Notes under the pieces: generated by a model | Database searches by the model: none | Told to the model about the DNA's origin: nothing | What the model saw: the letters and a program-made list of their open reading frames with translations, nothing else | NCBI GenBank assembly: GCA_016235455.1 | Contig: JACRKZ010000049.1 | Location: 1 to 63,519, forward strand | Reading direction: 5' to 3' | Source: Armatimonadota bacterium | GTDB lineage: Bacteria > Armatimonadota > UBA10988 | Length of the DNA: 63,519 nucleotides | Translations under genes and position numbers: made by a program | In this document: positions 1 to 63,519 of the stretch, in pieces | Layout of the letters: each line of letters opens with the position of its first letter | How positions within the stretch are numbered: position 1 is the first letter of the stretch

Positions 1-39
1 GCGGGTCAGCCACACTGAGGACACTGGGGGCTCCGAGCC

Positions 40-461
40 ATGAGCCTGGACTGGGCCAGGCTGTGCGCTGTCGGCGGCAGTGCCATGCCGCCTTCGAGGC
101 GGTCTGCTGCCAACTTGCTCTCCACGAGAGAGCACTGGTCGGTGATCCAGTCACTGCGGCCTACCATCGAGTTGGCGCGCCGGACGGTGGTCTCGGACGC
201 TACTGGCATTTCGATGACGGCGCGGAGTGGAGCTGGCAGGCCAAGCTGTTCGAGGGCGAAGGGGCACCCACGGAGGTGCAGTCGGGGCAGCTTGACCACT
301 CCGTCAGCCGTGCGCTTGCCACGCACCCGAACCTGACTCGTTGCCACGTCTGCATGCCCCTTGGCCTTCAGGATCCGCTGGTGGTCCGGGTAGACGCCTT
401 GCCGTTCTCCTCGCTGATATCGGCGCAGGACACCAGTTGGCAGTTGTCCAGCGTCTGGTAG
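40..461 (+). pseudogene. Frameshifted, truncated remnant of an Mrr-like (PD-(D/E)xK, QxK) nuclease N-terminal domain of the type found on STAND/AVAST-like ATPases
   Basis: ATG at 40 gives MSLDWARLCAVGGS. A frame change near 80 continues as HAAFEAVCCQLA...GAPDGGLGRYW...EWSWQAKLF...QLDHSVSRALATHPNL, then stops at 461 with no ATPase domain. Confidence 0.55.
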
Positions 462-612
462 GCGATGGCGTGCTGATAGGCCATGGCATGGCCGATGCGG
501 TCGGATCATTCCTCCTTCTTACTGGTGCCGAGGACGGCTACGCGCAGCTTGTCGGGTGTTGTTGCGCTCTTCGTGGCGCTGGTTTGGGCCAGGGGGTGCG
601 CTCTCCCGCGGC

Positions 613-3600
613 TCAGTCCGATTCGGCCGGCTCGAGCGACTCGCGCACCTTGCCCAGCAGCGCAGCGCGGCTGAACGGCTTTTGGAGGAAGTGCACGCCG
701 TCCTCCAACACGCCGTGCCGGGCGATGACGTCCGCGGTGTAGCCCGACATGAAGATCACCGCCAACTCGGGGTTGAGCGCCACCATCAGCTCGGCGAGTT
801 CGCGGCCGCTCATCTCGGGCATGATGACGTCGGTGATGAGCAGGTCGACCGCGCCGCCGCAGGCGTGCGCCAAGCGCAGGGCTTCGTTGGGCGAACCGGC
901 GGCCAGCACCTGGTAGCCGGCCGCGGTGAGAATGCGACGGCTGACGCGCAGGATGGCGCTCTCGTCTTCGACGAGCAGAATGGTGCCCGTGCCCGGACAC
1001 GGCGCTTCGACCACCAGGTCGTCGCCGTCCGGCTCCTCATCCGCTGCCAGCGCGCGCCACCGCGGCAGGAGCAGGCGGAAGGTGGTGCCGCGGCCCAACT
1101 CGCTGGTCACATCGATGTGGCCGTCGTTCTGCTTGACCACGCCATAGACCATGGCCAGCCCCAGGCCGGTGCCCTCGCCGACTCCCTTGGTGGTGAAGAA
1201 CGGCTCGAAGGCGTTGGCCAGCGTGGACGAGTCCATGCCGCGGCCGGTATCGGTTACGCTGACCTGGACGTAGTCGCCGTCGGCCACATCCTCGGGCGCG
1301 GGCTCGTGGTCTGGCCCGAAGGTGACATTGCAGGTGCCGATGACCACCGAGCCGCCATCGTCGATGGCGTCGCGGCCGTTGACGCACAGGTTGGCGATGA
1401 CCTGGTAGAACTGGGCCGGGTCGATGCGCACCGGCCAGAGGGGCTCACCGGGGCGGAACAGCAGTTGGATGTCCTCGCCGATCAGCCGACGCAGCATGTT
1501 GGTGCTGCCGCGCACTTCGTCGTTGATGTCGACCACGCGTGGCGCCACGGCCTGGCGGCGCGCAAAGGCCAGCAACTGCCGCGTCAGTTCCGCCGAACGT
1601 TGCGCCGCGGTCTGCATCTCGAGCAGGTCGTCATGCAGCTGGTCGCCCTCGGGCACCTGATCGATCGCCAACTCCACGTGGCCGAGAATGACGCTGAGCA
1701 TGTTGTTGAAGTCGTGGGCGACGCCGCCCGCCAATCGGCCGACCGCCTCCATCTTTTGGGCCTGGATGAGCTGCGCTTCGAGGCGCTCGCGCTCCAGTTC
1801 GGCCCGCTTGCGTTCGATCAGGTCCCAGGTGACGTCGGCCAGGTAGACGGCCGCCTCGACATCGTCGGCGGTGTAGGGCACGGGCTTGTTGCCGACGCCG
1901 AGCACCGCCACGACACGATTGTCGCGCAGGATGGGCACAACCAGTTCGCGCAGCACCTCGGCATGGCCGTCGGGCAGACCACGGCGGTTGGGCACCGACG
2001 CGTAGTCGTTGTGGACCACCACCTGCCGCTCGCGGATGGCGTCGGCCCAGACGCCGGCCGCCGTCACCGCATAGTGCGCGCCCTTGCCCGCGGCGTGGCA
2101 GAAGTCGCGCTCGGTGGCGGTCGACCACATCTGGAGCGTCAGGTTCTTCTGGTCGCTGTCGACGAAGTGGTAGAAGCCGATAGGGCTGTCGAGGATGTCG
2201 CCGACGTTGTCCAGCGTGAAGCGCAGGACATCGTCGAGGCTGCGCTCGGCCGGGAACGAGACGAGGTCGAGCCGCAGACGCAGCGCCTCCTCGGCGCGTC
2301 GGCGCGCGGTCGTATCCTGGATCGCGCCGACCACCAGCGCCTGGCCATGGTCGCCTTCGCTGCGGCAGCCGATCACGTGGACGTGCCGCTTGGCGCCTGT
2401 GGCGGTCATCAGGTCCAGCTCCATGTCGAACGGTCGGCCGCCGCGCCGTGTGCGCTGGAAGGCACGGCCGAGCCGGCGTTGGCTGTCGGGGGTGTAGAAG
2501 GCCAGTGCCTCTTCCGCCGCGGGCGGCTCGCCCTCGGCCAGCTCGTGGATGCGGAAGGTTTCGCTCGTCCAAACCATCTGGCGCGAGTCCAGGTCGACCG
2601 ACCAGCCGCCCACATGGGCCAGTTCGCCGGTGCGCGCCAGCAGTACCTCGCGGTCGCGCAGCGCCTGTTCGGCCGCGCGCCGCTCGAGTTCGCCGGCCGC
2701 GCGGATGGCGACCAGCTTGAGGACCGCTTCGGCCGCGGTCCCGTGCCCGCCGGGCTCGCGCGAGATCACCGCGATGAGGCCGATCGCCCGGCCATCGGCC
2801 GACCAGAGTACGCAGCCCGCGTAGCTCTCGGCGCCCATCTCCCGCAGGACGACATCCTCGGGGAACAGATGACTCACGCCTTGGGCGAACCAGCAGAAGC
2901 CCTCTTGGGCCACCTGGCCACAAGGCGTGTCGGCCAGCGCGTAGGTGACGTTGTCCTCGAACGCGCCGTCATGCCACACCGCCACGGTGCGTGCCGAGAG
3001 GCCGTCGCCCACCAACTGGTCGATGCACACATAGCAGGCATCGAGCTCGGTGGCCAGGTACTCGGCCAGGTCCGCGAAGAAGTCGCTACCGGCCGCGCCG
3101 CACTCGATCAGGAAGAGCTGCGTCTTGTCCATCAGCCGGCGCTGGGTGATGTCGGTGGCGATGCTGAGCACCGCCGGCTCCGCACCCCATTGCACGTGCT
3201 TTGCCACCAATTCGAGCGGCACCAGGGAGCCGTCGCCTCGCCGGTGCTCGACCTCGAAAGTGGCGCTGCCGCGCTCCTCGAGCAGGGCCGCCCGCACCGG
3301 CGCCAGCGACCGGGTGGTGGGCGCCTGCAGGTCGGCGATGTTCAGGTCCGCGAACTCTGCCAGAGCATAGCCATGCATCCGCGCCGCCTCGTGGTTGGCG
3401 TAGACGATCCGGCCGGTCAGGTCGTTGACAAAGACGGCGTTGGGCGCGGCGTCGAGCAGGGCCGCCATCTGGCGCGTCGTCTGCTCGGCCTGGCGCTGGG
3501 CGGTGATGTCGCGCATCACGGTCAGCACCGACACCACTTGGCCCTGGCCGTCGAACTCGGGCACCAGCCGCCAGTTGAATGTGCCGCGTCCGGCAGGCAG

Positions 3601-5760
3601 GTCCAGGTCGAACTCGGTCTCGTGGGGCTCGGCCGAATCGAACACACGGCGCACGGCCGCATCCCAGGTGTCGCACAGCGCCGACGGGAACCCCAGGTCG
3701 CGGTGGGTCTTGCCGTTGACCTGCTCCTGGCTCAGGCCGACCAACTCGGCGACGATCGGGGACACAAACAGGTGCCGCCCCTCGCGGTCGTGCCGCTCGA
3801 CGATGTCGGGCAGCCCCTCGATGAGCGCGCGATGCGTGGACTCGCTGGCGCGCATGGCGTCGTTGGCGCGCGCGCGCTCCAGCGACAGCGCGGCCAACTC
3901 GGCCAGCGCGCTGACCACCGCAGCATCGCCATCGTCGTAGTCGGTCGGCTTGTTGGCGACGACAATGATGCCTTGTGCGCCACCCTCGGTGGCCATCGGC
4001 GCGATGAGCACACGGGCTAGCGGCATATGATCCGCTGGCAGGTTGGCCGCCCACTCGCTGGCGCCGAAGCCGTTGTCGTAGGCGGCGCGCTTCTCACGGT
4101 AGGCCAGCGCCCGCAGGCCGCGGATGGGCAGCGCCATCGAGCCACCCAGCATCGAGATCTCGCCGTCGGTGGCCAGCAGGATCAGCCGGTCCTCCTGCCC
4201 ATCGGTAGAGCGCAGTGACACGGCGCCGTCCGGCGAGCCGGTGACCTGGCGACACGCATCCAGCACGGCACGCACAGCGTCCTCGAACGAGGAGGAGTCG
4301 AGTGCGGCGCGCGAGGCCTGAGCCAGCGCACGCACATGGCGTTCGCGCCGCTGTGTCTGCTCCAGCGAGGACCGCAACGCCGATTCGGAGGCACGCTCGT
4401 CGCTCTGGTCGCGGAACACCAACACGACGCCCACCGTCACGCCGTCGGGCCCGACCACCGGCGCGCCACTGTCGGCGATGGGCCGCTCACTGCCGTCGCG
4501 AGCGATGAGCAGCGTGTGGTTGGCCAGGTTCACCACCAGCCCGTCGCGCAGGACCTTCCCGACCGGGCTCTCCACGTCGGCACGGGTCGTCTCGTTGATG
4601 ATTCGGAAGACCTCGTCCAAGGGACGGCCCCGCGATTCGCCGTCACTCCAGCCGGTCAGTTGCTCGGCCACGGGGTTGAGCAGCACCACCCGGCCCTGGT
4701 CGTCGGTCACGATGACGCCGTCACCAATGCCACGCAGCGTCGTTTCGTAGCGGACCTCGCCCGCCAGGCGCTCGGCTTCGGCGGCGAGCCGCTCGCGCTC
4801 GTGCTGAGCCACCATGCGTTGCTCGGCCCACACGCCGACGCACGCCACCAGCGCCATGGCCAGCACCATGACCGAGATGATGAGCAGCGAGCGCGCGTGC
4901 CACGCGGCAAAAGCTTCGGTCTGGTCCACCTTGGAGACCAGGTACCAGTTCGACCCAGGCACATGACGGGTGACGGCGACCACGGCGATGCCGGCGTAGT
5001 CCGGGCCATAGACCGGGCCCTCATAGCCGAGCACAGCCTTGACAGCAGGCACGTCGACCCGGGTCAGCGGCAGCCGCAGGGACAGCGCGCTCTTGGGTCC
5101 GCGGCGCGGATCGTTGAGGAAGAGGACGCTGTCACCCTCCTGCCTGACCAGCACGGTCTCCGCACTGCGCGAGGGCACCGGCCACGACTGCACCAGTTCG
5201 TTCAGGGAGGTGTCCGCGGCCACGGTGGCGACGATGGTGTAGCCCTGGGCTGGCGCCTTGAGCGGCACAGCGAGATGGAGGGTGGGTTTGCCGCTCAGCG
5301 GATTGACATGCAGATCGCTGAGCACGGGCGACCCGCTGGCCGTCGCGGCTTGAATCAGCGGCCAATCCTCGGCGGGCAATGCTGCGGGCGACGCCGCGCT
5401 GGACAGGCGCGAATGGCCGAGCGAGTCGATGAGGGTCACCGTCTGGTAGTGGTACGAGGTGCACAGACCGCCGAACAGGTCGCGCAGCGCCTGTTGGTCG
5501 GAGGCGCTGCCGCGCCGCAACCAGCGGGCGATCCCCTCGGCCAGGAACGCATCGGCGCGCAACACGGCGCCATCGCCGAGGCGTTCAGCGCGGTAGGCGG
5601 CAATCTGGTCGGCCTTGAGCCGGACCACGGTGGCCAGGTCGTCTTCGACCATCGAGCGCAGCATGCGACCCTGGGCGCGGTGGAACCAGATGCCGGCCGC
5701 CGCGACCAGAAGGACCACCAGCGATGTCAACACCCGGACCCGAACCGCACCTTTGCGCAT
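613..5760 (-). CDS. Hybrid sensor histidine kinase/response regulator (TM, Cache-like domain, TM, multiple PAS and GAF, HisKA, HATPase, REC)
   Basis: H-box [24 protein letters not shown]-boxes DTGRGM and [15 protein letters not shown], and REC domain ILLVEDE...[10 protein letters not shown]...FLQKPF. Start moved to the ATG at 5760, just before the first TM helix. Confidence 0.93.
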
Positions 5761-5896
5761 GAGCCGCCCCGGACCGACTACGTGAAAGAGGAAGATCGCA
5801 CCTTCAGATGGTCCAAGCGTAGCACGCGGCGATGCTGCCCAGGGCAGCATCGCCGCGTCGCTGCGTCACATACGGTTCACAGCAGGGGACCGGCCG

Positions 5897-6892
5897 TCAG
5901 GCCAGGTGCGGATTGACCTTGCCCCAGTCGGCCAGCGGCGGCAGAACGCCCATGGCGATGACCTCATCGCGCAGCTTGGCCACATGCTGGTAGCTGGCGG
6001 TCAGCGCCGCCATGTCCTCGTCGTCGCCGCTGGGCATCTCGTAGTCGAGCCCGCGCGCGCCAAACGACGTCGGCATGGCCATCATGACCTGCTGGAACGG
6101 GTCGGTGTGGCAGTACACGCCGCACGGCAGGCCATAGCGCTCGCCCAGGTAGCCGCGCAGCATGGCCACGCTCTGCTGCGCCGGGCTCTGGAACGAACTG
6201 CGCCCGCGCAACTTGATGATCCGCGCGCCGCCCGTGCGCACCTTCTCCTTGATCGCCGCCCAGTCGTCGGCCGACAGCCGGCCGGTATCGAGCAGACGCG
6301 TCAGCGGCTCGCCGTCGATGCTGATGCTGCCCTTGAACACAGCCATCTGCTCGCCGTGGCCGCCATACGTCGCACAGCCGGTGACCTGGTCGGGCAACAC
6401 GCCAAACTGCTGCGCCAGCGCGCTCTGCAGGCGCGTGGAGTCCAGCGCGGCCAGCGTGCTGATGCGGCCCGGCTCCAGACCGGACCAGACCAGCGTGGTC
6501 AGGCCGGTGATGTCCGCCGGATTGAAGATGACCACGCCGAACTTGAGTTCAGGCGCGTATTTGGCGATGTCCTGGCCCAAGCCCTTGGCGATCTCGCAGT
6601 TGCCCTTGAGCAGGTCTTCGCGAGTCATGCCTTCCTTGCGCGGCGCGCCGCCGGAGCTGACCAGGTACTTGGCGCCCGCCAGCACCTCGGCCGGGTCGGT
6701 CGACCAGGTCAGCTTGACGTTGGGGAATCCGCAGTGCCAGATCTCCTCAGCCGTGCCTTCCAAGCCAGCGGCAAAGGGATCGTACAGGGCGATCTGATTG
6801 GCGGTGCCGGTGGACAGCAGCGTCTGCGCCAGATTCGAGCCGATGGCGCCGGCAGCCCCCATGATCGCAACTTTGTCACTGGTCAAGTACAT
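5897..6892 (-). CDS. mdh: Malate dehydrogenase
   Basis: Rossmann motif GAAGAIGS, substrate loop GGAPRKEGMTREDLLKGN, NPAD, LDSTR and catalytic GGHGE. Confidence 0.9.
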   Translation of the reverse strand: MYLTSDKVAIMGAAGAIGSNLAQTLLSTGTANQIALYDPFAAGLEGTAEEIWHCGFPNVKLTWSTDPAEVLAGAKYLVSSGGAPRKEGMTREDLLKGNCEIAKGLGQDIAKYAPELKFGVVIFNPADITGLTTLVWSGLEPGRISTLAALDSTRLQSALAQQFGVLPDQVTGCATYGGHGEQMAVFKGSISIDGEPLTRLLDTGRLSADDWAAIKEKVRTGGARIIKLRGRSSFQSPAQQSVAMLRGYLGERYGLPCGVYCHTDPFQQVMMAMPTSFGARGLDYEMPSGDDEDMAALTASYQHVAKLRDEVIAMGVLPPLADWGKVNPHLA

Positions 6893-7008
6893 CTACCCGT
6901 GCTCCTTTTGGTTGATCGGCATAGGTGCCGCGGCGGCAGCGTTGCCGCTGTGGGTAGACTGCCCCGAGATCCGGGAGTTGTCAACGTACGCGCGCGTACA
7001 ATAGTTGC

Positions 7009-7908
7009 CTAGGGATCGCCCAACCCACGGCGAATCGCATCGATCAACCCACCATGGTGGCGCCACTCGCCGCCGAACGTGTACAGGCCGCGCCAGGTCA
7101 GCAGCATGATGCGCGCCATCGGCGACAAGCCCCAGCCGGTCGAGGCGGAGGTGGTCGACACCACCAGATCCGACCACGCCACGGCGGGCGCACCGTCCGC
7201 ATCGCAGCCCCAGCGCTCCGCGGGGTCGGTACTTCCGGGGTCGTGCACGTAGGCCCACACATAGCTGCTCCAGGGCACACGCCAGCGCAGCGCCAAGCTC
7301 TGCAGGCGCAGACCTTGGCTGTCGACCCAGACCGTGTGCGCGACGAACGGCGTGACCAGGGCCAGGGCCACGCTCACCGCCAGGCCCCAGGGGACGATCA
7401 GGTCGTCGGGCAAGGCGTACCACAGCAGCAACCAGCACCCGAGGAGCTTGCCGGCCAGCTCCAATGCGGGGTGCGCCCGGCGCCGAAACACCTCGACCGC
7501 CTGACCGCCGGTGTCGACCGAGGTCGCCGCGGGCGCGTCTGCCGCGGGCAAGGCGCCCACGGGTTGGCCAGGCAGGATGGCCGCCAGCCGGGCCAGCGTA
7601 CCCTCTGGCGCCCACACGCCGCGGCACTTGCCGCACACGCGCATGCGCACGTCCCGGGCCTGCCGCAGACTGTGCCAGGCCAGCCGCTCGGCGCAGCGCG
7701 GGCAGCAGCCGCTGCCCAGGCTGGCGCGGTCGGCGTCGGGCAGGTAGGCCCGCTCCAGGTCGGCCAACGCGACCGCCGTGGGCATCAGGCGGGCCAGCTC
7801 GCCGTCGTCGAACCAGACGCCGCCGCACGCGTGGCAGCCATCGACTCGCTCGCCGCCCGCCAGGCTCGTCAGCAGCGGCCGGCCACACTCCGGGCAATCA
7901 AGGCGCAT
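7009..7908 (-). CDS. Membrane protein with two tandem TFIIB-type zinc ribbons
   Basis: CPEC...CHACGGVWFDDGEL and CPRC...CGKCRGVWAPEGTL, followed by two hydrophobic helices. Start set at ATG 7908. Confidence 0.7.
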   Translation of the reverse strand: MRLDCPECGRPLLTSLAGGERVDGCHACGGVWFDDGELARLMPTAVALADLERAYLPDADRASLGSGCCPRCAERLAWHSLRQARDVRMRVCGKCRGVWAPEGTLARLAAILPGQPVGALPAADAPAATSVDTGGQAVEVFRRRAHPALELAGKLLGCWLLLWYALPDDLIVPWGLAVSVALALVTPFVAHTVWVDSQGLRLQSLALRWRVPWSSYVWAYVHDPGSTDPAERWGCDADGAPAVAWSDLVVSTTSASTGWGLSPMARIMLLTWRGLYTFGGEWRHHGGLIDAIRRGLGDP

Positions 7909-8014
7909 CGTCGTCCCTTTGCAGCCCAGATCGTTGGATCTGGCGCAGATGGTTCCTGCTTCGCCTTGTCGCTGCGTCAGACCCGTATTATGCTTCCCTA
8001 CGAGGAAACGCCTC

Positions 8015-8824
8015 ATGTCGAGCACCGACCCCGGATTCCTTCGCGACCATCAGTACAAGGACTCCAGCAACCTCCAGGCGCGCATCGACCTCCACGGTCG
8101 GTACAGCACCAATCCGCAGCCGTTCTGGACCTGGGCCTTCGACTTCCTCGACGTGCCCGCCGAGGCACAGATCCTCGAAGTGGGTTGTGGCACGGGTATG
8201 TTCTGGCAGGTCAACGCTGACCGCTTGCCGCCCGGCTGGCGCGTCACGCTGACCGACCTGTCGACCGGCATGCTGGGCTCGGCCCGCGCCAATCTGGCCA
8301 ATGTGCCGCAGGTGGTCGAGTGCCAGGTGGCCGACGTCCAGTTGCTGCCCTACCCCGACGCCTCGTTCGACGCCGTGCTGGCCAACTTCATGCTCTACCA
8401 CGTGCCCGACCGGCGCCAGGGCATCGCCGAGATCGCCCGGGTGTTGCGGCCCGGCGGCCTGCTCATCGCCGCCACCAATGGCAGCACGCATCTGCGCGAG
8501 ATCCGCGATCTGGAGCGCCGCTTCGGCATCGAGACGCTGTTTGGCGCCACCACCTCGGCCCAGGCCTTTGGACTGCAGAACGGCGCGGCGCAGTTGGAGG
8601 GGCTCTTCGACCACATCGCCTGCGAGCGGCACGAGAACCACCTGGCCGTGCCCAAGCCCGAGCCGGTCATCGCGCACATCCGCTCCAAGCTGGCCGACCG
8701 CGGCCGCGCCGCCGACCGGCTGGAGGTCGTGCGCGCCCACATTGCCAAACACATCGAGCAATATGGCGAGTTCCGCGTGACCAAGGCCTCGGGCCTGTTC
8801 GTCGCCCGGCGCAAGGAGTCGTGA
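8015..8824 (+). CDS. Class I SAM-dependent methyltransferase
   Basis: Motif I ILEVGCGTG, LPYPDASFDAVLANFMLYHV and RVLRPGG. Start at ATG 8015. Confidence 0.9.
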   Translation: MSSTDPGFLRDHQYKDSSNLQARIDLHGRYSTNPQPFWTWAFDFLDVPAEAQILEVGCGTGMFWQVNADRLPPGWRVTLTDLSTGMLGSARANLANVPQVVECQVADVQLLPYPDASFDAVLANFMLYHVPDRRQGIAEIARVLRPGGLLIAATNGSTHLREIRDLERRFGIETLFGATTSAQAFGLQNGAAQLEGLFDHIACERHENHLAVPKPEPVIAHIRSKLADRGRAADRLEVVRAHIAKHIEQYGEFRVTKASGLFVARRKES

Positions 8825-10905
8825 TGCGCGCGTTCTGCCTGCTGCTCCTGACCGCCGCCGCCGTCGGCGGCGCCGACGCGGCCGGCGCGGCGGAGGAGGC
8901 ACCCACGGTCATCGCGGCGGGCTTCGGCCAGGGCCTGACCGGCTGGCAGCAGCGCGGCGAGGCCAGCTTCGCGCTGGATCCGGCCCAGCATCACGACGGC
9001 GCGCAGTCGCTGCGCATCACCGTGGCGCCCGGCGTCGAGCTCAAGTGGCAACAGGCAGCCTACCTGTTCGGCCCCGTGGCCCTGGGCGACCGCTTCGAGG
9101 TCGGCTTCTGGGTGCGCAGCGAGGGCCTGACCGACGGCAGCGGCGCGTATGGCGCGCTTGAATTCGTGGACGAGAACGACGCCCGCCTGGGCATCGCGCA
9201 CTCCACGGTTGACCTGAGCAACGGCCGCACCGGCTGGCAGTACCTGCAGATCGAAGGCAAGGCGCCCGAGCGCACCGCCAAGGCGCGGGTCAGCCTGGTG
9301 CTCAACAGCCATGGCACCGCCTGGTTCGACCAGGTGGCCATCAAGCCCCTGGGCAAGGCCGCGCCGTGGCCCGACAAGGGCGCCGCCGAGCGCCTGATCA
9401 CCGTCACCGACCAGGTCACGCAGCCGCGCTTCGGCGGCGTGGGCTTCCATGTCTTCGACCACGTCTTCCCGGCCACCAAGACCGAGCTCGACGAGATCAT
9501 CATCAAGCGCTGGCGCGAAGTGCGGCCGTCGTTCGCGCGGATGAACGACGCTGTCGACTGGTCGCCTGAGCTCAAGCAGCAGGTCGCCCGGTGGATGCGC
9601 GAGTTCCGGCGCACCGACACCGAGCTGTACCTGGCCACCTGGGGCCCCAAGGACGTGCCCGCGGGCGCCGAGCGGCGCGCCTACGCCGAGCAGCGCGCGG
9701 CCGACCTGGCGTGGTTCGTCGGGCAGGGCTGCGACAACATCCGCTACTACTGCCTGACCAACGAGCTGTCCATGGGCCAGTGGGGCGCGCTCAAGGGCGA
9801 CCTGCCCAAGTTCAAGGATTACCACCAGGAGCTGTATAACGCCTTCGCGAGACGCGGGCTGAAGGTCGGGCTGCTGGCCACCGATGCCTCGCCTGTGGGC
9901 TGGTGGGACACCATCGAGTGGGCCACGAAGAACATGGACGACATCACCGCCATCTACGGCGGGCACGAGTACTTCAACACCTACCCGCCCGAGGATGAGA
10001 CCTTCTACGAGTGGTTCGCCGGCAAGCTGCAGTGGGCCGTCGGCCTGGCGCGCGGTCGGGGCAAGGAGTTCGTGCTGGGCGAGTTCGGCAGCAAGCAGGA
10101 CGGCCGTACGGTCAACGGTGTGAAACTCGACAACTGCGTCTACTTCGGCACGCCGAGCGAGAAGCTGCTGGCCCTGCAACTGGGTGAGACGGTCATCGGC
10201 GCGCTCAACGCCGGCGTCTACAGCCTGGCCAACTGGACCTTCATGGACTTCCCTGACAGCTACTCGAAGACCTACACCAACAAGTGGGGCATGTTCAAGC
10301 GAGCCGGCGAAGAGCCCAACGTCGACTTCGCCACGCGGCCGCACTACTACGGTTACGGCCTGCTGAGCCGCTTCTTCCGCGGACCGGCCACGGTCTACCG
10401 CGTGACCACCGACGACCGCTGGCTGCGGGCGGGAGCCCTGGCCCAGGACGGCCAGCGAGCCTCCATCGTGGTGGTCAACCGCTACCACGCGGAGGTGCCA
10501 CTGCGCCTGACGCTGGGCAAGCTGCCCGCCGGCCGGCCGTGGCGCCGGTACGTCTATGACTCGGCCAACCCGCCACGCAGCGACTTCGGCGACCTGCAGG
10601 CGCCCAGCGGCACGGTCACCGCGCGCGACGGCGCGCTGGTCGACCGCGTCGGCGCCGGGCAGTTGGTGGTCTACACCACGGACTACGACGACACGCCGCC
10701 GGCCGCGCCGACGGGCTTGCGCGCCGAGGGCGCCCGGCTGAGCTGGCAGGCCAGCCCGGCACCTGATCTCTGCTACTACCGCGTCTACGCCGGAGACCAG
10801 CAGATCGGCTCGACCATCGCCACGGAGTTCGTCGACCGCCGGGCGAACCCGACAGGACCTTATCGGGTTCTGGCTGTCGATCAGTCGGGCAACGCGTCAC
10901 GCTAG
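8824..10905 (+). CDS. Secreted clan GH-A glycoside hydrolase with N-terminal CBM-like domain and C-terminal FN3-like domain
   Basis: Signal peptide MRAFCLLLLTAAAVGGADA, CBM4/9-like domain ending GTAWFDQV, acid/base TNE, nucleophile FVLGEFG, and DTPPAAPTGL...YRVLAVDQSGN. TGATG overlap with the upstream stop. Confidence 0.7.
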   Translation: MRAFCLLLLTAAAVGGADAAGAAEEAPTVIAAGFGQGLTGWQQRGEASFALDPAQHHDGAQSLRITVAPGVELKWQQAAYLFGPVALGDRFEVGFWVRSEGLTDGSGAYGALEFVDENDARLGIAHSTVDLSNGRTGWQYLQIEGKAPERTAKARVSLVLNSHGTAWFDQVAIKPLGKAAPWPDKGAAERLITVTDQVTQPRFGGVGFHVFDHVFPATKTELDEIIIKRWREVRPSFARMNDAVDWSPELKQQVARWMREFRRTDTELYLATWGPKDVPAGAERRAYAEQRAADLAWFVGQGCDNIRYYCLTNELSMGQWGALKGDLPKFKDYHQELYNAFARRGLKVGLLATDASPVGWWDTIEWATKNMDDITAIYGGHEYFNTYPPEDETFYEWFAGKLQWAVGLARGRGKEFVLGEFGSKQDGRTVNGVKLDNCVYFGTPSEKLLALQLGETVIGALNAGVYSLANWTFMDFPDSYSKTYTNKWGMFKRAGEEPNVDFATRPHYYGYGLLSRFFRGPATVYRVTTDDRWLRAGALAQDGQRASIVVVNRYHAEVPLRLTLGKLPAGRPWRRYVYDSANPPRSDFGDLQAPSGTVTARDGALVDRVGAGQLVVYTTDYDDTPPAAPTGLRAEGARLSWQASPAPDLCYYRVYAGDQQIGSTIATEFVDRRANPTGPYRVLAVDQSGNASR

Positions 10906-10979
10906 TCGCACGGGCAGTGTAGGAGCGGACCACCGTGGCCGCCCGCGCGCTGACACTACACGCATTGGTGAGGGAATCG

Positions 10980-11930
10980 ATGGCCGATCTTCGCGTCGTG
11001 ACGCGTGGCAGTCTGCTGGCTCGCACGCAGACTCAGTGGGTGGTGGACCAACTCATCGCGGCTCATCCCGGCCTGACGGTCGAGATCGTCGAATGCACGA
11101 CGTCGGGTGACCGCATCCAGGACCGGCCGCTGCCCGAGGTGGGCGGCAAGGGCCTGTTCACCCTGGAGCTGGAGTCGGCGCTGCTCGGCGGTGACGCGGA
11201 CCTGGCTATCCATAGTCTCAAGGACCTGCCCACGGCCCTGCCGGACGGCCTGTGCGTCGGCGCCATCCCGCCGCGCGAAGACCCGTTCGACGCGCTGGTG
11301 CTGCCCAAGGACGCGCCCACACCGGTCACCGACGATCCGCTGGCGGTGCTGGCCATCGGCGCGCGAGTCGGCACCAGCAGCACGCGCCGCGTGGCGCTGC
11401 TGCGCCATCGGCGGCCCGACCTGATTGTTGAACCGGTGCGCGGCAACCTGGACACCCGGCTGCGCAAGCTCGATGAGGGTCAGTACGACGCCATTCTGCT
11501 GGCCGCCGCGGGCCTGCGCCGGCTGGGCTGGTCGGCACGCATCTCGGCGCGGCTGGGCCTGGACACCATGGTGCCGGCTCCGGCCCAGGGCGCGCTGGGC
11601 ATCGAGTGCCGCTCGGGTGATGAGCGTGTCGGCTCGTTGCTGGCCGCTATCGACCACGCGCCCACGCGCGCGGCGGTGGATGCCGAACGGGCTTTTCTGG
11701 CCGCGCTCGGCGGCGGCTGCCTGCTGCCCGTGGGCGCCTACGCGGAGCCCGTGGGCGAGAGCCTGGCGTTGGCCGTGGCCGTAGCGCATCCGGCGGGGAT
11801 TGAAGTGGTGCAGCGCACTGCCGTGGGCCCGCAGACCGCGGCCTGTAAGCTGGGCGAGGGCTTGGCGCAGGCGTTGCTGGCGGAAGGCGTCGACCGGCTG
11901 CTCAACGACGTGCAGGGCGAGCGCGGATAG
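10980..11930 (+). CDS. hemC: Hydroxymethylbilane synthase (porphobilinogen deaminase)
   Basis: TRGSLLA, GGKGLFTLELE, HSLKDLP, GTSSTRR, RGNLDTRLRKL and cofactor Cys in GGGCLLP. Confidence 0.96.
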   Translation: MADLRVVTRGSLLARTQTQWVVDQLIAAHPGLTVEIVECTTSGDRIQDRPLPEVGGKGLFTLELESALLGGDADLAIHSLKDLPTALPDGLCVGAIPPREDPFDALVLPKDAPTPVTDDPLAVLAIGARVGTSSTRRVALLRHRRPDLIVEPVRGNLDTRLRKLDEGQYDAILLAAAGLRRLGWSARISARLGLDTMVPAPAQGALGIECRSGDERVGSLLAAIDHAPTRAAVDAERAFLAALGGGCLLPVGAYAEPVGESLALAVAVAHPAGIEVVQRTAVGPQTAACKLGEGLAQALLAEGVDRLLNDVQGERG

Positions 11931-11943
11931 CGACGGGGGGGAA

Positions 11944-12027
11944 TGCCGAGAGCGGGATTTGAACCCGCACAACCTTACGGTCACTAGTCCCTCAAACTAG
12001 CGTGTCTACCTATTCCACCACCTCGGC
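11944..12027 (-). tRNA. tRNA-Leu (anticodon GAG); CCA not encoded
   Basis: The reverse complement GCCGAGGTGGTGGAATAGGTAGACACGCTAGTTTGAGGGACTAGTGACCGTAAGGTTGTGCGGGTTCAAATCCCGCTCTCGGCA has an acceptor stem, D-loop GG, anticodon stem CTAGT/ACTAG around TTGAGGG, a long variable arm and TTCAAAT in the T-loop. Confidence 0.95.
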
Positions 12028-12039
12028 AAAGGTGCGGTC

Positions 12040-12279
12040 CTACTGAACCAGATGGCGCATCCACGCCATCAACGCGGCCAGCGCGAGCCAGCCGTAGGCG
12101 AGCTTCATGGTCGCGGCTTCCAGGCCCTTTTCGCGCCCGACTTTGCCGCCACCACCGCCACCACCAGCCAGAATGCCGCTCAGGCCCTCGGACTTGGACG
12201 TCTGCAACGCGATCAGGATCATCATGCTGATACCGATGCCGTAGAAGGCGACCGCGACCAAATAGTAGAGCGCATTCAT
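12040..12279 (-). CDS. secG: Preprotein translocase subunit SecG
   Basis: 79 aa with two TM helices joined by LQTSKSEGLSGILAGG. Lies directly upstream of tRNA-Leu. Confidence 0.85.
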   Translation of the reverse strand: MNALYYLVAVAFYGIGISMMILIALQTSKSEGLSGILAGGGGGGGKVGREKGLEAATMKLAYGWLALAALMAWMRHLVQ

Positions 12280-12411
12280 GAGTGGCTTCTCACCAGAGCC
12301 GGCAGTATAGCACGGGGCGGTGGCCGTGACAAGCAGGGGTGCGCGGCGAATTCCGGCCCGTGGCCCGTCGCCCCCGATCTGGTACCATGCCGCCTGATCT
12401 GGGAGGACGGC

Positions 12412-15228
12412 ATGGCTCCGTCGAGCAACTGGCTGTGGACCGACGCGCCGTTGGCGCCAAGGAACAACTACGTGCGCTTCCGCGCGCGCCTGCACTATGC
12501 CGGCGGGCCGCTGACGCTGCACCTCACGGCCGACACGCGCTACGAGTTGCGCGTCAACGGCCGGCTGCTGGGCCAAGGCCCGGTGCGCGCCTGGCCGAAC
12601 CACTGGCGCTACGACAGCTACGACCTCGCACCGCACCTCTGCCTGGGCGACAATGTGCTGGCCGTGGTGGTCAACCACTATGGCGAGAGCACCTTCCAGA
12701 GCATCGACGGCCCGGCCGGCATGCTGGCCTGGTGCGACCCCGGGGTCGACCTGACCTGGCGCGCCAGCCCCGACCCCGCGCGGGCCACCAGCGTGCCGCG
12801 CATCAGCTGCCAGCTGGGCTATGAAGAGCAGTTCGACGCGCGCTGCGACGAGCCCTGGACCACGCTCGGCTACGACGACTCGCACTGGCCGCTGGCCAGC
12901 GCGGCGCCCGAGGCCGACGACTTCCACCGCAACCTGGAGCCGCGCGGCATTCCCATGCTCACCGACGAGCCCATCCTGCCCCAGCGCGTGATCTCGGCAG
13001 AGGTCGTGCGCAGCCAGCCGGTGCGTTTCACGGTCAACGCCAAGCCCTACCTGTTCCCTGAGGACAACCAGGCCAACATGTTGCAGGCGCACGGCTACCT
13101 GGTCACGCAGATCTGGTCGCCCGAGTCGGCCGAGGTGCGGGTGCACTCGGTGCACAAATGGCCCGCCGACTACGCGCTCGGCGGCGCACCGCTGCCCGGC
13201 GGCCGCGGCACGCTACACGCGGGCTGGAACAGTCTGGTCGTCTCGCTGCGGCGCAACTATCACGTGGCCGAGTTCGCCATCGAGTTCGAGGGGCTGCCGG
13301 CCGGCACGCGCTTCTGCGCCGCGGGTGAGGCCGGCGGGTCGCCTTGGGCGGTCTGCGGGCCGTTCGCCCTGGGCGAGGGCGACGAGTCGGCCATCTACCA
13401 CAACAACGACGACAGCCTGACCGTGGCCTGGCCGTGGCACGACGGCAGCACGCTGGAGGCCGGCGAGCAGCTCTGGGCGACGGGCAACGTGCCGGCCGCT
13501 GTCGGCCAGTCGTGGTGGCAGCCGGTGCGGCCCGAAGACCTGCCGCCCGTCGACGTCTTCGCCACCGCCTATACCGATGATGTGCTGGGCCGTCTGGCCG
13601 TGCCGACCGATGGGCTGCTATCGGCGGCGGAGTGGGTCACCATCGAGCCGTGCACCGACGGCGATGTACGGGTGCTGCTCGACTACGGCCGTGAAATCGT
13701 CGGCCATCACGAGTTCGAGATCGACGCGCCCGCGGGCACGATCGTCGATGTCCACAACTTCGAGTTCATCCAGCCCGACGGTCGCTACAACTTCGCCGAG
13801 GGCATGAACAACAGCTTCCGGTACGTGTGCCGCGCCGGCGCGCAGACGTACCGCACCTGGCTGCGGCGCGGCTTCCGCTACACGTACCTCATCCTGCGCG
13901 ACCTGACCGAGCCGGTGAAGCTACGCCGTGTGGCGGCGATCTTCGCCAGCTACCCGCAGTCGCGCCGAGGCATGTTCGCCTCGAGCGATGCCCAGCTCGA
14001 TCGCATCTGGGAGGTCGGCGCGCACACGCTGCGCTGCTGTGCCGAGGATACCTACACCGACTGCCCGACCTACGAGCAGACGCACTGGGTGGGCGATGCG
14101 CGCAACGAGGCGCTGGTCGATTGGGTGGTCAACGGCGATCCGCGGCTGTGGTTCCGCTGCCTGGAGCAGACCGGCCAGAGCCTGGAGCGCTCACCGATCA
14201 CCGAGAGCGAAGTGCCCAGCGGCTGGCGCAACCTGCTGCCGGCCTGGAGCTTCTTGTGGATGCGCTCGTGCTGCGAGTATGCGCGGTTCACTGGCGACGT
14301 GGCCGGCACCGAGCAGTTGCTGGACTACGTCAACCGCAACGTGGACGGCATCGCCCAGCACACCAACGCCGACGGGCTGTTCGAGATCCGCGCCTGGAAC
14401 ATGTTCGACTGGGCCGAGATGGACACACCCAGCCGCGGTGTGGTGACCCACCAGAACTGCATGGCCGCGCAAGCCCTGGCCGAATGCGCCGAGTTGGCGC
14501 GCGACCTGGGGCAACTGGAGCGCAGCATCCGCTGGGACCAGCTCGCGCGCATCATCGCCGGCGCGGTGAACCGGCACCTTTGGGTGGAGGAGCGGTCGGC
14601 CTACACCGACTGCCTGCGCGTGCGCGAGTCGATGGACCGCGTGCGCGGCCGGCAACGCGAACTGGTGCCCAGCCCGGTCTTCAGCCAGCAGACGCAGACG
14701 GCGGCGGTGATGGCCGGCGTGGCCCAGGGCGAGCGGGCCGAGCTGTGCCGCGGCCACCTGCACCATCCGCCCGAGGGCTTCGTCCAGGCCGGCAGCCCGT
14801 TCTTCGAGTTCTTCCTGCTGGAAGCTTACCAGCGCGAAGGGCGCGACGCCGAGTTCATCGAGACCATCCGCCGCGACTGGGGCTTCATGGTGGACATGGG
14901 CGCGACGACCTTCTGGGAGATGTGGTCGGGCCGCGACGGTCGCCTGACCCGCAGCCACTGCCACGGCTGGTCGGCGGCGCCGACCTTCTTCCTGAGCACC
15001 TGGGTGCTGGGCGTGCGGCCCGGCGGCTACGGCTTCGCGCCGTGTGTCATCGAGCCGCATCCAGGCGACCTGCGCTGGTGCCGAGGCGTCGTGCCAACGC
15101 CCCTGGGCGATGCCGAGGTGCAGTGGGAGAACGAGCCGGGCCAGCCGTTCGTGCTGCGCGTCTCGGCGCCCGAAGGGCTGGAGCTGGACGTGCGACTGCC
15201 GCGCGACGGGACGTGGTCACGGCGGTGA
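12412..15228 (+). CDS. Alpha-L-rhamnosidase family protein (GH78)
   Basis: LTADTRYELRVNG...GQGP, catalytic region YTDCPTYEQTHWVGD, and GATTFWE...RSHCHGW. GGAGGA RBS before ATG 12412. Confidence 0.88.
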   Translation: MAPSSNWLWTDAPLAPRNNYVRFRARLHYAGGPLTLHLTADTRYELRVNGRLLGQGPVRAWPNHWRYDSYDLAPHLCLGDNVLAVVVNHYGESTFQSIDGPAGMLAWCDPGVDLTWRASPDPARATSVPRISCQLGYEEQFDARCDEPWTTLGYDDSHWPLASAAPEADDFHRNLEPRGIPMLTDEPILPQRVISAEVVRSQPVRFTVNAKPYLFPEDNQANMLQAHGYLVTQIWSPESAEVRVHSVHKWPADYALGGAPLPGGRGTLHAGWNSLVVSLRRNYHVAEFAIEFEGLPAGTRFCAAGEAGGSPWAVCGPFALGEGDESAIYHNNDDSLTVAWPWHDGSTLEAGEQLWATGNVPAAVGQSWWQPVRPEDLPPVDVFATAYTDDVLGRLAVPTDGLLSAAEWVTIEPCTDGDVRVLLDYGREIVGHHEFEIDAPAGTIVDVHNFEFIQPDGRYNFAEGMNNSFRYVCRAGAQTYRTWLRRGFRYTYLILRDLTEPVKLRRVAAIFASYPQSRRGMFASSDAQLDRIWEVGAHTLRCCAEDTYTDCPTYEQTHWVGDARNEALVDWVVNGDPRLWFRCLEQTGQSLERSPITESEVPSGWRNLLPAWSFLWMRSCCEYARFTGDVAGTEQLLDYVNRNVDGIAQHTNADGLFEIRAWNMFDWAEMDTPSRGVVTHQNCMAAQALAECAELARDLGQLERSIRWDQLARIIAGAVNRHLWVEERSAYTDCLRVRESMDRVRGRQRELVPSPVFSQQTQTAAVMAGVAQGERAELCRGHLHHPPEGFVQAGSPFFEFFLLEAYQREGRDAEFIETIRRDWGFMVDMGATTFWEMWSGRDGRLTRSHCHGWSAAPTFFLSTWVLGVRPGGYGFAPCVIEPHPGDLRWCRGVVPTPLGDAEVQWENEPGQPFVLRVSAPEGLELDVRLPRDGTWSRR

Positions 15229-15268
15229 GGCCGGATTTCCCGCGTTCGCGCACTTAGGGTGGTGTGCA

Positions 15269-16873
15269 GTGACCGTCAGAGAGTTCCTCGAAGCCGATCC
15301 TGTCGGCCAGCCAGACCGCGAGGTGGCCCAGATTGTGGCGCAAGAGCGTCTGGCCCACTTTCTCCCGGCTTCGACTGACCCGAAGTGGCTCTGTGCCCTA
15401 GCTAGGTTTGCCACGGACCGGCCGCTCCGCTACTGGCGCGACGACAGCCTGCAAGAGGCCCTCAGCATGCTGGAGGCGTGTCCGGAACGCACGCGCGCCG
15501 CGTTCGCGAGCAGGAGCGACGCACTGGGCTTAGCAATGCACAACCTGCTGGTCACGAGCGGGGCAACCGAGATTGAGAACGTGCCGCCGACGGACACCGC
15601 CGAGGGTCTCGACACCTACATGGGTGTGCTCCTCCCTGAGTACTTGCGCTGCGCAGAGGGGATCTACGGGCACTTACTCGAGGTCTACTGGTCTGTGCTG
15701 AAAAAGGCAGGGCCAGGTGGCCAATATGATGCTCGCGCCGCAACCCAATGCCTCAAAGCACACGGCTGCACCAAGCTGCTGGTGGCAGACTGGGACCGGA
15801 TAAGGAATTCCATCGCACACGGCACGACCCGCTTTGTCGGAGACGAAATTCACTTCGCCAACAAGGGCCACGCCCACGACTGTTCGGCCTACGAGTTCAT
15901 GCAGTCGCTCGACCAATTGGTTGAGTCGTGCATGGCCATGGCGTTAGCCTGCCTGCTGTTCCTGGCGAGGCCAGAAGACGCTGACTGCCCGGCCACGCCG
16001 CCGCTGCCAGTCATCCGGTTGCTCCTCGAAGCCTACGCATCAAGGCCGTCCCTCTATGTGCGAGGTGTCTACGAGTCTCATCCAGACTACACCAGCCGCG
16101 ACCTGCGCATATGGATAGAAACACCGGTGAAGCACCGAGTGAGCCTCATCACGATGTGTCTGAGGGTGTGCGCCTGGACACCGTACCTGAGCGCAGGTGG
16201 GTACGATCGCGTGCTGTTCGAGTTCAAGCAGGGCCGTCGTGTGCCTGCCCTGGTCATTGTGGACCCTAAGGCGCTAGTTGAGCTACTTCGCACGGAGGCG
16301 CCTGCGGATCAGGTCACCAGTGCCATCCTGGAGCCAACCATGCTCCTGCTCGATGAGCCCGGACAGCTCAGGTCAGCTCGCGACAGGTGGTCTGTTCTCA
16401 AGGCGGTCTACCGCCAGCAACTCCATCAGTTCGCCAGGACACCAGGGACACCGGTCGCCTGGTGCTTGCACGAGTGGTGCTGGATCCGTCGCACACAGAA
16501 CATCAGTGTGGGCAGACTCGCACGTCTCGAAGTGTTGGCGGTCCTCCGCCACCCCGACTGGGCCGATGACCGCCGCCTGGTGCGCGAGATAGTCGTTGCG
16601 CTGGCCCGCAAGGCGGCAAGCAAGCGGATCCTGACGAAAGGGGCAGACCCATTCCAGGCAGTCGGAAGGTACTGCCGACCGCACCACGTCATTGTTCGCC
16701 TCTACCGGCAGGACGGACCGTGCAGGGCTCTCGGGCGACTAGGATGGGCTGGCGGGGACTTGGTGGCGATCGCCGAGTACCGTCGCGGCCTTTGGCCGCC
16801 GAACCGGGTCGCGTGTTGGCCAGACGAGGTGCATCGAGGCGTTGAGATCCAGTACGGCCCGCACGAGCCCTGA
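15269..16873 (+). CDS. Hypothetical protein with a HEPN-like RxxxxH motif
   Basis: Long ORF filling the gap between GH78 and the next gene, containing RNSIAH at about 15803-15820. Codon usage is visibly more A/T-rich than in the flanks. Start (GTG 15269) uncertain. Confidence 0.6.
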   Translation: MTVREFLEADPVGQPDREVAQIVAQERLAHFLPASTDPKWLCALARFATDRPLRYWRDDSLQEALSMLEACPERTRAAFASRSDALGLAMHNLLVTSGATEIENVPPTDTAEGLDTYMGVLLPEYLRCAEGIYGHLLEVYWSVLKKAGPGGQYDARAATQCLKAHGCTKLLVADWDRIRNSIAHGTTRFVGDEIHFANKGHAHDCSAYEFMQSLDQLVESCMAMALACLLFLARPEDADCPATPPLPVIRLLLEAYASRPSLYVRGVYESHPDYTSRDLRIWIETPVKHRVSLITMCLRVCAWTPYLSAGGYDRVLFEFKQGRRVPALVIVDPKALVELLRTEAPADQVTSAILEPTMLLLDEPGQLRSARDRWSVLKAVYRQQLHQFARTPGTPVAWCLHEWCWIRRTQNISVGRLARLEVLAVLRHPDWADDRRLVREIVVALARKAASKRILTKGADPFQAVGRYCRPHHVIVRLYRQDGPCRALGRLGWAGGDLVAIAEYRRGLWPPNRVACWPDEVHRGVEIQYGPHEP

Positions 16874-16948
16874 TCAGCCGACGGCCAAGCACCAGACAAC
16901 CCAGTTGTGCTACGCTACACCCCCATCAAAACCAGCCAGGAGCATGAC

Positions 16949-17818
16949 ATGCGAGCAGACCTGAGAGAGCGACTGACCAGCGGCCGAGCCCTGGTGGCCG
17001 ACGGCGCCACCGGCACCCAGCTCTACGCCCGCGGCATGACGCCCGGCGGGTGCAGTGAGGCCTGGAACACCGAGAACCCCGCCGCCGTGACCGATGTCGC
17101 CGCGTGCTACGCCCAGGCCGGCTCGGATCTGGTCTACACCAACAGCTTCGGCGGCAACCGCTGGCGGCTCGGCCACTACGGCCTGGCCGACCGGCTGGAA
17201 GAGTTGAACGAGAAGGCTGCCAGCCTGGCCCGCGCCGGCGTGGGTGAGGATGTCTACGTTGTCGGCTCCATGGGCCCGACCGGCGACTTCCTCGCGCCGC
17301 TGGGCATGTTGGAGCCCGACGAGGTGCAAGCCGCGTATGCGCAACAGGCCGCCGCACTGGTCGCCGGCGGCGCCGACGGCCTGGTGCTGGAGACCTTTGC
17401 CGCGCTCGACGAGATCGCCGCCGCGGTACGTGGCGCGCGCAGCGTCACCGACAAGCCCATTCTCGCCACGCTGACCTACGGCGCAGGCCTGCGCACCATG
17501 ATGGGCATCTCACCGCAGGTGGCCATCGCCGAACTGGTCGAGGCCGGCGCCGATGTGGTCGGGCTCAACTGCGGCGACGAGATCGATGTGGTCGTGCCCG
17601 TGCTGGAAGCCTATGCCGGCCACGGCGTGCAGCTCATGGCCAAGCCCAATGCCGGCATGCCGGTCATCGTCGATGGTCAGCCGACCTGGCCCATCCCGCC
17701 GGTCGACTTCGCCGAGCGCGCACGCGTCTGGCTGCAGACCGGCGCACGCATTGTCGGCGGCTGCTGCGGCACCAGCCCGGCCTATGTGACGGCGCTGGCC
17801 AAGATGGTGCGCGGGTAG
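16949..17818 (+). CDS. Homocysteine S-methyltransferase family protein (stand-alone MetH N-terminal-like domain)
   Basis: DGATGTQL, TNSFGGN, ETF, GLNC, KPNAGMP and Zn-binding GGCCGT. AGGAG RBS. Confidence 0.88.
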   Translation: MRADLRERLTSGRALVADGATGTQLYARGMTPGGCSEAWNTENPAAVTDVAACYAQAGSDLVYTNSFGGNRWRLGHYGLADRLEELNEKAASLARAGVGEDVYVVGSMGPTGDFLAPLGMLEPDEVQAAYAQQAAALVAGGADGLVLETFAALDEIAAAVRGARSVTDKPILATLTYGAGLRTMMGISPQVAIAELVEAGADVVGLNCGDEIDVVVPVLEAYAGHGVQLMAKPNAGMPVIVDGQPTWPIPPVDFAERARVWLQTGARIVGGCCGTSPAYVTALAKMVRG

Positions 17819-17849
17819 CCAGAGACGCCGCCTCAAGCCCCCCAAAGTA

Positions 17850-17893
17850 CAACGCGCGGCGGCTGACCTGGTCAGGTCGGCCGCCGCGCGTTG
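17850..17893. terminator. GC-rich hairpin between convergent genes
   Basis: CAACGCGCGGCGGCTGACCTG-GT-CAGGTCGGCCGCCGCGCGTTG, a near-perfect inverted repeat. Confidence 0.65.
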
Positions 17894-17903
17894 CTGCCTG
17901 GGC

Positions 17904-19085
17904 TCACTTGTCCCAGGCGTGGGCCTTGACGATGGCTTGCAGTTCCACCAACGCCGGGTCAGCAGCGTCGATGAGCTTGAACTTCGCGAGGTACGCGAAG
18001 GCGAAGAACGCGCTGCGTACCCGATCCTTCTGGCCCGCGATCTTGTCGGCCGGGACCGCCTTGACGGACTCGACGAACGCCATGCCGCGCTGCTCGACGT
18101 CGGTGTAGAGCGCATCGGTCCGCTCGTAGACCATCAGCTCAGCCAGACCGAGCATCTGCTCGAACGACTGGTCGGGGAGCTTGGCGGCGCGCTCACGCAC
18201 CAGTGCGGCGATCTCCTTGCGCGTGGCGGCGGCAGCTTCGACCGACATCGGGCCGTGGATGCCGGCGTCATCGGCGTCGGTTCGCGCGGGCAGCGGGCGG
18301 TACCAGATGTTGCGGTAGCGCACGGGATTGCCATGGTCCTGCAGCTTGAGCGCGCCCTTTTCGGGCAGCGGACCGGGACGGGTGCGGCCCATGTGGCCGG
18401 TGCCACCTTCGAGTTGCGTCTTGTCCTGCACCAGCACGCCGTTGCAGTAGACCGTCACGAAGCCGGGATGGATAAGCTGCTTCCCTTCGTACACCGGGCG
18501 GCGGAACGTGATGTCGATCGACTGGTACTCGCCCGGCGGGCGCAACGCGTTGGCCAGCGGCGGGCAGACTCCGTAGACCGAGCAGGCAAAGCCGTCGGCG
18601 TAGGTGGGGTTGTTGTAGTTGTCCAGCACCTGGATCTCGACCGCACCCTCCAGGAAGATGCCGCTGTTGCCGCGGCCCTGGCTCTGGCCCACCGGCGGCG
18701 TGGGCGCGGCCCATTCGATGTGCAGTTGGCAGTCGCCGAACGCCGCCTTGGTGCGGATGTAGCCCGAGCCCGGCGTGCACTGCAGCGAGCCGTCCTTGAC
18801 GATCCACTTGGTCGGCTGGTTGCCGGGCTTGTCGGCCTCCCAGTTGTCGACGGCGGCGTCGGTGCCGTCGAACAGCACCACGGCGTCGGGCGTCGGCTTG
18901 GCCTTCTCGGCGTCGTACGGCAGCGGGTCGACCAGCTTCGGCTGCGGCCGATTCCAGTCGTGAACGCACCACGGGTGGGTCGCGTCCGGAGCGTCGCCGT
19001 AGAACGGTTGGCCCGTCGAAGCCGCGAACGCTGACGAAGTCGCGCCCAACAGAAGCACCAGTGCGATTTTACGCAGACCTTGCAT
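17904..19085 (-). CDS. Secreted DUF1080 (3-keto-disaccharide hydrolase-like) protein
   Basis: Signal peptide, VLFDG, FGDCQLHIEW, GNSGIF, EIQVLD and LKLQDHGNPVRYRNIW. Start may instead be GTG 19100. Confidence 0.82.
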   Translation of the reverse strand: MQGLRKIALVLLLGATSSAFAASTGQPFYGDAPDATHPWCVHDWNRPQPKLVDPLPYDAEKAKPTPDAVVLFDGTDAAVDNWEADKPGNQPTKWIVKDGSLQCTPGSGYIRTKAAFGDCQLHIEWAAPTPPVGQSQGRGNSGIFLEGAVEIQVLDNYNNPTYADGFACSVYGVCPPLANALRPPGEYQSIDITFRRPVYEGKQLIHPGFVTVYCNGVLVQDKTQLEGGTGHMGRTRPGPLPEKGALKLQDHGNPVRYRNIWYRPLPARTDADDAGIHGPMSVEAAAATRKEIAALVRERAAKLPDQSFEQMLGLAELMVYERTDALYTDVEQRGMAFVESVKAVPADKIAGQKDRVRSAFFAFAYLAKFKLIDAADPALVELQAIVKAHAWDK

Positions 19086-19352
19086 CGCTTGTATCCTCAC
19101 GTCGAATTCCTGGCCGGGCCGCCGGTGACGACCACCAACCGGCCTGCGCTGGGGTCCAGGGATCGACCCCGAGCGACCGACCGTCGCCGGCAACTGCGTA
19201 TTATAGGCCGCTTGGGCCTTTGCCAGCCAGGGCCGCGAACACAAAGAACGGCCAGAGGCGGCCGAGCGACAACGCGCGACGCGACGCCAACCAACTCCGC
19301 TTGCGGCGCGCCGCCCCAGCGGGCACACTGGTGGCCGACAGGGAGACGCGCT

Positions 19353-20858
19353 ATGCCCAAGCCCACTCGGACGTTCTGGCTCCTGCTCGGCCCGCTCGCG
19401 ATGCTCGCGGTGCTGGCCTGCTGCGATCTGCAGCACGGCAAGCCCGAAGTCACGCGCATGGCCGCGATGACGCTGTGGATGGCCATCTGGTGGGTCGCCG
19501 AGCCGGTGCCGCTGGCGGTCACCGCGCTACTGCCCATCGCCACTTTCCCGTTCCTGGGCATACTCTCGTCCAAGGATCTGGGCCCAGTCTACATGGACCA
19601 GGTCAGTTTCCTGTTCATCGGCGGCTTCCTGGTGGCTCTGGCCATGGAGCGTTGGGGGCTCAACCAGCGCGTCGCTCTGCAGACCGCCGCGGCCTTCGGC
19701 GGCACGCCGGCGCGGCTGCTGCTGGGCTTCCTGCTGGCCACGGGCGGGCAGTCGATGTGGATGTCCAACACCGCCGCGGCGCTGGTCATGATGCCGCCGG
19801 TGATGGCGGTCATCCTGCGGCTGGAGGCGCGCGACGGCGCCGATGCGGTGCGGCCCTTGGCCGTGGCGCTGCTGCTGGCGGTGGCCTACGGCGCCAGCAT
19901 CGGCGGCGTGGGCACGCTGGTCGGCACGCCGACCAACCTGGTCTTCGTGCGGCAGATGCACATTGCCTTCCCCAAGGCGCCGGCCATCAGCTTCCTGGGC
20001 TGGATGAAGATTGGCGTGCCGCTGGTGGCGATCATGCTGCTGGCGGCCTGGGGCGTGCTGTGGTTCCTCTATCTGCGCCGCGTCAAGGTGCAGCCGCTGA
20101 CGCGCGCCGAGCTGGGCGAGGAGATCAAGGGGCTGGGGGCACCGACCTTCGAACAGAAGGTCATCGTCGTGCTGGCCGTGCTGATGGTGGCCATGTGGGT
20201 CTTCCGCGAGGATGTCGACCTGGGCGGGTTCACGCTGCTCGGCTGGACCCACCGGCTGAAGAGCGCCAAGCTCGTCGGCGACTCCACGGTGGCGATGATC
20301 GGCGCGCTGCTGTTGTTCCTCATCCCCTCGCGTAGTGAGCGCGGCCGCTGCCTGCTCACCTGGGAGGATGCCCAACGCCTGCCGTGGGATATCGTCATGC
20401 TGTTCGGCGGCGGGTTCGCGCTGGCCAAGGGCTTCCAGTCCAGCGGACTGGACAAGTGGTGCGGCCATCAGCTCAGCTCGCTGGGTACCTACTCGCCGCT
20501 GACCATCGCGCTGGCGGTCTGCCTGGCGCTCGTGTTCATCACCGAGTTCACCGCCAACACGTCGACCGTGGAGATGGTGCTGCCGGTGCTGGCGGCGGTG
20601 GCGGCGGCGATCCGCGTCAACCCGCTGTTCCTGCTAGTGCCCGCCACTATCTGCGCCAGCTTCGGCTTCATGCTGCCCGCAGGCACACCGCCCAATGCGC
20701 TGGTCTTCTCGGCGCGGCGCATGAGCGTGGTGCAGATGGCGCGCACGGGCTTCCTGCTCAACGTCCTGGGCGCCGTGCTGGCCACGCTGGCGGTCCTCAC
20801 CTGGGGCCGCTACGCCCTGGGCGGCGACCTGCTGGCCTGGCCGGCGTGGGGCCAGTGA
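19353..20858 (+). CDS. SLC13/DASS family sodium:dicarboxylate/sulfate symporter
   Basis: Many TM helices, SMWMSNTAA, GTLVGTPTN and FMLPAGTPPNA. Confidence 0.9.
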   Translation: MPKPTRTFWLLLGPLAMLAVLACCDLQHGKPEVTRMAAMTLWMAIWWVAEPVPLAVTALLPIATFPFLGILSSKDLGPVYMDQVSFLFIGGFLVALAMERWGLNQRVALQTAAAFGGTPARLLLGFLLATGGQSMWMSNTAAALVMMPPVMAVILRLEARDGADAVRPLAVALLLAVAYGASIGGVGTLVGTPTNLVFVRQMHIAFPKAPAISFLGWMKIGVPLVAIMLLAAWGVLWFLYLRRVKVQPLTRAELGEEIKGLGAPTFEQKVIVVLAVLMVAMWVFREDVDLGGFTLLGWTHRLKSAKLVGDSTVAMIGALLLFLIPSRSERGRCLLTWEDAQRLPWDIVMLFGGGFALAKGFQSSGLDKWCGHQLSSLGTYSPLTIALAVCLALVFITEFTANTSTVEMVLPVLAAVAAAIRVNPLFLLVPATICASFGFMLPAGTPPNALVFSARRMSVVQMARTGFLLNVLGAVLATLAVLTWGRYALGGDLLAWPAWGQ

Positions 20859-20865
20859 GCTGACT

Positions 20866-20905
20866 GGCTCGGCGGGGCGACCGCGGACGGTCGCCCCGGC
20901 GAGCC
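20866..20905. terminator. Hairpin between convergent genes
   Basis: GGGGCGACCG-CGGA-CGGTCGCCCC core, extended by GGCTCG/CGAGCC. Confidence 0.55.
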
Positions 20906-20922
20906 GGACACCGAGACCGGGG

Positions 20923-21627
20923 TCAGTCGGCCGTCACGGTCCAGGCCTTGGGCCAGGATTCGGCCAGGCGGGTGAACTTGACGTGGCCGTCCGCATAGCC
21001 GGCCACCACGGCCAGCGAGTTGAGTTCCAGCCGGTCCGACGCGGTGTGGCGGAAGCCGTCCACGCGGCCGGCCAGCGCTCGGACATCGTCCGTTGAGGCC
21101 ATGCCGATGCAGCCGCTGCCGTCGCGCCGGCCGCCGGTGTCGGCAACCATGATCGTACCGGCCGCATCCTGGATGGCGGCCAGCGACCGACCCGCCACAC
21201 CGTAGTCGGCGCTGGGTCCGACGTCGTTGGTGGGCGTCGAATAGCCGTACGAGTAGGTGTTCACGTCCAGCCAGCGCCCGCCTGGGAAGACCGTGCAGTG
21301 CCGCGTGCCGCTGGGGCAGTCGAAGATCTGCGTGCTGCCTGTATAGCTGCGGATCATGTCCGCCCAACGCTGGCCATCGGCGTCCATGTAGCCAGACACG
21401 CCCATGTAACCGAATCCGTGGCTGTAGCGCGGCAGTGTTTCGTCATAGTCGTTGGCGTACATGCCGATGGCCTGGCAGATCTGCCGAACATTGGACGTAC
21501 ACGACGACTGCCGAGCCTTCTCGCGGGCCCGGGCGAACACCGGGAACAGGATGGCCGCCAAGATGGCGATGATGGCGATGACCACCAGCAATTCGATGAG
21601 CGTAAACGCTCGGTGATTGCGCTTCAT
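20923..21627 (-). CDS. Prepilin-type N-terminal cleavage/methylation protein, DUF1559-like
   Basis: [40 protein letters not shown] and C-terminal YADGHVK. GGAGG RBS. Confidence 0.9.
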
Positions 21628-21629
21628 GC

Positions 21630-22457
21630 CTACCTCCCACCACCGGGCGGCGGGCCGCCCGGCGGCGGACCACCCGGCCGGCGACCGCGGCCGCCGCGGC
21701 CCTCGGGCCGCCAGCCATTACCGTCGCGGCGCTTGCCCATCTGCTCCTTCTGCTCAGGAGTCAGCGTGGTCAGCATCTTCTGCACCGACTCATTGCGCAT
21801 CTGACGCATCTTCTGCCGCTGCTCGGCGGTTGGCGGACCGGCCCGCCGGCCGCCAGCCTGCATCTGCGCCTGCATCTGCTTCTGCATGTCGGTGGCAATG
21901 GTGGTCATCTGCGCTTTTTGCTGCGGCGTGAGGTTGAGCCCTTGGCCCATCATCTCCACTTGCTGCGCCGGCGTGGGCATGCGGAAGCCACCGGGCCCGC
22001 CGGGACCACCAGGCCCGCCCGGGCCACCACCAGGGCCACCGGGTCCCCCGCCCGGGCTACCGGCCGCCTCAGGGCCACCACCTTGGGCCATGCGACCCGC
22101 GCCGGGCGTCGAACCAGCGGCACCCGCCGGGCCGCCGGCACCAGCACTACCACCCCCAGCAGCCGCACCACCGGGTCCGCCAGCGCCGCCCGGGCCGCCC
22201 TGGGTCCAGCCGCCGCCACCGTCGGGCGCGCCGTCGGGGCCGCCCTTGGTCCAGGCGCCGGGACCGCCGCGACGTCCGCCGAACTCGCCGCCCGGATCCA
22301 GTATCTGCTCGATGGCCGCGCGCCGGCGGCGCGACTCGGTCAGGCGCCAGCCAATCAGGCCGCTCGCCAATATCAGCACGCTCGTGGCGGCCAGCACGCG
22401 CTTGAGCCGCTCGCGTCTGGCGGCCGCGTCGACGGGCGCCTTGGCTTTCCTGGGCAT
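21630..22457 (-). CDS. Membrane-anchored Gly/Pro-rich protein with LTxxQ (Spy/CpxP-like) helices
   Basis: One TM helix, a long GGP/GGA low-complexity linker, and [11 protein letters not shown] and LTPEQKEQM motifs. Ends 2 nt before the DUF1559 gene. Confidence 0.65.
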
Positions 22458-22569
22458 CTTGCCTCTCCACGCTCCATGCCATCCTGAGATCGGACAGGCA
22501 CCAGAGGTTACACGGACTTTTCGTTGGCAGGAGCCTTGCAGGTTCCGCCAGGTGAGTCGGAGGGAAACG

Positions 22570-23721
22570 ATGAACTTCACGCGCTTCGAGCTGGCGGGCA
22601 AGCCGCTGGCGTCGCTGTCGATCGGCTGCATGCGGTACCCGAGCCGCGAAGCGGCGGCTGAGGTCATCGCCGCCTGCGCCGAGCAGGAGGTGCTCTATCT
22701 CGACACCTCCCCGATGTACTGCTATCGCAGCGAGGAAGAGAACACCGAAACCTGGACCGGCGCGGCCATCGCCGGCTATCGCGACAAGATGATCGTCAGC
22801 GCGAAGTGCGCGACCGGCAACGGCGGCAACCAGGTCGGTGAGTACGACCCGGCGCGCGGCTTCTCCATCACCACCGCCGACCAGGTGCGGCGCCAGATCG
22901 ACCAGTCTCTGCGCCGCTTGCAGGTCGACCGCTTCGACTGCTACCAGCTCTGGGCGGCCCATGTGCCCGAGTTGTTCGACGAGGCGCTGAAGCCCGGCGG
23001 CTGGCTGGAAGGCGTGATGAAGGCCAAGGACGAGGGCCTGTTTGACCACCTGGGCGTCACCGGTCACGCCGACAGCGCCGAGATCAAGCGCTGGGTGGAC
23101 AGCGGCTGGGTCGAGATGATCACCGTGCCGTTCCACATCATGGACACCAGCCGCCTGGAAGGCATGCGCTATGCGCGCGACCACGGCGTGGCGGTGGTGG
23201 CCATGAACCCGCTGGCCGGCGGATTCCTGGGTAGCGCCAGCGAAGGGCTGGCCCGCGAGATGGCCGATGCCGGCGTCACCTCCGCCGCCGACCTGGCCCT
23301 GCGCTACGTGGCGTCCATCGAGGGTGTGTCGGCGTTGAGCGGCATGACCAGCGCCGCCGAGGCGCGGGCCAACTGCGATACGTTGAGTCGGCCGCTGTGG
23401 AGCGAGGAGCAGGCCGAAGCCCTGCGCCTGCGCTTCGAGGCGATGATCCAGGGCGCCGAGTATGTGTGCACTGGTTGCCGCTACTGCCTGCCGTGCGCCG
23501 AGGAGCTCGACATCCCCGGCATCCTGCGGCTGCGCAACTACAACGTCGTGCTGCAGTTGGAGTCGGCCCAGCGCGAGTTCCGCCACAAGTACCGCCACGA
23601 CGAGCACTTCCGAGCTGACAAGTGCACCGAGTGCGGCCTGTGTGAAGGGCGCTGCCCGAACCAGCTACCGGTCAGCCGGCTGATGGCCGAGGTCATGGCC
23701 ACCATGGGCGAGACCGTCTAG
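22570..23721 (+). CDS. Aldo/keto reductase with C-terminal 4Fe-4S dicluster
   Basis: GCMRYP, LDTSPMY, SLRRLQVDRFDCY, MNPLAGG, CTGCRYCLPC and CTECGLCEGRCP. Confidence 0.9.
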   Translation: MNFTRFELAGKPLASLSIGCMRYPSREAAAEVIAACAEQEVLYLDTSPMYCYRSEEENTETWTGAAIAGYRDKMIVSAKCATGNGGNQVGEYDPARGFSITTADQVRRQIDQSLRRLQVDRFDCYQLWAAHVPELFDEALKPGGWLEGVMKAKDEGLFDHLGVTGHADSAEIKRWVDSGWVEMITVPFHIMDTSRLEGMRYARDHGVAVVAMNPLAGGFLGSASEGLAREMADAGVTSAADLALRYVASIEGVSALSGMTSAAEARANCDTLSRPLWSEEQAEALRLRFEAMIQGAEYVCTGCRYCLPCAEELDIPGILRLRNYNVVLQLESAQREFRHKYRHDEHFRADKCTECGLCEGRCPNQLPVSRLMAEVMATMGETV

Positions 23722-23741
23722 CCACCCGGCACGACGAGCAG

Positions 23742-23776
23742 GGGAGAGCCGTGCGCCCTGGCGCCGCGGCTCTCCC
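23742..23776 (+). terminator. Hairpin after the aldo/keto reductase gene
   Basis: GGGAGAGCCG...CGGCTCTCCC inverted repeat with a weak U-tail. Confidence 0.45.
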
Positions 23777-23908
23777 GCTTCACAGGGCGGTTACGCCAGG
23801 GCCGCGGATGGCCTTGACGAAGTGCGCCTCCCGGCACATTCTCTTGTTGATCTCTTGAGGGTGCCCGCGCCGTCTCCCACCCGGCGCGCCACGGGCAGGA
23901 AGGCAAGG

Positions 23909-26794
23909 ATGCGGATCGGCAGACCAGGGGGCAAGGCGACGTGCGCTCTGCTTGCGCTCCTGGCCTCGCTGGCCGTGGCGTCTGCCCAGACCGCACCGGC
24001 ACGGCTGGTCGTCACCGACGATCGGTCCTATCCCCCGTTCGCCTACCTGGACGCCGACGGCCGGCCGCGCGGCATCACTGTCGATATCTGGCAGCTCTGG
24101 TCGCGGCGCAGCGGCGTGCCGGTCGAATTCCGACTGCAGGAGTGGGACGCAGCCTTGGCGGCCCTGCGCCAGGGCAAGGCCGACGTGGTAGGCGGCATGT
24201 TCCGCACGCCGCAGCGCGAGGCGCAGTACGACTTCACCCGACAGCTGCTGTCGATACCCAGCAGCATCTTCTTCGACCAGGATCTGGGCGGCATCAAGGA
24301 CGCCACCGACCTGGCCGGCTTCCGGGTGGGCGTAGTCAAGGGCGACAGCGCCGAGGAATACCTGCCCACGAGTTGCCCGAAAGCCACGCTCGTCAGCTAT
24401 GGCAGCACCGAGGAGCTGGTGGCGGGCGCCTTGGCTGGCGACGTGAAGATCCTGGTAGCGGACGCACCAGTGGTGCTGTACTACCTGGCCAAATCGCCCG
24501 GCGGCGCGCGCTTCCGCCAGGCCGGCGCCTCACTGGCCAGCAACCGCCAGTGTGCCGCCGTGCGCAAGGGCAACCGCGCCACGCTCGACCTGGTCAACGC
24601 CGGGTTCGCACGCATCAGCCAGCGCGAGATCGACGCCATCGTGGCCAGGTGGTCAGGCCGCGACACCCAGAACCGCTTCCCCTGGCGCGACGTTGGCATC
24701 GCGGCGGCGGCCGTTCTGGCGATGCTGGCAGGCAGCCTGGCCTGGAACCTGACGCTCAGCCGCCGGGTAGCCGTCGCCACTCGCGTGCTGAACCAGCGCA
24801 ACACCGAGCTTGAGCAGTCCCACAAGGCCCTGCTCGACGGCGAGCGAGAACTGCGTGAGGGCGAAGCACGCTACCGCTCCGTCGTCGAGAACATCCAGGA
24901 CGTCTACTACCGCACCGACCGGGAGGGACGACTGAGCATGATCAGCCCGTCGGGCGCCCGGCTGCTGGGGTACGAATCGGCCGAGGCCATGGTCGGCCGA
25001 CCGAACCAGTCGTTCTGGCACGTTCCAGAACAGCGTGAGCGGTTCCTTGTTGATCTGTCCGAACTCGGCGCGGTACGTGATTACGAAGTGGACCTGGAGC
25101 ACACCGACGGCAGCGTGGTGCCGGTGGCCACGACGTCCCGGCTCATCCGCGACGAGGCCGGCCAAGTCGCCGGGGTGGAAGGCATCTTCCGCGATATCGC
25201 CGAACGGCGGCGCGCCGACGCCGCGCTACGCGAGAGCGAGGCGCGGTTCCGCGGCGTCTTTGAGAACGCGCCCTACGCCATTGCCATCAGCCGCCTCAGC
25301 GACGGCCAGTATGTGGATGTCAACCAGGCCTTCGCCGACAGCCTGGGACTGACCCGCGCGCAGTGCCTGTCCCTGCGGTCGTCCGACCTGTCGGTTCGGG
25401 CCAACAGCGACCAGGACGAGGGGATGGCGCGCGCGATGCGCGGCGAGGCGGTACGCGACGTCTCCGTCGATGTGGTCGCGCCCGACGGAACGCAGCGCTC
25501 CATCCTCTTCTCCACCGCGCCTGTGGTGCTGGGTGACGAGCGCTGCGCCATCAGCATCGTGGTCGACGTGACGGACCGCAAGCAGGCGGAGCGCGAGCAG
25601 GGGAAGTTGCGCGATCAACTGGCCCAGGCGCAGAAGATGGACTCGATCGGCCGGTTGGCTGGCGGTGTGGCGCACGATTTCAACAACATGCTGGGCGTCA
25701 TCATCGGCCACGCTGAGTTTGCGCTGCTGTCGGCCGAGCCCGGGTCGCCGCTGCACCACGACCTGACCGAGATCCGCGGCGCGGCCGAGCGCTCGGCCGA
25801 CCTGACGCGCCAACTGCTGGCCTTCGCCCGCCGCCAGACGGTGGCGCCCCGCCTGCTGGACCTCAACGACACCGTCGCCGGCATGCTGCGCATGTTGCGC
25901 CGGCTCATCGGCGAGAACATCGAGTTGGCCTGGTTGCCGGGCGCCAACCTGGGTGCGGTCCACATGGACCCCTCGCAGATGGACCAGATCCTGGCCAACC
26001 TGTGCGTCAACGCGCGCGATGCCATCGGCGACACAGGCCGCGTCAGCATCGAGACATCGGTGGTGACCCTGGACGCCGACTATTGCGCACTGCATACCGA
26101 GGCACACCCCGGTGACTATGTGCTGTTGTCCGTCAGCGACACCGGCCATGGCATGGATGCGCAGACACGGGCACGCGTCTTTGAGCCGTTCTTCACCACC
26201 AAGGAGGTCGGCCGCGGCACCGGCCTGGGCCTGGCCACCGTCTACGGCATCGTGCGGCAGAATGACGGCCTCATCAACGTCTACAGCGAGCCCGGACAGG
26301 GCACCACCTTCCGCATCTACCTGCCGCGCACGGCGCCAGCGGACGCGCCCACCACCAGGCGCGCGGCCATGCCGCCGCCTGAGCGTGGCAGCGAAACCGT
26401 GCTGTTGGTGGAGGACGAGCCGTCCGTGCTATCCATGGCCAGCATGATGCTCGAGCGCCAGGGCTACCTGGTCCTGGCGGCGGGCGGCCCCGAGGAGGCG
26501 CTGCGCCTCGCCGCGGAGCACGAAGGCGCAATCCACCTGCTCCTGACCGATGTGGTCATGCCGGAGATGAACGGCCGCGACCTGGCCACGCACCTGCAGG
26601 CGCGCTACACCGGCCTCAAATGCCTGTTCATGTCGGGCTACACGGCGGGCCTCATCGCCCACCACGGCGTGCTCGACGAGGGCGTGCCGTTCATCGAGAA
26701 GCCGTTCACGATGAGCGCGCTGGCGGCGCAGGTGCGCGCGGTGCTCGACAGCACCCGATCTGGCGGCCAGGCACTTGACGAACCGGCGCAGTAG
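23909..26794 (+). CDS. Hybrid sensor histidine kinase with periplasmic substrate-binding (family 3) domain, two PAS domains and REC
   Basis: YPPFAYLDADGRPRGITVDIW sensor domain, TM helix, [38 protein letters not shown] and VLLVEDE...LLTDVVMP. Confidence 0.92.
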   Translation: MRIGRPGGKATCALLALLASLAVASAQTAPARLVVTDDRSYPPFAYLDADGRPRGITVDIWQLWSRRSGVPVEFRLQEWDAALAALRQGKADVVGGMFRTPQREAQYDFTRQLLSIPSSIFFDQDLGGIKDATDLAGFRVGVVKGDSAEEYLPTSCPKATLVSYGSTEELVAGALAGDVKILVADAPVVLYYLAKSPGGARFRQAGASLASNRQCAAVRKGNRATLDLVNAGFARISQREIDAIVARWSGRDTQNRFPWRDVGIAAAAVLAMLAGSLAWNLTLSRRVAVATRVLNQRNTELEQSHKALLDGERELREGEARYRSVVENIQDVYYRTDREGRLSMISPSGARLLGYESAEAMVGRPNQSFWHVPEQRERFLVDLSELGAVRDYEVDLEHTDGSVVPVATTSRLIRDEAGQVAGVEGIFRDIAERRRADAALRESEARFRGVFENAPYAIAISRLSDGQYVDVNQAFADSLGLTRAQCLSLRSSDLSVRANSDQDEGMARAMRGEAVRDVSVDVVAPDGTQRSILFSTAPVVLGDERCAISIVVDVTDRKQAEREQGKLRDQLAQAQKMDSIGRLAGGVAHDFNNMLGVIIGHAEFALLSAEPGSPLHHDLTEIRGAAERSADLTRQLLAFARRQTVAPRLLDLNDTVAGMLRMLRRLIGENIELAWLPGANLGAVHMDPSQMDQILANLCVNARDAIGDTGRVSIETSVVTLDADYCALHTEAHPGDYVLLSVSDTGHGMDAQTRARVFEPFFTTKEVGRGTGLGLATVYGIVRQNDGLINVYSEPGQGTTFRIYLPRTAPADAPTTRRAAMPPPERGSETVLLVEDEPSVLSMASMMLERQGYLVLAAGGPEEALRLAAEHEGAIHLLLTDVVMPEMNGRDLATHLQARYTGLKCLFMSGYTAGLIAHHGVLDEGVPFIEKPFTMSALAAQVRAVLDSTRSGGQALDEPAQ

Positions 26795-26809
26795 GTCCAC
26801 GATCTATTC

Positions 26810-27760
26810 ATGCGCATGCTGCTGATGATAGTGCTGGCCAGCCTGTTGCCGGCGGTGGTCGACGCAGGACCGTCGCCCGACCTCGGCGCGCACTGCATGG
26901 CGGCACTGCTGGCCAAGCAGGCCGGCCGGCCCGACGCCGCCGTCAGCGAACTGCACGCCGCGCTGGATATCGACCCGAACTACCTCGAAGCCCACTGGAT
27001 CCTGGCCTGGGTGCTCCACGACCGCGGCCAGAAGAGCGCCGCCATCGCCGAGTTCGCCCAGGTGGCCCGCATCGATGACGGTGGCACCTATGGCCGTGAC
27101 GCGCAGAAGACCATCGACCGCCTCACCGCGCCGCCACCACCGCCGCCACCACCGGCCGCCGGGCGAGCGCTCGTGGCGCTGACCTTCGACGATGGACCCG
27201 ATCCCAACCTGACGCCCAAGCTGCTTGACCTGCTCCGTGCGCGCGGGGTCAAGGCCACCTTCTTCATGCTCGGCCCGCTGGTCAAGCGTTACCCGGCCAT
27301 CGTGAAGCGCATCGCCGACGAAGGGCACGAGGTAGCCGTCCACGCCTGGGACCACCGACTACTCACCGGCATGAGCGCGGCAGGCGTGCGGTCGCAGATG
27401 GACCGCACCCGAGACGCCATTGCGGCCGCCTGCGGCGTCACGCCGCGGGTCATGCGCCCGCCCTACGGCGGGCACAACGCCATGGTGCGCAACACCGTGG
27501 GCATGCCGGTCATCCTGTGGGATGTGGACCCCAACGACTGGCGAGACCGCAACAGCGGCACCGTGCGCCGACGCATCGCCAACGGTATGCGTCCCGGCTC
27601 GATCGTGCTGATGCACGACATCCACGCCACCACGGTAGCCGCCGTGCCGGGCATTCTGGACGATGCGGCCGCCAAGGGCTTGACGCCGGTCACGGTTTCT
27701 GACTTGATTGGCGGAGCCAAGGCCGGCTCGGTGTGGACGCGGGTCAAACCCCGGGACTAG
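26810..27760 (+). CDS. Secreted polysaccharide deacetylase (CE4/NodB) with N-terminal TPR-like helices
   Basis: NodB motifs LTFDDGP, HAWDH, RPPYG, WDVDPNDW and LMHD. Poly-Pro linker and signal peptide. Confidence 0.88.
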   Translation: MRMLLMIVLASLLPAVVDAGPSPDLGAHCMAALLAKQAGRPDAAVSELHAALDIDPNYLEAHWILAWVLHDRGQKSAAIAEFAQVARIDDGGTYGRDAQKTIDRLTAPPPPPPPPAAGRALVALTFDDGPDPNLTPKLLDLLRARGVKATFFMLGPLVKRYPAIVKRIADEGHEVAVHAWDHRLLTGMSAAGVRSQMDRTRDAIAAACGVTPRVMRPPYGGHNAMVRNTVGMPVILWDVDPNDWRDRNSGTVRRRIANGMRPGSIVLMHDIHATTVAAVPGILDDAAAKGLTPVTVSDLIGGAKAGSVWTRVKPRD

Positions 27761-27791
27761 CCACGCCGCCGGCGCCGCTCGGAGGCCCGCC

Positions 27792-30700
27792 ATGCGTTGG
27801 ATCGCGCCGTCGTGTCTGCTGCTGTGTGTCGTCTGTTCGGCCCAGGAGCCGCTGGCCGGTCTGCACCGCATCGCGGTCGACGACTGCGGCCGCGAAGGCG
27901 CCCAGCCACGACTGGTCACGGGCGGCAACTGGACCTACCCCGCCGAGGCCGTGCCCGTCGCCAAGGTGCCCGCGGCCGATCCGCTGCGCACCGTGGCCTT
28001 CGGCAGCAGCGTGGTCTACCGCTATCAGGGCCTCAAGGCGGGCGCGACGTACAAACTCCGCCTGAGCTTCCTGTCCGACAGCGCCGAACGCCGCGTGCGC
28101 GTGCGGCTCGACGGCCAGGCGATCATCGCCGATCTGGCGCTGCCCCAGGCCGAGCCGATACAGCGCGTTATCTACGTGCCCACGACCAGCGTCGCGGCGG
28201 GTGTGTGCGAGCTGTCCATCGACCATCTGGCCGGCCCGAACGCGGTCATCAGCCTTATCGAGCTGTTCTCCAGCGATGCCGAGCGCCTGCGCAGCCTGAC
28301 CGTGCGGGCCGCGGGCGACCTGGCCGGCACGATCAGCGGGCACGTGGTTGACGCCGAGCAGGCGCCGGCCGCCAACGTCGCCGTGAGCCTCACGCAGCCC
28401 GCTGGCGACCAGAAGCTGACTGCGACAACCGGCGCCGACGGTGCCTTCCGCATCGCGGTTCCGGCCACGTGGCGCGGCGGCGGCGATGACGCACTGACGG
28501 TCACCGCCAAGGCCGCCGGCATCACCGGCACGACCACCGTGGCCCGCTGCGAGGTGGCGCCGCCGCGCCTGACGCCGTTGCCCGTCGCGCCGGCCGCCGT
28601 GTCGCTCGATGGCACCTGGAAGCTGACCACCGCCGCCGGCGAGCTGCCCATCGAGGTGCCCGGCGAATGGGTCATGCAAGGCGCCAAGGTCGCGCCGAAC
28701 GAGACGGTCACCTACCAGCGCAGCCTGTCCGTGCCGGCCGCGTGGACCGGCCAGCGGGTCAAGCTGCGCTTCGACGCGGTCTACAGCCAGGCCGAAGTAC
28801 TTCTCGACGGCAAGGCGGTCGGCGGCCATCTGGGCGGGTTCACACCGTTCGAGATCGACATCACCGACCAAACCACGCCGGCCAGCACGCACGACCTGCG
28901 CGTACGGGTCACCAGCGAGAGCGTGGCCGACCGGCTGGCGAGCGGCTCGCAGTATGCGGCGCACCCACTGGGCGGCATCAGCCGCAGCGTACGGCTCTGC
29001 GCGGTGCCCGCGGCGCATCTGGCCCGGCTCCATGCCACCACCACCTTCTCGGCCAACTGGCGCGACGCCACGGTGCATGTGGCCTGGACCGTGGTCAACG
29101 AAGGCCCGGCCGCCGCCGCGAGCAGCCTGGCGTTGGGCCTCAGCGGCCCCGACGGCAAGCCGGCCGCCACGGGCACGGCCAAGGTGCCGGCGCTGGCCGC
29201 GGGCGCCGAGGCGGCGGGCTCCGCCGAGCTGACCGTGACCAACGCCCAGACCTGGGACCCGGAGCATCCGCGGCGCTACCGCCTGTCCGCCAGGCTGGCC
29301 GACAACCCGCCGGTCGAGCGGCTGATCGGCCTCAAGCAGGTGCAGGTGCGTGGCAACCAGGTGTTCTGCAACAACCGGCCCATCAAGCTGCACGGAGTCT
29401 GTCGCCACGAAGTGCACCCGCGCTATGGTCGCGCGCTGCGTGATGGCCTCTGGCACCGCGACGCCGAGCTGTTCAAGGCGGCCAACATCAACTTCGTGCG
29501 CACCAGCCACTACCCGCCGGCCGAGGCCTTCCTCGACGCCTGCGACGAGGTTGGCATCTTCGTCGAGGACGAAGCACCGTTCTGCTGGGCGGCCAACGAT
29601 CCCGCCAACCGTGCGGTGACCGTCCGCCAGGCGCTGGAGATGGTCGAGCGCGACCTGAGCCATCCCAGCGTGCTGCACTGGTCGGTGGCCAATGAGACGC
29701 AGTGGGGCGCCAACTTCGATGCTTCCGCGCAGGCAGTGGCCCGACTGGACCCGAGCCGGCCGCGCATCTTCTCTTATGGCGACCTGGACATCGCTTCCTG
29801 GCACTATCCCGGCCCCAACGGCCCGGCCAACGCCGCCAAGTCGGCCAAGCCGGTGCTGTTCGACGAGTACTGCCACCTGAACTGCTACAACCGCCGCGAA
29901 CTCGACGCCGACCCTGGCCTGCGCGACGAGTGGGGGCTGGCCCTGGCCGCCAAATACGACAAGATGTGGGCCACGCAAGCCTGCCTGGGCGGGTCCATCT
30001 GGGCCGGTATCGACGACATCTTCCGGCTGCCCGACGGCAAGGAGGTCGGCTATGGCTCGTGGGGGCCGGTGGACGGCTGGCGGCGACCCAAGCCGGAGTA
30101 CTACCATGTGCGCAAGGCCTACTCGCCGATCCGCGTGCTCGACCTGAAGCAGCCGCTCCACCAGCCCGGCCAGCCGGTGGTACTGCGGGTGGAGAACCGG
30201 TTCGACTTCACCGACCTGAACGACGTGACCTGCACCTGGCGGGCCGGTGCCGCCGAGGGTCAGGCCAAGTTGGAAGGCGCGCCGCATCAGGTAGGCAAGC
30301 TGACACTCGCTCTGCCCGCTGGCTTTGCGCGCGGCACTGTCGACCTGCGTTTTGGCACTGCCAATCAGGAGGACATCGACGCCGAGACCATCGACTTCGG
30401 CGGCCCCGTGGCGACCGAGACGGCGGCCAAGGCGGCCGCGCCGGTGACCTACAGCGAGACGCCCGAGCAGCTCGTGGTGACCGATGGCCGGGCGCGGTGG
30501 ACCGTGAGCCGCGCCACGGGACAACTGGGCGCTACCGTCGACAACCGGCCCGTGCTGGCGGGCGGCCCCAGCCTGATGATGCTGCCGCTCGCGCCGCAGC
30601 AGGGCGGCACCACGCACGGCACGGCTTTCCAGCCTTGGAACGACCTGTGCACCAACTGGAAGCTGGTCCGGCTCGACGGCAAGCTGGACGGCGATGCCGC

Positions 30701-31274
30701 GGAGGTCACCATCGCCGGCTCGTACAGCGAGGCCGAGGTGATCTGGTCGCTGCGCTTCGCGAGTGGCCGGTCGCTCAGCCTCAAGTACCGACTGACGGCC
30801 AAAGCCGCGACCAACCCACGGCAGATCGGGCCGGTGTTCGACGTGGTGCGCACCTGCGACACGCTGACCTGGGACCGTGTCGGGCAGTGGTCCAGCTACC
30901 CGGCAACTCACCTGGGTCGGCTGCGCGGGACGGCCCGACCCGAGCCCCCGCTCGGCCCCAGGTCGGCGCTCGGCGGGCCAACCTGGCCATGGGAGCTCGA
31001 TCCCTCGCCGCTGGGCTGCAACGACTTCCGCGCCTCGCGCCGCGGTGTGACCACCGTCAGTCTGACCGACCGCACCGGGCTTGGCTGGCAGGTGCGCCCA
31101 CTCGGCGGCACCGCGCGCGCCTGGGTCGATGGTGAACGGTTGCGCCTGCTGGCCGCCACGGTCGACTGCGGCACCAGCGAGGGTTTCGTGGCCTCGCTGT
31201 TCGGCGCCATGCGGCATCCGCTCAAGCCTGGTGACGTTGTCGAAGGAGAGATTCTGTGCGGGCTGGTAGAATGA
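27792..31274 (+). CDS. Glycoside hydrolase family 2 (beta-galactosidase-like) with N-terminal malectin-like and Ig-like modules
   Basis: LRFDAVYS, GGFTPFEIDIT, LHGVCRHE, RTSHYPP, WSVANE and FDEYCH. Confidence 0.88.
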   Translation: MRWIAPSCLLLCVVCSAQEPLAGLHRIAVDDCGREGAQPRLVTGGNWTYPAEAVPVAKVPAADPLRTVAFGSSVVYRYQGLKAGATYKLRLSFLSDSAERRVRVRLDGQAIIADLALPQAEPIQRVIYVPTTSVAAGVCELSIDHLAGPNAVISLIELFSSDAERLRSLTVRAAGDLAGTISGHVVDAEQAPAANVAVSLTQPAGDQKLTATTGADGAFRIAVPATWRGGGDDALTVTAKAAGITGTTTVARCEVAPPRLTPLPVAPAAVSLDGTWKLTTAAGELPIEVPGEWVMQGAKVAPNETVTYQRSLSVPAAWTGQRVKLRFDAVYSQAEVLLDGKAVGGHLGGFTPFEIDITDQTTPASTHDLRVRVTSESVADRLASGSQYAAHPLGGISRSVRLCAVPAAHLARLHATTTFSANWRDATVHVAWTVVNEGPAAAASSLALGLSGPDGKPAATGTAKVPALAAGAEAAGSAELTVTNAQTWDPEHPRRYRLSARLADNPPVERLIGLKQVQVRGNQVFCNNRPIKLHGVCRHEVHPRYGRALRDGLWHRDAELFKAANINFVRTSHYPPAEAFLDACDEVGIFVEDEAPFCWAANDPANRAVTVRQALEMVERDLSHPSVLHWSVANETQWGANFDASAQAVARLDPSRPRIFSYGDLDIASWHYPGPNGPANAAKSAKPVLFDEYCHLNCYNRRELDADPGLRDEWGLALAAKYDKMWATQACLGGSIWAGIDDIFRLPDGKEVGYGSWGPVDGWRRPKPEYYHVRKAYSPIRVLDLKQPLHQPGQPVVLRVENRFDFTDLNDVTCTWRAGAAEGQAKLEGAPHQVGKLTLALPAGFARGTVDLRFGTANQEDIDAETIDFGGPVATETAAKAAAPVTYSETPEQLVVTDGRARWTVSRATGQLGATVDNRPVLAGGPSLMMLPLAPQQGGTTHGTAFQPWNDLCTNWKLVRLDGKLDGDAAEVTIAGSYSEAEVIWSLRFASGRSLSLKYRLTAKAATNPRQIGPVFDVVRTCDTLTWDRVGQWSSYPATHLGRLRGTARPEPPLGPRSALGGPTWPWELDPSPLGCNDFRASRRGVTTVSLTDRTGLGWQVRPLGGTARAWVDGERLRLLAATVDCGTSEGFVASLFGAMRHPLKPGDVVEGEILCGLVE

Positions 31275-31290
31275 CGGCCTGAGGCAACCG

Positions 31291-32580
31291 ATGGATTCTG
31301 TGCAAACGGCCTACGCGTTCTCTGACGTCGGCGCGAAGTTCACGCGCCATAGCGGCATCCTCGAGCTGATGGACGACCTCGGCCGGGCCATGACCATCCA
31401 TCCCGACATGCTCATGCTCGGCGGTGGCAACCCCGCCGCGGTGCCGCAGATGCAGGCGCTGTGGCGCGAGCAGATGAACCGCCTCATGGCCGATGGCGAT
31501 GCCTTCGACCGGCTGCTGGCCAACTACAATCCGCCCCAGGGCAACCCACATTTCGTCGCCGCGTTCGCCGCGATGTTGCAGCGCGAACTGGGCTGGCCGG
31601 TTGGCCCCGAGCACGTTGTGGTCACCAGTGGCGAGCAGTCGGGCCTGTTCTTCCTGTTCAACCTGCTCGCCGGCCGGGTCGACGGCCGACCGGCACGCCG
31701 CATCTTGCTGCCCATGGCGCCTGAGTACATCGGCTACGCCGACCAGGGACTGAGCGAGGACATGTTCGTCACGCTGCGGCCGACCATCTCGTGGCCACAT
31801 GGCGAAGAGGCGCACATCTTCAAGTACCACCTCGACCTGGACGCCGTGGCCGACCGCCTGGCCCAAGGCGACATCGCCGCGGTGGCCATCTCGCGGCCGT
31901 GCAACCCGACGGGCAACGTGCTGGACCACGACGAACTCATCGCCCTGACCGAGCTGACCGAACGCTTCGGCGTGCTGCTCATCGTCGACGGCGCCTACGG
32001 CGTGCCATTCCCCGGCATCGTCTTCGGCGAGGCGGAGCCGCACTGGGCGCCGCATGTGGTGCATACCTTCAGCCTGAGCAAGCTGGGGCTGCCGGGCACG
32101 CGCACGGGCATCATCGTCGGGCCGCCCGAGATCACCGCCGCGTTGGGCTCGATGGTGGCCATCGTCGGCCTGGCCAACAGCAACCTGGGCCAGCAGCTGG
32201 TGCTGCCGCTGGTAGAGTCGGGCGAACTGCTGACCTGCGGGCCGAAGGTGCTGCGCCCGTTCTACGCCGCGCGCAGCCTGGCCGCGCAAAACGCGGTGCG
32301 CGAGTTTGTCGGCGAGCGTATCGACCAGTGGGCCATGCATGAGAGCCAGGGCGCGTTCTTCCTATGGCTCTGGCTGCGCGGACTGCCCATCACCACGCGC
32401 GACCTCTACCAGCGGCTCAAGGAGCGTGGCGTGCTGGTGGTGCCAGGCGAGTACTTCTTCTACGGGCTGGCAGAGCCCTGGGCCCATCAGCACGAATGCC
32501 TCCGCGTCAGCTTCGCGCAAGCGCCCGAAGTGGTTCGCGAAGGCATTCGGCTGTTGGGAGAGGAGCTGAGTTGCGCGTAA
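31291..32580 (+). CDS. avtA: Valine--pyruvate transaminase
   Basis: KFTRHSGILELMDDL, MLGGGNPA, PEYIGYAD, SRPCNPTGNV, DGAYGVPFP and PLP-Lys in SLSKLGLPG. Confidence 0.88.
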   Translation: MDSVQTAYAFSDVGAKFTRHSGILELMDDLGRAMTIHPDMLMLGGGNPAAVPQMQALWREQMNRLMADGDAFDRLLANYNPPQGNPHFVAAFAAMLQRELGWPVGPEHVVVTSGEQSGLFFLFNLLAGRVDGRPARRILLPMAPEYIGYADQGLSEDMFVTLRPTISWPHGEEAHIFKYHLDLDAVADRLAQGDIAAVAISRPCNPTGNVLDHDELIALTELTERFGVLLIVDGAYGVPFPGIVFGEAEPHWAPHVVHTFSLSKLGLPGTRTGIIVGPPEITAALGSMVAIVGLANSNLGQQLVLPLVESGELLTCGPKVLRPFYAARSLAAQNAVREFVGERIDQWAMHESQGAFFLWLWLRGLPITTRDLYQRLKERGVLVVPGEYFFYGLAEPWAHQHECLRVSFAQAPEVVREGIRLLGEELSCA

Positions 32581-33261
32581 TCAGGGCTCGAAATGGTAGT
32601 CGCCATTCGGGTTCGGATAGACGATGTACTCGGGTCGCACCCACTTGGCATGGCCGTCGCAGAAGGCCACGTTGCTGCCGCCCAGATGCCGGCCCGAGGC
32701 GATGTTGCCCGGCGGGACCAGGTAGGCGTCGTCCGTGGTGCCTTGCACGCCCGTGCTCTCCTCAAGGATGAGGAAAGTGCCCGCGGGTGCCTTGATCTTG
32801 GTGATCTTGCGCCCTTGGTGGTAGCCCTGGATGCCCGGGTTGTTCTGGCTCAGCATCGCGTTCATGGCGTAGCTGTTGCCCTGCTTCGACTGGTCAATCG
32901 GGCAGACGAAGACCTGCGCGTTCTTCAGGTAGTCGTTCAGGCTGCCCAAGGACGGGTTGAAATCGCCGGGGTTGCCGTTCGGGTAGGCGCGGTACCACAT
33001 CCAGCCGCCGGTCTGCAGGTTGCCCGCGGCGTTGTCCCACATGGAGGGCAGGCGCCCGTCCCAGTCCTGCACATACATGGCCACGCTGTTGCCCACCTGC
33101 TTGAGGTTGCTGAGGCAACTCGCGCCCTGCGCCTTGACCCGCGCCTTGGCGAAGACCGGGAACAAAATGGCGGCCAGAATCGCGATGATCGCGATCACCA
33201 CCAGCAACTCGATCAGTGTGAAACCGCGACGCCGTGTGTGCGTGTGCATGGCCGTCTCCAT
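32581..33261 (-). CDS. Prepilin-type cleavage/methylation and H-X9-DG domain protein (DUF1559-like)
   Basis: [25 protein letters not shown] and canonical [16 protein letters not shown]. Start may be 33249. Confidence 0.9.
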
Positions 33262-33340
33262 CCCCTGATAAGCCTATGCCCGTCATCAACACAAATGAAA
33301 CAGCAACGGAGTCTTAGTTGCGCAACAATCGGCATACTGC

Positions 33341-33875
33341 TCAACGTTCGTAGCGAAAATGGCCTTCGGGGTCGGGGTAGCGCACCGCGTCCCAGCGCAG
33401 CCACTTGGCGTGGCCGTCGCAGAACGTGTAGTTGCCGCCGTCGATATGCCGGCCCGTGCCCACATCGCCGCCCAGCGGGTACTGGTAGCCGTCGTTGGTC
33501 GAGCCATGGTCGTATGGGACACTCGTAGATGCCGGCCGACTTCACGTACGGGTAGAGACTGCCATAGTCGGGCCGGAAGTCACCTTCGCGGCCGTTGGGG
33601 AAGCTGCGGTACCAGACCCAGCCGCCATAGCGCAGGTTGCCATCGGCGTGGGCCCACATGGCCGGCGGGTGCTGGTCGTAGTCGGAGGCATACATCAGCG
33701 CCGCCGTGCCAAGCTGCTTCATGTTGCTCAGGCAGCTGATTGAGTCGGCCTTCTCGCGCGCCTTGTGCAGCACGGGGAAGACAATCGCCGCCAGGATCGC
33801 GATGATCGCGATGACGATGAGCAACTCGACGATGGTGAAGGCAGCACTGCGCCTGGTCAAGGCCGGACCTCGCAT
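33341..33875 (-). pseudogene. DUF1559-like prepilin paralogue with an internal deletion and frameshift
   Basis: [17 protein letters not shown]...YECP, then a frame change near 33515 gives YDHGSTNDGY...[20 protein letters not shown]...FRYER*. About 49 residues present in the neighbouring paralogue are missing. Confidence 0.8.
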
Positions 33876-33911
33876 GGAGGGGAGTGTACCCAGTCGTGGC
33901 GGCGGGGAACC

Positions 33912-36900
33912 CTACCCGATTGTCATCTTCGGCAACATAACTGTCTGTGTGGTGCTCGGGTCGTAGGTGGCCTCGACGACGACCGGCGGCGGCGTGATCT
34001 CGGCGGCATCGGCGCGGGCGCGCAGTCGCACGCTGACCTCGGCCACCTGGTTGGGCGCCAGCGTGCCGATGGCCAGGCGCACGGCGTCGCCGTCGCGCGA
34101 GGCCAGCGCCTGCGCCGGCGCAAATCCGGCGGGTATGGGCAGCATCGCCGTCACGGCGGGCACGGCCTGATTGCCGGTGTTGCGCACGCGCAGCGTGGCC
34201 GTCACCTCGCCGCCGGGCGCTACCCGGTTGGCACTCCACGAGGCGGACACACCGAACCCGCTGGGCTGGGGCTCGGGCGCGACGGGGTTGTAGGCCAGCC
34301 GATAGGACCAAGCCGGTCTGCCGCGGCCACTGAAGCTGATCACCAGCGGCTGCGCGCCCGGCGCTGGCGAGGCCAACGTCACCACGCTGTTGGCGCCGGA
34401 GTCCGGATCGAGCGAGCCGCCGCCGACCTTGGCGCCGGCCAGCGTCACGGTCACCGCGCCGCGCGCCGCGCCCGGCGCGGGATCGACCGCGACCAGCGCC
34501 CGAACCGCGGCCACGGTGGCGCGCACCGAACCCCATGTGCCGTCCGGCTGCTGGCGGTGGCGCAGCCAGTCGGCGCCGCTGCGAGCGACAGCTGGGGCCA
34601 TGCGCGCGGCGGTGAGCGCCTGCACCACGAGCGCCGTGGTCTCCACGGCGGCGCCGCGACCCGTGGCTCCCGTGGCCACCGGCTGCGGGCCAGGATACCA
34701 ACTGGCGCCCTCGGGCCGGTCATCGCGCAGATTGACCAGCTTGCCCAGAATGGGTCGCGCTGCCTCGGCCCGGTCCAGCGCCTGCAACGCCTGCGCGGCG
34801 GCCACCAGCGTGTAGGCGTCGCCGGCGCCGGCCACACGTTCGGTGAGCTGGCTGGCCGCGGCGGCGACGCGCTCGGCCTGCGTACCCTCCAACCCGGCTA
34901 AGGAGGTTATGACCAGAGCCGCCGTGCGCAGCCCGCTGTCGGGCTGATCGAGCCCCAGCGCAGGGCCTTCGGCCAGCCACAAGCCCGATCCCGTCTGCTG
35001 CTTGGAGCCCAGCCAGTGCCGCGTGCGCAGCAGCAACGCGGGGTCGACGTCGGTGTAGTTGCCCACCTCGCGCAGCGCCACCAGCACCCGCGCAGTGAGC
35101 AGCTTGGACGGCGGCAGGCCGGCCGACGGCGCGAACCCACCCGTGGCCAGGCCCTTGCCGTCGTGTGCCTCGAAGGTCAGCAATCGCTGCGCCGCGCGTT
35201 GCGCATCGGGCAGCAGCCGGTCGCGTTGCGCGTCACTGGTCGCACCGCCCCCGCGCGCCAGCGACAGGCGCAAGGCGGCCGCCTCGGCTTGCGCGGCGGC
35301 CTCGTCCGCGGTGAACGCCGGGCGACGCACGGCGCGGCTGAGCGCTTGGTCCAGCGGCGCCCGCGGGTCGGCCCAGACCTGCAGGTCGAGCCGCCGGCCG
35401 GCTGCCGCGGCGGGCACATCCAGGGTCACTGTCTGCCTGTCGTCGAGAGTGCCCGTACGGCAGCGCTGTACGCGCGGGCCGCTGGGCACGACGTCGACCG
35501 CGCAGTCCTGTTCCGCGGTCAGGTCCGCGCTCTGGGCACGCACCCGCAGCTTGGCGCGTCCGGCCTCCACGGCCACCACCGGTACATTGAGCCGGAGCCG
35601 GCCGCCACGTGGCAGCAACACCCGCTGCGTCGGCGCGCTGGCCAGGTCGAGCCCGTTTTCCGCACTGGCGGTCAGCACCGCCGGCACCGCCAGATCCAGT
35701 GGGTTGGCGATGGTCACCGGCACGCTCAGGCGGTCGCCTTGGCACACCTGATCGGGCATATCCACCGACACCGCCAGGCGGGCCGGCGCCGGCAGCAGGC
35801 TCTCGGTGATCGCCGCTTGACCATCGGCGGCCAGCGCCTCGGCACGCACCTGCCACAGCCCCGAATGCGCGGGCCAACGCCACAGCGATTGGCCGCTGCT
35901 GTCGATATTGAGCAGCGAGCCGGGTCCTACCCCACTGGGCAGCCAGCGCTCCGTGCTGGCCGCGGCATCGACCGTGTCGAGTGGCGGCGGTGGGTCTAGC
36001 CGCGGATACCAGTTCGGCGCCGGTGCCACCGCGGACTCGGCCAGCCCGCGCGCCTGATTGCCCGCCAACCGCAGCCCGCCGGCCACGGCGCCCGCCACGA
36101 GCAGCGCGATGGCCAGCAGGCCATAGCCCGCCCAGGCACCTCGCCGATGCACCTGCGGCACCCGGCCCCAGCGGTGGCGCTCGGCGTGTGGCACGTACTC
36201 ATAGGGGTCGCGGTAAGTCTGGACCAGCCACAGCAGCGCGATCAGCAGCACCAGTGCGCCCACACCCGTGGCCACCCACGGGGCGCGTTTGAAGTAGGCC
36301 GTCTGCCGGCCCAACGCGCGAGCCTGGGCCTCATGGTAGCTGTTGGCTGCGGCCAGCGGCGCGTCGGGCGCCATCGGCTCACGCCACGCCGGCGGCCGGG
36401 ACACGCCGGTCGAGGCCACCATGGCGGCAACGCCCTTGGGGCTGGCGAAGAGCAGCAACTGGGCGGGCTTGGGCCGACCCTCGCCATCTTCGCAACGCAC
36501 GGAGACGCTGCTGTCATCGGCATCGCGTCGCGCCACCGAGATTCGCAGGTCGGACTGCGACGGCACATCGACGCGCGCGAAGCCCGTGCGCCAGCCACTA
36601 CGCGTGCCCGGCGCGTAGGCGCGCAGCAGCAACCGGCCGGCGACGCCGCGCGGCACCTCCATGACCAGCCCGCCGCTGCCGCGAGTCAGGCTCAGGCTGC
36701 GCGCCGAGATGCTGCGCCCGTCGGCCAGCAGATCGAGGTAGGCTGGCCCGGTCATCGATTCGGTGGCGCGTACCGTCACATAGACCGAGCGCGAGTCACC
36801 CACCGCGGCGGTCTGCACGGCCAGCGCGGCGCGTCCGTCGGCGGCGGTGAGCGCGAACTCCTGGTCGTAGCGGCGCCCCTCGGTCTCGGCGCGCAGTTGC

Positions 36901-38381
36901 AGGCGGTTGGCGCCGACACGCGGCTGCACCGAGAGCGTCGCGCGGCCCTGCGAGTCGGTCCACAACGAGGCGTGCTGGTCGTTGAACCAGGCGTCGATGT
37001 TGGCCAGCACCGGCGAGCCGTCGGGTCGTTGCGCGGTGAACGCCAAGGGGTTGTCGAGTCCGGCCACGAGGCCGGTGACTCCGGCATCGAGGGCCAGCAC
37101 CACGGCGCGCGGCGCCGCCGCCAGCCGGGCCTCGGCCCAGCCCTGCTCCGCATCCACCGACGTCACCCGCGCGTCGAGCAGCGCCAGCCCCGGCTGACTG
37201 AAACCGGGCGCTGGCAGCGAGAAGTCCCAACGGCCGGCGTCGTCGAGCTGCCCGCTGGCCGAGGCCACCGCGTCGCCCACGCGCAGGTCGATGGCCACGC
37301 TCGCGCCGGCGCTGGGTGTGCCGCCCGACGTGCTGGCCAGCACCGCGCCGCGCACCATCTGGCCCGCCACCACATAGCGTTCGGCGGTCTCCACGCGGCA
37401 GGTCAGCGCCTCGCCCAGCGCCGGCGTCAGCGCCAGGCGCCGCACACAGCGCGGCTCGTCGCCGAGTTGCAGCGTCACCGGCTGCGGCGACAGGTAGCGA
37501 CTGGTGGGCACGCGCAGCAGCGCCTGACCGTGGTCTGACAGCGTCACGCTGCCGCTGGCCAGGCGGACGCCGCGGCCCAGCAGCAGCCAGGGCACGGTCT
37601 GGCCCCCGACCGGCCGGCCGCTGCCGGCATCCACGGCTTGCACGCGTGCCACCAGGTCGCAGCCGGCCGGCACGCGCGCCGCGGCGGGATCGACACGGTA
37701 GACCGTGCGTCGCTGCAGGTCGAGCGCCAGGGCCGTGCCGGCCCAGCCCCAGGGGCTCTGCACGTGGGCGTAGAGGGTGGCATTGCCGGGCTCGAACTCG
37801 GCCGGCAAGGTCAGCCCGGCATCGACGCTGCCCTGGCCGTTGGTGCGCAGTTCGGCGAGCGTGGCGCGGCGGTGGCCCTGGGCCAGCACGAGCCGCACCT
37901 GGGCACCAGTCAACGGCTTGTCGTGGCCACGGTCGCGCAGCAGCACGCGCACCGCCACCGGCCGGCCCAGCAGCCACTGGTTCTCGGCCAGCAGGCGGCA
38001 TTCCACCGGGCTCACCGAGGGCGCCCACGGATGCAGCCAGAAGAGCTGGGCCAGCACCACCAGCAGCCCCAGCTCCAGCGCCCAGCGCAGTCGCGTGAGC
38101 GTGGGGGTCAGGCCAAAGCGATGCCACCAACGTTGCGCGGTGGACAGCTGTCGCACCTGCGCCATGACCTCGTCGACAAAGGCGTCGTCGGTGGGCCGGG
38201 GGGTGATGGTCTCATCGAGCAGGTCGATGAGCCGCGCCGCCTGGGCGAAATCAGCCACGGCCTCGGGGTGTTCGGCGAGGTAGGCTTCGACTGCCGAGCG
38301 CTCGTCGTCCGCGAGTTCCCCATCGAGATAGAGGGGGATCATGGCGACCAGATCGGCCTGGCTGTAGCGGCCAGTGGCCAT
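33912..38381 (-). CDS. Anti-sigma-factor-like N-terminal domain fused to a bacterial alpha-2-macroglobulin-like body (thioester motif absent)
   Basis: N-terminus IPLYLDGELADDERSAVEAYL followed by a TM helix. A2M-type segments include VSVDMPDQVCQGDRLSVPVTIAN, QRLLTFE, VETTAL, QQPDGTWGSVRATVAAVRAL and C-terminal LPIPAGF...ATYDP. Confidence 0.78.
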   Translation of the reverse strand: MATGRYSQADLVAMIPLYLDGELADDERSAVEAYLAEHPEAVADFAQAARLIDLLDETITPRPTDDAFVDEVMAQVRQLSTAQRWWHRFGLTPTLTRLRWALELGLLVVLAQLFWLHPWAPSVSPVECRLLAENQWLLGRPVAVRVLLRDRGHDKPLTGAQVRLVLAQGHRRATLAELRTNGQGSVDAGLTLPAEFEPGNATLYAHVQSPWGWAGTALALDLQRRTVYRVDPAAARVPAGCDLVARVQAVDAGSGRPVGGQTVPWLLLGRGVRLASGSVTLSDHGQALLRVPTSRYLSPQPVTLQLGDEPRCVRRLALTPALGEALTCRVETAERYVVAGQMVRGAVLASTSGGTPSAGASVAIDLRVGDAVASASGQLDDAGRWDFSLPAPGFSQPGLALLDARVTSVDAEQGWAEARLAAAPRAVVLALDAGVTGLVAGLDNPLAFTAQRPDGSPVLANIDAWFNDQHASLWTDSQGRATLSVQPRVGANRLQLRAETEGRRYDQEFALTAADGRAALAVQTAAVGDSRSVYVTVRATESMTGPAYLDLLADGRSISARSLSLTRGSGGLVMEVPRGVAGRLLLRAYAPGTRSGWRTGFARVDVPSQSDLRISVARRDADDSSVSVRCEDGEGRPKPAQLLLFASPKGVAAMVASTGVSRPPAWREPMAPDAPLAAANSYHEAQARALGRQTAYFKRAPWVATGVGALVLLIALLWLVQTYRDPYEYVPHAERHRWGRVPQVHRRGAWAGYGLLAIALLVAGAVAGGLRLAGNQARGLAESAVAPAPNWYPRLDPPPPLDTVDAAASTERWLPSGVGPGSLLNIDSSGQSLWRWPAHSGLWQVRAEALAADGQAAITESLLPAPARLAVSVDMPDQVCQGDRLSVPVTIANPLDLAVPAVLTASAENGLDLASAPTQRVLLPRGGRLRLNVPVVAVEAGRAKLRVRAQSADLTAEQDCAVDVVPSGPRVQRCRTGTLDDRQTVTLDVPAAAAGRRLDLQVWADPRAPLDQALSRAVRRPAFTADEAAAQAEAAALRLSLARGGGATSDAQRDRLLPDAQRAAQRLLTFEAHDGKGLATGGFAPSAGLPPSKLLTARVLVALREVGNYTDVDPALLLRTRHWLGSKQQTGSGLWLAEGPALGLDQPDSGLRTAALVITSLAGLEGTQAERVAAAASQLTERVAGAGDAYTLVAAAQALQALDRAEAARPILGKLVNLRDDRPEGASWYPGPQPVATGATGRGAAVETTALVVQALTAARMAPAVARSGADWLRHRQQPDGTWGSVRATVAAVRALVAVDPAPGAARGAVTVTLAGAKVGGGSLDPDSGANSVVTLASPAPGAQPLVISFSGRGRPAWSYRLAYNPVAPEPQPSGFGVSASWSANRVAPGGEVTATLRVRNTGNQAVPAVTAMLPIPAGFAPAQALASRDGDAVRLAIGTLAPNQVAEVSVRLRARADAAEITPPPVVVEATYDPSTTQTVMLPKMTIG

Positions 38382-38393
38382 GGGTAGCGGTTG

Positions 38394-39002
38394 CTAGTCC
38401 TCGTCCTCCAGCGCCAGGTCATGACCCAGGCGCTGGCGGAGCATCTCACGCGCGGTGCGCAGGCGATGCTCGACGGTGCTGGCGGGCAGGGAGAGGATCT
38501 CCGCGATCTGCTTGTAGCTCAGGTCATTGAGGTGCCGCAGCACAACAACCACGCGGTACTTGGTGGGCAGATCGTTGACCGCCTTGAGGACTTCGCGCCG
38601 CAACTCCTCGCGGCCATGCAGATCGGCGGTCGATTCAACAATCGCGTCGGCCGACGGCAGCGCCTCGGGATCGGGGAAGGAACCCTCGATGCTCACGGGG
38701 CGGTGCTTTTGACTGCGTAGCCAGCTCCGGCAAAGATTGCCCGCGATGGTATAGAGCCAACTGGAGAACTTGGCGCCCGGACGGAAGCGCGACAGTGCCG
38801 AGAAAGCCTTGATGAAGCTCTGCTGGGCCAGGTCGCGCGCCTCTTCCGGGTCGCCGGTGATGTGGAGTGCGAAGCCGTAGACAGGTTCGCGGTAGCGGTT
38901 CACGAGCTCAGCGAAATGCTCGGCATCGGTGCGGCAGAGCGCCACCACCGCCTCATCGCTGACCGCCTGCATGCCACCCGCTGCCTGAACCGTCTGTCGC
39001 AT
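38394..39002 (-). CDS. ECF-family RNA polymerase sigma-70 factor
   Basis: Region 2 FAELVNRY...EARDLAQQSFIKAF...FSSWLYTIAGN and region 4 LSYKQIAEILSLPASTVEHRLRTAR. Start 39002 has a GAGGG RBS; 38972 is an alternative. Confidence 0.93.
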   Translation of the reverse strand: MRQTVQAAGGMQAVSDEAVVALCRTDAEHFAELVNRYREPVYGFALHITGDPEEARDLAQQSFIKAFSALSRFRPGAKFSSWLYTIAGNLCRSWLRSQKHRPVSIEGSFPDPEALPSADAIVESTADLHGREELRREVLKAVNDLPTKYRVVVVLRHLNDLSYKQIAEILSLPASTVEHRLRTAREMLRQRLGHDLALEDED

Positions 39003-39143
39003 AGAACGCCCTCGGTTCGACTCACTTGTACCAACCGCGGAACAACCGGTACTCATTATACGCGCGTGCGCACGGTTGTACGCGGTCAATCCAGGCATTT
39101 TGACAGGTGCGGCGCGGACTTGGTGCAGCCACCCCAAAACAGC

Positions 39144-39176
39144 AAACCGCCTCGATCACCGAAGTGGTCGAGACGG
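39144..39176 (-). terminator. Rho-independent terminator after the small basic protein
   Basis: On the minus strand: CCGTCTCGACCAC-TTCG-GTGATCGAGGCGG followed by TTTGCTGTTTT. Confidence 0.75.
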
Positions 39177-39200
39177 CCTACGGAAAACTGGGGGTACAAC

Positions 39201-39383
39201 CTATCGGTTGGACTCGGCCTGCTTGCGCTGCTTCTGCGCCTTCTTGCGCTTCTTGGCCCGCGATTCCTCGACGGCGCGCTTGCGGCCGCCGATCTCGCCG
39301 GCGATGTCGTCGTCCACGCGGCGGTCTAGCTCATGCAGACGCGCGGGTTCGAAGTCCTTCAATCGCTCCATGTCCAGAGCCAC
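39201..39383 (-). CDS. Small (60 aa) protein with Lys/Arg-rich C-terminus
   Basis: AGAGGAG RBS before GTG, host-like codon usage, and its own terminator downstream. Confidence 0.65.
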   Translation of the reverse strand: MALDMERLKDFEPARLHELDRRVDDDIAGEIGGRKRAVEESRAKKRKKAQKQRKQAESNR

Positions 39384-39508
39384 GGGCTCAGCTCCTCTTC
39401 TCTAACTTGACCACGGAATGCTACCAGCGGACGGCCTAGCTGTCAACACAGCGCGGCAGGCAACCGCTCCGACCTGGCGAATCGCGGGAGGTCGGCAGGA
39501 GTCGAGGC

Positions 39509-41752
39509 ATGGATCTGCGACTGCGGCCCGCGGACGAGTCCAGGCTGGGCTCGCTCCGCGCGGCCATCCTGAACTCGGAGTTCCGCGTGGCGCTGCATCG
39601 CGCCCGCACCTACACCAGTGCCTTTGAGGAAGCCGAGGCCGACGGCACGGCCTGGGTCGTGGCCAAGGCCCGCGCCTTCCGCGCGCATCTGCGCACGATG
39701 CCGCTGTGGCTACGGCCGGGCGACCAACTGGCCGGCTCGCTCACCGAGTTCCCCGGCGCCATGCCGCTTATCGTCGAGTTGGGCATCGGCGAGAACGGCA
39801 TCTTCACCGACGAGGACCCGCATCGCGCCGGCTACCTGCGGGGTGCGGTGCCCCAGGAGATCCGCGACTTCTGGCAAGGGCGCAACATGCGCGGACGTTG
39901 GCGCGGGTACATGACCCAGGTGCTCGACCGCGGGGCGCCCGACGCCGAACGGCTGCCCTACAAGTTCCTGAGCTGCCAGGGTCATCTCAGCCCCAGCTAC
40001 CGCGCTCTGTTGCGCTCGGGCCTCGGTGGCCTGCGCGAGCGCATCGCGCGGCGCCGCATGGCCGAGACCGATCCCTCGGCCAAGGAATGGCTGCTGGCCG
40101 CCGACCTGTGCGTGCAAGGCGTGTGCGAGTGGATCGGCCGCTATGCGCGGCTGGACGAGGTGGCGCGCGACCCGGAAACGGCCCGCATCGCCGCGCGGGT
40201 CGTCAGCGAGCCGCCCGAGACCTTCCGTGAGGCGCTGGCGCTGCTGTGGTTCTGTCACCAGGCCATCCACATCGAAGGCCATGGCTACTCCTGCACGCCC
40301 GACCGACTCGACCAGATCCTCTACCCCTTCTACCGCGCCGACCTGGCCGCCGGCCGGCTGACCAACGAAGACGCGCTGGCGCTGTGCTGCAACTTCGTGC
40401 TGAAGATGCGCGACAACACGTTCTGGTCGGTTGAGCACAACCTGACCCAGGGCATCAGCCTCGGCGGCTCGTCACCGAGAGGCGACGATCAGACCAACGA
40501 GCTGAGCTGGATCTGGCTGCGCGCGGCCGAGCTGATGGCGCTGCCGGAGCCGCTGGTCTGGGTGCGCTGGCACGAGCGCATCGACCGCGACTTCCTGGAC
40601 CGTTGCCTGACCACGCTGTCGGGCCGCACCTGCTTCCCGCTGTTTATGAGCGACACCACCGTGCCGTCCATGTTCATGGGGCTCGGCGTCGACCGCGACG
40701 ATGCGCACGACTACGTGGCCGTGGGCTGCAACGAGCTGGCGCTGCCCGGCAAGGCATACTTCAACCCGTGCGCCTGGGTCAACTACCTCGACGCGCTGTG
40801 GCGCGCCATGGCCCAGCCCGAATCCGAGCAGGGCTTCGGCCGGCTGCTGGGCGCCATCGAGGGGGTCATCCGGCAGCAGGTCGAGCGATCGTATGCCGAC
40901 GGCATGGTGGAGCTGGAGTTCCAGCGCCGCTATGCCCAGTCGCCCTTCACCTCGTGCTTCTTCGACGGCTGCGTCGAGGACGGCCACGACTTGGTGGACG
41001 GCACGCGCTACAACCTGCTGTCCTGCGGCGGCACGGCCTTCGCCAACCTGGTGGACTGCCTGTCCGCGCTACGCTCCGTGGTCTATGGCCCCCAGCCAGT
41101 CACACTGGCCCAGGTGCTGGTCGCCTGCGCCGACAACTTCGTCGGCCACGAGCTGCTGCGCGCCCGGCTTCAGGCGGCGCCCAAGCACGGCAACGACGAC
41201 CCGCGGGTGCTGGACATCATCCATCTGGTGGAGCGGATGCGCGACGAGGCGGTGGAAGCGGTCTGCTTCGACCCGCGCGACGGCGCGCCCTTTGGCAACA
41301 GCCACGTGGTGCGATCGTCGGCAGTGCTCGCCGGCCGGCACACGGGCGCCACGCCCGACGGCCGGCTGGCCGGTGAGCCGCTGGCCGGGTCGGTGGCGGC
41401 CGCGCACGGCGAGGAGCGTTCGGGGCCGACGGCGCTGCTGGCCTCGGTGCTCGCGCTCAGTCCGCGCAGTTGGCGCTCGGGCTACAACGTCAACCTGCGC
41501 CTGAGCCGCGACATGCTGACCGACCGGCGCGCTCGCGGGCGCGTGCGCGCCCTGCTCGACGCCTACTTCGCCGCGGGCGGCCAGGAGCTACAGATCAACT
41601 GCGTGGACAACGCCACGCTGCTGGCCGCGCGGGAGTGCCCGCACGAGTACCGCGATCTGGTGGTGCGCGTGGCGGGGTTCAGCGAGTTCTTCGTCAAGCT
41701 CGACCCGGCCCTGCAGGACGAGGTCATCAGCCGCGCGGAGCACCGCCTCTAG
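39509..41752 (+). CDS. Glycyl radical enzyme (pyruvate formate-lyase superfamily), substrate unknown
   Basis: C-terminal ELQINCV...YRDLVVRVAGFSEFF, Cys loop AVGCNE, GATPDGRLAGEPL and RLDQILYPFY. Confidence 0.9.
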   Translation: MDLRLRPADESRLGSLRAAILNSEFRVALHRARTYTSAFEEAEADGTAWVVAKARAFRAHLRTMPLWLRPGDQLAGSLTEFPGAMPLIVELGIGENGIFTDEDPHRAGYLRGAVPQEIRDFWQGRNMRGRWRGYMTQVLDRGAPDAERLPYKFLSCQGHLSPSYRALLRSGLGGLRERIARRRMAETDPSAKEWLLAADLCVQGVCEWIGRYARLDEVARDPETARIAARVVSEPPETFREALALLWFCHQAIHIEGHGYSCTPDRLDQILYPFYRADLAAGRLTNEDALALCCNFVLKMRDNTFWSVEHNLTQGISLGGSSPRGDDQTNELSWIWLRAAELMALPEPLVWVRWHERIDRDFLDRCLTTLSGRTCFPLFMSDTTVPSMFMGLGVDRDDAHDYVAVGCNELALPGKAYFNPCAWVNYLDALWRAMAQPESEQGFGRLLGAIEGVIRQQVERSYADGMVELEFQRRYAQSPFTSCFFDGCVEDGHDLVDGTRYNLLSCGGTAFANLVDCLSALRSVVYGPQPVTLAQVLVACADNFVGHELLRARLQAAPKHGNDDPRVLDIIHLVERMRDEAVEAVCFDPRDGAPFGNSHVVRSSAVLAGRHTGATPDGRLAGEPLAGSVAAAHGEERSGPTALLASVLALSPRSWRSGYNVNLRLSRDMLTDRRARGRVRALLDAYFAAGGQELQINCVDNATLLAARECPHEYRDLVVRVAGFSEFFVKLDPALQDEVISRAEHRL

Positions 41753-42678
41753 GCCCCGCTGGCGGCCCACAAGCGCTGGCCCAGGTCGATCAGGTAGTCG
41801 CTCTTCTCCACGGTCTCGCGCCAGGCCGCGGGGATGGCGTCGAGCCCGTTGTAGGCGCCGCTGACCGCGCCGGCGATGCAGGCCAGGCTGTCGCTGTCGC
41901 CGTTGGAGTTGGCCGCGCGCAGCACCGTCTGGCGATAGTCGCGCGGGCTGGCCAGGAAGCAGTACAGCGCGGCGGCCACGGCCTCTTCGGCCACCCAGCC
42001 ATCGCCCAGCAGCGCCAGCGCCTGATCGCCGTCGAGGTCGAGCGCCTGGTGCACGCGGCCCAGATGCCGCGCGAACTCGGTGCTGATGGGCTCTGTGGCG
42101 GCGAGCACGCCGTCCAGCAGCGCCATCGGCTCGACGCCGTCGAGCGCCAGCGAGACGGCCACGGCCGTGGCCACTGAGCCGGCCAGGGCGCAGGCGTGGC
42201 CATGCGTGGGCAGGCTGGTGGCCTGACCGAGCGCGTCGATGGCGGCCAGGTCGCCATGGTGCAGCAGGCCGATGGGAGCGCTGCGCATGGCGGAGCCGCA
42301 GCCCTTGGAATCGGGCACGCCCGAGGTGCGCCAGGGCACGCCGGCGGCCAGCGCGCGGCAGCCGCTGAGGCAGCTCATGCCTGGCGCGCGGTTGTTGTCC
42401 GGCGCGATGCTCCAGGATACGAAGCGCCTGGCCACCGCGGCCATGACCGTGTCCAGGTCGGCGCCTCGCGTTTCGAGTAATGCCTCGGCCAGCGCACACG
42501 ACATCTGGGTGTCGTCGGTGAATGTGCCCAGGGGGAACCTGTGATACGATACGAAGTCGGAGATGCCATCGTGGCCATAGCGGCTGCGTATGTCGTCGAG
42601 CGACATGAACTCGGTCGGGAAGCCGAGAGCGTCGCCCACGGCCAGACCGAGGATGCAGCCAACATAACGGTCCACCAT
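41749..42678 (-). CDS. ADP-ribosylglycohydrolase family protein
   Basis: GLAVGDALG, TDDTQM, GCGSAMR, THG and NGDSDSLACIAGA. Confidence 0.92.
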   Translation of the reverse strand: MVDRYVGCILGLAVGDALGFPTEFMSLDDIRSRYGHDGISDFVSYHRFPLGTFTDDTQMSCALAEALLETRGADLDTVMAAVARRFVSWSIAPDNNRAPGMSCLSGCRALAAGVPWRTSGVPDSKGCGSAMRSAPIGLLHHGDLAAIDALGQATSLPTHGHACALAGSVATAVAVSLALDGVEPMALLDGVLAATEPISTEFARHLGRVHQALDLDGDQALALLGDGWVAEEAVAAALYCFLASPRDYRQTVLRAANSNGDSDSLACIAGAVSGAYNGLDAIPAAWRETVEKSDYLIDLGQRLWAASGA

Positions 42679-42727
42679 CCGAGATCGCTCCTTACCTGTC
42701 CCAGCCAGCCGACGCTCTGAGCACGCC

Positions 42728-43867
42728 ATGCCAATCGCTGGACTCACCATCTTCTGGCGCGATGATATCCGAAGCTACGCCGTCGCGCTACTTGTCGCCG
42801 CGGCGGTCAGCATTCCCGCCGCCGCCTGGGCGCGCAAGTTGGCGCTGGATCGCGGCCTGGTGGATCCCACGGGCGGTCGCAAACAACACAAGCTGCCGAC
42901 ACCGCGTGTGGGAGGCTTCGGCATCTTTGCCGGATTCCTGCTCGGCTCGGTGACCGGGCTGCTGATGCTCGGCCGGCATCTGGGCGATGGTCGCGTGCTG
43001 GCCACCGTGCTGCCCATGCTGTGTGGCGCCACCCTCATGTTCTTTACGGGGCTGGCCGACGATCTCTCGCATCGCCAGGGCCGCGAAGGACTGCCGGCGG
43101 GGGTCAAGCTCGTGGCGCAGCTCGCCGCGGCCTGCGTGGTGGCCAGCGTGGCCCGCGTGCAGTATCTGCAGGTGCCCGGCGGCGGGTACATCAGCTTCCC
43201 CGAATGGCTGCAATGGGCCTCCACCGTCTTTTGGATCGTGGTCGTCATGAACTCGATCAACTTCATTGACGGCATGGACGGCCTGGCTGGCGGTGTCTCG
43301 CTCATCTTCGCGCTGTCACTGGCTCTGGTCGGCATCTCGCGCGCGCCCGGCGTCAAGTGCTACGGCGAAGCCGTGTTGGCCATCGCGCTGGTGGGCGGTC
43401 TGGTGGGCTTCCTGCGGCTCAATTTCCCGCCGGCCAAAGTCTTCATGGGCGATGGCGGCGCACTGCTGCTGGGCTATGTGCTGGCGGCCATCTCGGTCAG
43501 CGGCCTGATGAAGAGCGCCGCGCTGATCGGTGTCCTGGCGCCGCTGATGGTGCTGGCGCTGCCCATGGTCGACCTGGTCAAGGTGGTGGCCGGCCGCGTC
43601 ATGCGCGGCGAGAACCCCATGAAGGCCGACCGCACACACCTCCACCACCGGCTGGCCGATGCCGGCTGGTCGGTCTACAGCGCGTTGCTCTTCGCCTATG
43701 CCCTGGCGGGCCTGTGCGGCTGCGCGGCCATGTCGCTGCTGCGGTTGCGCGGCGCGGGCGTGGTGCTGGCGCTGACCGTGGCGCTCATGCTCATCGGCGT
43801 GGCCACCCGTCGACCGCGCGGCGGTGAATTGGACGGCGTGGAGTCCGGCGGCGACGATCCCGCCTAG
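42728..43867 (+). CDS. MraY/WecA-family undecaprenyl-phosphate GlcNAc-1-phosphate transferase (WecA/TagO-like)
   Basis: RKQHKLPTPRVGG, GLADD, NSINFIDGMDGL, FMGDGG and DRTHLHHRL. Confidence 0.9.
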   Translation: MPIAGLTIFWRDDIRSYAVALLVAAAVSIPAAAWARKLALDRGLVDPTGGRKQHKLPTPRVGGFGIFAGFLLGSVTGLLMLGRHLGDGRVLATVLPMLCGATLMFFTGLADDLSHRQGREGLPAGVKLVAQLAAACVVASVARVQYLQVPGGGYISFPEWLQWASTVFWIVVVMNSINFIDGMDGLAGGVSLIFALSLALVGISRAPGVKCYGEAVLAIALVGGLVGFLRLNFPPAKVFMGDGGALLLGYVLAAISVSGLMKSAALIGVLAPLMVLALPMVDLVKVVAGRVMRGENPMKADRTHLHHRLADAGWSVYSALLFAYALAGLCGCAAMSLLRLRGAGVVLALTVALMLIGVATRRPRGGELDGVESGGDDPA

Positions 43868-43955
43868 ACAACCGGGCCGACGCTTGGTTGCGCAATTTCC
43901 TCGGCTGGCACGAGATTTGCACCGTGGGCCACTGGGACAGAGTCCCAGGTGGTCC

Positions 43956-44381
43956 ATGAGCCTCTTGTACAGCATCGACGAGCCGACGGTAGCGAGCACC
44001 GTATCGCGCATCATTGTGGCTGACGCCGACGCCCGCACCGGCGAGGTGCTGGTCGATATGCTGGCCGCGCTGGGCTATGAGGCGAGTTGGTGCGGCACTG
44101 CTCACGAAGTCCTGTCGCGCTGCGCCGAGCAGCGGCCCGACGGCGTGCTGTCGGAACTCGAGTTGGCCACACCCGAGGGATTGCCCCTCATCAAGGCGCT
44201 GCGCCGCGCGCATCCCGGCCTGGCCGTGGGCGTGGTCACCGGCTGGCTGAGCCCGCCGCCTGGCAGTGCCGCGCTGCTCGGCGACCTGCCCGTGGTGGCG
44301 CACAAGCCGCTGTCGCTGGGCGACCTGGACCCGCTGGCCCGCGCCCTGGTCACGGGCGGCCGCGCGCGGGGCACGCGCTGA
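43956..44381 (+). CDS. Single-domain atypical response regulator (pseudo-receiver)
   Basis: Receiver pattern IIVADAD...PDGVLSELEL...VVTG...KPL, with Glu at the phosphoacceptor position. Confidence 0.65.
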   Translation: MSLLYSIDEPTVASTVSRIIVADADARTGEVLVDMLAALGYEASWCGTAHEVLSRCAEQRPDGVLSELELATPEGLPLIKALRRAHPGLAVGVVTGWLSPPPGSAALLGDLPVVAHKPLSLGDLDPLARALVTGGRARGTR

Positions 44382-44417
44382 CCTGACCCTTCGCGGCCGA
44401 CATCGACCCCCAAACAG

Positions 44418-44453
44418 CGAACGGCGGGACCGGCTAGCCGGTCCCGCCGTTCG
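44418..44453. terminator. Perfect 36-bp palindrome, probably a bidirectional terminator
   Basis: CGAACGGCGGGACCGGCT|AGCCGGTCCCGCCGTTCG between convergent genes, with a T-run on each strand. Confidence 0.8.
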
Positions 44454-44484
44454 TTTCACCTCTCGGTCGAGGCGCGCGCCAAGC

Positions 44485-45543
44485 TCAGAACTTGGTGCTC
44501 ACTTCGACCTGGAAGCGGTCGATGGTGCCGACGCCGGCGCCGGCCAGGGCCTGGTGGCGGTCCCAGCGCATGTAGGTGGCGCCCAACGTGACGTCCTTGT
44601 ACAGCGGGACGTTGTAGTTGAAGCGCAGACCCGAGCGGTAGCCAGCGCCACTGCCGAAGTCGCTGTCAGCCCAGGAGCTGAACAGCGAGTTGATGTTGGC
44701 CTGGCGATAGGTCAGGCTGGCGCTGCCGTTGCCCAGGAACTTGGGCATGTCGGCGCGAGCTTCCCAAGCCATCATCTGGGCCTGCTCGACGACGTTGGCG
44801 GTGAGGTCACCGGTCAACACGAGCGGGAACTTGCCCACGCTGAAGGCGTAGCGAGCGCGGCCGTGCAGGACGGCCATGTTGTCGCTCGGGAAGGCGGCCG
44901 GCAGCTGCGGCAGGCCGGCCACGGCGCCGCCGGTGAGCCGGCTGTAGTAGTACACGCCGAAGCCCAGGTCAACCTTCTTGAGGGTGGCCGTGATCTGCTC
45001 GCCCAGCATCCAAGCGTCATTGCTCATGACGCCGGCGTTGCGCACGCCGTAGTAGCTGGTGGTGCTCTTCACGTTGGTGAAGAGATCCTTCGACGAGCCG
45101 CCGTAGAGCTGGTAGCTCATGGCGAGGCCTTCCGGCGTGAGGTCCGGGTCGAAGATCATGTCGCTGGCCCAGAAGGGGTTCTTCATCTTGCCCAACGTCA
45201 GCGCGAAGCGGTCGTTGGGGGTGAAGGCGACATAACCCAGGTCGAGCATGACGCCCAGGTTGCCGTTCAGGTCGCCGCCAGCCAGCATGACATTGCGGCT
45301 GATGGGGTTGCCGGTGCCGGTCGCGAGGCCCACGCCCCACTTGACCTTGCCGTCGGCCACCGCGCCGGTGGCGTTGATGCGGGCACGCAGCAGCAGGTTG
45401 TCGTTGACGCCGGCCGCGCGCGGGGCAACGAGGTCATACCGGGCGCGAACATCGCCGCCCCACGTCCAGGTGGACTGGGCGAACGCGCTGTTGGAGAGGA
45501 CCATCACGGCCAAGCCGCAGATGGTCATGATCTGCTTTCGCAA
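44485..45543 (-). CDS. Putative outer-membrane beta-barrel porin
   Basis: Signal peptide ending AFA, WGGDVRARY, LTLGKMKNPF...FDPDLTPEG, alternating aromatic strands and C-terminal Phe. AAGGAG RBS before TTG 45543. Confidence 0.75.
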   Translation of the reverse strand: MRKQIMTICGLAVMVLSNSAFAQSTWTWGGDVRARYDLVAPRAAGVNDNLLLRARINATGAVADGKVKWGVGLATGTGNPISRNVMLAGGDLNGNLGVMLDLGYVAFTPNDRFALTLGKMKNPFWASDMIFDPDLTPEGLAMSYQLYGGSSKDLFTNVKSTTSYYGVRNAGVMSNDAWMLGEQITATLKKVDLGFGVYYYSRLTGGAVAGLPQLPAAFPSDNMAVLHGRARYAFSVGKFPLVLTGDLTANVVEQAQMMAWEARADMPKFLGNGSASLTYRQANINSLFSSWADSDFGSGAGYRSGLRFNYNVPLYKDVTLGATYMRWDRHQALAGAGVGTIDRFQVEVSTKF

Positions 45544-45780
45544 CGCAGTGCTCCTTCGCACCGGGTTGCCGCCCTCGGGCCGTCCAAGGTTTCCCCGCCG
45601 GCAGCGTCCCGGATCTTCGGATGGTTTGTCGCCAGGTCGTAACCGACCTGTCGATTCCCGGAAGCATAGCAGTCGATCAGCATTCGCGGCAAGGCCCCGA
45701 CCGGGATCGCTGCCGTTCTTTGAGACAGCGCAGGCGCGGCCGGGTTGCGGTAACGCGCAGTTCACACATCGCGGGCTTAT

Positions 45781-47514
45781 CTAGCCCTGTAGCTCACCGC
45801 CGCCCATCTGCAGCCGGTACATCCGCTGGTACCAGCCGTCCTGGGCCATCAACTCGTCATGGCGTCCGAGCTGCGCCAGGCGACCGTCGCAGATGACCGC
45901 GATCTGGTCGCAGCCGCGCACCATCGACAGGCGGTGGCTGATGGTGACCGAGGTGCGGTGGGCCATGAGCCGTTCCAGCGCCGACTGGATGATGGCCTCG
46001 CTCTCCGGCTCCACCGCCGCCGTGGCCTCGTCGAGCAGCAGGATGGCGGGGTTGGCCAGGAAGGCCCGGGCGATGCAGATGCGCTGCTTCTGGCCGCCCG
46101 ACAGCTTCACGCCGCGCTCACCAACCACGGTGTCATAGCCCTCAGGCAGCGCCTCGATGAAGTCGTGGGCATTGGCCTGGCGCGCGGCCTCGATGATCTG
46201 CTCGTCGCCCGCCTCGCCCGCGGCATAGGCGATGTTGTGCCGCACCGAGGCGTTGAACAGGAACGGCTCCTGGGTGACCACGCCGTAGTGCCGCCGCAGC
46301 GAGGTCTGCGTCACGGCGCGCAGGTCGTGGCCGTCAACCAGGATCTGCCCGGCTTGAGGGTCGTAGAGCCGCAGCAGCAAGGCCACCAGCGTGCTCTTGC
46401 CGGCGCCCGACGGGCCTACCACGCCGATCGACGCGCCGGCCGGCACCACAAGATCGAGTTCGGTCAGTGTCTGGTCGCGCTCGGGATAGGTGAAGCTGAC
46501 GCCGCGCAGGCTCAGCGCGCCACGGGCCTCGGCCAGCTCCAGCGCGTCGGGCGCGTCGGTGATCTCCAGCGGCGCGTCGAGCAACTCGAAGATGCGGCTG
46601 GCGGCGGCGTTGGCGCGCTGCACCATCTCGTTGGTGGTGGCCAACGAGTAGACCGGCTGGAAGAGCTGCCACCAGTAGCGGCTGAAGGCCATGATCGAGC
46701 CCACGCTCAGCGCGCCAGCCATGGCCCGTTGGGCGCCGACACCGATCATCGCCACCGATGACAGGAAGCCGACGGTGAACACCGACGGGAAGTAGATCGT
46801 GCGCGCCGTGACGCCGCGCAGGCTCTCGTGCAGGTAGCGCTCGTTCTCGACTGAGAAGCGCTGTGCCTCGGCCTCCTCGCGGGCGAAGGCCTTGATGACC
46901 AGCACGCCCAGCAGGTTCTCGCTCAACTTGGCACTGACATCGCCCAGCCGGTCACGCACGCGCCGGTACAGGTCACGGATACGGTTGTTGAAGAGCATCA
47001 CCAGCCCGAAAACGCCGGCCATGGGCAGCAGCGTGAGCAGGCCGATGCGCCAGTCGAGGTAGATGAGGATGGCTGCCACCATGACGAACTGCAGTGCGCT
47101 GTTGAGCACCTCAACCAGGCTGTTGAGCACCTCCTGCACGGAGTCGACGTCGCCTACCAGCCGCGCGATCAGGTCGCCCGAGCGCCGTTCATGGAAGAAC
47201 TGCATGCTGTGCGCCTGCACCCGCGCGTAGAGCTGATTGCGCAAGTCGCAAGCGAGGCGCTGCGTGCCTACGCCCAGCGCGTAGGTGCGCACGGCCGACA
47301 GCGCCGCGCCCACCAGATGTACGCCGAACATGACCAGCAGCGCGGGCACCAGCAGATGTGGTTGGTGCTTGGTCACGACATCGTCGATGATGAACTTCCA
47401 CACCAGCGGGTGGAAGAGCTGGGCCGGCGTGCTGAGCACGAGCGCCACCAGGCCGATCAGCAGGTAGCGGCGATAGGGCTTCATGAGCCCGAGCAAGCGT
47501 AGAATTGGCGTCAT
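45781..47514 (-). CDS. ABC exporter, fused permease/ATPase (MsbA-like)
   Basis: Transmembrane domain, Walker [18 protein letters not shown] and LLLDEAT. Confidence 0.92.
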
Positions 47515-47545
47515 GAGCGATAGGGTAGCATGCGGGCCAAGAGGG

Positions 47546-47730
47546 CTACGCCAGACGGTCGTTGGGCTCCAGCACGGCAAGGCCCGCCACGAGACTGAAG
47601 TGCCGCCGGTTGAAGGTCAGCAACGTGGCACTGCGCCCCAGCGCCAGCGCCAGCACCGCGACGACGCAGCCATGGATGCCAATGCCATCGGACAGACCGT
47701 GGCGCACGTACAGATCAAGCGCCGCGGCGC
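47546..47730 (-). pseudogene. C-terminal remnant of a PIN-domain (VapC-like) toxin
   Basis: AAALDLYVRHGLSDGIGIHGCVVAVLAL...ATLLTFNRRHFSLVAGL..EP matches a PIN C-terminus. The N-terminal part is missing and the usual acidic residue appears lost. Confidence 0.55.
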
Positions 47731-47966
47731 AAGTCCTGCGCATACTCGGCGCTATCGTCGATGTCGGTGCGGCCAGCCCGCATGCCGAAGAACTCAGAGT
47801 CCAGCAGATCGCCAAGCGTGTGCTTGGCTGGCGCCGCGGGCCGGGCGCCCGCCGCGTCGTTGATGACGATGTGAAAGGTGTGGGGTCCGGGCGTCACATC
47901 GCCGGGCAGCACCACGCGCAACTCGCCGTCAGGCCAGACGTCGGCCTGCACCGTCACCGTTCTCAT
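47715..47966 (-). CDS. Small putative antitoxin-like protein
   Basis: 83 aa, MRTVTVQADVWPDGELRVVLP...FFGM..RTDIDDSAEYAQDLR, directly upstream of and overlapping the PIN remnant. Confidence 0.55.
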   Translation of the reverse strand: MRTVTVQADVWPDGELRVVLPGDVTPGPHTFHIVINDAAGARPAAPAKHTLGDLLDSEFFGMRAGRTDIDDSAEYAQDLRRGA

Positions 47967-48070
47967 CGCGAATCGCCGTCTGCCATCCAGCATAGAGCGC
48001 GCGACCGTCGCCGACCACAGGAGCAGGTGCCGCCCCGCCACCGCCGAACGCAGCACACGGAGCGACCTCG

Positions 48071-51000
48071 ATGGGCAAGGCGCGATGGTGGTTGGGCCTG
48101 GTGGCGGTTGCGTTGGCGGGCTGCTCGGCGGCGACGGGCGATCGGCTGCCGAGCCTGCGCCCGGTGCCCGGTGGCGTCGATGTGCTGGTCGACGGCAAGG
48201 TGGTGGCACCGCTGCGCCTGAGCAGCAACGGCGTGCTGGAAGAGGGCAAGACTTCGGTCACGCCGCGCGAAGTGCGACTGGGCCCGATCGCGTGCCGCGA
48301 TGAGCATGCCGTGTCCTTTGGCAGAGACTCGTTTGTCAGCGTCACGCTGCGCGATGGCCTGCCGACGTTGGTGCGCTTCCGGCTCCAGATCACCGCCTTC
48401 GACCCCGAGCGCTGGGCGCTGCTGTTCGACCAGCCCGCGCCGTTCCATTTCCTGACTCTGGCCATGCCCAGCGCCCAGGTCTGGCACCAGCGCGGCTGGC
48501 TCAATGCCACGCCCAATGCCGATCCGTTCCCGCTGCTGGGCGACACGCATGTCGGTGAGCCGGAGATCAGCTGCAAGTGGAACCGCAACTGGAGCTACCT
48601 CTGCCCCATGGGCGGCAGCCCGATCCCCATGCTCGGCCTGTGGGATCCCAGCGCGCGACTCTACCTGGGCTATGACTTCCAGTGCTCGCGCGCCGGCGAC
48701 CAATCCGAACGTTTTGTGTCCGGCGCCTACTGCTGGCAGCAGGGCGCCGACCGGTCGTTCGTCACGCTGACCTACCCGTATGGCGGCGCCAAGTTCGGCC
48801 GACTGGTCTATCCCAAGGCGGGCGATGTGATCGAATCGGCGTGCGAGCTGATCATCGACCCCGACCTGCCGGCCTGGGAGGATCCCAACGAGCGATTCCA
48901 GACCCGGCTGTTCGCCCGCTGGGCCGACCATCTGCCGCGCGTGCCCGAGACCAGCGATCTGGGCTGGGTGGCCGGCAAGGCGCACCTGCAGGACTTTGTC
49001 GGCGGCCCGAACATGGCGGTCTGGGGCAATGGCGGCGAGGGCACCTTCTATCCCGAGGGCACCGAGCTGGTGCACGGCTGGGGCGGCCATCGCGAACTGC
49101 CCATCGAGTCCGCGCTCAACAGCGGGGAGCCTGGCGCGGTGGAGATGGTTCGGCGCCGCGTTGATGACCTGGTGGCCAAGTATGCCAAGCGCTTCGTGGC
49201 CGGCGATGACTCTTGTCTGTACTTTGAGAAGCCGCTGTCGGGCGCCTGGCGTGAGAACTGGGGCGGTCCGGGTGCCACGACGCTGCACAACACCGATGCC
49301 TTCTACGTGGGCCGGCTGTTGCTAGGGCTGTACCGGCACCGCATGAGCAAGCCGGGCGACCTGGACGTCATCGACGGCATGATGCGCTGGGCGCGTCAGT
49401 TCGTCTGGAGCCGCAACGAGTTCGCCGACGTGCCGAGCTCACCGTTTGCCATCGGCGGTACGCTGTCGGCGTCGTTCCTGCTCGACTACTACCACACCTT
49501 CCGGGACGACGCCCAGCGCCGCAAGGACGCCGCGGCCGCCCTCACCTTGGCCGATCGCCTGACCTGGCGCTACCTGGTCATCTGGGCCATGGACAGCGAC
49601 CGCTACGACGCGGCGCTGGATGGCAGCTTCCTGGCCGAGCCCAACAGCGGGCGCGACTGGGCCGCCTTGGCCTGCGCCAACGAGGTGTTCTGGAATCTGG
49701 ATACCGCCTGCCAGGTCTACGTGCACACGGGCGATGCCCGGCTGCGCTACTACCTGCGCGGCATCGCCGAGCGCTGGCCGCAGCTCTACCGGGCCGTGGT
49801 CACCACCGGCGTGGCCGACGCCGATCAGCGCGCCATGACCGAGGGCCTCGGCCTGTTCGACGGCGCCGGGCCCGGCCGCGGCGAGCGCTACGCCTATGGC
49901 TGGCACGACATCCTGGCGCAGATGGAGCCGGTGGGCGCGTCCAAGGTGCGCGTGGTGGCCGGGCCGGCGGCGGTCATCGAGTTTGGGCGCGACGGCTGCG
50001 ACATCCGCGCGGTGGACTACCGCACCGATGGCCGCGGCCAGTGCAGCTTCCGCCTGGCCGGCACCACCCGGGACGCGTTCGACCTCAGCTTCTCGTATCC
50101 GGCGGTGGACGTCTCGGCCCAGACAGTGCGCATCGCGCGGGCCGACAAATTGGCGGACTGGCGCGAGCACACGCGGCGACCCAAGCAGGCACCGAGCTGC
50201 CTGTATCTGAGCGGCCTGCGCGCGGGCGACTGGGTGCACATCGGCACCGTGCCGCCCGGCGGGCAGTCGCAGACCTTCACCGCGCCGCCGGCGCTGGTGG
50301 CCAAGGGCGGTGCCCTGCCCTCGCCCACAGCGCGCTACGGCGACTTCGTGCCGACGCCCTCGCTTGGCGGCACCCAGCTCCCCCGCGGCTGGTCCGACCC
50401 TCGCGCCTTCGCCGGGCTGGAGCCCGGTATGAAGTGGTCCTGCGGCGTGCCAGTCAACACCGGCCTGCTGGGCGCCACCGAGGCCATCGCCACGACCATG
50501 CCGCGCGGCGCACGCTCGGTGCTGGTGGCCTATGCGCCACCGCTCGATCGCGTCCGCGAGGCGCGGCCCGAGCTGGTCCTGGCCGGCGGCAAGCAGGTGC
50601 CGGTGGCCGGTCGGCCGGTGCTGCTGTGGCGCGCCTGGCCACCGGTCTTCCAGCCGCTGGTGCTGCTGGCCTACGCCGACATTCCGCTCGGCGCGCGCGT
50701 GACGGGCATCGACAACCACGCCACGACGCTGCTCGGGGTGACCTGGTGCGTCGGGCGGGGCCTGTTCGACGATCCGCGGCGCAAGGCCGCCTGGGACGGC
50801 GGGGCCGCCGCGCTCGACGCCGAACTCACCGCGCGCGCCGACATGGTGCGGCTGCGAGCCCGGTTCGCCAGGCTGCCGGCCGTGCCCATGGCCTTCGTGC
50901 CGCCCACCGAGGGTAGCCTGGGCCAGTCGTTCCTCCAGGCGGTCGGCCTGGCGCCCAAGGTGGCCGACCTCAGCCCGCAGGAACTGGTCGACCCGGCCCG

Positions 51001-51574
51001 CTTCAATGGGGAGAAGGTCAAGGTGGCCTTCTACACCGCCGCCGAGACCTACTGGGGCACGGTCAAGCGGCCCAACGACGGCGAGGAGGCCATCGCCCGC
51101 TACCTTTCCGGCGGTGGCACGCTGGTCTGCCTGGGCAGCCAGCCCTTGCCCTTCTGCTACCACATGACACTCGGCCAGACGGGGCAGAAGGCCAACGCAC
51201 TGCTGCCGCGACTGGGCTTCCCGGTGGGCAATGCTTGGGAGGAAGCACCGGCCGGCCTGACGCTGACCAATGCCAACCCGACCATCCTGACCAGCGTGCC
51301 GGCGACTCTGCCGTGGCCCAACGGCGACCAGCGCCTGCGCAGCGTGGAGCCCGGCACCGTGGCCAAGGCGCACCGCTACCGCCCGCTGATCAGCGTCAAG
51401 GGCGCCGACGGCCGGCTGATCGGCGATGCTGCCTGCGTCATCGACCTGGGCGAAGGCCCGGCCAAGGGCGGCCGCATCGTGTATGTCTGGTCGACCTTGG
51501 GCTCGGCGCCCGCCGGGCAGCAGATCATGGGCGACGTGGTGGCCTGGGCGGTAGAGGAGGCGGCGCGTCGGTAG
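48071..51574 (+). CDS. Large lipoprotein of unknown function (possible alpha/alpha-barrel carbohydrate-active core and C-terminal GATase1-like domain)
   Basis: Lipobox LAGC (Cys18), 1167-aa ORF with host codon usage, aromatic-rich core and C-terminal IARYLSGGGTLV...GGRIVYV. Confidence 0.7.
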   Translation: MGKARWWLGLVAVALAGCSAATGDRLPSLRPVPGGVDVLVDGKVVAPLRLSSNGVLEEGKTSVTPREVRLGPIACRDEHAVSFGRDSFVSVTLRDGLPTLVRFRLQITAFDPERWALLFDQPAPFHFLTLAMPSAQVWHQRGWLNATPNADPFPLLGDTHVGEPEISCKWNRNWSYLCPMGGSPIPMLGLWDPSARLYLGYDFQCSRAGDQSERFVSGAYCWQQGADRSFVTLTYPYGGAKFGRLVYPKAGDVIESACELIIDPDLPAWEDPNERFQTRLFARWADHLPRVPETSDLGWVAGKAHLQDFVGGPNMAVWGNGGEGTFYPEGTELVHGWGGHRELPIESALNSGEPGAVEMVRRRVDDLVAKYAKRFVAGDDSCLYFEKPLSGAWRENWGGPGATTLHNTDAFYVGRLLLGLYRHRMSKPGDLDVIDGMMRWARQFVWSRNEFADVPSSPFAIGGTLSASFLLDYYHTFRDDAQRRKDAAAALTLADRLTWRYLVIWAMDSDRYDAALDGSFLAEPNSGRDWAALACANEVFWNLDTACQVYVHTGDARLRYYLRGIAERWPQLYRAVVTTGVADADQRAMTEGLGLFDGAGPGRGERYAYGWHDILAQMEPVGASKVRVVAGPAAVIEFGRDGCDIRAVDYRTDGRGQCSFRLAGTTRDAFDLSFSYPAVDVSAQTVRIARADKLADWREHTRRPKQAPSCLYLSGLRAGDWVHIGTVPPGGQSQTFTAPPALVAKGGALPSPTARYGDFVPTPSLGGTQLPRGWSDPRAFAGLEPGMKWSCGVPVNTGLLGATEAIATTMPRGARSVLVAYAPPLDRVREARPELVLAGGKQVPVAGRPVLLWRAWPPVFQPLVLLAYADIPLGARVTGIDNHATTLLGVTWCVGRGLFDDPRRKAAWDGGAAALDAELTARADMVRLRARFARLPAVPMAFVPPTEGSLGQSFLQAVGLAPKVADLSPQELVDPARFNGEKVKVAFYTAAETYWGTVKRPNDGEEAIARYLSGGGTLVCLGSQPLPFCYHMTLGQTGQKANALLPRLGFPVGNAWEEAPAGLTLTNANPTILTSVPATLPWPNGDQRLRSVEPGTVAKAHRYRPLISVKGADGRLIGDAACVIDLGEGPAKGGRIVYVWSTLGSAPAGQQIMGDVVAWAVEEAARR

Positions 51575-51877
51575 GCCGCGGGGAGCGCACAGGCTGTCTG
51601 ACGGGCCGCCCGTGGTACCGCAAGGCCGACGCCAATCGGCCGGGCTATCGTCAGGCAACGGCTCACCAAGTTAGCCTGGGGCACGTGTGTCAACAGAGGG
51701 GAGTCACCTTGCGCACGGTCGTCCTCATTACCGCACTGTCGGCCGCCTGCGCCTGTAACCCTTCGATCGCGGCCCGCATCGTTACCCGGCAACGAGAGGC
51801 GCGGTAACGGCCTCGTCCGTCGACGCAGGCTGTGGGCCGACCGGGCGTGCGCTACAATCGGGCCAGGACACCGCCTC

Positions 51878-53362
51878 ATGGCTCAGCACGGCAATCTGGA
51901 CCCGGGCCTCGACCCGCGGAACCTCGGGTTCGAGCCCGAACTGGAAGCGCTCTACCAGGCGCACTACCAACGCAACGTGCGGCCCATGGTGCGTGTGGCG
52001 GCGGGACTGATGGCCGCGCTGTTCCTGTTCTACGCGCTGCGCGACTACCTGGATACCTACTCGCTGACCCTGGCCTCACGCGGGAATTCCGCGCCCGGCC
52101 TGTGCTGTCTGCTGCTGCTGGGACTGTCCGGGGCGCGCTGGTCGGGTGGACGCTGGCAGCAGGTCGTGGTGGGCTGTGCCTGGCTGGCGGCGTGGTACTC
52201 GTTCAGCGGCACGGCCATCTACTTCAGCCTGCATCCGCTGCCCGGCGGCGACGGCGTCTCGCACTTCAGCCAGCGGCCCATGCCGCCGGAGTTGCTGTTC
52301 TACTCGCTGCAGGTCTGCCTGGTCATGCTCGGGTTTGCCGCCTTCCGCCTGCAGTTCCTCTGGACTCTCGGGCTGGAGGCAGGCATCGTCCTGCTCGGCG
52401 GCACCGTCTGCTGGGTGTGGCTGCTGACCGGCGCGGATAACAAGCTGGTCCACCTGTCACGCTTCCTCCAGCCCACGCTGCTCGTGCTCTGCGTCATCGC
52501 GCTGATGGCGTTCGCTCAGGAGCATCTGGCCCGCCGCGCCTGGCGCGCCAACTACTTGCTCGACCAGGAGCGCAACGACGAACGGCGGCGACGCGAGCAG
52601 ACGGAGACCAGCCTGAGGATCCTCAACCAGGCCATCGGCGGCATTGTCCACGACCTGGGCAATCCATTGGTGGCCGTGCAGACGGGCTCGCAGACGCTGC
52701 GCCTGCTGCTGTCCGCCGAGCAGCCCAACATCGCGGCCATCGCCGAACTGGCCGACGCCATCGGCGAGGGCGGCCAGATGCTGGACTACCTGCGTGTCTC
52801 GCTGATCGAGCAGTCGCGCGTGCTGGCCGGGGCGTCGGTACCCGTGGAGCGGGCGCCGACCTCGCTGCGGCGCATCGTCGAGGCCGGACTGCGCTTCCAG
52901 AAGCCGCGATACGCAAGCAAGCGGGTGACTTCGGTGAGCGGCGAAGACCTGGACGTGCGCGTCGACGAGGTGCGGATGGTGACGGTGCTGATGAACCTGG
53001 TGGGCAACGCGCTCAAATACAGCGACGGCGAGGTGCGAGTGACCTGGCGCGCCGCCGGACGCAGCCTGCTCATCGCCGTGCTGGACGAGGGCATGGCCGG
53101 CTGTGGGCTGACCGAGGCGCAGGCGCGAAGCCTGTTTGTGCCGTTCGGCCGGCTCGATCAGCATGCCAGCGTCGAGGGCATCGGCCTCGGCCTGCTGTCG
53201 GCGCGCAAGGTCGTCGAAGCGCACGACGGCGAGGTCTACATCGAGGGCACCCTCGATGGCCGGCCTGCCTCGGCACCGTTCCGCACGGCGGTGGCCAGCC
53301 ACCCGACGATGCTGGAGCCGCCCTTCCGCACGGCGTTCGTGGCCGCGCTACCCCTGGCGTAG
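51878..53362 (+). CDS. Membrane sensor histidine kinase
   Basis: About six TM helices, H-box VHDLGNPL, N-box NLVGNALKYS, DEG and GIGLGL. Confidence 0.85.
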   Translation: MAQHGNLDPGLDPRNLGFEPELEALYQAHYQRNVRPMVRVAAGLMAALFLFYALRDYLDTYSLTLASRGNSAPGLCCLLLLGLSGARWSGGRWQQVVVGCAWLAAWYSFSGTAIYFSLHPLPGGDGVSHFSQRPMPPELLFYSLQVCLVMLGFAAFRLQFLWTLGLEAGIVLLGGTVCWVWLLTGADNKLVHLSRFLQPTLLVLCVIALMAFAQEHLARRAWRANYLLDQERNDERRRREQTETSLRILNQAIGGIVHDLGNPLVAVQTGSQTLRLLLSAEQPNIAAIAELADAIGEGGQMLDYLRVSLIEQSRVLAGASVPVERAPTSLRRIVEAGLRFQKPRYASKRVTSVSGEDLDVRVDEVRMVTVLMNLVGNALKYSDGEVRVTWRAAGRSLLIAVLDEGMAGCGLTEAQARSLFVPFGRLDQHASVEGIGLGLLSARKVVEAHDGEVYIEGTLDGRPASAPFRTAVASHPTMLEPPFRTAFVAALPLA

Positions 53363-53366
53363 CGCC

Positions 53367-55439
53367 TCACCAGCGCGACGGCTCTGTCGCCCCGCCTCCG
53401 TCGAAGGCCCGCGTGGCGGCCGTGCCGAGGTCGTACCGGTACAGGTCCGGCCCGCCCAGACCGCGCGGGCGCGACGAGGTGAAGATCACACAGCGGCCAT
53501 TGCCCGACAGCGCGGGCGAGGAGTCCTCGAATCCCGTCAGGTTCAGCCCCGGCGTGCTGACCAGCACGCCCGGCTTGCCATCGGTGCCGTTCTGGTTCAG
53601 ATCGAACACGGCCACGTCGGTGCCGGTGGCGCCCGCGCTCTGACCCCAACGATCGGTCTGGAAGGCCAGATAGCGGCCGTCGGCGCTGAGCGTGACGAAC
53701 TGGTCGTCGCGCACGGAGTTGACCGACGACGACAGCGGTACGTCGCGCTTGGCCGTCAGGTCATAGAGATGCACATCCATGCCGCCACGGTCGCCGGCTC
53801 GCCCGTTGGCATCGTAGGCCAGCCGCTGGCCATCGGCCGAGACACGCGCGGTGTACTGGTCTGTCGTGCCGTTGAGGCCCGGTGTGTCGAGCAGTTGCTG
53901 CGTGTCGCGGTCGTAGACGTAGAGCCGCGAGAGCGTCACGCCGCCTTCGTCGCGCTCTGAGCGGAAGGCCAGGTAGCGCCCGCTCGGGCTGAGTTGCGGT
54001 GCGCGCTCGAGCGCCGCGGTGTTCAGGCCCGGCAGGTCGACGAACTGGCGCGTGGCGACGTTGTACAGGTAGATGTCCCAACCGCCGGCGCGGTCGGAGG
54101 TGAAGGCCACCAGGTTGCCGTCGGCGGAGACCGTCGGCGCCTCATCGCGCGCGGCCGAGTTGATCGAGCCGATGTCGACCAGCCCCTGGCCCAGTCGATA
54201 GTAGTAGACATCGCGCAGGCCCACGCCGCCGGCGCGGTCCGAGCAGAAGACGACCACCGAGCCATCGCCGCTGACACCTGGCGCCACATCCTCGGCCGAG
54301 GAGTTCATGGCCGGCAGCGCGGTATAGTGGTCCGTCGACCAGCCCGCGTGGGCGGTGGCCGCGCCGGCCCGGCTGCGCGCCAGGAAGCGGAACGTGCCGT
54401 CGGGGCCGCCCAAGGTCCAGTCGAGGAAGTCGAAGGCGATGAGGTACGGCTGCCACTGACCCACGCCGAGCACGGCGTCGAAGGCGTAGGCCCGCAGGTC
54501 GGCCACCAGCACGTCGGAGGCATGGATCTGGGTCTGCATGGCCAGCGGCGACGGCGTGCCAAGCAACTCCAGGTTCAGCACCTCGGTCGCGGGGATCGTC
54601 CAGCGTGAGGCCGCCGTGTCATAGCCCAGCCTGGCGGCTACGGTGCGGTCGAGCACCAGCTCATTGACCGCGCCGGTGTCGAGCAGCACGCGCAGCCCCG
54701 GCGTGTCGGCCACACCGGCGCTGGTGGTGACGCGAAACGGCACCTCCAGATCGGCATACGTCTCCGCGACGCGGTCGGCGGACAACGCCGTGGTGGTCTT
54801 GGCGGTGAACACATAGCCGCTGCCGGCCGAGTTCAGCGCTGGGGTGCCACCGATAACCAGCGACGATGCGCCGCTCGGACGCAGGTCGAACTCCAGCGAG
54901 CGCACCGCCGGCGCGAGTTTGAGCAGCACCGGATCGACGCGATTGGCCGTGCCGCCGGCGCCCGGCTTGAAGCGCAGGCCGAGGATGCCCTGCGCGCCCT
55001 TGGCGGCCAACGAGCGGTCCGTGGTGGAGGTGGGCTTGTCGATGACCACGATGTGCACGCCATACGCCGTGCGCTGGCCCAGAGCGATGGGCGCGACGGC
55101 GAACTCGCCCGTGCGTCGCCCCGAGCCGAACAGCAGCGAGGCCGGCCGGCCCGTGCGCTTGACGGCGCGGTTGGAGTCCTTGACCAGGTCACCGAACACC
55201 AGGATGCCCTGGAAGCCGGTATCCAGCAGCAGCCGAAACACCTGGTTGCCGATCTGCACGGGCACCAGGTACTGGCCAGGCAGCACCGAACCCAGCGCGA
55301 TGCGGTCATAACCAGGGTCACCCGCGGCCGCCGTCTGGAACGGTGTGAGCGACTTGGCGCCACCACCGCAGCCGACCAGCACGCCGAGACACACTACCGT
55401 GGCCACGCTGAGCGCCGCGCGGCGCAGACCGGTGTTCAT
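53367..55439 (-). CDS. Lipoprotein: pepsin-like bilobed aspartic protease fused to a TolB-like (PD40) beta-propeller
   Basis: Lipobox LVGC (Cys24), LLLDTG (Asp73) and VLLDTG (Asp254), GILGL and DAVLG, then repeated P.xS.DG..xxF.SDR.GG..DxY units. Confidence 0.8.
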   Translation of the reverse strand: MNTGLRRAALSVATVVCLGVLVGCGGGAKSLTPFQTAAAGDPGYDRIALGSVLPGQYLVPVQIGNQVFRLLLDTGFQGILVFGDLVKDSNRAVKRTGRPASLLFGSGRRTGEFAVAPIALGQRTAYGVHIVVIDKPTSTTDRSLAAKGAQGILGLRFKPGAGGTANRVDPVLLKLAPAVRSLEFDLRPSGASSLVIGGTPALNSAGSGYVFTAKTTTALSADRVAETYADLEVPFRVTTSAGVADTPGLRVLLDTGAVNELVLDRTVAARLGYDTAASRWTIPATEVLNLELLGTPSPLAMQTQIHASDVLVADLRAYAFDAVLGVGQWQPYLIAFDFLDWTLGGPDGTFRFLARSRAGAATAHAGWSTDHYTALPAMNSSAEDVAPGVSGDGSVVVFCSDRAGGVGLRDVYYYRLGQGLVDIGSINSAARDEAPTVSADGNLVAFTSDRAGGWDIYLYNVATRQFVDLPGLNTAALERAPQLSPSGRYLAFRSERDEGGVTLSRLYVYDRDTQQLLDTPGLNGTTDQYTARVSADGQRLAYDANGRAGDRGGMDVHLYDLTAKRDVPLSSSVNSVRDDQFVTLSADGRYLAFQTDRWGQSAGATGTDVAVFDLNQNGTDGKPGVLVSTPGLNLTGFEDSSPALSGNGRCVIFTSSRPRGLGGPDLYRYDLGTAATRAFDGGGATEPSRW

Positions 55440-55482
55440 GGCTCATTTGCTCCTGGCCGGCGCGCCGTGCGGCACCGCGACA

Positions 55483-56133
55483 CTATTGGCAGAACAGCCC
55501 GACGGCATTCAGGATCTGCCGCGTGAACGGCCGGTTGAGGACGTAATCCCAACCGCTGACGACCGGTGTGCCCTTCACGCCAGCCTCACTCCACGGGGTC
55601 ATGGTGATGCGTATCTGGCGGAACCTGAGCGTCATCTCCTCCTGGCCGCGATCGTCCTCCACCAGGTTCTGTGAGTACAAGGGGATGGTCACACCGTACA
55701 GCTCGAACTTGTAGGTCTCCTGAGAGCCGGTGTGGTCGGCCGACGGGGAGAGTGTGACGATAGTCACGCTGTCGAGCGTCGCGCCGCTCAGGTGCTGCAT
55801 GGCCAGCTTCGGGGTGGCGATGTCCATCGGCTTGGAGACGCTCACCGAGTTGGCCAACTGGCTGTCGGATCCCGGCTGCGGCGAGAACTGCGCCGCGCTG
55901 AGCGGCATCCACTTGGTGTAGCCCTCAATCAGGCTGTCACCGTCGATGGTCGTCGTGCCCCTGGTGACGGCCTTCATGAGGATGATGCCGCCGGCGCCGG
56001 CATAGTCGTTGAGGTTGTAGTTGCTCTGGTCAGTCGTGCCCGGTGTGGTCGTGGCCGAACTGCCACCACACGCGGTGATGAGCTCCACGGCCAGCATGGC
56101 GGCCGCCAGTGCGAGCACGCGCAGGATCCGCAT
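55483..56133 (-). CDS. Hcp (T6SS tube)-fold protein with an N-terminal lipoprotein-like signal
   Basis: IDGDSLIEGYTKWMPL, VSVSKPMDIATPKL, GATLDSVTI, YKFELYGVTI, EEMTLRFRQI and GWDYVLN follow the Hcp1 pattern. N-terminus MRILRVLALAAAMLAVELITAC-GGSS. AGGAGGGAG RBS. Confidence 0.75.
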   Translation of the reverse strand: MRILRVLALAAAMLAVELITACGGSSATTTPGTTDQSNYNLNDYAGAGGIILMKAVTRGTTTIDGDSLIEGYTKWMPLSAAQFSPQPGSDSQLANSVSVSKPMDIATPKLAMQHLSGATLDSVTIVTLSPSADHTGSQETYKFELYGVTIPLYSQNLVEDDRGQEEMTLRFRQIRITMTPWSEAGVKGTPVVSGWDYVLNRPFTRQILNAVGLFCQ

Positions 56134-56208
56134 TGAGCTCTCCCTCCTGTATCGTCGCCGTCAACGCGATGCGTTTGATTGGACTGTAGCACCGGGCAGA
56201 GGCCATCG

Positions 56209-58395
56209 TCAATCGCTGCGCGGATCGGACGCGGCGCGCGAGGCGGCCAGGCGCTCCAACTCCGCCCGCACCTCGGGCGCCGAGTCCAGCAGCCCGCGGA
56301 AGTTGCGGCGCGTGAGCGTGAGGAACAGGCAGTTGGTGCGGGCCGTCACCGTGGCGTTGCGCGGCGCGTCGTTGAGCAGCGCCATCTCGCCGAACTCGTC
56401 GCCAGCGCCGAGCCGGGCCAACTCCAGGGCGGTGCCGTCCGGGCCACGCCGGGTGACGCTGGCCTGGCCCTGGGCGATGAGGTACAGCATGTCGCCGGGC
56501 GAGCCTTCCTCGAACACCACCTCACCCGCCGCCACGCGGGTACTGGCGAACTTGCCGGCCAGGTCGGCGAGGCGCTCGTCATCGACCGACCGGAGCAGAC
56601 CGACCGCGCGCAGCCGGCTCGGGGAGACGGCCGCCACGCTGCCATCGTCGCTGACCGAGAAGCCGCTCTGGCGACGCCACAGGTCGGCATACAGGCCGTC
56701 GGCGGCCAGCAGTTGCGCGTGGTTGCCCTGCTCGACAATGCGGCCACGGTCGAGCACGAAGATGTGGTCGGCGGCCGTGACCGAGGACAGCAGGTGCGTG
56801 ACGGCGATGGTGGTGCGGCCGCGGCCGGCACGCACCAGCGTCTGCGCCACGGCGGCTGCGGTGGCGGCGTCGAGCGCCGAGGTGGCCTCGTCGAGCAGCA
56901 GCACCCGCGGGTCGCCGGCCAGGGCACGCGCCAACGCCAGCCGCTGGCGTTGGCCGCCCGACAACTGCCCGCCGCGCTCGCCCACCGGCGTGTCGTAGCC
57001 CGCGGGCAGCGCCATGACCGTGTCGTGCACCTCGGCCTGGCGCGCGGCGGCCTCGATCTGCTCGTCACCAATCGCGGGCCGCTCGAGACACAGGTTCTCG
57101 CGCACCGTCGCATCGAACAGCAGGCTCTCCTGCATCACGATACCGAGTTGCGTGCGCCAGTCACGGCCGCTGACCAGGCTCAGGTCGACGCCGTCGACCT
57201 CGATGCGGCCGCTGGTGGGCGCGTAGAACCGGGCCAGCAGACCCAGCAGCGTGCTCTTGCCGGAGCCACTCGGCCCGACCACCGCCACGAACTCGCCGTG
57301 GTGGATGGTCAGGTTGACGCCGCACAGCACGTCGGGCCGGCCGGGATATCCGAAGCACACATCGTGCAGCGCCAGCTCGGCGTGCAGCGGCGCCAGCGGC
57401 TGACCAGACCCGCTGTCGAGCGCATCGGCCGGCTCGTCCAGCAACTCGCCCAGTCGGCGCAGCGAGCCCGCCGCGGCCACCAGGCTCGGCGCAGCCCGCG
57501 CGATGACCACCATCGACCAGCCCAGGTTCCAGAACACGGTCAGGAAGGCGATGAAGGTGCCGACGGTAAGCAGGTCGCGTTGCACCATCCAGGCCGACAC
57601 GGCCACCGCGCCCACCTGCACCGCGTAGATGCCGATGACCGTGGAGCGCTCGACCAGCGAGCCCAGAAAGACGCTCCGCCGCAGGCTCAACGACAACGGC
57701 GCCAGGGCTGCCTCGAAGCGGCGCGTGGCGAAGCCCTCCAGGCCGTAGGCCTTGATGACGCGGTGCGCCGAGACCGCCTCGCCCACACTGCCCAGCAAGG
57801 TGGCGCCGGCCTGCTGACGCTGGTAGTCCGCCGCCGCGGCGCGCGGGGCAACGAGCCGGGGCGCGAGCAGCACCAGCGGCCACACCACCGCACCCACCAG
57901 CGCCAGGTCCCAGCTCAGGAAGTAGAACAGCAGGCCCACGCCCATGGCCACGCTCAGCGCGGGCAGCACCACACTGCCCACCGCCGACGAGAGCAGCGCC
58001 TCCACCCCGGCCAGGTCAGCGGAGAAGCGCGACAGCACGGTGCCGCTGACATGGCTCTCGTGGTAGGCCACCGGCAGGCGCTGCACATGCGCGAACAGGG
58101 CGCGCCGCACGCTGGCCAGCATGCTCGACACGGCCCGGCCCCAGAGCCAGTCGCGCCAGACCGACAGCAGCGACGCCGCCACCAGCCAGGCCGCCAGCAC
58201 CGACAGGATGAGCGTGGTCGCCTGGGCGTCGTGGCGCAGCAGGGCATGGTCGATGAGGAAGCGGTAGCTGATGGTCAGGCAGCCGTCGAGCGAGACCTCG
58301 CAGGCGGCCAGCGGCAGGATGATCCACAGCGCCCGGCGGCAGCCCCAGAGCAGCCGCCACGCCCGCCGATCACCGCCCGCCGCGTGCTCATCCAT
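56209..58395 (-). CDS. ABC exporter (permease + ATPase) with C-terminal cyclic-nucleotide-binding domain
   Basis: GPSGSGKST, LSGGQRQR, LLLDEATSALD, and cNMP motifs VFEEGSPGDMLYLI and FGEMALL...PRNATV. Confidence 0.9.
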   Translation of the reverse strand: MDEHAAGGDRRAWRLLWGCRRALWIILPLAACEVSLDGCLTISYRFLIDHALLRHDAQATTLILSVLAAWLVAASLLSVWRDWLWGRAVSSMLASVRRALFAHVQRLPVAYHESHVSGTVLSRFSADLAGVEALLSSAVGSVVLPALSVAMGVGLLFYFLSWDLALVGAVVWPLVLLAPRLVAPRAAAADYQRQQAGATLLGSVGEAVSAHRVIKAYGLEGFATRRFEAALAPLSLSLRRSVFLGSLVERSTVIGIYAVQVGAVAVSAWMVQRDLLTVGTFIAFLTVFWNLGWSMVVIARAAPSLVAAAGSLRRLGELLDEPADALDSGSGQPLAPLHAELALHDVCFGYPGRPDVLCGVNLTIHHGEFVAVVGPSGSGKSTLLGLLARFYAPTSGRIEVDGVDLSLVSGRDWRTQLGIVMQESLLFDATVRENLCLERPAIGDEQIEAAARQAEVHDTVMALPAGYDTPVGERGGQLSGGQRQRLALARALAGDPRVLLLDEATSALDAATAAAVAQTLVRAGRGRTTIAVTHLLSSVTAADHIFVLDRGRIVEQGNHAQLLAADGLYADLWRRQSGFSVSDDGSVAAVSPSRLRAVGLLRSVDDERLADLAGKFASTRVAAGEVVFEEGSPGDMLYLIAQGQASVTRRGPDGTALELARLGAGDEFGEMALLNDAPRNATVTARTNCLFLTLTRRNFRGLLDSAPEVRAELERLAASRAASDPRSD

Positions 58396-59233
58396 GGCCG
58401 CGCCTGCAACAGAGGATGAGCCGCGCCGCACGGCTCGGGTCGTCGAAGTCGAACGGCCGGCCGTCGAACCCGCCGAGCGCCTCGATCTGGTCGAAGCCGG
58501 CGGCGCGCAGCAGCGCCAGTTCGTCCGCCAGGGCGATGTCGCGGAACACCACGCGCATCATCTCGCGGCGGGTGACGCGGTCGCCGTCCAGCCAGTCCAC
58601 GGCGTCGTATTTCACGGTGTACGGCCCGTCGGCCACGCCCATGAAGTTGGTTGTCTGCCGCACCAGCAGGCCTGTGTCCGGATCGGTCACCGTCTTGACC
58701 ACCTGCCAGACACCAGAATCGGCCGGGTCCGCGAGCCACGCAGGCCGGTCGTCGAACACAAACTGCCCGCCTGGCGCCAGGTGGTCGTGCACCGCGCGGA
58801 ACGCAGCCAGTCGGTCCGCATCGGTCAGCAGATGCGCCACCATGCCGTACGGCGCAACCGCCAGCTCAAAACGCTGGGGTAGCCGCAACTCGCGCACATC
58901 GACATGGGCTGCCTGCCAGCGGTCGCCAAAGCGCGCCAGGCGCGAATCGGCACGGGCCAGCATCGACGCGCTGGCATCGCAGCCGACGACCGTATGCCCA
59001 GCGCGCAGCAGGTGCTCGGCCAGCCGCCCGGTGCCGCTGCCCAGTTCCAGGACGGCGCCGCCGGCGGGCAGCGCGGCCGCGGCCCGGTCGAGGTAGAAGG
59101 CCACGTCGTCGCCCACGTCGTAGTAGAACAGGTCGTAGACGGGGGCCCACCGCTCATACTCGCCTAGGGGCGAGAGCAGTGCCCTCGGTGGCCAATCCAG
59201 ATCCATCGGCTGGCTGTGCACATGGGTCCCCAT
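58388..59233 (-). CDS. Class I SAM-dependent methyltransferase
   Basis: YDLFY..DDVAFY, VLELGSGTGR and HLAPGGQFVFD. Stop overlaps the ABC start. Start may be 59206. Confidence 0.85.
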   Translation of the reverse strand: MGTHVHSQPMDLDWPPRALLSPLGEYERWAPVYDLFYYDVGDDVAFYLDRAAAALPAGGAVLELGSGTGRLAEHLLRAGHTVVGCDASASMLARADSRLARFGDRWQAAHVDVRELRLPQRFELAVAPYGMVAHLLTDADRLAAFRAVHDHLAPGGQFVFDDRPAWLADPADSGVWQVVKTVTDPDTGLLVRQTTNFMGVADGPYTVKYDAVDWLDGDRVTRREMMRVVFRDIALADELALLRAAGFDQIEALGGFDGRPFDFDDPSRAARLILCCRRGHG

Positions 59234-59315
59234 CGCGCGCCGATTATGACCGACGATGGGAGACGTCGTCAAACGAGGCGCGCCATACTGCTCTCGGTAT
59301 GCGCGGGAGCCTGTC

Positions 59316-60467
59316 ATGACCACCACCCCCGACCAGTTGGCGCAACTCATCCTCGCTGACGACCTGCCGGCCATCAGGCTGGCCTTGGCGGCCGAGCCAC
59401 GGCTGATCGACGCGCCCGAGAGCAGCCTCGGCTGGCCACCCTTGCGCTGGGCGGCCTACCACGGCTGCAACGGTCGCGGCGAGCGCCTGCGCGGCGCGGT
59501 GGCGGTGCTGCTGGAGTACGCGGGCCAGGTGGATCTGCACACCGCCGCGCTGCTCGATCGCGGCGATCTCGCCGCGCGGGCCGTCGCCCACGGTGCCGAC
59601 GTCGAGGCGGTCGACGCCGATGGCCTGACGGCGCTGCACCTCGCCGCCGAGCGCGGCAGCGTGGCGGTCGCCAAGGTGCTGCTGGACCAGGGCGCCGACC
59701 CCAACCGCCCCACCCCCCGCGGTGAAACCGCCTTGGCGCTAGCCGCGCACCCGGGGCCGCTCAAGCCGACCGAAGCGCGCGAGGTGGTCGACCTGCTCCG
59801 CGCCCACGGCGCCGAGGTGGACTTGCACAGCGCTGCGATGCTCGGTGATACGGAACTGCTGACCACGCTGCTCGACGCCAGGCCCACTGCCGTCGATACG
59901 CCGGACGCGGGCGGTGCTACAGCCCTCTTTCATGCCGCGCACAACCTGCGCCTGGCGGCGGTGGATCTGCTGCTGGCGCGCGGCGCCGACGCCGGGCGGG
60001 CGCGGCCGGATGGCCAGACCCCGCTCTCGGCGGCAGTCGACCATCGTTGGGACCAGGGCGGCGAGGCGGTAGTGGCCCGGCTGCTGGCCGCGGGGCCCAC
60101 GGTGGATCTGTTCAGCGCCGCGCAACTCGGCATGACCGAGCGCGTGGTCGAGCTGGTCGAGGCCGACCCGGCGCTGCTGGCGACCACCCGCTACGGTTAC
60201 GGCTGCCTCTACCTCACCGCCGCCGCCGGCCATGCCGAGACCGTGGGCGCGCTGTTGCGCCTTGGCGCTGATCCGAACGAGCCCGACCCGTACCACGGGG
60301 CAACTCCGCTGCACGAGGCCGCGAACTGGGGGCGCCTGGCGACCACCCGCGTGCTGCTGGAGGGCGGCGCCGATCCCGCGCTGACCAACCGCGCGGGCCA
60401 GACGGCGGCACAGGTGGCCCGCGACCGAGGCTGGGATGCCGTGGCGACCGCCATCGCCAGGCGGTAG
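59316..60467 (+). CDS. Ankyrin-repeat protein
   Basis: Repeated GxTALHxAA / LLxxGADPN units (GLTALHLAAERG, GATALFHAA, GATPLHEAANWG). Confidence 0.9.
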   Translation: MTTTPDQLAQLILADDLPAIRLALAAEPRLIDAPESSLGWPPLRWAAYHGCNGRGERLRGAVAVLLEYAGQVDLHTAALLDRGDLAARAVAHGADVEAVDADGLTALHLAAERGSVAVAKVLLDQGADPNRPTPRGETALALAAHPGPLKPTEAREVVDLLRAHGAEVDLHSAAMLGDTELLTTLLDARPTAVDTPDAGGATALFHAAHNLRLAAVDLLLARGADAGRARPDGQTPLSAAVDHRWDQGGEAVVARLLAAGPTVDLFSAAQLGMTERVVELVEADPALLATTRYGYGCLYLTAAAGHAETVGALLRLGADPNEPDPYHGATPLHEAANWGRLATTRVLLEGGADPALTNRAGQTAAQVARDRGWDAVATAIARR

Positions 60468-60594
60468 CAGCCCGGCGGGGGTCGCGACGCAACCACGGTG
60501 GCCACCTGCCCGTCGTCCGCGCCACAATAGCGGATAGAGAGCAGGTGATGATGGGCCCGATGTGTCGCGTAGTCGTTGAGACGGTCGGGTCCGC

Positions 60595-63351
<2,757 letters not shown>

Positions 63352-63519
63352 GACGGCGGCTCGGCGCAACCCCGCGATCAGCGCCAAGGAGTCCCCACGC
63401 CCTCGGCGAACGCGGTCTCCCAGCAACCGACCGGGAGAGCATGATGAAGTTGGCCCTGAACGGAGCCGAGCCTACGATGCCCGCGGGCACCATTCTGCCC
63501 AGTCCGCCCATCACCGCGC

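Follow-up and report, generated by a model that had tools for sequence, protein, structure and literature searches.

What could signal to an ECF sigma factor whose partner gene joins an anti-sigma-type domain to an alpha-2-macroglobulin (A2M) body? The question is raised by two adjacent genes on the minus strand of the window, the whole stretch of 63,519 nucleotides that was analysed, in which a first-pass annotation had proposed a protease-sensing system. Few bacterial signalling systems are as abundant as the ECF sigma factors, in which the Planctomycetota are rich, and for most of them no signal is known to us. Bacterial A2Ms are regarded as guards of the periplasm against proteases, and we know of no downstream signalling for them. 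A cassette that joins the two, and in which the A2M bait position is occupied by a membrane hairpin, provides a concrete candidate input, namely A2M proteolysis or rearrangement, for a sigma family in at least two phyla. Should the cytoplasm receive the rearrangement of the A2M as a signal, this would be a new way of transmembrane signalling and would put a modular protease-to-transcription reporter on offer.

Layout of the gene pair

The upstream gene (38394-39002, minus strand, as are all features below) encodes a protein of 202 amino acids with sigma-2 and sigma-4 domains only (Pfam Sigma70_r2, E 5.7e-19; r4_2, E 2.5e-15). It matched the superfamily model TIGR02937 with 126.2 bits at a cut-off of 42.9 and belongs to the ECF (group IV) sigma-70 factors. 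The best NCBIfam matches were SigW models, below the cut-off (134.5 versus 209 bits), and the protein was 60-75% identical to the sigma factors encoded upstream of each of four orthologues of the fusion gene. A GAGG stands 7 nt before its start at 39002, which agrees with the starts of the orthologues.

As first annotated, the sigma gene ends 12 nt before a gene for 1489 amino acids: its TAG ends at 38394 and the ATG of the fusion gene (33912-38381, stop codon included) stands at 38381, separated by a spacer at 38382-38393 (caaccgctaccc). No clear Shine-Dalgarno sequence was seen in these 12 nt, which suggests coupled translation of the fusion gene, and the two genes overlapped or lay 12 nt apart in the four orthologous loci. 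The fusion gene was delimited from its reading frame, Pfam matches and homologues. That it is a chance frame in high-GC DNA was ruled out by homologues at E values down to 0 and by structure models at a pLDDT of about 88.

Nine neighbouring ORFs were scanned, yielding prepilin/DUF1559, aminotransferase, GH2 and PFL-like genes; neither a penicillin-binding-protein gene nor a mag-like gene was among them. Two downstream DUF1559 genes were considered as further members of the unit and rejected, since they are not conserved with the pair. No conserved neighbour other than the pair itself was found in the four orthologous loci or in 27 planctomycetal loci described below, so the sole output that we can infer is re-expression of the cassette.

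A terminator scan returned no minus-strand terminator between a small upstream ORF and the sigma gene. By eye only, and outside the list of that scan, a hairpin can be read at 39151-39172. Alignment of the 258 nt upstream of five sigma genes gave no common ECF-type promoter, so that autoregulation is an assumption here; the alignment contained only a CGTATAAT-like stretch in three to four of the five, with no -35 element at a usable spacing. Matches to AAC-N15-18-CGT were scattered over 7 of 34 upstream regions, none of them in the window.

A probable anti-sigma domain on a three-pass A2M protein

The N-terminal residues 1-90 of the fusion protein (38112-38381) correspond to a putative class-I anti-sigma domain, located in the cytoplasm and lacking zinc ligands. 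The motif quoted in the first-pass annotation, IPLYLDGELADDERSAVEAYLAEHPEA, is present. Residues 11-33 matched zf-HC2 with 19.9 bits, under the Pfam cut-off of 22.2, while an orthologue from the same order (L028) reached 22.7 bits. When a profile of five N-termini was compared with the PDB, the only sequence match at E <0.001 was RsiW (5wuq_C, E 8.8e-4, residues 9-81), and hhalign matched the N-terminus to those of 16 zinc-type planctomycetal fusions with a probability of 96% (E 4.8e-9). Judged by these sequence comparisons, the domain is likely homologous to class-I anti-sigma domains, with the window copy under the curated zf-HC2 threshold. HxxxCxxC was absent from the first 120 residues of P0001, P0003-P0005 and the orthologues, and the domain is therefore strictly not a ZAS domain. 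The description of an anti-sigma-type domain lacking zinc ligands is thus supported. In a protein atlas, residues 1-125 gave values of 0.83-0.87 with zf-HC2 clusters among the matches, which is below the counting level and serves as a lead only.

The sigma factor and the N-terminal domain were also modelled as a complex. The ipSAE was 0.80 in each of three runs, compared with 0.14 for the best of three controls; the mark applied was reached by 58 of 80 solved complexes versus 2 of 110 mismatched pairs, a calibration that is rough here, where our own alignments were used. At least 89% of the contacts were common to the runs and partner pLDDT was at least 79. In the modelled interface, anti-sigma residues 16-22 and 47-80 face sigma residues 27-68 and 134-197, which supports a predicted clamp of the N-terminal domain on sigma-2 and sigma-4. 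Many sigma/anti-sigma complexes have been solved, and a pass in such a model may reflect likeness to them and not binding by the window copy.

Outside the membrane, the protein has the MG1-MG8/CUB/TED architecture of the A2M family. Residues 119-633 (36483-38027) form MG1-MG5 and the first strands of MG6, the equivalent of the C3 beta chain according to the model and Foldseek. The rest of MG6, MG7 and the first half of CUB follow at residues 836-1005 (35367-35876), as indicated by a Pfam A2M match at 836-899, model strands and Foldseek matches to alpha chains. The TED alpha/alpha barrel occupies residues 1006-1300 (34482-35366; TED_complement at 1051-1297, E 1.2e-10; helices at model residues 234-525), and the second half of CUB with a receptor-binding-type MG8 residues 1301-1489 (33915-34481; model strands and DUF11 at 1379-1478, 24.8 bits at a cut-off of 24.6). 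The A2M and MG4 matches were below the Pfam cut-off; A2M_recep matched the G006 orthologue with 53.5 bits.

In Foldseek the N-terminal half (pLDDT 87.6, pTM 0.79) matched C3/C4 beta chains (E about 1e-22, TMq about 0.6, TMt 0.56), and the C-terminal half (pLDDT 87.9, pTM 0.84) matched native CD109 (8s3o_A, E 1.3e-34, TMq 0.70), which was also found by sequence at E 8.2e-7. Further matches of the C-terminal half were C3/C5 alpha chains, A2ML1, TEP1, ECAM and Salmonella A2M, and its TMq values were 0.6-0.73 for native forms but 0.33 for C3b and 0.39 for induced A2M. The halves were modelled separately, and we infer the split of MG6 and the packing of the two. The proposed A2M-fold body of MG-type, A2M, TED and receptor-binding-like domains stands on these models and matches.

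The mechanism proposed at first needs revision. By motif search and alignment columns, the CxEQ thioester is absent from the window protein, where Thr1024 (35310-35312) aligns with the Cys and Glu1027 (35301-35303) with the Gln, and this copy therefore cannot trap covalently. The Cys was missing in all seven family-level sequences, and the orthologue from the same order keeps GCFEQ. Nor is there an exposed soluble bait region inside MG6; residues 701-774 and two disordered linkers lie there, and FPET, the motif after the bait of canonical relatives, has a degenerate form.

Only three 19-residue segments in the whole fusion protein have a Kyte-Doolittle (KD) value of at least 1.6. TM1 (residues 97-118; 38028-38093), the helix expected after the anti-sigma domain, peaks at only 1.66 (residue 98) in the window copy and passes 1.7 in the orthologues; it runs into an invariant PW.P (P118, W119, P121). 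The first-pass annotation was right about this helix but had missed hydrophobic helices at residues 699-724 and 748-774. These give a hairpin of TM2, loop and TM3 at the bait/ANA position (residues 701-774; 36060-36281; KD 2.43 and 2.15), which in relatives lies between A2M_BRD and A2M. With three TM helices, the protein departs from the single-TM form of anti-sigma factors subject to RseA/RsiW-type regulated intramembrane proteolysis. The basic cytoplasmic loop (residues 722-751; 36129-36218), with the conserved turn DPYEYVPHAERHRWGRVPQVHRRGAW, had the highest mean pairwise identity of all regions among the seven family-level sequences (62%), ahead of the anti-sigma domain (54%), TM1 (52%) and the MG and TED domains (31-34%). 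The outer linkers were lowest. Residues 634-700 before TM2 (36282-36482; 27% with indels, pLDDT <50 at model residues 539-565) and residues 775-835 after TM3 (35877-36059; 26%, pLDDT <50 at model residues 1-46) are both variable, the former modelled with low confidence and the latter disordered, and both are candidate baits.

Two proteins from the same phylum (L022 and L023) have the hairpin without an anti-sigma domain and without a sigma gene nearby, so the hairpin as such is no signalling device. The loop motif is absent from both.

Linkage and distribution of the fusion

All four orthologous loci had an ECF sigma gene directly upstream, compared with none of 19 A2M loci from the same phylum without the anti-sigma domain. 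Among planctomycetal loci, a same-strand ECF sigma gene ended within 400 nt in 27 of the 30 with a match covering the N-terminus, and was present within that distance in 4 of 28 loci without such a match. Homologues are thus linked to ECF genes. Together with the N-terminal domain's pairing with the sigma factor and the A2M fold of the body, this was one of three points on which the first-pass reading could have failed; all were checked in silico and none went against it.

The 30 loci with the N-terminal match belong to a large, mostly planctomycetal family in which the anti-sigma domain is of the zinc type, the hairpin is present and the thioester is intact. HxxxCxxC was present in 114 and CxEQ in 116 of the 120 planctomycetal relatives listed; three of the 120 among the matches listed bear the JGI pipeline name 'anti-sigma factor RsiW'. 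The zinc-type fusions (for example P0008 and P0006) share the order of parts with the window protein (anti-sigma, TM, MG, hairpin, TED, receptor-binding-type) and likewise have an ECF sigma gene directly upstream, at an identity of about 25-28%. As we read it, P0006 has a very short hairpin turn, unlike the 30-residue loop of the window protein. Some planctomycetal members lack the zinc ligands and have the upstream sigma gene (for example L050, L053, L067 and L069). The taxa named for the zinc-type fusions include Gemmataceae, Pirellulaceae and Phycisphaerae, and a homologue is also present in a Singulisphaera genome (L040).

In a FastTree phylogeny of the last 700 residues (57 rows), the 10 window-type rows formed one clade (support 99), sister (support 100) to two hairpin-only proteins without a thioester. 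Because branches were long, the tree unrooted and support SH-like only, no order of events was drawn from it. The genome also has a separate canonical A2M frame (G000:C4) and three matches to M50 site-2 proteases, which carry little weight since the family was matched in all 14 of the control genomes. No description of an anti-sigma/A2M fusion was found in the literature searched, a search whose scope ended before supplementary tables. This agrees with the earlier statement that no characterised example was known, but the fusion itself is common in databases.

A candidate sensing mechanism and comparison with known systems

The sigma/anti-sigma/A2M architecture of the locus is well supported, and candidate protease sensing by the fusion is plausible. 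Our preferred reading, with a rough probability of 0.5, is a two-gene ECF switch in which a three-pass anti-sigma factor has an outer part made entirely of A2M domains, and protease cuts in the linkers free the sigma factor. Residues 1-90 are predicted to hold the sigma factor in the cytoplasm, and TM1 leads out to MG1-MG6. The chain then re-enters the membrane as the TM2-loop-TM3 hairpin, at the place of the A2M bait or the beta/alpha junction of C3, and continues outside with MG6/7-CUB-TED-MG8, modelled in a native and closed form. The two outer linkers may act as bait, to be cut when proteases, whether foreign or of the envelope, enter the periplasm, after which the A2M body would rearrange or be trimmed away. 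Either TM1 would be exposed to a site-2 protease, as with RsiW and RseA, or the TM bundle and the loop would relay the change to the anti-sigma domain; both routes would end with the sigma factor set free. Some observations speak against this mechanism: a protein without a thioester need have nothing to do with proteases, the known cases of regulated intramembrane proteolysis concern anti-sigma factors that span the membrane once, and a cut in a linker beside the hairpin would leave about 520 outer residues on TM1. In a doubtful variant, the A2M 'mousetrap' would be a one-shot transmembrane device in which the bait loop is threaded through the membrane as the hairpin, the hairpin turn is in contact with either the anti-sigma domain or the sigma factor, and outer rearrangement after a linker cut releases the sigma factor mechanically, without intramembrane proteolysis. 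If this were true, hundreds of thioester-intact planctomycetal relatives would both trap the attacking protease by a covalent bond and signal the attack to the nucleoid.

The loss of the thioester in all seven family-level sequences, the degenerate FPET motif, the position of the cytoplasmic loop and TM helices as the best-conserved parts and the lack of the loop motif in the two hairpin proteins without an anti-sigma domain would also fit a sensor of something other than proteases that involves no cleavage. The A2M body would then be a scaffold, for binding or conformational change, that responds to some ligand, surface or state of the envelope, and the three-helix bundle and loop would relay the binding to the anti-sigma domain. 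Some A2M relatives without a thioester, C5 among them, have roles other than inhibition. However, the thioester is canonical in 116 of the 120 planctomycetal relatives listed, which points to a protease-reactive ancestor, the linkers are variable, disordered and bait-like, and no ligand-binding feature was identified; we regard such a sensor as possible but rather unlikely. The thioester kept by relatives would also suit a protein that is first a protease shield and only then a regulator. Its A2M body would itself be the effector and, at the inner membrane, would trap without covalent bonds or act as a steric guard, the anti-sigma domain would only see to it that what is consumed is made again, and the whole regulon would be the cassette. 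Consistent with this, the sigma and fusion genes are the only ones common to the four orthologous and the 27 planctomycetal loci, and the C-terminal half was modelled in a native, spring-loaded form. Yet the genome has its separate canonical A2M frame, the thioester was lost in the window subfamily while the cytoplasmic parts were conserved best, and the promoter search found none, which makes a primary role as a shield improbable.

It is most improbable that the N-terminus is a remnant, too decayed to bind the sigma factor, of a membrane-anchored A2M that is co-transcribed with an ECF sigma gene by chance. The zf-HC2 score under the cut-off, the lack of zinc ligands and an NCBIfam anti-sigma match of 22.9 bits, far under the cut-off of 225, would be expected of such a remnant, but the domain is 54% identical versus 31-34% for the body, the complex model with the sigma factor passes, and the zinc-less planctomycetal members keep their upstream sigma gene.

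RsiW and RseA span the membrane once, have about 200 amino acids with small outer domains and are cut by dedicated site-1 proteases. The SigW-RsiW pair of Bacillus subtilis (PDB 5WUQ) and sigma-E with RseA resemble the gene pair of the window in that an ECF sigma factor is co-transcribed with a membrane anti-sigma factor carrying an N-terminal class-I domain, whereas the window protein, with its 1489 amino acids, crosses the membrane three times, is built as an A2M on the outside and lacks zinc ligands.

Type I bacterial A2Ms are lipid-anchored. They are described as guards of the periplasmic face of the inner membrane (PMC4498604). The window protein shares the MG-CUB-TED-MG8 fold with ECAM/YfhM of Escherichia coli (5A42, 4ZIU) and Salmonella A2M (4U48), to which its C-terminal half aligned in Foldseek at E values of 1e-30 to 4e-30 (TMq 0.56-0.57). 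These proteins are periplasmic, their bait region is soluble and they possess the CxEQ thioester, while the window protein has no thioester, a TM hairpin at the bait position and an N-terminal anti-sigma domain. The type II A2M MagD is encoded in a mag operon of six genes and is not known to carry an anti-sigma domain. MagD of Pseudomonas aeruginosa is a thioester-less A2M homologue (PMC3735191, PMC5764988) and in this respect resembles the window protein, which falls outside the MagD/YfaS type of thioester-less proteins within mag-like operons, its conserved partner being an ECF sigma factor. Complement C3 and C4 are, unlike the window protein, soluble, thioester-bearing and proteolytically processed eukaryotic proteins. 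The N-terminal half of the window protein aligns with their beta chain and the C-terminal half with their alpha chain, and the hairpin thus replaces the processing/ANA segment of C3 and C4.

Gene pair and neighbourhood

The open reading frame at positions 38394-39002 (minus strand, 202 codons) matched Pfam Sigma70_r2 and r4_2 as well as TIGR02937 (126 bits, cut-off 42.9), identifying it as an ECF sigma factor gene; its top equivalog models were of the SigW type, all below their respective cut-offs. As noted in the first-pass annotation, 12 nt separate it from the next frame on the same strand, which has an ATG start and 1489 codons (33912-38381); this frame, here called the fusion gene, also gave Pfam matches. 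Over positions 34001-38000 the G+C content of the fusion gene is 74.6-74.7%, compared with 64.5% and 66.2% on either side and about 69% in most of the window, which may reflect the richness of its product in Ala, Arg and Gly or a foreign origin.

Upstream of the sigma gene is a divergently oriented gene for a PFL-like glycyl-radical enzyme (747 aa; 39509-41752, plus strand), beyond which are an ADP-ribosylglycohydrolase gene and a GT4 gene. The interval between the sigma gene and the enzyme gene contains a Lys/Arg-rich ORF of 60 codons (39201-39383, minus strand), whose GTG start is preceded at 8 nt by GGAG. The sole sigma-70-like promoter match in the scanned region (TTGACA-17-TAGCAT, 39446-39418, minus strand) precedes the small ORF. 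An inverted repeat (39151-39172, minus strand) and a T-rich tract after the small ORF were seen by eye and were not listed by the terminator scan. Downstream of the fusion gene, on the same strand and beginning 36 nt past its stop, are two paralogues of the prepilin-type (N_methyl) plus DUF1559 kind (33213-33875 and 32581-33261, minus strand); they are not retained beside the pair in orthologous loci. Further away is a GH2-family gene (1188 aa; 27708-31274, plus strand), opposite which runs an open frame of 1157 codons (27744-31217, minus strand) with no Pfam match, a typical high-GC shadow ORF. The same genome contains a second A2M-family frame (G000:C4:17864-21178, minus strand, 1847 aa), in which MG2 and TED both score above their cut-offs.

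A word-indexed search retrieved three full-length relatives with 35-45% identity, and orthologues were present in 4 of 40 same-phylum genomes, three from the same family and one from the same order. In all four, a sigma gene with a product 60-75% identical to that of the window is located directly upstream; it overlaps the fusion gene or is separated from it by 12 nt, and no other neighbour is common to the window and these loci. The 19 other A2M-type loci retrieved from the phylum, most of which encode a signal peptide and CxEQ, had no sigma-like ORF in their flanks. Two of the 19 (L022, G007:C171; L023, G022:C167) encode proteins with an N-terminal anchor and a mid hairpin, without thioester or anti-sigma domain; their loop differs and the loop motif was not found in them. 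A quick tree placed these two proteins as the sister group of the window's subfamily.

Architecture of the fusion protein

The first-pass annotation described an N-terminal anti-sigma-type motif without HxxxCxxC, and this is what we observed: zf-HC2 scored 19.9 bits, under its cut-off of 22.2, and a motif search found no HxxxCxxC in the protein. A profile of five same-phylum N-termini matched RsiW (5wuq_C; E = 8.8e-4, residues 9-81), the next anti-sigma match being 3hug_B at only E = 0.92, and matched a set of 16 planctomycetal N-termini, the majority of which bear HxxxCxxC, with 96% probability (E = 4.8e-9). In the suggested complex modelling, the sigma factor paired with residues 1-96 reached 0.80 in each of three runs, versus 0.14 for the top of three controls, with at least 89% of contacts common to the runs, a partner pLDDT of at least 79 and a predicted interface spanning sigma-2 (27-68) and sigma-4 (134-197). 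Among solved complexes 58 of 80 attained this mark, as did 2 of 110 mismatched pairs; the counts apply only roughly here, since the modelling used our own alignments. Because sigma/anti-sigma complexes have already been solved, the model indicates likeness to these rather than proof that this copy binds.

Using Kyte-Doolittle means over 19-residue windows along the whole protein, values of at least 1.6 were obtained at three places only: 1.66 for the window starting at residue 98, up to 2.43 for starts at 699-706 and up to 2.15 for starts at 748-756. Given a cytoplasmic N-terminus, the two large soluble parts would be outside and residues 722-751 would form a basic cytoplasmic loop between TM2 and TM3, hereafter the hairpin (701-774). 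In Pfam the match to TED_complement was significant (E = 1.2e-10), those to A2M and MG4 were weak and DUF11 matched at the C-terminus, and the sequence matched CD109 in the PDB (E = 8.2e-7).

The two outer parts were modelled separately, each from a 40-row alignment. The model of residues 119-700 (pLDDT 87.6, pTM 0.79) contained five full beta-sandwiches and two extra strands, and in Foldseek it was closest to C3 and C4 beta chains (E about 1e-22, TMq about 0.6, TMt about 0.56). Residues 775-1489 (pLDDT 87.9, pTM 0.84) were modelled as beta domains, an alpha/alpha barrel (model residues 234-525) and beta domains again; the top match was native CD109 (E = 1.3e-34, TMq 0.70), with C3 and C5 alpha chains, A2ML1, TEP1, ECAM and Salmonella A2M also among the top. 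The fit to native forms was at TMq 0.6-0.73, as against 0.33 for C3b and 0.39 for protease-induced A2M, supporting in silico an outer body of A2M fold in the closed arrangement. The first-pass description, with its MG-type, A2M-family, TED-like and receptor-binding-like parts, was right as far as given; the finding is real, with more parts than were named there.

Since the N-terminal half resembles beta chains and the C-terminal half alpha chains, the hairpin lies where beta and alpha chains join, at the position of the bait, and strand counts in the models suggest that MG6 is split around it. This placement agrees with P0008, a planctomycetal fusion in which Pfam A2M_BRD (520-656) and A2M (859-948) enclose TM peaks starting at 748-774; in a canonical same-phylum A2M, 230 residues with no TM helices separate the two domains. 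The thioester columns are occupied by Thr1024 and Glu1027, and a motif search found no CxEQ in the protein. The thioester Cys is missing in all seven family-level sequences, and the same-order orthologue retains GCFEQ.

A mainly planctomycetal family

A HMMER scan with residues 1-700 against 1.84 billion representatives yielded 309 matches at E <= 0.001 (15 at <= 1e-30), with about ten full-length representatives of the window's own subfamily; 43 of the best 150 matches begin at query residue 30 or earlier and so include the anti-sigma domain. P0008 carries the full Pfam A2M set together with HCxxCxxC, a TM helix, a mid hairpin and GCFEQ, and its first 760 residues, used as a query, gave at least 1000 matches. 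Among the 120 matches listed, HxxxCxxC was present in 114, an N-terminal TM helix in 112, two or more mid hydrophobic peaks in 108 and CxEQ in 116. Database names include 'alpha-2-macroglobulin family protein', 'MG2 domain-containing protein', 'YfaS' and 'hypothetical'; three of the 120 are named 'anti-sigma factor RsiW'.

Species-representative genomes contained 572 stretches encoding relatives, of which we examined the best 80 loci. Where the match starts no later than residue 30 and at least 900 nt are available upstream (n = 30), a same-strand ECF-type sigma ORF ends within 400 nt in 27 loci, so that, together with the four orthologues, the expected linkage of homologues to ECF genes held. 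Two of the exceptions (L040, L066 and L093) have an opposite-strand sigma-like ORF. Such a sigma gene accompanies 4 of 28 loci without an N-terminal match, and in a fifth (L075) it is more distant; a further three loci with and 19 without the match were left unscored for want of upstream sequence. Nothing beyond the two genes is common to the 27 loci. By record title, relatives come from Gemmataceae, Pirellulaceae, Phycisphaerae and other Planctomycetota, and also from Armatimonadota (L058, L079, L107, L109). The window's protein is a divergent offshoot of a large, mainly planctomycetal family that retains the zinc motif and the thioester.

Seven proteins of about 1050-1250 aa (P0145, P0149, P0150, P0157, P0161, P0167, P0189) have a zinc-type anti-sigma domain, a TM helix, an MG-type region of about 650 residues and 6-8 hydrophobic segments, without CxEQ, an architecture which suggests that an anti-sigma domain joined to an MG ectodomain constitutes a separate module. 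A2M-family genes at L078, L080, L081, L105, L110 and L111, with titles naming Verrucomicrobiota and Chloroflexota-type MAGs, and at the same-phylum L016 encode CxEQ and, at the bait position, 6-9 hydrophobic segments; they have no anti-sigma domain or nearby sigma gene. Membrane insertion at this position reaches beyond the sigma-linked family.

Conservation, signal and known systems

Averaged over all pairs of the seven family-level sequences, identity was 62% in the cytoplasmic loop, 54% in the anti-sigma domain, 52% in TM1 (97-118), 47% in TM3, 40% in TM2, 31-34% in the MG, CUB and TED domains and 26-27% in the two outer linkers (634-700 and 775-835). The cytoplasmic and membrane parts are thus under the strongest selection, which is what a signalling protein should show. 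The linkers are disordered in the models and rich in indels, and in these respects and in their low identity they appear to behave like bait regions.

In silico evidence supports a cytoplasmic anti-sigma domain that models onto its sigma factor, a three-pass topology, an A2M outer body, no thioester and conserved linkage, and we put the probability of the architecture and the sigma/anti-sigma relation, taken jointly, at about 0.9. The first-pass annotation proposed an A2M scaffold serving as the sensor of a sigma switch that reports protease attack; that protease attack is the signal has roughly even odds. An A2M rearrangement, set off when the outer linkers are cut or in some other way, would lead to sigma release, either by trimming and then a site-2 protease or via the helix bundle and loop. 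The genome encodes M50 homologues, but this family scored in all 14 control genomes as well. A simple proteolytic route is disfavoured by the three TM helices and by the approximately 520 outer residues that would still be on TM1 after a linker cut. The protein might otherwise respond to a cue other than a protease, act as a shield with feedback or carry a decayed anti-sigma domain.

Full-text searches found no publication on a fusion of anti-sigma or ECF proteins with macroglobulin, and macroglobulin, A2M and MG2 were not found in main-text passages of PMC7826278 and PMC7406223, whose group descriptions are in supplements. The planctomycetal-centred family is unstudied. While the membrane-threaded, thioester-less A2M sensor is undescribed, the ECF sigma/anti-sigma pairing to which it is joined is a known one.
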